Below, in pieces: positions 1 through 36,076 of a DNA stretch of 36,076 nt. The notes under the pieces are model-generated. The model worked only from the letters and a program-made list of their open reading frames with translations. It ran no database searches and was not told the DNA's origin. Made by a program: the position numbers and the translations under genes. The stretch covers positions 1 through 36,076 of the IMG/VR virus record IMGVR_UViG_3300032236_001771. The stretch is one strand, 5' to 3'. The stretch is from a virus. Each line of letters starts with the position of its first letter. The first letter of the stretch is position 1.

Positions 1-110
1 AGTGCTTCCGATAGTGTTAGCGAAGGTCTCTAAAGGTACGGATATTTGTGGGTCTTGGCCCGAAACAATTCGTAACATCAGAATACTTTATACAATAATT
101 TTTGATAATA

Positions 111-206
111 CGATATAGATTTTGTTTTAATTTCCGATATAATTTAGGACTGAGATTACGATATAATTTACGACTGAAAAATTGATATAATTTCTGACAT
201 AATTTT
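111..206. repeat. Degenerate tandem array, 4 units of 24 bp, each starting YGATAT
   Basis: Units begin at 111 (cgatatagattttgttttaatttc), 135 (cgatataatttaggactgagatta), 159 (cgatataatttacgactgaaaaat) and 183 (tgatataatttctgacataatttt). GACTGAAAAATTGAT also occurs at both 172-186 and 228-242. Confidence 0.8.
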
Positions 207-310
207 AATAACACTCAAATATACTCAGACTGAAAAATTGATTAAATTAATGTATTTTTATTTGATATTTACTAGGAAATAGAATAGGATTTAGATTTCG
301 CCTGAGATTT

Positions 311-419
311 TGATAGAAATAATGTAGCACTGATTAATAGTTTATACTTTGATAGATTTTGATAAGAATAATGTAGCACTGATTGATAAGAATAATGTAG
401 CACTGTTTTATAGTTTATA
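311..419. repeat. Direct repeat array with core AATAATGTAGCACTG x3
   Basis: Identical 15-mer at 318-332, 367-381 and 391-405 (spacing 49 and 24 bp). TGATAAGAATAATGTAGCACTG is repeated in tandem at 360 and 384. Segments 318-346 and 391-419 match at 27/29 positions. Confidence 0.9.
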
Positions 420-487
420 GTTAATCCAGCAAGATATCCAGAGACTAACCGACCCAAACGATCCCCCATAGGTTCGGTTTTCCTACC

Positions 488-518
488 CTCTGGTGTTCGG
501 TTAACCGTACTCTGGTGT
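488..518. promoter_or_regulatory. Candidate operator immediately upstream of an early promoter
   Basis: Perfect palindrome CGGTTAACCG (498-507) flanked by direct repeats CTCTGGTGT (488-496, 510-518), ending 2 bp before the -35 box. Confidence 0.45.
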
Positions 519-520
519 GG

Positions 521-549
521 TTGGCAGGGCCTATGGGTCGTGGTATTGT
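521..549 (+). promoter_or_regulatory. Sigma70-type early promoter with extended -10
   Basis: TTGGCA (521-526), 17-bp spacer, TATTGT (544-549) preceded by TG at 541-542; 30 bp upstream of ATG 579. Confidence 0.6.
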
Positions 550-578
550 TTCAGGGTCAACCACAGACACCTAAGCCA

Positions 579-893
579 ATGCGAAAAATTGAGTCCGCCA
601 TGATTGCCGCCATCAAGGCCGGCAAAGACTGGCGCCATGCTAACACAGCCACAGAAAAGGCAGGCGATGCCGTGATTGTTCGCTTGCATGGCAACAAAAT
701 AGCAGAAATTGGTGACAACTTTGTTCGGCTCTTTGATGGTGGCTGGCGATCGGTCACCACAAAATCTAGACTAAATGCCATTTTGGCCAAGTTTGGTCTG
801 CCAGGGGAAGGAGTTTATCAGAAGGCTGGCGTTTGGTATGTTAACCAAGCTGGCGGCCCTATTCCCTTTTTCTCGGGGATGTGTCTCAACTGA
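579..893 (+). CDS. Small early hypothetical protein (104 aa) of a type recalled from cyanomyovirus early regions
   Basis: MRKIESAM...VRLHGNKIAEI...LFDGGWRSVTTKSRLNAIL. The ATG at 579 is preferred to the GTG at 540 because 540 lies inside the promoter. Confidence 0.85.
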   Translation: MRKIESAMIAAIKAGKDWRHANTATEKAGDAVIVRLHGNKIAEIGDNFVRLFDGGWRSVTTKSRLNAILAKFGLPGEGVYQKAGVWYVNQAGGPIPFFSGMCLN

Positions 894-944
894 TCAACAC
901 CAAACTCTGGCCCCCTTTCTTCTCACTTTATCCCATCTTCTCCA

Positions 945-1199
945 ATGATCTACAAAGCCCCCCTATTGTCTGCCGATGGCGGTATTGATTCTGAAATATT
1001 CAGACTGCTAACCGATGCCCAAGTGGCCAGGCTTGCCACTTGGAGTATCACAGAAGCCAAACCAGTCTTAGAGCTTTTACAGTCTGCCCGATTCATGGCT
1101 GAACAGGTGGGCGATAGCCACATGCTCAACCTATTAGGGACCCTTCCCCATTGTGGTCTATATGGTTGCCTAGACCCATACGGCCACTGTCATACCTGA
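945..1199 (+). CDS. Hypothetical protein (84 aa) with a Cys/His-rich C-terminus
   Basis: ATG-started ORF co-oriented with the upstream gene in the GC-rich island; pyrimidine-rich leader; ends HCGLYGCLDPYGHCHT. Confidence 0.7.
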   Translation: MIYKAPLLSADGGIDSEIFRLLTDAQVARLATWSITEAKPVLELLQSARFMAEQVGDSHMLNLLGTLPHCGLYGCLDPYGHCHT

Positions 1200-1211
1200 G
1201 CCCCTTTGTCA

Positions 1212-1248
1212 ATCCCTGACTGATAGAGAATGCTGATCAGTCAGGGAT
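1212..1248. repeat. Inverted repeat / hairpin 1 (13-bp perfect stem, 11-nt loop)
   Basis: ATCCCTGACTGAT (1212-1224) pairs with ATCAGTCAGGGAT (1236-1248). Confidence 0.9.
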
Positions 1249-1252
1249 CCCT

Positions 1253-1288
1253 CCCATCAGCACTGCTGATATTAGCAGTGCTGATGGG
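1253..1288. repeat. Inverted repeat / hairpin 2 (15-bp perfect stem, near-perfect 36-bp palindrome)
   Basis: CCCATCAGCACTGCT (1253-1267) pairs with AGCAGTGCTGATGGG (1274-1288); centre GATATT. Confidence 0.9.
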
Positions 1289-1400
1289 TTCAGGGGGGGT
1301 GGTTTTGGGTCCCATTAGGCTACAAAAGTATGCGGTATCGCCAGTATTTGATTCCTTCAAATAAAAAAAAATTTCCGTCAAAAAATTTCGGCCCAACCCC

Positions 1401-1429
1401 TTGACAGATCAAAGGGGATGCTATATACT
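1401..1429 (+). promoter_or_regulatory. Sigma70-type promoter with upstream A-tracts
   Basis: TTGACA (1401-1406), 17 bp, TATACT (1424-1429). A/T tracts at 1359-1388 resemble an UP element. A CCCCTT/AAGGGG inverted repeat (1397-1417) overlaps the -35 box. Confidence 0.85.
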
Positions 1430-1457
1430 GAGAGAGTACTTCATGAATACCCAAATT

Positions 1458-1586
1458 ATGGCAAAGAGAGTATCTGGTGGATCCCATTCTGGTAAAACTA
1501 AAAAGAATGGTGGTATGGATATGAGGTATGCTAAAGGTACTGCGCGTACTTTCAAACAACAATCTGGTGCTAAGAAAAAGAAATGA
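1458..1586 (+). CDS. Small very basic protein (42 aa)
   Basis: MAKRVSGGSHSGKTKKNGGMDMRYAKGTARTFKQQSGAKKKK: 13 K/R versus 1 acidic residue. It lies downstream of the 1401 promoter and its stop overlaps the next ATG (ATGA). The track's start at 1401 is the -35 box; ATG 1443 is an alternative start. Confidence 0.7.
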   Translation: MAKRVSGGSHSGKTKKNGGMDMRYAKGTARTFKQQSGAKKKK

Positions 1587-1777
1587 TTGAATCAATTGAG
1601 GAGAGAGTATCTAAGTTGGAGTTTAAGTTAAAGCATATGCAATTGATGTATAAAAGACCTGGGGATGAAGTTCATGAGAATATTACAAAAGTATTGGATG
1701 ATATATTCAATAAGTTAAAGTATATTGAGAGGAGATTATTAAGTTTAGAAAATACTAATTTTAGTGTTGACAAATGA
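1583..1777 (+). CDS. Small coiled-coil hypothetical protein (64 aa)
   Basis: Heptad pattern IEERVSKLEFKLK ... LKYIERRLLSLE around an LMYKRPG motif; coupled to the upstream ORF. Confidence 0.8.
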   Translation: MIESIEERVSKLEFKLKHMQLMYKRPGDEVHENITKVLDDIFNKLKYIERRLLSLENTNFSVDK

Positions 1778-1795
1778 TTTAAAATATTGTATAAT
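1767..1795 (+). promoter_or_regulatory. Perfect consensus sigma70 promoter
   Basis: TTGACA (1767-1772), 17 bp, TATAAT (1790-1795). Confidence 0.85.
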
Positions 1796-1822
1796 AGTAA
1801 AATGTAATTGGAGATTAATTAA

Positions 1823-1963
1823 ATGTCAAAGAGACCTTCATTAAGTGGTGGGAAGACAATTGAATCAAAGCCTAAAATAACTCGTCAAGGGAGATCTAAT
1901 AATACTAAGATAAGTGCTAGTAGTAGAAATGGTAAGAGAAAAAAATATAGAGGACAAGGTTAA
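1823..1963 (+). CDS. Small very basic protein (46 aa) ending KKYRGQG; not in the ORF track
   Basis: GGAG at 1810-1813, then MSKRPSLSGGKTIESKPKITRQGRSNNTKISASSRNGKRKKYRGQG-TAA. It sits between a consensus promoter and a terminator. The TRQG...SRN...YRGQG pattern is recalled from small cyanomyovirus genes upstream of gp25. Confidence 0.85.
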   Translation: MSKRPSLSGGKTIESKPKITRQGRSNNTKISASSRNGKRKKYRGQG

Positions 1964-1968
1964 TGTAT

Positions 1969-1993
1969 AAGGAGGTTAATAGCCTCCTTTTTT
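1969..1993 (+). terminator. Intrinsic terminator
   Basis: AAGGAGGT-TAATA-GCCTCCTT stem-loop with T6 at 1988-1993, 5 nt after the stop codon at 1963. Confidence 0.85.
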
Positions 1994-1996
1994 AGT

Positions 1997-2004
1997 AATA
2001 AATA
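1997..2004 (+). promoter_or_regulatory. T4-type (gp55) late promoter
   Basis: AATAAATA, intergenic, immediately after the terminator; one mismatch to the T4 late consensus TATAAATA. Confidence 0.65.
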
Positions 2005-2010
2005 ATTTAT

Positions 2011-2064
2011 GGAGATAGAAACCTCCTCTATAAAAGTTCTAATTTTATAGAGTTTTTTAGGAGG
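2011..2064 (+). ncRNA. Candidate structured 5' leader RNA (switch/pseudoknot-like)
   Basis: GGAG/CTCC stem (2011-14 with 2023-26); CTCTATAAAA/TTTTATAGAG stem (2026-35 with 2043-52); TAGAA (2016-20) complementary to TTCTA (2037-41); CCTCCT (2022-27) complementary to the SD AGGAGG (2059-64). Confidence 0.5.
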
Positions 2065-2069
2065 AATTT

Positions 2070-2222
2070 ATGAGTCCCGATAGAAATATTGAGATGATGA
2101 AGAAAGATTTTGGTACGGTATGTTTAATTACTGATTACAAATCAATAGAAATGATTAGATTGAAGGAAAGAAAAGAGAGAAATAAAGAAAGAATGGAAGC
2201 AGGTGATGCTTGGACGATATAA
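2070..2222 (+). CDS. Small hypothetical protein (50 aa); not in the ORF track
   Basis: Strong SD AGGAGG 5 nt before the ATG; MSPDRNIEMMKKDFGTVCLITDYKSIEMIRLKERKERNKERMEAGDAWTI-TAA; fills the gap before gp25. Confidence 0.8.
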   Translation: MSPDRNIEMMKKDFGTVCLITDYKSIEMIRLKERKERNKERMEAGDAWTI

Positions 2223-2225
2223 ATA
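2218..2225 (+). promoter_or_regulatory. T4-type late promoter for gp25-gp6
   Basis: Exact TATAAATA ending 21 bp before the gp25 ATG. Confidence 0.75.
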
Positions 2226-2246
2226 ATGAAAAAAGTGTTAGGATAG

Positions 2247-2642
2247 ATGGCAATTGTATCAAAAACTTTTATAGATTTTGGATTGTCATTACAGAGAAAT
2301 CCATTTTCAAATGATTTACAAATAATAAAAAATGAAGTTGCAATTAAACAGTCTTTATTTACATTAATTAAGACAAGTATCTATGAAAGACCTTTTAATC
2401 CATTAATTGGTTCAAGATTGCATAAGTTATTATTTGAAAATTTTGATAGCGGAATTGGTTCTGATATTGAAGATGAGATAAAAATATTAGTATCAAATTA
2501 TGAACCAAGAGTTATAATTAATTCAATTGATAGTTCTGATGATAGTGATAATAATGCATTAAATATTACGATTAATTACAGTATTATTGGGCAACCATTA
2601 AACCCACAATCATTAAATGTACTTTTAGAAAGAAGCTTCTGA
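2247..2642 (+). CDS. gp25: Baseplate wedge subunit gp25
   Basis: 131 aa with AIKQSL..LI.T..YERPFNP.IGS.L..LLFE ... NYEPRV, typical of GPW_gp25 proteins; directly precedes gp6. Confidence 0.93.
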   Translation: MAIVSKTFIDFGLSLQRNPFSNDLQIIKNEVAIKQSLFTLIKTSIYERPFNPLIGSRLHKLLFENFDSGIGSDIEDEIKILVSNYEPRVIINSIDSSDDSDNNALNITINYSIIGQPLNPQSLNVLLERSF

Positions 2643-4525
2643 TGGCCTTCAATCAATTAACCGCTTTAGATTTCAATGATATTAAGGCTTCTATTAGAGA
2701 TTATTTAAAATCTTCTGATATTTTCACGGATTATAATTTTGAAGGTTCTGCTTTATCAAATTTAGTTGATATTTTAGCTTATAATACTTATTATACTGCA
2801 TTTAATAGTAATTTAATTGTCAATGAAGCATATCTTGACAGTGCAATTTTGCGAGAAAACGTTGTAAGATTAGCAAAATTATTAAATTATACACCAAAAT
2901 CAGCTACAGCATCGCAAGCAATTGTTAATATTAGTGTACAATTACCAATAAGTAATAATTATCCTGATACTTTAACATTAAAAGCTGGAATTGTATTTAA
3001 TTCTTATAATGAAAATGGAAATTTTAATTTTTCAATTCCAAATGATGTTGTAGTTTCTGTAAATAAATCTACAGGAAGTGCTGTATTTTCAAATTTAGTA
3101 ATTTATGAAGGAAATTTAGTATCAACAAGATATACTGTAGATACAAGTTCGTTACAAAAGTATATTATTCCAAATTCAAATGTAGATACTAACACATTAT
3201 TTGTTAAAATATTTCCAAATCCCCAATCAAATACAGCAGATTTGTATTTAAAAGTTGATAATTTTTTAAATTTGACTAAAGATAGCAAAGTATATTTTTT
3301 ACAAGAAATAGAAGATCAAAAATACGAATTAATTTTTGGGGATAATGTATTTGGAAAACAATTAACAAACAATAATGTTATTCAAATGCAATTTATTGTA
3401 TGTAATGGAGCACTTGGAAATAATTGTAGTAATTTTAGTGGGAGTTTTATTGGAAAAATTGTTGATAATTTAAATAATAATATTATAAGTGGTATTAGTA
3501 TTACAAATATTCAACCATCTTTAGGCGGTGGAGATATTGAAAGTATAGATTCTATTAAATTTTATGCTCCAAGATATTTTCAAGCTCAAAGTAGGGCAGT
3601 AACTACAAAAGATTATGAAGCATTAATACCTTTAATTTATGCAAATGTAGATTCTGTTGCAATTTATGGTGGAGAAGATGATTTACCGCCACAATTTGGG
3701 GTAGTTAATTTAGTAATTAAACCAAAAGTTGGATTAAAATTATCAGATGCTGAAAAATTAAAATTAAAAAAGATTTTATCGGATTATTCTGTAGGTTCTA
3801 TTGTTCCACAAATAAAAGATCCATCTATTATTTACATTGGTGTTGATAGCACTGTTTATTATAATGGATTATTAACAACAAAAACACCAGATCAATTAAA
3901 AAATGATGTAATTTCTACAATTGTAAATTTAAATACAAGTAAAGATTTTAATAAATTTGGTGGCAAATTTAAATATAGTAAATTATTATCATTAATTGAT
4001 AATACAAATAATTCTATAACATCAAATATTACAAAAATAAAATTAAAAAAACTATTATTAGTTAATCCTAATATAACAACATCATATAGAACTTGTTTTT
4101 CAAATGCAATTGCAAATTTTACAGGAGCAAATTCTATATCAAGTAGTGGATTTAAATTATTAAATCAAGATCAAACAAAAATATTTTATTTTGAAGATGA
4201 TACTAAAGGAAAAATAAAAATATTTTGGTATGATCAACAAAATGTTAAAAATTATCTTCCAAATAATAATGTAAAAGGAAATTATGGATCAGTTAATTAT
4301 AGTACTGGTGAAGTCATTATAGATCCTATTGTTATCACTTCTGTTATAAATACCAACAGCACAGTTAGTTTATATGTAATACCTGATTCCAATGATGTTG
4401 TTTCTTTGAGAGATACATATTTAACTATTGATACTGACGGATTAAATATTTCTATTATAGAAGATTTAATTTCTGAAGGAAGAACATCCTCCGGTATAAG
4501 TGTAATTCCAGCTTCCAACTATTAA
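2642..4525 (+). CDS. gp6: Baseplate wedge subunit gp6
   Basis: LDFNDIK..., FTDYNFEGSALS.LVDILAYNTYY, EAYLDSA.LRENVV, YELIFGD, ESIDSIKFYAPR..AQSRAVT..DYE; TGATG coupling to gp25. Confidence 0.95.
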   Translation: MAFNQLTALDFNDIKASIRDYLKSSDIFTDYNFEGSALSNLVDILAYNTYYTAFNSNLIVNEAYLDSAILRENVVRLAKLLNYTPKSATASQAIVNISVQLPISNNYPDTLTLKAGIVFNSYNENGNFNFSIPNDVVVSVNKSTGSAVFSNLVIYEGNLVSTRYTVDTSSLQKYIIPNSNVDTNTLFVKIFPNPQSNTADLYLKVDNFLNLTKDSKVYFLQEIEDQKYELIFGDNVFGKQLTNNNVIQMQFIVCNGALGNNCSNFSGSFIGKIVDNLNNNIISGISITNIQPSLGGGDIESIDSIKFYAPRYFQAQSRAVTTKDYEALIPLIYANVDSVAIYGGEDDLPPQFGVVNLVIKPKVGLKLSDAEKLKLKKILSDYSVGSIVPQIKDPSIIYIGVDSTVYYNGLLTTKTPDQLKNDVISTIVNLNTSKDFNKFGGKFKYSKLLSLIDNTNNSITSNITKIKLKKLLLVNPNITTSYRTCFSNAIANFTGANSISSSGFKLLNQDQTKIFYFEDDTKGKIKIFWYDQQNVKNYLPNNNVKGNYGSVNYSTGEVIIDPIVITSVINTNSTVSLYVIPDSNDVVSLRDTYLTIDTDGLNISIIEDLISEGRTSSGISVIPASNY

Positions 4526-4535
4526 TTACTAAAAA

Positions 4536-7500
4536 ATGTCAGATATCAACAGAATTCCATTAATTTTTGATAGTAACGCAAATATAATTGAAGAAATTCC
4601 TTTAGGGGATACTATTAAAAGTGATGTTATTCCTCAAGGAATTCCTTTAGATGGAAGTGTAAGTACAAGTAAAATTGCCAATGGAGTTAGTATTACCTTT
4701 GGTAATGGTACATCTGCTGTTCCATCTATTAGAATTGGTAGTGGAAATAGTATTGTTGGTGTATATAGTCCTGCTCCTGGAAATTTTGCTATTTCTACTG
4801 CTGGATATGAAAGATTTAGAATTGATGAAAACGGAAATATTACAGTAACAAATGGTGGGGCTTTACCCATCATGAATCCAGATTACAATAATAGTAAAGT
4901 TAATACATTATATGTTAATCAGGCAGATCAAAATGCAACAGATGATCCTACAAATGATGGTGGAAGATTAAATAAACCATTTAAAACTATTGAAAGAGCT
5001 TTACTTGAAGCTGCAAAAAGAAGTTATAAATCTGATGTAACTGCAGCCAGATTTGAAGCTTTTACAATTATGGTATTCCCTGGTGAATATGTTATTGACA
5101 ATAGGCCTGGTTTAGTAAGTTTAGATGGAATTGAAACTCAAAATACTTGGAATACTGAAGCATTAATTGAACAAAATATTTACAAATTTAATCCTCCAAC
5201 TGGTGGAGTTATTGTACCTAGAGGAACTTCAATTGTTGGTTATGATTTAAGAAAAACAGTTATTAGACCAAAATTTGTCCCTAATCCACAATATCCTTTT
5301 GGTGATAGTGCTTATGTTGAACCGTATGTTGTTAATGTTGCTGATTATTTAGAAACACAGCGAACAACTTTTCAAACCAGTGCTTATAACTATATTAAAA
5401 ATTTATATCCATCTATTACAAATATTAGTGATATTTGCAAAAGAGACATTGGATATATTGTTGATGCTATTGTTTCTGATTTAAGACAAGGTGGAAATAT
5501 TAATTCATATTCTGCTGGAGAAAGTTATATTTTTAATAGCGGGCTTAGATTTATTACCGGTCCAGATGAAAATACTGCTACTTTAGCTGCATTCAACAAA
5601 GTAAGAGATTTAATGTTGACGGCTATTGATGCTTGGAATAATATTAATAATATTAACATTACTCTTATTAATAATTTAAAGTCTAGAGTAAGTAATGAAT
5701 TATTTGCAGTATTAACAGGAATTATTAGTAATCCAAGTACTTATACTTCATTATATACTAAAATATTTGAAACTGGTAATCAAACTTCTATCTTTAAAGT
5801 TACTGGTGGATGTTATTTTTGGCAGATGACATTTAAAGATGCATTAATGTATAATAATGCTCCTGTCAATACTACTCCAGTATACAATTTTAGTTCTGGA
5901 GTATTTACTACAGATTCAAATGGAAATACTGTTTCTGCTGCAGATCAAGCGGCTTTTTCCCATCATAAAGTAGTATGTTTTTCATATGCTAATCAAACCA
6001 CAGGAACTGGTGGAGAACTTCAAACATATTATTCAAAAATTGATACTTTTGATACAACTATTGATGGTGGAGGATATAGAGAACCAAGACTTGAAGAATA
6101 TCAAATTGTTGGACCAGGAACATCTAGAACTACAATTGATACAGTAAATTCCGCATCTCCGTACATATTTAATAGTTCTTTAAGATCTATTTTTGGTCTT
6201 TGCGGAATGAATGCGGATGGTAATAAAGTTGATCCAACCAGTTTCAAATCAATGGTTGTTGCACAATTTACTGGCATTTCTTTGCAAAGAGATCCAAATG
6301 CATTTTGGCAACCAGCAACTGTAGATGGTGTTCCAACTAATACAACAAATCCAAGTAATTATCCAATTTATGCAGATCCAAATGCAGAATACAAAGTAAA
6401 ATATCGTCATTTCCATATTAAAGCGCAAAATGCAGCATATATTCAGGTTGTATCTGTATTTGCTGTAGGATACGCAGATCAATTTATTACAATTAATGGT
6501 GGTGATATGTCCATCACCAACTCTAACTCAAACTTTGGACAAATTGCATTAAGAGCTGCAGGTAATAGAGTTTCTGCATTTGATACATCAACGTATGGAA
6601 AAATAACGGCGCTAATTCCACCCAAAGGGATTTCTAATGTACCTACTTACACAGAATTTTATAGTATTGACGCTCCAACAACTTGGGCTAATAATAATCA
6701 AACTGGTAGTACTGGAAATCAATTTAGTCAAAATAATTTAAATAATTTTTTAAACGGAATTACAACATTTAAAATTTATCTTGATATTCCTAATATTAAT
6801 ACTTATAATGATATTCCAGAATTAATTGTAGAATCAACAGATTATTATACTGGAGTTATATCAAGAAAAAGATATTTAACCTATGGTGCTAATAATAATT
6901 TAAATCTTTTTAGAGATTACTATGGATTTACTGGAACTTATGATAAAAGCATTGCTATTGTTAATGCTAGTATAGAATCAACCGATGGGGGAACAAATAT
7001 ATATTCAACTCATATTAAATTAATTCCCGAAACTACCGAAGAACAAACAACAGTAAATTATAATTCTGAACGTCAAGGTTATTTTTGGGATGAAAAAAAT
7101 AAAAAAGTTTATATTAAAGTAAATGCAAGTTATTCTGATAGTCAATCATTTTTGAATAATTATATATTTAAAAATACTATATCATCAATATTTACTACTA
7201 CTCAAGTCACAAATCCAGATGGTTCTATTTCAATTGTAAGTGGTGCACAAAATGTTCAACTTCTTGATAATTTTACTGGGTTTCCAAGTAGTTTAACTGT
7301 TGGTTTAATTGTTGATAATAGATCTTCTTCTCCAAATGATTTATTATGGAGAGTTGAGTATAGAATACCTAAAGATAATTTAAAGGATTCAAATGGTAAT
7401 GATGTATTAGCTGTAAAGCCTCCAGAGAAAAGATTTATTATTAAAGGTACTGTTCCTGGATATACTAATAGATTATTTGAAATTTATGATGTACAAGAAG

Positions 7501-10500
7501 TAACTGCATGGCAAAAAGGTGTACGTGATGGTATCTACTATTTAACTATTATTCGTGCAGATATTGATAATTTTATTGATGGCAATGCTGGAAGTTATTT
7601 TAATAATCAATTACAAATAACTAGAGGGGGAGCTGGTACTGGTGAAACTTATAATAGCTTAAGTTCATTATATGGAAGTTCAACTTATGGATATGGTGTT
7701 AATGCTGGTTTAAATTATAGGGTAACTTCTAACATAAATTACTTATATCCTTCCGTAATAGAAGATGTTACTACAGGTTTTGCACCTCTTGTGTGGAATC
7801 CTCCAATTACAGATTCTCGTGCTTTAGTTGAACCTGTTATTGGAACAGGAACTTCTGGATATAGAGTAAAAGATTTATCAGTGCCAAACAAAAGATATTA
7901 TAAATCGGTTGATAAAGTTATTAAAAATATTGTTTATAGAAATCCAGAAAATAAAGCAATTCCTATTACACAAATTTATTATGATAATACATCTGGATTA
8001 TTACGAGTTACTACAGGAGCTACAACAAATTTCCAAGCTGGAGATTATATTAATATATTTGGGACAACATCTGGAACAGTAGGCACCGCTAGAGTTGAGG
8101 GAGCAAGTTATATTAATTCTATTGGTTCTGGTACTACTTTTTATACTAATCCACAAGGAGGTATTGTTGGAACTGGAATTACAGTAAATGTTGGTTTAGG
8201 TAATACTGGATATGTTTATAATTATGCTGCAGATGTTTACGTAGATTCAGTAAATGGATTGTATGAAAGTGGATTTGTATTAATATCTAATAATTTTAAT
8301 ACAAATATTAACGGTACATATAGGAATTATAACATAAGCACCGGAACTACTTCATTTAGAATTGTTGCTCCATATGGTTCTGGAGTATCTGTTGCGCCAG
8401 CAAATCCTAATTATGGAGTAGTTTCTAGAACACCTTTTGCAGATATTCCATCTTTATATTCAATAACTGCAGAATCAGTTCAAAATTTGGCAGTAGCATT
8501 AAATCTTAAAAATGTGTATCAAGGTTATGATCCTAATTTAGGTTCATATAGTCAAAATTATTTACAAGTAAATGCCGATACTATAGATGTTGCTCCCCGT
8601 GTTTTTTGGGATGCAAGAAATAGTTATAATTCTATTGCATATCCATTTAATTATTATGGTAGAGTAAGATATGGTGATGGTAATGCTTTTAGTACTAATT
8701 CTGATAATACTTATGGTTTAAATTTAGCTGAAGCTGATAGAAAAATTTTATGTGTAAGTTCTGGTAGCACTTTTAATTTAAATGCAACAGCATCTGATTT
8801 AATTAATTATGCTCCTACAGTTCCATTGTATAGACCTTCTATTATTAGAGCATCTTCTCATACTTGGGAATATGTTGGTTTAGGTGCTGGTAATTATTCA
8901 ACGGGATTCCCTGTTGTACAAACTAGAGTATTAAAAGCATACGAACAATATATTGCTCAAGGATATGAAAACTCTGGAGGATTTATTGCTTCTTCGGGTA
9001 CAAATTCTTCTGGTGATTTTTATATTGGAAATCAAATTATTCAAGCTGGCGGACAATCAACAGTAACTCTTAATGTTCCAAAAATAAGAAAATCGTCTGA
9101 ATCAAATTATCTTGATGTTTCAAATATTGAAAATAGAATTTCCAACTCAGTACTTAATATAACATCATTTAATTTAAAAAATTCTTCCGCACAATCAACA
9201 TTAAAAGGATTATCCAATTTCTTTAATACTGCAAAATTAAGTGTATCTGATAAAGCAAATATCCAATCATTAACTGTTGCGGGAAATTTCACAATTTCCA
9301 ATAATGCAATTAGTAATGGTATTAATTTCCCGCAAGGTGATGTGTATGGGTATGGATTTGCAAAAGCAGCTAAACCAGAAAAAACTGGATATTTATCAAC
9401 AGATACTAATGATAAATTATATGTTTCTCCAAAATTTTTAGATGCTTGGAGAGTAAAACGACAACTTGTTTCTACATCAAATATACAATTAGATAACAAC
9501 AGAATTTATGTTCAATCACTTTCTAGCACTGTCCTTGATGGTTCTAATATTGATGGTACTTCAACAACATCAGCAATTGCAATTAGTACAGGTTCTTCTT
9601 ATATTAGGGTAAAAGAAAGCAATGGATTACCTTCTTATGGTTCTATTGATGTTGAAATGAATTTATATAATGTAGAATTTTATGATAAAGATTTAGCTGG
9701 ATATAAATTTAATCCAAAAATTTATATTACTTTACAATATGATTCAATAGATTATAGTAATAATACTTTACATTTAAGTCCATATCAAAACAAATACCCA
9801 TTAGCAACATATTTAACTGATATTATTGGTACTGGAAATACTTATTCAACTATTATTAAAGATGTTCCATCACCATTGGCAAATATCAATAATATGAGTG
9901 AAATTGATCCAAAGTATATTTATAGTAAATTAACACAAAATTTTGTTGCTCAAAATATATCTACTGGATCTACTTCAATTTATATTCCTACTAATGACTA
10001 TACAAAATTTCCAGACAGAGGAACTGTAATTTTACGTGAAGTTAATGGTACAATTACAAATCCATCATTAAAATATAGTACTTATGTTTATTATAAAGGA
10101 ACAAATTTAAATGAATTAAAACTTATTAGAAGATTGCCATCTTCAAGTAGTAATGATATCAATAGTATTTCAAATGTGGGAGCTACATTTAGTACTGGAT
10201 ATACTAATGCCACTGGTACTGGAACATCTAATAATGTATTTTTTGGTGGATGTACTACTAGTGTTTATGTGTCTGATAGATGGGCATATGAATCTCCATT
10301 TTTACCTTATGCTGAAAATGTTTCAGAAGATGTTGATTTAGAAAGTGCCACTTTATATAAATTACCTCAAAAAACAATTCCTTATACTGGATCAATAGAT
10401 TCTAATTATACAAATAATAAAGTACCAAACCCATATAATTCAAAAGCATTAGGAGTTAATTTACAAAATAGAAATGCAGTAAAAACATTCCAACCTTTAT

Positions 10501-13500
10501 CAAATTTAGAACAAGCTGCAAGTTGGGCAAATCAAAATTTTGGAGCCACTGATAGTATTGAATTATTAATTAAACCTGGATATTATAGAATTAATGGAGC
10601 AAACTTTGTACCTTCTGTTAAAATTAATGGTAGTGGCGTAAGTAGAACTGGTGGATATTCTGGAAAAGAAATTACATCTGTAAGTGCAGGAAATATTGGT
10701 GGATATTTAAATACTGATGTTAATAGACGAGATAGTGTTTATTTCTTTAGATCTCCAGTAATTGGAACTAATTATGGTTGGAGAAGTAATAATTTCTATT
10801 TGTATAGTGGTTCTTCATATACTTTTAAAAATGGATTTGATTTAAATAATATTCATTTTCTTGGTTTAAGTGAAGCCATATTAGAAAATGAAATTTTAGA
10901 TTCATCTTATTCTGATGATACTACTATAAATGCTGCAAGAAAATTAGTTAGAAGAGCTTATGGTGTTAAAAAAGCAACAAATTATCCAGTAATAGATACT
11001 GGTGTTTTTGGAGGATTAAGTTTTAATATTCAAACTGGAATTTCAATTGGTACTGGAACTACTTCCATTGGTAAAATGGAATATTATGTTAATGATTCAA
11101 CTGTTATTGATAATAGTGGAGCAGTAGTTTCTGCAGGAAATACCACATGTAGATATGTTAAATTTACATTACATTCCAGAGATTTTAATAATATTAGTGG
11201 ATCTCCAACACCAAAACAAAAATATATTTGGGCTAAAAATTATATTATTCCAGGAACAACTTTATATTTTTCTTCTGGAAATAGTGCTGTAACTGGAACT
11301 ACACCAAAAACAAAAATATTAGATGTTAATATTAAAAATCCAGACGTTACTGCTCCATCATTAACATCAAATGAAAGTATTGAGTTTTATTGTGCAGTAT
11401 ATAATAGCACAAATACAAAATCCAATAATATTGAAGATTTAGTTATTTCAGATTATATTGATGGAACAACTGCTACAATTGTTATTTTAAATGCAAATAA
11501 TGATGAGTTTAATTCTTTAGTTTATAATTACCTATCTCTTTATAGAAAAGGATATTTGGCTAAAGGTTTTGCTACTTCTGGAGGATTTAATGTTGCAAGT
11601 AAATTAGATAATTTTGGGAATACAATAACTCAATATGATACACCAAGAATTGTTGGAGTTATACCTGGATATTATGCAGGTACTATTCAATTAGTAATTG
11701 ATTCAAATCCAACTTCAGACAATATAGATCCGACTACGATATTGACTGCTTTTGCTCCAGATTATTGGAGTCATCAATCCATATTATTACCATATACATC
11801 TGATGCAACTGAAGATTTTTCAGTCAATTTAAATTATTTTCCAAATGGTCCTCTAAGTTATAATGTTTATTATGATCCAAGATATTACATTTTACAAATA
11901 ACACCATCTTATACAACTACAGGTGTTGAAAATGATGGAATTTCTTCTACAATATTAAATAAATTTGTAAATTTCACATCAACATCATTAGTTGATAATG
12001 GTGCTAATATTAAATCTAAAAATGATTATGTTGTTGCAGCTAAATCTAATTTAAATGCAGCAAATTGCCCATATAAACTTCCAGCATCATATAAAACATT
12101 AACCGGAACTATCACATACAATGCATCAACTCGTGTTGTAACTGGTACTGGAACTTCATTTATAACAGAAATTCAAATTGGTGACGCAATTTATTCTGGA
12201 GCAACTGGAAGTGGAGGATTAATTGGTATTGTATCATCAATTAATGCTGGTACAGGACTTAGCGTTGCTAATAATAGTTTAGCATATGGAACAAATCTTT
12301 CATCCACTGCTTTTAGTAAAGATATAAACAATACAGGAAAACCGGTATTTATAAATTATCCATATAATTATAGAAGATTACTTAAGAGATTTTCTGCGGT
12401 AACAGATCAAGCATTAGGTCTTATGGGAACTACTATGATTAATGCTCCTGGAGTAACAGGATCTAAAATTACAACTAATTTATCTAATGTAACATTAGGA
12501 GCACAATCTCCTAGTTCTTCTCTGTATTCATATTTTGGAGGAGGTTATGGTGGAGCTTTAATTAATCTTAGTGGATCTAATTTGACTTTAAATGGATTAA
12601 GAATAAGAGGAAATAATTATATAAATTATAATTCTTTATTTGCATTAGGAAATACAACTAGAGCAAAAAATAATTATCATTATGGAAATAATCCAGACTT
12701 GTTTCAATTTGAACAAACCAATACTATTGCAAGTATCGGACAATTTGGATCTGCTTCTATTTTACCATTAAGTAAATCTGATGAACAATATAAGTATTTA
12801 AGCGAATATCGTTCAAATTATTTAAATTATTTAGAACCAAAATATAATTTAAACAGTAATCCTGTTGATTATGATCAAAGAGTATTTCCCGTTTCTTGTT
12901 ATGCTTCAGTTAAAAGATTTGCTACTAATGGAAGTTTAAATACAAATCTTTCTATTACAGAAAAATATATTACCCCAAATACTATAACTGCTGCTAGTAG
13001 TACAAATGCAACAAATTCAGGTTGGGATTTAAAAATCAGTACTGGATCTAGCATAATTAATGGAGATGCTGATGGAAATTTGCTTCCACAGTATTCATTA
13101 TCTTTCCACTATACCGATTCAAGTATACTTGAAAATGTATTTACTGGTCAATATGCAACTAAAATTGTTAATCCAAATAATTTTAGTACTACTTATGCAA
13201 TTGTAACTGGAGTTATTCAAAATACAAATCCAATTGGCAGTGGAGTTACAAATACTGCTAGAATAACATATTCTGGTTCTATTCCAAATAATACTGATAT
13301 TAAATTTTTAACAACATATATTTCTTCTGAAAAATATAATTATGTTACTACAACAACTTCAAGATATCAAAAAAATGTTTTTAATGGTCAATCGCATTTA
13401 TATTTAAATACTGGATATGCTTTATCTGCTGATATAGTAATTAGTGGAACTGGAACCACATCATTTGCAAGACAATTGGTTGTATTTAATAATGCAACAA

Positions 13501-16475
13501 ATCCTTCTGCTCCACAATTTAAAGCTTATGTTGAAACAGATGCATTTGGTCAAATTACATCATTAGATCCAACAGATTTTGGAACAGGAACATTAAGTTC
13601 TGTTTTTGGTGATATTTTAGTTCCATCTATTGGAACTGGATTATCTGGATTTACTTTTACCGTCCAAAGAAATTTAAATGAAGACATAACAGTTTTCAAT
13701 CCTGGCGAATATATTGCTGCACCACCAGCAAATTGTTTTATACTTAACAACATTCCATCATTATCTCCTTTAGATATTAAACTTTCTTTACAACAAGTTA
13801 AAGAAATTATTAAACCGTATAATTATATTAATTATAATGGAATAAACTATAAAATTGCAAAAAATAGCACAAATAAATCTTATATTGGTGTTTATAAATA
13901 TGCAAATCCGAATAATTTAAATGACATTAGAGTTGCTATAGTAGTTAGATTAGATGATCCAATTCAAACTCCAACATATGGAGCAAATACTAGATTTGAT
14001 ATATTTAATGTGGATAATATTTTTGATTATTGGCCAAAATCAGGTAAGTTATTAATTTCAAATAATGAATTATGTGATTTCACTATAACTGGAAACAACT
14101 ATGATCAAAATGGATATTCTTTAAACTTGACTAGAAGTATGACAAAATACTTCCCTTCTTATATTAGAGATTGGCAAGGATTAGATCCAAGTTCTAATGT
14201 CATTACTACAAATCTTCTTACTAGCACTTCTTTTAAAATTACTCCACAAACAACTACAGAAAACTTTACTGCTTTAACATTTACGTTAAGCGATCCAATT
14301 GATGTTAGTTGTATGGGATTAAGAAGAGTATATGGTTCGCCTACTTCTACTGGCTTAGGAACAACTTCTTTAGGTACAGGAATTACTTGTTTAACTCCAA
14401 CTGGCAGATATACTAATACATTAAGAACTATTTCTATACCATCTTCTAATTTAACTGAAGATTTTGAAAAATATTCAACCGGCAACATAATCACTTTACC
14501 TTATAGAGACATTAGTGTTAATAATTGGAATTCCGCAGTATTTACTGTTGATTCTGGTTCAGGAACAGCAGGAACTCCATATTCTTCAAATAAAGCTGGA
14601 GATTTATTAATTACTGGTTCTATTACTACATCAACACCTCTTTCTTGGTCAGATCCAAATCAAAAATTCCATGTTGTTCCATCTAGTGCAACTAATTACG
14701 ATATTTACAATAATGTAAATGCAATTTCTCTTGTTGGATTTTCTAACTTTAGAACTTCAATTTCTGGTACTACATCAGCTCAATTAACTTTAACAAACGC
14801 ATTATTATCAACAATTTCTTCTGGAACTACTTTTATGTTAGTTCCCCAATTTAAAACTATTGAAGGAACAAATCCAGTAAAATTATTTAAATCTAGAATT
14901 ATTGATAGAATTAAAGATGTAACAAATAATGTAATTACTTTGATATTATCAGATCCTGCTCCAGATACATTTGTTGGCAATGAATCTAATGTAAGACATT
15001 ATGGATTTATTACTTTAAATGAAGCAAGTTGGACATATCCAAAAGTTGGTGGAAGTGCATTAAGACCAAATAATGCAAATCCAGGAACTACAGCAACAAA
15101 TATATATTTGCCAAATAATAGTGGTAATATAAAAGTAGGAGATCATATTACATATACTTATGATGGAGGATCTTGTTCTGCATATATTACTTCTATTGGA
15201 ACGCTTACAAATAATTATTGTTTATGTGAATTAAATGTAGTTAGTGGAACTCATATAATTTACAATGGTTATTCAACTATAAGTCTTTGGTCTTCTTTGT
15301 CGGATATAACTATCAAACATGTATCAAATGGATTTGTGAAAGATGGTCCAGCTTTTAATAAGATATTTACATCAACCACTGGATTTAATTTATCTTTTAA
15401 TTCTTATTCCGTTTGGTATGAGGCATATAGTAATTACATTTCTGCATATAACGGAATTACTGCAAGACAAGGATTTGTTGGTAATTTTGCAGTTAATCAA
15501 AATGACTCTAAAGCTTTGGGTCTTGATGTACAAAGTTTTAGTGGTGTAACATGGGGGGCTCAATACAATACTGGAATATGGACTGTTGCTACTCCATTTC
15601 TTCCATCTTGGGCATCAACTGCTTTATCTGTAAATACGATTGAACTTGATCAAAGAACAAATTATGATAACAATTTTATTGATAGTTATAACAAAAATCC
15701 AGCTTATACTTCTAGTGATCTTTCTGGAGGATATGCACCACTTAATCCATTAGTGCATACTGGATTAACAACAACAAATTTATATGCGTCATTAAATACT
15801 AGTAATGCTGATGCTGGTGGTATTGGTGCATACGATACTGTAAATTATAAATTCTACAGTTCACCTACTTTATCATTTGGTGTGTATGGAACTTCTTTAA
15901 CTGAAATAATGTCAACCAATAGTTATTCTAACTATAAACCAACATTAGATTTTAATTCTAATGCTAATAGTACATCAAAATCTATAACTCTTGGAGATAC
16001 TACTGTTACTGGATTCTATGCTGGTGATGTACTATATTCTTCATCTAAATCTTATATTGGTACAGTTGGAAGTGACGGAACAACTTTTGTAATTCCTGCT
16101 CAAGCTTCTTCTGGTGGAACTGTTTTATCAATTTCACCAAGATATGTTAAAGCAATAACTATTAATAGTTCTGTTGCTTCTGGTTCTGTTGGTCCAAATG
16201 TAATGGGAAATGCAAATCCAAATTATGATAATTATAATTTAAGTTTTAATTTAAATTCAAGAACTTATAATAGTTCTATCATGCTAAATACTACTGGACA
16301 ATTGGCTGCTACTACAACTACAGATAATGGATATCAATCAGTAAGCATTTTTTCTGGTGATTTAATGCAATATACTTCATCAATTTTAAATGTAGTAGCA
16401 TCTAAAATTAATCCAAAAGTTCATACATCAAAAACATTTACAGTTTCCACACCAGGATATTCTATTAACATATAA
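4536..16475 (+). CDS. Giant tail fibre/spike-like virion protein (3979 aa)
   Basis: Fibre-type N-terminal motif (GTSAVPSI...GVYSP...ISTAGYERFRIDENG). Cyanophage fibre core (LYVN..D.NATD...PFKTIERALLEA; FNP..GGVIVPRGTSIVGYDLRKT.IRP; SASPYIFN.SLRS.FG; SIIRASSHTWEY.G.GAGNYSTG). G/S/T/N-rich, beta-type composition. Confidence 0.8.
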   Translation: MSDINRIPLIFDSNANIIEEIPLGDTIKSDVIPQGIPLDGSVSTSKIANGVSITFGNGTSAVPSIRIGSGNSIVGVYSPAPGNFAISTAGYERFRIDENGNITVTNGGALPIMNPDYNNSKVNTLYVNQADQNATDDPTNDGGRLNKPFKTIERALLEAAKRSYKSDVTAARFEAFTIMVFPGEYVIDNRPGLVSLDGIETQNTWNTEALIEQNIYKFNPPTGGVIVPRGTSIVGYDLRKTVIRPKFVPNPQYPFGDSAYVEPYVVNVADYLETQRTTFQTSAYNYIKNLYPSITNISDICKRDIGYIVDAIVSDLRQGGNINSYSAGESYIFNSGLRFITGPDENTATLAAFNKVRDLMLTAIDAWNNINNINITLINNLKSRVSNELFAVLTGIISNPSTYTSLYTKIFETGNQTSIFKVTGGCYFWQMTFKDALMYNNAPVNTTPVYNFSSGVFTTDSNGNTVSAADQAAFSHHKVVCFSYANQTTGTGGELQTYYSKIDTFDTTIDGGGYREPRLEEYQIVGPGTSRTTIDTVNSASPYIFNSSLRSIFGLCGMNADGNKVDPTSFKSMVVAQFTGISLQRDPNAFWQPATVDGVPTNTTNPSNYPIYADPNAEYKVKYRHFHIKAQNAAYIQVVSVFAVGYADQFITINGGDMSITNSNSNFGQIALRAAGNRVSAFDTSTYGKITALIPPKGISNVPTYTEFYSIDAPTTWANNNQTGSTGNQFSQNNLNNFLNGITTFKIYLDIPNINTYNDIPELIVESTDYYTGVISRKRYLTYGANNNLNLFRDYYGFTGTYDKSIAIVNASIESTDGGTNIYSTHIKLIPETTEEQTTVNYNSERQGYFWDEKNKKVYIKVNASYSDSQSFLNNYIFKNTISSIFTTTQVTNPDGSISIVSGAQNVQLLDNFTGFPSSLTVGLIVDNRSSSPNDLLWRVEYRIPKDNLKDSNGNDVLAVKPPEKRFIIKGTVPGYTNRLFEIYDVQEVTAWQKGVRDGIYYLTIIRADIDNFIDGNAGSYFNNQLQITRGGAGTGETYNSLSSLYGSSTYGYGVNAGLNYRVTSNINYLYPSVIEDVTTGFAPLVWNPPITDSRALVEPVIGTGTSGYRVKDLSVPNKRYYKSVDKVIKNIVYRNPENKAIPITQIYYDNTSGLLRVTTGATTNFQAGDYINIFGTTSGTVGTARVEGASYINSIGSGTTFYTNPQGGIVGTGITVNVGLGNTGYVYNYAADVYVDSVNGLYESGFVLISNNFNTNINGTYRNYNISTGTTSFRIVAPYGSGVSVAPANPNYGVVSRTPFADIPSLYSITAESVQNLAVALNLKNVYQGYDPNLGSYSQNYLQVNADTIDVAPRVFWDARNSYNSIAYPFNYYGRVRYGDGNAFSTNSDNTYGLNLAEADRKILCVSSGSTFNLNATASDLINYAPTVPLYRPSIIRASSHTWEYVGLGAGNYSTGFPVVQTRVLKAYEQYIAQGYENSGGFIASSGTNSSGDFYIGNQIIQAGGQSTVTLNVPKIRKSSESNYLDVSNIENRISNSVLNITSFNLKNSSAQSTLKGLSNFFNTAKLSVSDKANIQSLTVAGNFTISNNAISNGINFPQGDVYGYGFAKAAKPEKTGYLSTDTNDKLYVSPKFLDAWRVKRQLVSTSNIQLDNNRIYVQSLSSTVLDGSNIDGTSTTSAIAISTGSSYIRVKESNGLPSYGSIDVEMNLYNVEFYDKDLAGYKFNPKIYITLQYDSIDYSNNTLHLSPYQNKYPLATYLTDIIGTGNTYSTIIKDVPSPLANINNMSEIDPKYIYSKLTQNFVAQNISTGSTSIYIPTNDYTKFPDRGTVILREVNGTITNPSLKYSTYVYYKGTNLNELKLIRRLPSSSSNDINSISNVGATFSTGYTNATGTGTSNNVFFGGCTTSVYVSDRWAYESPFLPYAENVSEDVDLESATLYKLPQKTIPYTGSIDSNYTNNKVPNPYNSKALGVNLQNRNAVKTFQPLSNLEQAASWANQNFGATDSIELLIKPGYYRINGANFVPSVKINGSGVSRTGGYSGKEITSVSAGNIGGYLNTDVNRRDSVYFFRSPVIGTNYGWRSNNFYLYSGSSYTFKNGFDLNNIHFLGLSEAILENEILDSSYSDDTTINAARKLVRRAYGVKKATNYPVIDTGVFGGLSFNIQTGISIGTGTTSIGKMEYYVNDSTVIDNSGAVVSAGNTTCRYVKFTLHSRDFNNISGSPTPKQKYIWAKNYIIPGTTLYFSSGNSAVTGTTPKTKILDVNIKNPDVTAPSLTSNESIEFYCAVYNSTNTKSNNIEDLVISDYIDGTTATIVILNANNDEFNSLVYNYLSLYRKGYLAKGFATSGGFNVASKLDNFGNTITQYDTPRIVGVIPGYYAGTIQLVIDSNPTSDNIDPTTILTAFAPDYWSHQSILLPYTSDATEDFSVNLNYFPNGPLSYNVYYDPRYYILQITPSYTTTGVENDGISSTILNKFVNFTSTSLVDNGANIKSKNDYVVAAKSNLNAANCPYKLPASYKTLTGTITYNASTRVVTGTGTSFITEIQIGDAIYSGATGSGGLIGIVSSINAGTGLSVANNSLAYGTNLSSTAFSKDINNTGKPVFINYPYNYRRLLKRFSAVTDQALGLMGTTMINAPGVTGSKITTNLSNVTLGAQSPSSSLYSYFGGGYGGALINLSGSNLTLNGLRIRGNNYINYNSLFALGNTTRAKNNYHYGNNPDLFQFEQTNTIASIGQFGSASILPLSKSDEQYKYLSEYRSNYLNYLEPKYNLNSNPVDYDQRVFPVSCYASVKRFATNGSLNTNLSITEKYITPNTITAASSTNATNSGWDLKISTGSSIINGDADGNLLPQYSLSFHYTDSSILENVFTGQYATKIVNPNNFSTTYAIVTGVIQNTNPIGSGVTNTARITYSGSIPNNTDIKFLTTYISSEKYNYVTTTTSRYQKNVFNGQSHLYLNTGYALSADIVISGTGTTSFARQLVVFNNATNPSAPQFKAYVETDAFGQITSLDPTDFGTGTLSSVFGDILVPSIGTGLSGFTFTVQRNLNEDITVFNPGEYIAAPPANCFILNNIPSLSPLDIKLSLQQVKEIIKPYNYINYNGINYKIAKNSTNKSYIGVYKYANPNNLNDIRVAIVVRLDDPIQTPTYGANTRFDIFNVDNIFDYWPKSGKLLISNNELCDFTITGNNYDQNGYSLNLTRSMTKYFPSYIRDWQGLDPSSNVITTNLLTSTSFKITPQTTTENFTALTFTLSDPIDVSCMGLRRVYGSPTSTGLGTTSLGTGITCLTPTGRYTNTLRTISIPSSNLTEDFEKYSTGNIITLPYRDISVNNWNSAVFTVDSGSGTAGTPYSSNKAGDLLITGSITTSTPLSWSDPNQKFHVVPSSATNYDIYNNVNAISLVGFSNFRTSISGTTSAQLTLTNALLSTISSGTTFMLVPQFKTIEGTNPVKLFKSRIIDRIKDVTNNVITLILSDPAPDTFVGNESNVRHYGFITLNEASWTYPKVGGSALRPNNANPGTTATNIYLPNNSGNIKVGDHITYTYDGGSCSAYITSIGTLTNNYCLCELNVVSGTHIIYNGYSTISLWSSLSDITIKHVSNGFVKDGPAFNKIFTSTTGFNLSFNSYSVWYEAYSNYISAYNGITARQGFVGNFAVNQNDSKALGLDVQSFSGVTWGAQYNTGIWTVATPFLPSWASTALSVNTIELDQRTNYDNNFIDSYNKNPAYTSSDLSGGYAPLNPLVHTGLTTTNLYASLNTSNADAGGIGAYDTVNYKFYSSPTLSFGVYGTSLTEIMSTNSYSNYKPTLDFNSNANSTSKSITLGDTTVTGFYAGDVLYSSSKSYIGTVGSDGTTFVIPAQASSGGTVLSISPRYVKAITINSSVASGSVGPNVMGNANPNYDNYNLSFNLNSRTYNSSIMLNTTGQLAATTTTDNGYQSVSIFSGDLMQYTSSILNVVASKINPKVHTSKTFTVSTPGYSINI

Positions 16476-16487
16476 TTTGGAGTTTTT

Positions 16488-16814
16488 ATGACGTATTTTT
16501 TAACGGATGAACAAGAAAAAGTTCTTGATATTTTTTTAAATGAACAAAATAGAGAAGTATGTGAAAAACAATTAAGTACTCTTGATTTGCCTGATAATAT
16601 TAAAGAAATAATGGAAAAATCATTAACTACTAATTGTCCATTACCTTTTTATGATACAAAATACGGATTTTATAGTGTTTCATTTACTCCATGTGATTAT
16701 GGAGTAAGAATTTATGCTCATCATCATATTACAGATGTTTCTAAAAAAATTTATGATCCATCTTTAGATGATCAAAAAAATACAGAAATTACTTTAAATA
16801 TTGAGAATAAATAA
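16488..16814 (+). CDS. Hypothetical protein (108 aa)
   Basis: GGAG upstream of the ATG; acidic helical N-half followed by YSVSFTPCDYGVRIYAHHHIT; fills the gap between the fibre gene and gp7. Confidence 0.8.
   Translation: MTYFLTDEQEKVLDIFLNEQNREVCEKQLSTLDLPDNIKEIMEKSLTTNCPLPFYDTKYGFYSVSFTPCDYGVRIYAHHHITDVSKKIYDPSLDDQKNTEITLNIENK
16806..16813 (+). promoter_or_regulatory. T4-type late promoter for gp7
   Basis: AATAAATA overlapping the upstream stop codon, 25 bp before ATG 16839. Confidence 0.55.
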
Positions 16815-16838
16815 TATAAAAATGAAAATTAAAGTTGA

Positions 16839-19800
16839 ATGGTTAATACTAAGAATTTAATTTCAACTAATGTAGGAAGTCAAATCCCAAGTTTTATTGT
16901 GGATGAATATCCGCTGTTTGTGGATTTTATTCAAACATATTATCAAGGATTAGAAACTTTAGGACAACCATTAGACTTAGTTAATAATTTTTTAAATTAT
17001 ATAGATGTTGATAATTTAGAAACAGAAATAAAAACATCTTGTATTTTAAAAGCAGATTTGGATGAAGTATCTACTACTATTTTTGTTGATGATACTAATG
17101 GATTTCCAAATACTGATGGATTATTACAAATTGATAGTGAAATTATTTTATATAAATCTAAAACTTCAAATTCTTTTTTAAAATGTAAAAGAGGAGTTTC
17201 TGGAGTAACAAATATTCAAAATGAATTTCAATATTCATATAGTAGTAGCAATTCTCATAATTCCAATTCACAAGTAATAAATTTAAGTTACTTATTTTTA
17301 TTATATCTATCATCAAAAATACAATCAGAATATTTACCATATTTTACACAATCTTTTGCTGAAGGGTTAAATTTATCAACATTTATAAAAAACATAAAAC
17401 AATTTTATAATTATAAAGGAACTACTAAATCTTTTGATTTTGTAATTAGATCCCTTTTTAATGTAAAAAATGAGACAATTTATCCCAGAGATAGATTATT
17501 TAAATCTTCAGATTCTATTTTTTATTCTCCTTTGTTAATCAGATGCTTTCCTATATCTGGAGATATAAATGAATTAGTTGGGCAACAATTATATCAAAGT
17601 AAAATAAATTTAGATCCTGCTAATCCAGGAACATTTGAATTAATTTCTTATGCAGTTACTTCAGTAAAAAAAACTTTTACATCTGATCAAGAAATTTATG
17701 AACTTTATGTTGATAAAACAAATTCCCCAATAAATTTAATTATTCCACCAAAAACAAAATTAATTTCTCCTTTAAATATAAATGATACAATAATTACTGT
17801 AGATTCAACAATTGGATTTCCAGAAACTAATGGTTATTTAAAAATTAATAATGAATATATCTATTATAAAGAAAAAACATTAAATCAATTTTTAGGTTGC
17901 ACTAGAGGTTATTATAATACTACACAATATTCATATGCAGTAAGTACTGAAGTATTAACTACATTTTTATTATATGGTAATTCTAATTTAAATTCAAACA
18001 ATAAAATTTATATTAATGTATTAGGAGTAGTATCATCTCTTAATATTGCAGATTATGGATTAAATTATAATATTGGAGATAACATAGAAGTATCTGATTT
18101 AGGATTAAATTCTGATAGTATTAATGTAAATTCTTGGATTTTTAATGCCCCAAGGATTATTGATGCAACTAATGTAAATAATGGTTCAATTTATACTATA
18201 ACCACAAATTATCCACATTATCTTAATGTTGGTGATAATATTTTAGTATATCCAACAAATTCAACAATACCTGTAAGTGCAACAGTATTATCAAAACTTA
18301 ATAATGTTCAAATTACAACTACACAAATACCAACAAATATTTCAAAAATTCAAATAAATTATAAATTTGCATTAGACTCTTTAAATCCTACAGATGTAAT
18401 CAATGTATATTCAAACGAAAATTCCATTTATGTTGCATCTTCAGGAATTCCATCACATCAAATTGGTACTGGATTTACTATTGGAAATCAACGACATTTA
18501 AAAAAAATACCAAAACAAGTATTAACTTCTACAGAAAATTTATCTATTGGTACAAAAGATATTGGAATATTTGTAAATGGAGTTACTGCACAATCATTTA
18601 TAAGCAATCAAAATCTTTATTATGGTGAATTGAAAAAAATTCAAGTTATTAATCAAGGTAAAGATTATGGTGTTGGTGTTAGTGGCGGTCCAATAATTCA
18701 AATTACTCCGACAACAATAAATGGAATTAGTACTGGAATAACTACAACTGCTTCTTCTTTAGTTAATGGTAGAGTTGTTGCAGCACACGTTATTAATGGA
18801 GGAACTGGATATACTCATTCATCTGTAGCTCAAATTGTAGGGAGCAATGGTGATGGAGCTAGTATTGATTTAGTAATAAAAAATGGAGTAATAACTGAAG
18901 CAGTAGTTATTAATCCTGGATCTGGATATAATTTTTTACCTACCGTTAATATTACAGGTTCAACTGGAACTGGAGCAAGTATTAAATTAGATGTATCAGG
19001 TCCAATTACTGAAGTATTTAACATTAATGATGGATTGATTTATGATTTATCAATTGGATTGAGAAATAATCCAAATTTTAATTTAATTGTTGGTAGAGAT
19101 AAGGTAGAAATTTATACACAAACATATTCAGATTTTATTAATGTTAATTATGATGAAGTTTTAAATAGTAGATATCTTAATATTTTTACACGAGGAACTG
19201 GAGCTACTAATTACCCAAAAGAATATTTAATTTCTACAGGTACAACTAATATTTATTCAGATCTTCCTGTCATTTCTACATTTAGTGGTAGTGGAGCAAT
19301 TGCATATCCAATAATTGATAATGGGCAAATAGTAAATGTTGTTGTTGGTGATTATGGATACGGTTATACTTGTACTCCAAAAGTTATTATTAATGATTCT
19401 ACTGGTAATGGTGCCGGGGCAGAAATAACTGCTAATGTTGTTGATCAAAAAATAGTTTCATATACAGTATTACAAAAAGGAGCAGGATATAGCAAAGAAA
19501 ATACATCAATTAGTGTAGTATCTTCTGGAGAAAATGCAGAATTTATTCCTATAATTAAAAATTGGAATAAAGATTCAGTAAATTTAAATAAATCCAATTT
19601 AGATAGTTCAAATGGTTATATTTTTAATTCTGAAAATATACGTTATGGAAAAAAATATAGTTATTTTGGATCTCCTAAAAGATTAAGATATCAATTATCA
19701 GATAACATTAATATAGATTTAACAGAAAAAACTATTGGTATATCTCATTCAAAAATTATTGGATGGGCATATGATGGAAATCCAATTTATGGTCCTTATG

Positions 19801-22800
19801 GATTTGCTAACACAAATGGAACCGGTTCTATTGTTAGAATGACAAGCAAGTATACATTAAATTCAAATAGAACAAATGGACCAAATATTAACGATTATCC
19901 TTTAGGTAGTTTTATTGAAGATTATACTGCAAATAATACGCAAGCATCTTTAGATGAACATAATGGAAGATTTTGTGTTACACCAGAATTTCCAAATGGT
20001 ACTTATGCTTATTTTACAACAATAAATTCTGATGGTAATTTAGCATTTCCATATATTACAGGTAAAACATATTATTCAATTCCAGAAAAATATAATTTTG
20101 AAATTTCTAATCAAAGTAATTTACCTGAAAATGTTGTAAGATACACATTGCCTTATAAAAATATTGGATATGATTATTTTCCATCTATATTAAATAAACC
20201 AACAATTACAGTAAAAGATATTGAATATAATTCTACATCATCTATTACTGGAACAAAAATATTATATGGTGGTAATAATTATTCTGTTGGTGATAAATTA
20301 ATTTTTAATAGTAATGATACTGAAGGATATGGAGTATCTGGTATAGTTTCATCAGTTGGGGCTGGAGGCAGTATAACTGATATTACAATTTTAACAAGTG
20401 GATCTTTTTATACAGAACTTCCATCAATAACAGTGTCATCAGTTTCTGGACAAGATGCTGATATTGTATCAACGTCAAATGTTATAGGAAAAGCAAAAAC
20501 AATAGAAATATCAGATATTGGATATGGTTTACCGGTTGATTATACTTTAAAACCAAATTTAATTTTTCCAACAGTATTAGAATTAAAAAAAACATACTCA
20601 ATTTATAATTTTATTGTAACAAATCCAGGAAAAGATTATCTTTATTCTCCTACTGTATTATTAACTGGTGGTGATGGTATAGGTGCTACAGCAGAAGCAG
20701 AAACAAATAATGGATTAATTACAAAATTAAATGTAATTAATCCCGGATATGGATATTCTTATCCACCTACAGTAAACATTGGAAAATCATATCCATGTAA
20801 TGTAAATACTTTTACATCTGCATTAGAATTTAATTTTGATGTAACTAATATATTTTCTACTGGGGATGTTATAACTTTTTATGGTACGACTTTATTTAAA
20901 ATTAATGGGTCATTAACTCCAATAAATTCAAATACAAATTTTTATGTAATAGTTTTACCAGATAATCCATATATTTTGAAAGTTGCTACAAGTTTAGTTG
21001 AGGCAAATTCTAATCAATTTTTAACTTTTGATACTTCTGGTTCAAATATTAAAATTATTTCTTATAAAAATTTAGCAACAGCAAAAGCTGTTTTAAAAAT
21101 TAATGATTTTTATAATGGAGAAAAAATAATTCAAACTGACGGAATTTCAATTACTGCTAGTGCAACGGTTTTAAAACTTAATGGTTGGAAAAAAAATCAA
21201 AAAATATTAAAAGTACAAAATGTAATTGGATATTTTAATAAAACAAACCCAATTGAAGGATTATTGTCTAAATCTAAAATGTATGTAGACAATGTATATT
21301 ATGGGTTTGGTGACTTACAAGTTTCTTCTTTTGGACAAAATGTGGGGCAATTTTTAAATGATACTGGAACTTTAAGTAATGCATCTCAAGTTACTATTGA
21401 TAGTAACTATTATCAAAATTATTCTTATGTTTTAAAAAATTCTATAGATTATAAAAAATGGATATCTCCATTAAAATCAATAACACATCCATCTGGATTT
21501 GGAGTATTTGGAGAAAAAACAATTTATAATAGTATTTCTACTGGATTAAGTGTTATATCAAATGTAAAAATAGGATTGACACACAATATTTACAATAAAT
21601 TAAATTTAAATGAATATAAAAATTATGCGATTTGTGATCCAGACTATAACACCAATATTGTCAATATACTTAATAGAAAATTAATATCTTATGAAAAAAT
21701 TAAAACATCTTTAGTTCAAAGATTTGATAATATTGGAAATGGAACAACATCTTATGTTGGTTCTGGATTTACTTATTCAATTCCAAATCAATATGTGTCT
21801 ATTGTACAAAAAGATGACATTGATGTTTACGTTAATAATACATTAACTTCTCCATCTACTTGGAGTGTTGTTTATAACACTAATGGTGCAGGAACAACAA
21901 TAATATCAGCAAATGTAGTTTTTAAATCTGTATCATATAATTCAAATAATATAATAAATCTTGTATTTAAGGGACTTAAATTTGACGGAAACACTACATT
22001 ATTTGATTTGTCAATTAGTAATAATTATTCATTACCAAATTTTATTGATTCTCAAGCAGCTTTTTATGTAAATGGGGTTCTTCAAAATACAACAACATAT
22101 AGTTTAAATGGTGTTGGGTCACAAATTTCTGTAGTATTTAATGGATCTAATTTATTTTTTGATGATAATGAAATTAGAATTTTTACTTTACCTACTGTTG
22201 GAATTGGGCAATCTGTTTTTACTGGAACTGGAGCAAGTATTTATTCTGTAGGAAATCAAATTTCAAATTTAACATCTATGGTTATGATAGATGGAGTTCC
22301 TCAAAATATTAATTCTTATTCAATTTCTTCAAATAACATAACATTTACAGAAAATGTATCAAACAATTCACAAATTTATGTAAGAGATTTTACTAATAAT
22401 TTATCATTTAAACAACAAATAGTAACAGTATCTTCTGGACAAACTTTTTCAACTTCATCACAAATTCAAAATAAAGAAAAATGTTTGGTATTTATTGATG
22501 GTATCATAATTAATCCTAATAATTACACAGTAGCTACAAATTCTATAATTTTTTCAAATAATGTTGATTCTGGAAGTAATATTAACATATATGATTTTTC
22601 ATCAACATCAAATATAAATTATGAAAGATTTATTTCAAATGATATTTTAAATAGCATTAATATTAAAAACGGCATACATACGCTTTCTACAAATAATGGA
22701 ATAAAAACATATTATTTGAATAATATAACTGGATATCCAAATGAAAATTATATTATTATTTTAAATGATGTATTGCAAATTCCAGGTTATTTTTTTGCAT

Positions 22801-24929
22801 ATAATATAACGTCAAATATTAATAGACAATTATTATTTACAGAACCTCCAAAACCAAGATCTACTTTTATAGGATTTTTATATAACCGAACAAATCCATA
22901 TAATAATGCAATATTAAATGATTTTTCAAAATCTTATTTACAATATTCCAATTATACTGGAAATGACGTTGTAATTAATGACATTATACAAGAAGAAAGT
23001 ACTGGTTTAATTTCTACAGTAAAAGGATTTAATAAATCAACAAATACAATAGTTTTTTCAAATATTGGAATTGGAAATACTTTTGGTGTTGGAACTACTT
23101 TAGTTGGAGGATTAGGAACAGCAACTACAACACCAATTTATACAACAATTATTGGCTCTGGAATTACTGTTGGAAGTTTAACAGTTTCTGTTGGATCTAC
23201 AGCAAATTTTTTACGTAATGATTATGCTATTATTAACAATAGTGAAGTTGTAAAAATTAATAATATTTCTAACAATTCTTTTGGAATTATTAGAGGAAGA
23301 TTAAATACAACTGCAAAATTTTATCCAATAAATTCTATTATTTCTAAAATAATTCCTTGTAAATTTACTACAACTAATGTTTATACTGGATTTAATGGTA
23401 ATAAATTAAATTACTCTATGTCTACGGGAGCATCTACTTTAGATTACACAAATCAAGATAAGTATGCTTTAAATTATGGTGCAGGAATTACACAATTTTC
23501 TTTACCATCAAGTCAAATTGATATTTATGGTAAAGATGAACAACAAAGTTTATTATCAATAATTGATGGAGTTGTTCAACTCTGTCAATCTGGATCTGGT
23601 TCAAGTGCATTTTCTGGATCATTTTATTTAAATAATAATAATTTTATTTTTAATGACTCATTAGATGCTCCTGTAGATAATTCTACTTTTTATGCAAGAT
23701 ATTTTGGTAAATTAAGAAGATTAAAAGATATAAGTTATTTGTTTAATGGCAATAAATATTCTTTTCAAATGAATATTGGCACTAATAATGAAAATATTCC
23801 ATATTCTTTAGAATCACCAAATGGAAATCCATCAAATAATTTATTAATTTTTATTGATGGTATATTACAAGAACCTAATAAATCTTTTCAAATAATTGGT
23901 AGTTCTATTAATTTTAGTAGTGCCCCACAACCAAATTCTAAATTTGTTGGTTATGTTTATATTGGTTCTAATTCAGATGTTGAGTCTGTTAATATAACAA
24001 ATGATATAGAAAACAATGATACTATAGTAATTGATGATGAAATTAATTCAAGAAATATTATTGCAATAAATTCATCATCTTCTTTAGCTACAAATTCTTA
24101 TACTAGTGATATTAAAGGAATAGGTGCAGTAGCAACACCATTAATAACTAATGGAAAAATAACAAGCATTATTATAAATTCTGGTGGAATTGGATATGAT
24201 AAACCACCTTTAATTTGGATTTCTGGTTCTATTGGATATGGAGCGCAAGCTTATGCAAAAATCAATAATGGTTCTGTAACGGAAATAATTGTTACTAATC
24301 AAGGAATTAATTATGATCAAAATTATCCTCCGTTAATAATATTTGGAAAAAATTTATCTTTATCAAAAATTGAAAAAAATAGAAATCAATATTCAGTTGA
24401 TTTTAAAAATAATATTAAAACAAATTCATCAATATCTTCAAATACAACTAGTATACCATTATCAAACATTAATAATTTACCTTCTTCAGGAACTGCTTTA
24501 CTTGTTGATTCTTCTAGAGATTATCCAGTAATAGAAAAAATTAGTTATGGGTCATTAAATTATTCAAATAATTCTTTAACTAGTTGTGTTAGAAATTTAA
24601 ATATAAATTTTAATAAAATTTTCTTAACTACTCCAATATCTTTATCTTTACCAATATCTATTGGAAGTGTATTTAAACCTGGAGATGTTATATCTTTAGG
24701 CACTGGTTCTTCAACAAAATCTGCAACAATTATTTCTATTGGTTCAGGTATGTCTGTACAATATGGTACAGGAAGTTCTTTATTGTTTGTAAATAATTTT
24801 ACAACTAATACATTTTCATATGGAGATGTAATACAAGATAATAATGGAAATAGTTATAGAATTATAAATCCTAATTTTATTGATACGTATTATACATATT
24901 CATCCAATATTGATGTAATCGTTTTTTAA
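16839..24929 (+). CDS. gp7: Baseplate wedge initiator, cyanophage-type expanded gp7 (2696 aa)
   Basis: N-terminal SQIPSFIVDEYPLFVDFIQTYY and IKNIKQFY.YKGT..S; DSNYYQNYSY...HPSGF.VFG; many I.V.N.G.GY repeats and FIDG..Q.P repeats; located upstream of gp8. Confidence 0.8.
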   Translation: MVNTKNLISTNVGSQIPSFIVDEYPLFVDFIQTYYQGLETLGQPLDLVNNFLNYIDVDNLETEIKTSCILKADLDEVSTTIFVDDTNGFPNTDGLLQIDSEIILYKSKTSNSFLKCKRGVSGVTNIQNEFQYSYSSSNSHNSNSQVINLSYLFLLYLSSKIQSEYLPYFTQSFAEGLNLSTFIKNIKQFYNYKGTTKSFDFVIRSLFNVKNETIYPRDRLFKSSDSIFYSPLLIRCFPISGDINELVGQQLYQSKINLDPANPGTFELISYAVTSVKKTFTSDQEIYELYVDKTNSPINLIIPPKTKLISPLNINDTIITVDSTIGFPETNGYLKINNEYIYYKEKTLNQFLGCTRGYYNTTQYSYAVSTEVLTTFLLYGNSNLNSNNKIYINVLGVVSSLNIADYGLNYNIGDNIEVSDLGLNSDSINVNSWIFNAPRIIDATNVNNGSIYTITTNYPHYLNVGDNILVYPTNSTIPVSATVLSKLNNVQITTTQIPTNISKIQINYKFALDSLNPTDVINVYSNENSIYVASSGIPSHQIGTGFTIGNQRHLKKIPKQVLTSTENLSIGTKDIGIFVNGVTAQSFISNQNLYYGELKKIQVINQGKDYGVGVSGGPIIQITPTTINGISTGITTTASSLVNGRVVAAHVINGGTGYTHSSVAQIVGSNGDGASIDLVIKNGVITEAVVINPGSGYNFLPTVNITGSTGTGASIKLDVSGPITEVFNINDGLIYDLSIGLRNNPNFNLIVGRDKVEIYTQTYSDFINVNYDEVLNSRYLNIFTRGTGATNYPKEYLISTGTTNIYSDLPVISTFSGSGAIAYPIIDNGQIVNVVVGDYGYGYTCTPKVIINDSTGNGAGAEITANVVDQKIVSYTVLQKGAGYSKENTSISVVSSGENAEFIPIIKNWNKDSVNLNKSNLDSSNGYIFNSENIRYGKKYSYFGSPKRLRYQLSDNINIDLTEKTIGISHSKIIGWAYDGNPIYGPYGFANTNGTGSIVRMTSKYTLNSNRTNGPNINDYPLGSFIEDYTANNTQASLDEHNGRFCVTPEFPNGTYAYFTTINSDGNLAFPYITGKTYYSIPEKYNFEISNQSNLPENVVRYTLPYKNIGYDYFPSILNKPTITVKDIEYNSTSSITGTKILYGGNNYSVGDKLIFNSNDTEGYGVSGIVSSVGAGGSITDITILTSGSFYTELPSITVSSVSGQDADIVSTSNVIGKAKTIEISDIGYGLPVDYTLKPNLIFPTVLELKKTYSIYNFIVTNPGKDYLYSPTVLLTGGDGIGATAEAETNNGLITKLNVINPGYGYSYPPTVNIGKSYPCNVNTFTSALEFNFDVTNIFSTGDVITFYGTTLFKINGSLTPINSNTNFYVIVLPDNPYILKVATSLVEANSNQFLTFDTSGSNIKIISYKNLATAKAVLKINDFYNGEKIIQTDGISITASATVLKLNGWKKNQKILKVQNVIGYFNKTNPIEGLLSKSKMYVDNVYYGFGDLQVSSFGQNVGQFLNDTGTLSNASQVTIDSNYYQNYSYVLKNSIDYKKWISPLKSITHPSGFGVFGEKTIYNSISTGLSVISNVKIGLTHNIYNKLNLNEYKNYAICDPDYNTNIVNILNRKLISYEKIKTSLVQRFDNIGNGTTSYVGSGFTYSIPNQYVSIVQKDDIDVYVNNTLTSPSTWSVVYNTNGAGTTIISANVVFKSVSYNSNNIINLVFKGLKFDGNTTLFDLSISNNYSLPNFIDSQAAFYVNGVLQNTTTYSLNGVGSQISVVFNGSNLFFDDNEIRIFTLPTVGIGQSVFTGTGASIYSVGNQISNLTSMVMIDGVPQNINSYSISSNNITFTENVSNNSQIYVRDFTNNLSFKQQIVTVSSGQTFSTSSQIQNKEKCLVFIDGIIINPNNYTVATNSIIFSNNVDSGSNINIYDFSSTSNINYERFISNDILNSINIKNGIHTLSTNNGIKTYYLNNITGYPNENYIIILNDVLQIPGYFFAYNITSNINRQLLFTEPPKPRSTFIGFLYNRTNPYNNAILNDFSKSYLQYSNYTGNDVVINDIIQEESTGLISTVKGFNKSTNTIVFSNIGIGNTFGVGTTLVGGLGTATTTPIYTTIIGSGITVGSLTVSVGSTANFLRNDYAIINNSEVVKINNISNNSFGIIRGRLNTTAKFYPINSIISKIIPCKFTTTNVYTGFNGNKLNYSMSTGASTLDYTNQDKYALNYGAGITQFSLPSSQIDIYGKDEQQSLLSIIDGVVQLCQSGSGSSAFSGSFYLNNNNFIFNDSLDAPVDNSTFYARYFGKLRRLKDISYLFNGNKYSFQMNIGTNNENIPYSLESPNGNPSNNLLIFIDGILQEPNKSFQIIGSSINFSSAPQPNSKFVGYVYIGSNSDVESVNITNDIENNDTIVIDDEINSRNIIAINSSSSLATNSYTSDIKGIGAVATPLITNGKITSIIINSGGIGYDKPPLIWISGSIGYGAQAYAKINNGSVTEIIVTNQGINYDQNYPPLIIFGKNLSLSKIEKNRNQYSVDFKNNIKTNSSISSNTTSIPLSNINNLPSSGTALLVDSSRDYPVIEKISYGSLNYSNNSLTSCVRNLNINFNKIFLTTPISLSLPISIGSVFKPGDVISLGTGSSTKSATIISIGSGMSVQYGTGSSLLFVNNFTTNTFSYGDVIQDNNGNSYRIINPNFIDTYYTYSSNIDVIVF

Positions 24930-24935
24930 ATACCA

Positions 24936-24943
24936 TATAAATA
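24936..24943 (+). promoter_or_regulatory. T4-type late promoter for gp8
   Basis: Exact TATAAATA in the 36-bp gp7-gp8 gap. Confidence 0.75.
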
Positions 24944-24965
24944 GGATAGAAATAAAAAATAAAAA

Positions 24966-26411
24966 ATGTCTGCTATTTTAACTGATCAATTTAGGTTGTT
25001 AAATTTACAAAATTTTATTAATAATATTTCTGCAAATAATTTTTATTTGTTTGTTAGTAGAAATATTCCATGGGATAATGAAAATATTCCCCCATCACCA
25101 ATTGATAATTATCAATACTATAATGATATTTACAGTAATATTATAGCTTTAAAAAAATTAACTTCTGCTGATTTTTCTCCAGTTATTAAAAGAGTTAATT
25201 GGACTTCTGGAACTGTTTATAGTATGTATCGTCCAAATTATACTACTGGTAATACAGAATATATTAATCAATCAAATACAAATTATAGATATCCACCAAC
25301 ATTAACTAGTGATGGATATTCCGATCTATTTTATGGATCAAATTTTTATGTAATGAATGAATTTTATCAAGTTTATAAATGTTTATATAATGGACAATCT
25401 CCAGATAATCCTAGTGGAGTTGCATCAATAGTAGAACCAACTGGAAATAGCACAACATCAATAAAAACTAGTGACGGATATATTTGGAAATATCTTTATA
25501 CTATTCCAACTTCATATATTTTAAAATTTTTAAACGACTATTATATGCCTGTTCCATATCCAGGTACAGGATTTCCTCAAGAAACAGCAGTTACATCAAA
25601 TGCTATTCCTGGAGCAATAGAATCAGTAGTAGTTAAAAATAAAGGACAAAATTATAATAATATATCAAAATTAGTTCAAGTTGATGGAGATTGGAATTCT
25701 AATTCTGGAACTAATGCTTCAGTAACAATTACGACTTCTGGAGGACAAATTTCTTCTGCTATTGTATCTGGAAAAGGTAGTAAATATACTTTTGGTAGTA
25801 TAACTTTACCAATAGAATTTGGTACTGGAACTAGTGGTTCTTTGGAAGTAATAATTTCTCCTAAAAATGGGCATGGTTATAATTCTTTTGAAGAATTAGG
25901 TGCTTATAAATTGATGATTAATTCTCAAATTTCATATAATCAAGATACACAATTTCCAATAGATTGTTCATATAGACAAATTGGATTATTAACAAATCCT
26001 TATAATTATGGAAGCACTACAATTTCAACTGGAAATTCTTTAGTTGGAACTAGTTCAATGACTTTTAGTTCTACAAATAATATAAATTTTGTATCCGGCG
26101 AAAATATAATACAAACTGTTGGATCGGGAACTACTGCATATGGTACAGTAGTTTCTTGGAATGGACAAACACAAGTATTAAAATACTATCAAGATAGATT
26201 TAATAATAGTTCAAGTTCCAATTTAATTTTATTTTCTGGGACAAATTCTGTTTTTGGTATTACTTCTGGTGCCATTGGCAATAGTCCCAATAATTATACT
26301 AATTCATCTATTGATAAAAATAGTGGCAAAATTCTTTTTATATCTAATGAGGAAGCCACTTATCGTTCTCCCAATCAAACAGAAAATATCAAACTAGTTA
26401 TAGAATTTTAA
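24966..26411 (+). CDS. gp8: Baseplate wedge subunit gp8
   Basis: MSAILTDQFR, PPSPIDN, NFYVMN..YQVYKCLYNG, TSDGYIWKYLYTI, ISPKNGHG...EELGA, C-terminal R..NQTENIKLVIEF. Confidence 0.92.
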   Translation: MSAILTDQFRLLNLQNFINNISANNFYLFVSRNIPWDNENIPPSPIDNYQYYNDIYSNIIALKKLTSADFSPVIKRVNWTSGTVYSMYRPNYTTGNTEYINQSNTNYRYPPTLTSDGYSDLFYGSNFYVMNEFYQVYKCLYNGQSPDNPSGVASIVEPTGNSTTSIKTSDGYIWKYLYTIPTSYILKFLNDYYMPVPYPGTGFPQETAVTSNAIPGAIESVVVKNKGQNYNNISKLVQVDGDWNSNSGTNASVTITTSGGQISSAIVSGKGSKYTFGSITLPIEFGTGTSGSLEVIISPKNGHGYNSFEELGAYKLMINSQISYNQDTQFPIDCSYRQIGLLTNPYNYGSTTISTGNSLVGTSSMTFSSTNNINFVSGENIIQTVGSGTTAYGTVVSWNGQTQVLKYYQDRFNNSSSSNLILFSGTNSVFGITSGAIGNSPNNYTNSSIDKNSGKILFISNEEATYRSPNQTENIKLVIEF

Positions 26412-26414
26412 CCC

Positions 26415-29400
26415 ATGCAAAACACCAATCTGAACACCAATCCATATTATGATGATTTTGATGTAAATAAAAATTTTTATAGAGTACTGTTTAGACCTGG
26501 ATATCCAGTACAGACTAGAGAATTGACTACATTACAGTCAATTCTTCAGAATCAAGTTGAAAATTTTGGAAGTAGCATTTATAAAGATGGTGCTATGATT
26601 ATTCCTGGTCAGATTGGATATGATTTAAATTATCATTCTATACAAATTAATCCATCTTTTAATGGAATTTCTGTAGAAAGATATAGAACTTCTTTAATTG
26701 GATTGACTATAACGGGAACTACTTCAAATGTTAGTGCTACAATTGTTGATACTTTATCTGCAATTGACCCAATTAATACTAGTGGAAATATTGTTTTATA
26801 TGTAAAATATACTAGTTCCAGTACCAATGATAACTCTTCTTCATATTTTGTTGATGGTGAAAATTTAATTGCAAATTCTCCTATTACTATTGGCACTACA
26901 GTAATTCCCATTACTTCGGCTTTTGCTTCAACAATAAGTTCAAATTCAACTGCAATTGGTTCTGCTGCTTATATTAATAATGGTGTTTATTATATCAGAG
27001 GATTTTTTATTAATGTTCAATCTCAAACTATAATATTAGATCCATTTGGAATAACACCATCATATAGAATTGGTCTTCAAGTACAAGAAAATATTGTTAC
27101 TCCAGAAGAAGATTCATCACTTTATGATAATTCTATTGGAACTTCTAATTATACTGCTCCAGGAGCACACAGGTTACAAATTAAAACAATATTAACAAAA
27201 AAACCAATTGATACTTTGGATACGTCCAATTTTATTGAATTGTTAAGACTACAATCAGGATATATACAATATTTTGTTAATAGAACTGCTTATTCTGAAT
27301 TAGAAAAAGAAATAGCAAGAAGAACATATGAAACTAATGGAGACTATGTTGTAGAACCATTTAAAGTCTCTCTTAGAGAAAGTTTAAATAATGGTATTAA
27401 TAATGGTGTTTATGGAGCAGGAATTTCTACTCAAGATGGTAATGTACCTTTAGAATCAAAATTAGCAGTTCAAGTATCACCAGGAACTGCATTTGTTCGT
27501 GGATATGAAATTCAAACTATTGGAACAAAATTTATAGATGCAGATAAACCAAGAAATTATACTACATTAATAAATCAAACGGCAACAAATACATTTGGAA
27601 ATTATATAGAAGTTGCATTGAATGATTTAGTCGGGTTATTTGATTTAACTACAAATGTAACTGAAATAAAATTTTACGATCAATATACAACAAGTAGACT
27701 TTCTGCACCAGGACCAACAATTGGTAGTGGTAGATTAGTAAATATTGAAAAATCTTTGTCAAATTTACCAGAAAATGGTATTGTATATAAATTATATTTA
27801 ATTGATATACAATTAAATACCGGAAAATTAATATCTGATATTAAATCATTAAGTTATTTAACATCATATGATGATGAAGATTCATATGCAAATTTAAATA
27901 TTTTAAATGATAGAATTAAACTTTCAGGCAATATAACGTATCCAGTTATAGTAAGTGGATCTACAGGAATTTTAACAGGAGTTCTTAGTAATTTTCAAAA
28001 TGAACTAAGAATTAATGATATTATTTTTGCACCTAGTTCTATTGATGGAAGTTTACAAAAATTTCAAATTCAAAATATAAACAACAATAATTCAGTATTA
28101 GTTAAAAATATTAGTGCTACAGATTCAATTGCTGGTTCATATGTTACTGAAGTAGCAAGATTAAGGATTGAAGAATCAGTTAATAATAAATTGATTACGG
28201 TTCTTTCAAAAAGTTATGCAAAATCTTTAACTGTTAATACTCTTCCAGTTAGATCACAGCAAAAAAATCTTCCGATTGTATCATATGGAAGTGGTTCTTC
28301 GGTAACTATATCTGCTCCTTCTGGATTTACTTTTACTAATATAAATGATATTATTGGATTTGATTCAAATCACACTCCAATTGCAATATTAGGTAGTTCT
28401 TTATATAATAATAACACAACATTGACTTTAAATTTATCTAATAATAATAGTGGTACTGCAGATGTTGCTTATAATTTGTATAAAACTTCTCCAGTAAGAA
28501 AAGAAAAAACACCAAATATTATGAAAATTTTGATGGTGGATAAAACAATTGGAACTGGCAATACTACAAATGGATTAACACAAAGTACTTCATTTATAGG
28601 AACTAGAGTTGAAGATTCTATAATATCTTTAGGAATTCCAGATGTTTATAAAATTCATTGTGTATTAGAATCCAATAATGGAAATGCACCAATAATTCCA
28701 AATTTTATCTATACTGTTGGCGCAGGAGTAACAAATAATTATATTATTGGAGAAACAATTACCGGTACATCAAGTAATGCTGTTGCTAAAGTAGTAAGTA
28801 TTGAAAAACAAAATAATACAAGTATTTTATATTTTGTTTATGTATCAACGAGTACTTTTACAAATAATGAAACAATAATTGGATATACTAGCAATATAAG
28901 CTCAACTATAAATGGTTTAAATAATGGAAGTTCTAATATAACTTCTAGATATACTTTAAATGATGGGCAAACAGATCAATTATATACATTTTCAACTATA
29001 ACAAGAGATTTATCAACTCCTGCACCAACTCACAAAATTTTTGTAATATTTGATTATTTTGAACATGGTATAACTGGTGATTTTTATAGCGTAAATTCTT
29101 ATTCAGGAATTGATTATAAAGATATTCCTTCATATAAAGGGATGTCTTTATCTAATGTAATTGATTACAGATATTCAGTAAATAAAACAGTTTTTGGTGT
29201 TGGTTCATATACAATACCATTTGTAAATAATAGTACCCAATCAGACGTTTTAAGTTTTAGTGCAAGATCTTCTGCCGGATTTAATACATTTAATATATTA
29301 AAAAGTGGTTATGATTGTATTTTTAATATTGATTATTATCTTGGAAGAATTGATAAATTAACTTTAACTTCAGCTGGAAATTTTGTATTAATTAAAGGAG

Positions 29401-32400
29401 ATGCTTCTGAAAATCCTCAATCTCCAAATAATATAAATGATGGAATGCAAATTGTTGATATAACGTATCCTCCATATGTTTTAAATACTTCTCAAATTAA
29501 AATTAAAACTTATGATAATAAGCGATATACAATGAAAGATATTGCTTCTTTAGAATCTCGTTTAAAAAATGTAGAATATTATACACAATTAAATCTATTA
29601 GAATTAGACACCAGTTCTTTTTCAGTAACAGATGCTAATGGCCTTCAAAGATTTAAAAATGGATTTTTAGTTGATAATTTTACTGATTTTTCAAAATCAG
29701 ATACTACAAATATTGATTTTGAATGTGCAATAGATTCGGTTTCTGGTTCATTAAGACCTTCTCATTATACTACCAATGTTCCACTTTCATATAATTTTAA
29801 TACATCAACAAATGTAACAAAATCTGGAAATATTATAACTTTACCATATACTTCTATTGTTTCAATTCAACAACCAGTAGCATCAAGAGTAGAGAATGTA
29901 AATCCTTTTAATGTTGTTTCGTGGGTAGGAAATCTTAATTTAACTCCATCAAGTGATGATTGGGTAGATACAACAAGATTGAATGATGCTATTACTAGTG
30001 TAGAAGGAGACTATGCTAATACAGCAAGATTAATGAATGCTGATCAAAATGGATATGCTCCAACAGAATGGGGTGCTTGGCAAACAACATGGACTGGAAC
30101 TCCAATTACAACAAATCAAGGACAATTTAGAAGTACTACATCTGGTTTAGCTAATATTGTAGATCCAAATAATCGTTGGTTAGGACCTATTGGACATGTT
30201 GAATATCTATATCAAAGAGAAACAACATCAACATCATCATCTCAAAGTAGAAATGGAATAAGAAATAGAATTGTTCCTAGAACTGATACTGTTAATCTTG
30301 GTGATAGAACTATAAGTAATTCTTTTGAAACTTTTATCAGATCTAGAAATATATCTTTTTCAGCTAAAAGATTAAAACCAAAAACTAAATTTTATGTATT
30401 TTTTGATGGAACAAATGTTACTTCATATGTGACTCCAAAATTAGTTGAAATTGTAATGCAATCTGGAACTTTTCAAATTGGTGAAACTGTAGTTGGTACA
30501 ACCAGTGGGGCTCATTTAAAAATTGTTGCACCAAATGACAAATATGCAACTAATCCATATAGTCCAACAGATAGTATTTTACCAACAACATATAGTCAAA
30601 ATAGCACAGTACTAAATCACGATATTGATGTATTATCTTCAACAATATCTCCAAATTATTTTGGTAGTTTAATTTCTGGAGAAACTATAGTAGGACAAAC
30701 AAGCCAAGCTGTTGCTACAACTTCTACAACTATTAAATTAGTTACTGATAATACAGGAATTTTGTATGGCAGTTTATTTATTCCAAATCCAAACGATAAA
30801 ACAAATCCAAGATTTAATACTGGGCAAAGAAGTTTTAAATTAACTACAAGCGATACAAATTCAACTTTACAAGGTAGTGTTGATAGTTCTTCAGAAACAA
30901 ATTATACTGCAAGTGGAACTTTACAAACAATTCAAGGAAATGTATTATCAATTAGAAATTCAAATATTGTAACAGATACTGTAAATGATACTCGTACCGT
31001 GATATCAACACAAAATAATGTTAGACAACTTGGATGGTATGATCCATTAGCAGAATCATTTTTAGTTACTAGTAGTGGTGGTGAATTTTTAACCGGAGTT
31101 GATTTATTTTTCCAATCTAAAGATGATTCAAATATTCCAATTAGTGTTCAATTAAGAACAATGCAAAATGGATATCCAACTAAAGAAATATTGCCTTTTA
31201 GTGATGTAACAGTAAATAGTACTGATGTAATGATATCTGAAGATTCTAGTGTTGCAACTAGATTTAATTTTCCATCTCCAGTATTTGTTAAAGAAAATCA
31301 AGAATATGCTTTAGTTGTATTATCTGATTCAAACAAATATAATATTTGGATTTCTAGAATGGGTGATAATGATATACAAAATGGAACCTCTATTTCTAAT
31401 CAACCATATACTGGCGTTTTATTTAAATCACAAAATGCGTCTACATGGACAGCAGATCAATACGAAGATATTAAATTTACTTTATATAGAGCTAATTTTA
31501 CTTCATTATCTGGAAATTTAATTTTAAACAATGGTAATGAAAATAATTTATTAACTTTGAAAAATAATCCTTTAAGTTTTACACAAGGATCTAGTGTTGT
31601 GACAGTTTATCATTCAAATCATGGTATGCATAGTAATGGTATTGATAATGTAAGTATTTCTAATATAACATCACAAATACCATCAACATATCTAACAAAT
31701 GCATTAAATTCTAACGGAAGTATAAGTAGTATTACTGTTGTTGATGCATCACAATTTCCAATTACAATTGGAGGAAATCCAATTAGTTCATCAAATCCTG
31801 GATATTTAAAAATTGATAATGAAATATTATCATATACAGCAATTTCTGGAAATATTATAACAATTCAAGCAAGAGCTGTTTCTGGTAGTATTCAAACTGC
31901 CCATAGTGCTAATGCAATTGTAAATTGTTATAGTTTGTATGGAATTCCTTTAACAGTAATTAATACACAAAATATAATTTACAATCCAACTTTAGATACA
32001 TATGAAATACATTTATCAGTAGCAGCAGAAGCAACTTCTACAGGTGGAGGAAATGCCGGTAAGGCATCACAAAATGTTAGATATGATTTAATTACACCAC
32101 AAATCCAAGTTATAACTAACGAAAACACCAAAATTATAACCGGACTTAATGGAACCAGTGGAAAGTCTATTGATGGTACAGAAACTTCATTTGTAATAGA
32201 TTCAAGTAGTATACCAATTACATTGAATGATGTTAATTATTTAAGTGCACCAAAAATAATAGCATCAAAAGTTAATGAGACTAGTATTTTAAATGGAAAT
32301 AAATCTCTTACATTGTCATTAAATATTTCTACTGAATCTAATAATCTTTCTCCGGTTATTGATTTGGATAGAGCTAGTGTTATAACAACAACTAATAGAA

Positions 32401-32804
32401 TTAGGGGAATAAATTCAACAATTTCAGCAACAAGTTTAAATTCTTTGGGTGACATAAGTAAAGCAATTTATATAACAAAAGCAGTAACATTAAATACAAA
32501 TGCAAGTTCATTGAAAGTTATGTTTTCTGCTTGGAGACCAACAAATTCAATTATTGACGTGTATTATAAAATAATACCATCAAATAATCAACAACCATTA
32601 GATTCATTTGGATATATACAATTTTCAACTGATATTTCTAATGCGTCAATTCCTCAAGCAACAGATGCAGAAATTTATAAAGATTATGAATTTAATGCAA
32701 ATAATTTAAATTTTGGTTCATTTGCAATTAAAATTGTAATGAGAAGTCAAAGTCAAGTAATGGTTCCAATAATTAAAGATTTTAGAGTAATGGCATTAAG
32801 TTAA
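26415..32804 (+). CDS. Large virion structural protein, VrlC/DUF4815-like (2129 aa)
   Basis: NLNTNPYYDDFD...FYRVLFRPGYPVQTRELTTLQSILQNQ, NYTAPGAHRL, KRYTMKDI..LE.RLKNVEYY, RFKNGFLVDNF, WYDPLAESF, LFKSQNASTW..DQYED.KF; occupies the usual cyanomyovirus position after gp8. Confidence 0.88.
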   Translation: MQNTNLNTNPYYDDFDVNKNFYRVLFRPGYPVQTRELTTLQSILQNQVENFGSSIYKDGAMIIPGQIGYDLNYHSIQINPSFNGISVERYRTSLIGLTITGTTSNVSATIVDTLSAIDPINTSGNIVLYVKYTSSSTNDNSSSYFVDGENLIANSPITIGTTVIPITSAFASTISSNSTAIGSAAYINNGVYYIRGFFINVQSQTIILDPFGITPSYRIGLQVQENIVTPEEDSSLYDNSIGTSNYTAPGAHRLQIKTILTKKPIDTLDTSNFIELLRLQSGYIQYFVNRTAYSELEKEIARRTYETNGDYVVEPFKVSLRESLNNGINNGVYGAGISTQDGNVPLESKLAVQVSPGTAFVRGYEIQTIGTKFIDADKPRNYTTLINQTATNTFGNYIEVALNDLVGLFDLTTNVTEIKFYDQYTTSRLSAPGPTIGSGRLVNIEKSLSNLPENGIVYKLYLIDIQLNTGKLISDIKSLSYLTSYDDEDSYANLNILNDRIKLSGNITYPVIVSGSTGILTGVLSNFQNELRINDIIFAPSSIDGSLQKFQIQNINNNNSVLVKNISATDSIAGSYVTEVARLRIEESVNNKLITVLSKSYAKSLTVNTLPVRSQQKNLPIVSYGSGSSVTISAPSGFTFTNINDIIGFDSNHTPIAILGSSLYNNNTTLTLNLSNNNSGTADVAYNLYKTSPVRKEKTPNIMKILMVDKTIGTGNTTNGLTQSTSFIGTRVEDSIISLGIPDVYKIHCVLESNNGNAPIIPNFIYTVGAGVTNNYIIGETITGTSSNAVAKVVSIEKQNNTSILYFVYVSTSTFTNNETIIGYTSNISSTINGLNNGSSNITSRYTLNDGQTDQLYTFSTITRDLSTPAPTHKIFVIFDYFEHGITGDFYSVNSYSGIDYKDIPSYKGMSLSNVIDYRYSVNKTVFGVGSYTIPFVNNSTQSDVLSFSARSSAGFNTFNILKSGYDCIFNIDYYLGRIDKLTLTSAGNFVLIKGDASENPQSPNNINDGMQIVDITYPPYVLNTSQIKIKTYDNKRYTMKDIASLESRLKNVEYYTQLNLLELDTSSFSVTDANGLQRFKNGFLVDNFTDFSKSDTTNIDFECAIDSVSGSLRPSHYTTNVPLSYNFNTSTNVTKSGNIITLPYTSIVSIQQPVASRVENVNPFNVVSWVGNLNLTPSSDDWVDTTRLNDAITSVEGDYANTARLMNADQNGYAPTEWGAWQTTWTGTPITTNQGQFRSTTSGLANIVDPNNRWLGPIGHVEYLYQRETTSTSSSQSRNGIRNRIVPRTDTVNLGDRTISNSFETFIRSRNISFSAKRLKPKTKFYVFFDGTNVTSYVTPKLVEIVMQSGTFQIGETVVGTTSGAHLKIVAPNDKYATNPYSPTDSILPTTYSQNSTVLNHDIDVLSSTISPNYFGSLISGETIVGQTSQAVATTSTTIKLVTDNTGILYGSLFIPNPNDKTNPRFNTGQRSFKLTTSDTNSTLQGSVDSSSETNYTASGTLQTIQGNVLSIRNSNIVTDTVNDTRTVISTQNNVRQLGWYDPLAESFLVTSSGGEFLTGVDLFFQSKDDSNIPISVQLRTMQNGYPTKEILPFSDVTVNSTDVMISEDSSVATRFNFPSPVFVKENQEYALVVLSDSNKYNIWISRMGDNDIQNGTSISNQPYTGVLFKSQNASTWTADQYEDIKFTLYRANFTSLSGNLILNNGNENNLLTLKNNPLSFTQGSSVVTVYHSNHGMHSNGIDNVSISNITSQIPSTYLTNALNSNGSISSITVVDASQFPITIGGNPISSSNPGYLKIDNEILSYTAISGNIITIQARAVSGSIQTAHSANAIVNCYSLYGIPLTVINTQNIIYNPTLDTYEIHLSVAAEATSTGGGNAGKASQNVRYDLITPQIQVITNENTKIITGLNGTSGKSIDGTETSFVIDSSSIPITLNDVNYLSAPKIIASKVNETSILNGNKSLTLSLNISTESNNLSPVIDLDRASVITTTNRIRGINSTISATSLNSLGDISKAIYITKAVTLNTNASSLKVMFSAWRPTNSIIDVYYKIIPSNNQQPLDSFGYIQFSTDISNASIPQATDAEIYKDYEFNANNLNFGSFAIKIVMRSQSQVMVPIIKDFRVMALS

Positions 32805-33031
32805 TGAAAAATATTCCAGTTGAAGGTAATTCAAATTTAGAAAGAGATTATTTTAGTGGTGCTATTGTAAATAAAAATATAAATGAATATGAAAAATTTA
32901 TTGAGGCAAAAAAACTAAGAGATATTAAAGAAGTAAAATTAGATACAGCATTAAATGAAGTTTCTATGCTAAAATTAGAAATGCAAGAAATAAAATCATT
33001 ATTACTTTCTATAATTAATAAAAATGGATAA
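32804..33031 (+). CDS. Small coiled-coil hypothetical protein (75 aa)
   Basis: VEGNSNLERD..SGAIVN followed by heptads LKLEMQEIKSLL; TAATG-coupled to the VrlC-like gene. Confidence 0.85.
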   Translation: MKNIPVEGNSNLERDYFSGAIVNKNINEYEKFIEAKKLRDIKEVKLDTALNEVSMLKLEMQEIKSLLLSIINKNG

Positions 33032-33209
33032 TTCCTATAATATTAGTGATTTTTCACTACAAAAACAATTTGAATTCCATAAATTAATAAAATTAATTGA
33101 TGGATTAAATTATAAAGAATCTCAAGAAATGGCAAAAAAATTTTTATTTTTGTACATGGCAACTCAAACTGCAATTACTAATTTATCAATTAATATACCA
33201 GAAATGTAA
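33024..33209 (+). CDS. nblA: NblA-like phycobilisome degradation adaptor (61 aa)
   Basis: Size and two-helix pattern fit NblA: FSLQKQFEF....IDGLNYKESQEMAKKFLFLYMATQ versus the recalled NblA pattern LSLEQQF....VQ.MS.EQA.E.L..L..QMM. Aligned by eye only. Confidence 0.6.
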   Translation: MDNSYNISDFSLQKQFEFHKLIKLIDGLNYKESQEMAKKFLFLYMATQTAITNLSINIPEM

Positions 33210-33224
33210 TAAATATTATAAATA
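33208..33224 (+). promoter_or_regulatory. Tandem T4-type late promoter boxes for gp13
   Basis: AATAAATA (33208-33215) and exact TATAAATA (33217-33224), 29 bp before the gp13 ATG. Confidence 0.75.
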
Positions 33225-33247
33225 CTTTTAGAAATAAGAGTATTTTT
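33220..33247 (+). promoter_or_regulatory. GAAA-tetraloop hairpin overlapping the late promoter and gp13 leader (RBS-sequestering or terminator-like)
   Basis: AAATACTTTTA-GAAA-TAAGAGTATTT: 11-bp stem with one G-U pair, with T-rich sequence running on from the 3' arm. Confidence 0.55.
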
Positions 33248-33253
33248 GTTTAT

Positions 33254-34540
33254 ATGGCTAAGCCAAATAGCAGAGATGAATTAAAAGAATATTGTCTGCG
33301 TCAATTAGGCAAACCAGTTCTTGAAATTAACGTAGATGATGATCAAATTTCTGATCGCATTGACGAAGGACTTCAATACTTTCAAGAAAGACATTATGAT
33401 GGTGTCATTAGGATGTATTTAAAATATCAATTTACTGATCAAGATATTGCTCGTTTTAAATCTTCTAATAGAAAAATTACTGATGTTGATGGACAAATAA
33501 TAACTGTCAGTGGAACTCCATCAAATCTTACTATTGGAAGAGAAGTATTTGTTAATAATCAATTTGAACCTAAAGGTATTCTTGAATATTGGAATCCCAA
33601 TACAAATCAAATGGGGATATTGTTGAAAGAAAGGTCAAATAAATTTACCACATCTGATATTGTTTTGGATGATGTCAGTAATTTAACTATAACTAGTGTT
33701 TTAGATAAAACTCAATTACAAACATTAGTATTAAATCCAATTCCAGTATCAGCGCAAGCTCTCACTAATGCACAAATAAAAACGGTCAGTGGTAGTGGAG
33801 CATCAGGAATTCTTAGTGGAAATGTTTTAAATACGGGTTTAGTATATTTTACTGTATCTACAACTAATATTAATCTTCAACTTGATAATCAATACATACC
33901 ATTTAAAGTTGGTGATACAGTTTCTATTGCAGGTTTAGCTGGAACTTATACTGTTACTTCTACACAACAAACTTTACCACAGTTATCAGAAGCTCTCAAT
34001 TATATTGAAATTCCAGATTGGATTATTGGTATTAATAAAATTCATGATTTTCTTGATAAATCTTCAATGAATATTTTTGATATTAGATATCAATTTAGAT
34101 TAAATGATTTGTATGATTTTTCTTCTGCTGAACTTCTTTACTATGAAAGTGTCAAAACAAGATTAGAATTTTTATATTTTATTCTTGAAGGAGCTAAAAT
34201 GATAAGATTTAATAGAAGATTGGGTAGACTTTATCTTGATTTAGATTTTGCATCAGACATTCAACCAGGAAATTTTGTAATCCTTGATTGTTATCGTCTT
34301 TTGGATCCTTCAGATTCACCAAGAGTGTGGAATGATTTCTTTTTAAAACGATATGTAACCGCTTTAATTAAAAAACAATGGGGACAAAATTTAATTAAGT
34401 ATGAAGGAGTTCAACTCCCTGGTGGATTAACTTTAAATGGTAGACAATTATATCAAGATGCTACTACAGAATTAAAAGATCTTGAATCTAGTATGGATAA
34501 TTATCAATATTCAGAACCTCCAATGGATATGATCGGATAA
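33254..34540 (+). CDS. gp13: Neck protein gp13 with an internal insertion (428 aa)
   Basis: MAKPNSRDELKEYCLRQLGKPVLEINVDDDQI.DRIDE.LQYFQERHYDG ... VWNDFFLKRYVTALIKKQWGQNLIK..GVQLPGG.TLNG ... PPMDMIG. Confidence 0.95.
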   Translation: MAKPNSRDELKEYCLRQLGKPVLEINVDDDQISDRIDEGLQYFQERHYDGVIRMYLKYQFTDQDIARFKSSNRKITDVDGQIITVSGTPSNLTIGREVFVNNQFEPKGILEYWNPNTNQMGILLKERSNKFTTSDIVLDDVSNLTITSVLDKTQLQTLVLNPIPVSAQALTNAQIKTVSGSGASGILSGNVLNTGLVYFTVSTTNINLQLDNQYIPFKVGDTVSIAGLAGTYTVTSTQQTLPQLSEALNYIEIPDWIIGINKIHDFLDKSSMNIFDIRYQFRLNDLYDFSSAELLYYESVKTRLEFLYFILEGAKMIRFNRRLGRLYLDLDFASDIQPGNFVILDCYRLLDPSDSPRVWNDFFLKRYVTALIKKQWGQNLIKYEGVQLPGGLTLNGRQLYQDATTELKDLESSMDNYQYSEPPMDMIG

Positions 34541-34541
34541 T

Positions 34542-35438
34542 ATGAAAAACCCATATTTTTCAATTGGAACGAGAAATGAGCAATTGCTCTTTCAAAATTT
34601 AGTAGACGAACAAATTAAAGTATATGGTATTGATATATATTATCTTCCTAGAAAATATATTAACATTGATACTGTATTTAAAGATGTAATTGATTCTAAA
34701 TTTAATGATGCATATATTATTGAAGCGTATGTTAATACATTTACGGGATTTCAAGGACAAGGTGATTTTATGAGTAAGTTTGGCTTAAAACAAGCTGATG
34801 AATTAACTTTAACTATTTCTAGACAAAGATTTGAAGATTTTTTAAGTGTATTTCTTTCTGCAGATCCTCAAGTTATTCTTCCAACAAGACCAGAAGAAGG
34901 AGATTTAATTTATTTTCCATTAAGTAAAAACTTTTTTGAAATTAAATTTGTAGAACATGAAGATCCTTTTTATCAAATAGGTAAAAATTATAGTTATAAA
35001 CTTCAATGTGAATTATATGAATATGAAAATGAAGTTATTGATACTGGTGTTAAGGAAATTGATCAATCAGTGGTAGATCAAGGATATGAAATTAAATATA
35101 CAATGGGAACAGGAACTAGTAATTATATTTTTGGAGAAAATATTGTTGGAATTGGAACAACATATGGTGTTGGTGTTACTTCTGGTGTAGTTATGAAATG
35201 GGATGCACCATCTAAAGTTCTTTCTATATCTCATATAAGTGGTAATTTTAAAGTTGGACAAATTCTTGTTGGTCAAACGTCAGGAACTGGAAGAAGCATA
35301 ATTTCATTTGATAGTTTATCTTCTACTGGAGGAGTTCTTGGAGATAATAGGGCAATTGAAAATGCTGCAGATTCTGTTTTAGATTTTAGTGAAACAAATC
35401 CATTTGGAGAATATGGTGATATTGGAGGTTCATTCTAA
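34542..35438 (+). CDS. gp14: Neck protein gp14
   Basis: NPYF...EQ.L.QNLVDEQIKVYGIDIYYLPR, RPEEGDLIYFP, FEIKFVEHEDPFYQ.GK.Y.YKLQCELYEY, DFSETNPFG. Confidence 0.95.
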   Translation: MKNPYFSIGTRNEQLLFQNLVDEQIKVYGIDIYYLPRKYINIDTVFKDVIDSKFNDAYIIEAYVNTFTGFQGQGDFMSKFGLKQADELTLTISRQRFEDFLSVFLSADPQVILPTRPEEGDLIYFPLSKNFFEIKFVEHEDPFYQIGKNYSYKLQCELYEYENEVIDTGVKEIDQSVVDQGYEIKYTMGTGTSNYIFGENIVGIGTTYGVGVTSGVVMKWDAPSKVLSISHISGNFKVGQILVGQTSGTGRSIISFDSLSSTGGVLGDNRAIENAADSVLDFSETNPFGEYGDIGGSF

Positions 35439-36076
35439 TGTTAGGAACTTATACTTACAATGAAATATTTAAAAAAACTGTAGTTGGATTTGGTACTCTT
35501 TTTAATAACATTGAATTACATAAAAAAGATGCTGATGGTAATGTAGTTTCTATTATAAAAGTACCTTTTTCATATTCAGGAAAACAAAAATTTCTTGCTA
35601 GATTACAACAAAATCCAGAATTAAATAAAAAATTTGAAATTGGTGTGCCTAGAATGGCATTTGAATTGACTGGAATTAGTTATGATCCATCAAGAAAAGC
35701 AAGCCCAATTCAACTTTATAAAAAGTCAACTCCAGGCTCTCAATCAATTAAATCTCAATATCTTCCAGTACCGTATAATTTAAATTTTGAACTTTATATT
35801 TTTGGAAAAATTAATGACGATGTTCTTCAAACTATAGAACAGATTTTACCATATTTTCAACCATCTTTTAATATAACTATTGATGTTATACCAGAAATGG
35901 ATGAAAAAAAAGATGTTCCTATTATATTAAATAGTATTAGTATTGAAGATGATTATGAAGGATCATTTGAAACTAGACGTGCTTTAATATATACTTTACA
36001 ATTTACAGCTAAAACATACGTTTACGGTCCAGTTAATCCCGATAATGGGACTATTATTAAAAAGATTGAAGTTGAT
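35438..36076 (+). CDS. gp15: Tail sheath stabiliser/terminator gp15 (truncated by the window end; not in the ORF track)
   Basis: TAATG-coupled to gp14. MLGTYTYNEIFKKTVVGFGTLFNNI...KVPFSY..KQKFLARL...PRMAFE...PVPYNLNFEL...EQILPYFQPSF...DDYEGSFETRR..IYTLQFTAKTYVYGP; frame is open to the window end. Confidence 0.95.
   Translation, partial: MLGTYTYNEIFKKTVVGFGTLFNNIELHKKDADGNVVSIIKVPFSYSGKQKFLARLQQNPELNKKFEIGVPRMAFELTGISYDPSRKASPIQLYKKSTPGSQSIKSQYLPVPYNLNFELYIFGKINDDVLQTIEQILPYFQPSFNITIDVIPEMDEKKDVPIILNSISIEDDYEGSFETRRALIYTLQFTAKTYVYGPVNPDNGTIIKKIEVD

Follow-up and report, generated by a model that had tools for sequence, protein, structure and literature searches.

Several groups of short structured RNAs can be compared with the phage leader described here. 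According to the available parts of PMC6546385 and PMC10520033, the coremin or xrRNA-C elements of beny- and cucumoviruses consist of a 4-bp first hairpin with a loop of 4-8 nt (YGAD or YGNNAD), a 10-nt spacer with three essential A residues, for which a pseudoknot-like contact with the loop has been proposed, and a second hairpin of free sequence directly behind. The preQ1-I riboswitches are, in the accessible text of PMC11625349, small H-type pseudoknots with an A-rich L3, a ligand-reading U at the start of L1, a specificity C and, in types II and III, an AC right before the P1 3' strand; they control access to the Shine-Dalgarno (SD) sequence, which is buried by the knot. Two related cases from T4-like phages are covered in the consulted portion of PMC3014915. 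The gene 32 operator of T4 and T2 is an H-type pseudoknot in an mRNA leader, which is bound by gp32, precedes an unstructured loading tract and serves translational control, while hairpins occluding the ribosome binding site (RBS) are tied to late promoters at gene e and I-TevI, where the late start removes the 5' arm of the hairpin. Finally, wcaG, manA, PhotoRC-II and glnA represent conserved cis-type RNAs of T4-like cyanophages (PMC2864571 and PMC9964418, as far as available). Nevertheless, riboswitch-like control is thought to be rare in phages in the part of PMC5473149 that was accessible.

Here, a window of 36,076 nucleotides was analysed, which represents the first 36 kb of a 135-kb contig of a T4-like cyanophage. 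It contains a 31-base leader that belongs to a real, conserved and uncatalogued family of pseudoknot-type elements, and this structured element very probably acts in some way on the translation of the small ORF behind it. The genome includes ORFs that we take, from our own reading of them, to encode gp23, gp55, RegA, gp32 and psbA, and an Rfam scan located wcaG and PhotoRC-II RNAs elsewhere in it. The leader itself matches none of the wcaG, manA, PhotoRC-II and glnA Rfam motifs, and the four ncRNAs listed for S-CREM1 in the accessible part of the source do not include it.

The leader, its promoter and its gene

The leader is placed between an ORF for a basic 46-aa protein, which is followed by a terminator-like hairpin, and a 50-aa ORF, behind which gp25 and gp6 are situated (Table 1). 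A first-pass annotation had proposed a riboswitch-like or pseudoknotted leader gating the small ORF at the head of the baseplate operon. The promoter box, the elements of the three alternative folds (A, the loop-tail pseudoknot; B, a 10-bp hairpin followed by U6; C, the pairing of CCUCCU with the SD), the SD and the ORF were all found where it had put them. The tail GUUCUA can pair with the loop if base 2019 is left out as a bulge.

Table 1. Features around the leader in the window (positions refer to the first base of the window)
Feature	Position	Strand	Basis or remark
46-aa Arg/Lys-rich ORF, phrog_516, function unknown	1823-1963	+	upstream neighbour, candidate RNA binder
Terminator-like hairpin with U-run, closes the upstream unit	1969-1993	+	sequence; 1966-1995 folds at -11.3 kcal/mol
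Cyanophage late-promoter box AATAAATA	1997-2004	+	NATAAATA type, according to the available part of PMC2984593
Pseudoknot-type leader element, 31 bases	2011-2041	+	
P1 stem-loop	2011-2026	+	GGAG 2011-2014 / CUCC 2023-2026; 8-nt loop AUAGAAAC 2015-2022
Loop bases with separate roles	2015; 2019		2015, one-base L1; 2019, bulge, variable or absent
A-rich linker L3	2027-2035	+	last four A invariant
Tail GUUCUA	2036-2041	+	P2 3' strand and 5' arm of the RBS-occluding hairpin of the family
Competing OFF fold of this phage (predicted)	2022-2064	+	hairpin 2026-2035/2043-2052 plus CCUCCU-SD pairing
10-bp hairpin, then U6	2026-2035/2043-2052; U6 2053-2058	+	
CCUCCU	2022-2027	+	complementary to AGGAGG 2059-2064
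Shine-Dalgarno AGGAGG	2059-2064	+	sequence
50-aa ORF, phrog_1414 family, function unknown	2070-2222	+	likely regulated gene; ATG 2070
Second late box TATAAATA	2218-2225	+	serves gp25-gp6 independently of the leader
gp25 baseplate wedge gene	2247-2642	+	PF04965, phrog_261; probably outside leader control

Judged from the late box, the transcript would begin around 2010-2011, where P1 starts. Among 133 leaders, the box (TAAATA) ends 8-12 nt upstream of the loop in 57 and is not present within 40 nt in 74. The box sits farther from the loop when the element is longer, and this spacing points to a start at P1. A late box was not found in 72 of 126 leaders; by a crude assignment, an upstream ORF runs into the element or past it in 48 of these 72. 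Translational coupling could act instead in the leaders lacking the box.

Control of the baseplate operon, as initially proposed, did not find support, because gp25 has its own late box, which is present within 90 nt in 65 of 72 gp25 loci. Moreover, in S-CBWM1, which falls outside Kyanoviridae per its taxonomy line, the leader and the small ORF are found together between the terminase large subunit and PhoH (locus L520, 844-1059), away from the baseplate genes. Hence, the leader belongs to the small ORF. The proposed coupling to this ORF was borne out by the 72 gp25 loci with enough upstream DNA, of which 38 carry ORF and motif, 15 of the 53 ORF-bearing loci the ORF only, none the motif only, and 19 neither. 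The ORF is also present without the leader in S-PM2, S-ShM2 and S-TIM5; the S-TIM5 copy is a weak homologue located between nrdB and nrdA (locus L521, 886-1032).

The 50-aa ORF matches phrog_1414 (E 2e-10) and has 2,297 relatives. Searches for a Pfam family, a named Atlas match or a PDB fold match gave no result for this protein, its structural model shows two helices at a pLDDT of 74.9, and a protein-anchored search with it returned three loci, all of them chance. The leader also flags this unstudied protein family with more than 2,000 members as a presumably tightly dosed one. In the family alignment the small ORF is modular and variable, with C-terminal modules swapped behind a shared N-terminal motif; these modules are either of an acidic DDWEYG type or of a CGG..GFDD..ERW type and resemble linear binding motifs. 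The upstream 46-aa ORF (phrog_516), for which 449 phage records were found, is shared by almost all cyanomyoviruses; it ends with YRGQG and has been left unannotated in some records.

Two further observations concern the surrounding DNA. The arms of the upstream terminator, AGGAGG and CCUCCU (1969-1987), are identical to the SD and anti-SD of the leader (2022-2064), so that a read-through RNA could cross-pair. The regions 120-420 and 1200-1400 of the window are largely non-coding and contain direct repeats (320-405), inverted repeats and an A-tract, the GC content falling sharply afterwards; they possibly represent an origin or packaging region.

Conservation and covariation of the pseudoknot

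The folding energy of the single leader is unremarkable (z -1.02), hence one sequence alone is no proof of structure, which is supplied by conservation. The combined loop and tail pattern occurs once in the window and in none of 100 shuffles, and it matched about 4,100 IMG/VR stretches, of which 120 were sampled. A P1 stem of at least three Watson-Crick pairs, which had not been part of the search, was present in 106 of these 120. With a stricter pattern, likewise not asking for the stem, it was found in 106 of 108 viral versus 8 of 121 cellular matches. When P1 pairs of any kind were counted, 108 sampled matches had at least three of them; sufficient downstream DNA was available for 69 and contained gp25 in 67. 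The 12 sampled matches without P1, eight of them with 1,200 nt downstream, were in no case followed by gp25. A pattern-free sample, the best 80 of 586 gp25-anchored loci, contained the motif in 38 according to both a structure-first scan and a covariance model, the latter with a gap of 40.8 versus 17.2 bits. On the gp25 tree, 11 gains or losses of the motif are required, nine of them forced by supported branches, which indicates that the motif is old and patchy. It occurs as a single copy in this genome and in five complete genomes. The similar leaders that the first-pass annotation mentioned for other cyanomyoviruses do exist at the same locus in Syn9, Syn30, S-CREM1 (95070-95130), DSL-LC02, DSL-LC03 and ACG-2014d.

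Rfam gave no match in the window, also at a relaxed threshold, or in 20 homologous loci. Cyanobacterial genomes are at control level, with 24 matches in 401 genomes compared to about 26 in the control by our count, and the best covariance-model score across 151 genomes was 28 bits. Matches in cellular genomes generally behave as chance; a 28.7-bit match in a Prevotella MAG (L146/L501) had no ORF alongside and was set aside. No description of the motif was found in the literature, in which some supplements were unreadable and may list it. Its sequence is absent from the searchable supplements of PMC2864571 (one file incomplete) and PMC10690425 (alignments and diagrams excluded). However, 76 candidates in the accessible part of PMC10690425 have cyanobacterial hosts and the motif may be listed there, as it may be in the unread supplement of PMC5737381. 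About half of the T4-like cyanophage loci sampled here carry this very small, abundant and uncatalogued candidate switch architecture, and its occurrence in the cultured phages Syn9, S-CREM1, S-CRM01 and S-CBWM1 makes it testable at once.

The structure was compared among 133 distinct leaders with at least three P1 pairs and a following ORF (one without the ORF signature was dropped), 77 of which form the covariation alignment. The predicted model is an H-type pseudoknot with a P1 of 4-6 bp, a single A as L1, a P2 of six pairs, no L2 and an A-rich L3. Covariation is strong in P1, in which 98.1% of the aligned cells are paired, three of the four pairs show two-sided changes and two positions display four pair types among the 133 leaders. 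The loop-tail pairing suggested initially is 99.1% paired in the alignment, but its covariation is thin in cyanophages. Four of the six P2 pairs never vary there, and variants were therefore scanned for. The six pairs are in register, and the fifth loop position behaves like a bulge that accepts every base and may also be missing, as in six of the 133 leaders. Whenever loop A3 is changed, it is changed to G (85 of 85 family matches), with U opposite in 71 and C in 14. An A3 opposite C, i.e. an A-C mismatch at pair 3, was observed in 47 contigs, which correspond to 30 distinct leaders, whereas canonical cases number about 2,500 (about 2% against 16%); the mismatch outnumbers the 14 G-C cases. 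Loop G4 changed to A in three lineages; a U compensates for the change in two of them, and the third has an A-C mismatch at pair 4. Of the two compensated lineages, S-CRM01 changed two adjacent P2 pairs together and the other exchanged G-C for A-U, such that compensatory changes and mismatches occur side by side in an otherwise nearly invariant helix. A loop-to-tail span of 10 nt is shared by 112 of 133 leaders, whereas this phage has 13 nt. Only L1 and the four linker A are both unpaired and invariant; every aligned leader, also each of the 38 from the pattern-free sample, has A as its first loop base.

The resemblance to preQ1-I that had been noted from the topology is partly justified. The leader shares the small H-type pseudoknot with A-rich L3, as supported by covariation and complementarity, the AC before the P1 3' strand and a predicted control via SD access. 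However, the first loop base is A in place of the ligand-reading U, and the counterpart of the specificity C is present and invariant but stands opposite an invariant G in helix register, this G being changed in none of the family matches of the variant scan. Moreover, the knot would free the SD and not bury it, and neither an Rfam match nor a queuosine gene was found (the ORF belongs to phrog_1414). Membership in preQ1-I was rejected because of the first loop base, the gene context and Rfam. A metabolite or ion riboswitch of the ON type more generally, with a preQ1-I-like pocket in which the loop-final AAC and the tail GUU form more than a plain helix, is conceivable, but we do not favour it and regard it as unlikely. 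Size and topology would fit, the core is invariant while the expression platform is variable, and the AAC/GUU pairs never vary, hence covariation cannot confirm their pairing. Nevertheless, the control-level frequency in cyanobacteria, the lack of a metabolic annotation for the ORF, the existence of copies lacking an expression platform (see below) and the reported rarity of riboswitches in phages speak against it. If the knot were held ON by a ligand, it would represent a riboswitch class that is specific to phages and has no counterpart in their hosts.

The least probable of the readings considered here regards the loop as the target of a C4-type trans-acting antisense RNA, in the manner of c4-a1b1. 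A sequence in the consulted part of the PMC2864571 supplement does contain a hairpin one base off the commonest P1 stem-loop. However, 7-mer complements that track the bulge base within 1.1 kb were found 12 times versus 13.7 expected (85 loci), five genomes contain no shared non-coding complement and no C4 RNA was found in this genome. A trans-acting partner is thereby largely refuted, although a shorter or host-encoded one is still conceivable.

The competing fold over the ribosome binding site

Downstream of the pseudoknot, folding predictions identified a competing helix with a probability above 0.5 in all 133 leaders, versus 50% of shuffles, and the predicted unpaired probability of the RBS is 0.25 in leaders compared to 0.59 in shuffles. 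In 112 leaders a hairpin beginning at the tail is predicted that keeps P1, while in 14, including that of the window, a long alternative hairpin destroys P1, i.e. two unrelated architectures arrive at the same RBS occlusion. The pairs of the competing hairpin vary in type among leaders, and in 91 of them the tail C pairs 8-11 nt upstream of the AUG. Folds B and C of the first-pass annotation are thus predicted for this phage but represent the rarer type. Its statement that P1 and the RBS-occluding fold exclude each other agrees with the predicted folds. In the window, the OFF fold is calculated at about -12 kcal/mol versus -5.0 kcal/mol for P1 alone, and P1 has a probability of 0.001 in the nested ensemble; a forced tail-SD helix (2037-2042/2057-2062) is complementary in this phage as well. 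Folding of successive prefixes lets P1 form first, and the rival appears only after 2052-2064. According to a rough estimate that ignores tertiary contacts, the pseudoknot lies above the nested fold in all 133 leaders, by a median of 6.7 kcal/mol. Hence, OFF is the predicted resting state, and the lifetime of the pseudoknot could be too short without a binder.

Fold B had also been described as terminator-like, which would permit a transcription attenuator that terminates at the hairpin and U6 unless the pseudoknot forms. This is highly improbable. Besides the 10-bp hairpin with U6 of this phage, a U-run precedes the ATG in five leaders with the long alternative, but the hairpin is AU-rich (-8.8 kcal/mol) and runs of at least five U within 14 nt of the ATG occur in only 6 of 133 leaders, the U6 of the window lying just beyond this distance. 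Runs of U5-6 ahead of AGGAG are also found at two other late genes of this genome. The rarity of the run in leaders and its presence at other late genes make termination unlikely as a conserved output, and the combination of a conserved stable hairpin and U-run expected of an intrinsic terminator was not observed.

We rather propose, with a probability of roughly 40%, that the leader controls the small ORF as a translational folding-order switch, which passes from a pseudoknot ON state to an RBS-hairpin OFF state. P1 and subsequently the six-pair loop-tail helix would form once the 31 bases are transcribed, before the RBS exists. As long as this knot persists, the RBS would be accessible, and the newly made 5' end would be held within the structure and leave no single-stranded overhang, which likely slows 5'-to-3' decay. 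As soon as the RBS region is transcribed, the more stable hairpin would capture the tail and cover the RBS; in this phage it would take the P1 3' strand and the linker in place of the tail. The small protein might thereby be made in a short, limited burst per new late transcript, and no dedicated metabolite would be needed. The arrangement resembles the RBS-occluding hairpins of T4 late genes in its tie to a late promoter. However, in contrast to gene e and I-TevI, the late transcript would keep the whole hairpin, and the competing pseudoknot would provide the escape.

Alternatively, a phage protein, such as the basic 46-aa neighbour, gp32 or another late factor, could hold the pseudoknot and keep the RBS open. 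A stabiliser would help, because the OFF fold is predicted to be more stable in 133 of 133 leaders, gp32 of T4 binds a leader pseudoknot according to the accessible text of PMC3014915, and our reading of the ORFs includes gp32- and RegA-like genes in this genome. Of the 64 gp25 loci whose upstream DNA was long enough, 62 encode the 46-aa protein, namely all 32 with the motif but also 30 of the 32 without it, and this co-occurrence is therefore uninformative. The leader shares with the gene 32 operator the H-type fold, the position in a leader of a T4-like phage and a role in translation. However, it is a single-copy element at a small ORF, with none at gene 32 or 43, it has an RBS-occluding helix in place of the unstructured loading tract and its knot would correspond to ON. 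Since the giant-virus copies described below need no cyanophage protein either, a protein gate appears rather unlikely. A likeness to the gp43 operator with its UAAC and CAAC loops (available part of PMC3014915) was rejected, because no such hairpin precedes gene 43 here.

Copies between giant-virus tRNA genes

The same consensus was found between tandem tRNA genes, many of them on contigs of giant-virus MAGs (GVMAG). The scan for variants with A as the fourth loop base, which left the tail free, yielded 19 distinct tRNA-spacer copies as well; each of them has P1 and a U facing this A. A metagenome scan gave 92 distinct matches, 25 of which are adjacent to a tRNA; P1 and the span of 10 are present in 25 of 25 of these compared to P1 in 3 of the 67 others. 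The spacer copies begin 0-5 nt after the previous tRNA, are followed by the next tRNA 1-13 nt downstream and fill the spacer, without the bulge. Their tail is paired downstream in 3 of 36. Sixteen columns are invariant across the cyanophage and giant-virus groups in a 25-row alignment, which misplaces the bulge gap and was used for the invariant columns only. No Rfam match was obtained on the spacers of six tRNA-cluster loci. The likeness over 27 bases reflects homology or convergence. Examples are found in L569 (395-432 and 608-645), L577 (395-432 and 498-535), L630, L633, L579, L603 and others, with flanking tRNAs for Lys, Ile, Leu, Gln and Glu.

In both settings, which involve unrelated hosts, the knot would sit where a new 5' end is expected, at a late start or behind a tRNA 3' end. 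This position, together with almost no conserved unpaired base for a pocket, favours a shape-based element protecting the 5' end, and the fact that the spacer copies mostly lack a competing helix likewise supports a coremin-like, shape-based role over a metabolite pocket. Similarities to coremin include the first hairpin of mostly 4 bp, the loop size, the short spacer with its A run (four of them invariant in the leader), the contact between loop and sequences behind the hairpin and the structured RNA following directly. In contrast to coremin, the leader has an AURR(N)AAC loop that deviates from YGAD/YGNNAD, its loop-tail contact is of the Watson-Crick type and the hairpin further downstream is a rival of the knot that masks the RBS. 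The second hairpin of coremin corresponds to one overlapping the tail in the leaders and to the following tRNA in the giant-virus copies. Furthermore, the leader occurs in DNA phages and giant viruses, in which a block of exonucleases would be a presumed function.

It is very unlikely that the leader is such a decay roadblock only, with the downstream hairpin as the required second hairpin, a stable 5' end and no translational switching. The likeness to the coremin build and the spacer copies, which suit a block after tRNA 3' processing, are in its favour. However, the downstream hairpin reuses the loop-pairing bases and covers the RBS in nearly all leaders, it destroys P1 in 14 of them and the loop deviates from the coremin consensus. 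A self-cleaving or processing-guide RNA that cuts polycistronic transcripts is highly unlikely as well. Such an RNA might explain why the element fills whole tandem-tRNA spacers and is found where ORFs end in cyanophage loci without a promoter, but with 27-31 nt, a single pseudoknot and conserved bases that are almost all paired it does not look like one, its distance to the upstream tRNA varies and no Rfam ribozyme match was obtained. Even taken together, the attenuator, ribozyme and antisense-target readings are quite unlikely.

As a tentative extension of the folding-order switch, which we consider somewhat unlikely in this full form, one tiny pseudoknot family common to cyanophages and giant viruses might serve as a 5'-exonuclease block that in cyanophages has been wired to an RBS hairpin and is perhaps kept in its ON state by a small ligand or a protein of the phage. 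If true, it would be a 55-nt device coupling mRNA stability to translation. By recurring in giant-virus tRNA spacers, the element would connect the control of phage genes with compact RNAs that resist nucleases. Its Watson-Crick loop-tail helix could also serve as a simple model of the coremin type, of which no solved structure is reported in the consulted parts of the literature.

Two minor observations were made in the same material. A metagenome match in L666 (around 500-580) has a 4-bp P1 and a span of 10; the GC-rich sequence behind it looks structured but belongs neither to a tRNA nor to the ORF family. Finally, the tRNA clusters in L561-L778 contain a second spacer knot family of the same dimensions, which is represented by 19 distinct sequences and characterised by a GAC/GUC stem, an 8-nt loop, an AAAC linker and a covarying loop-tail complement.
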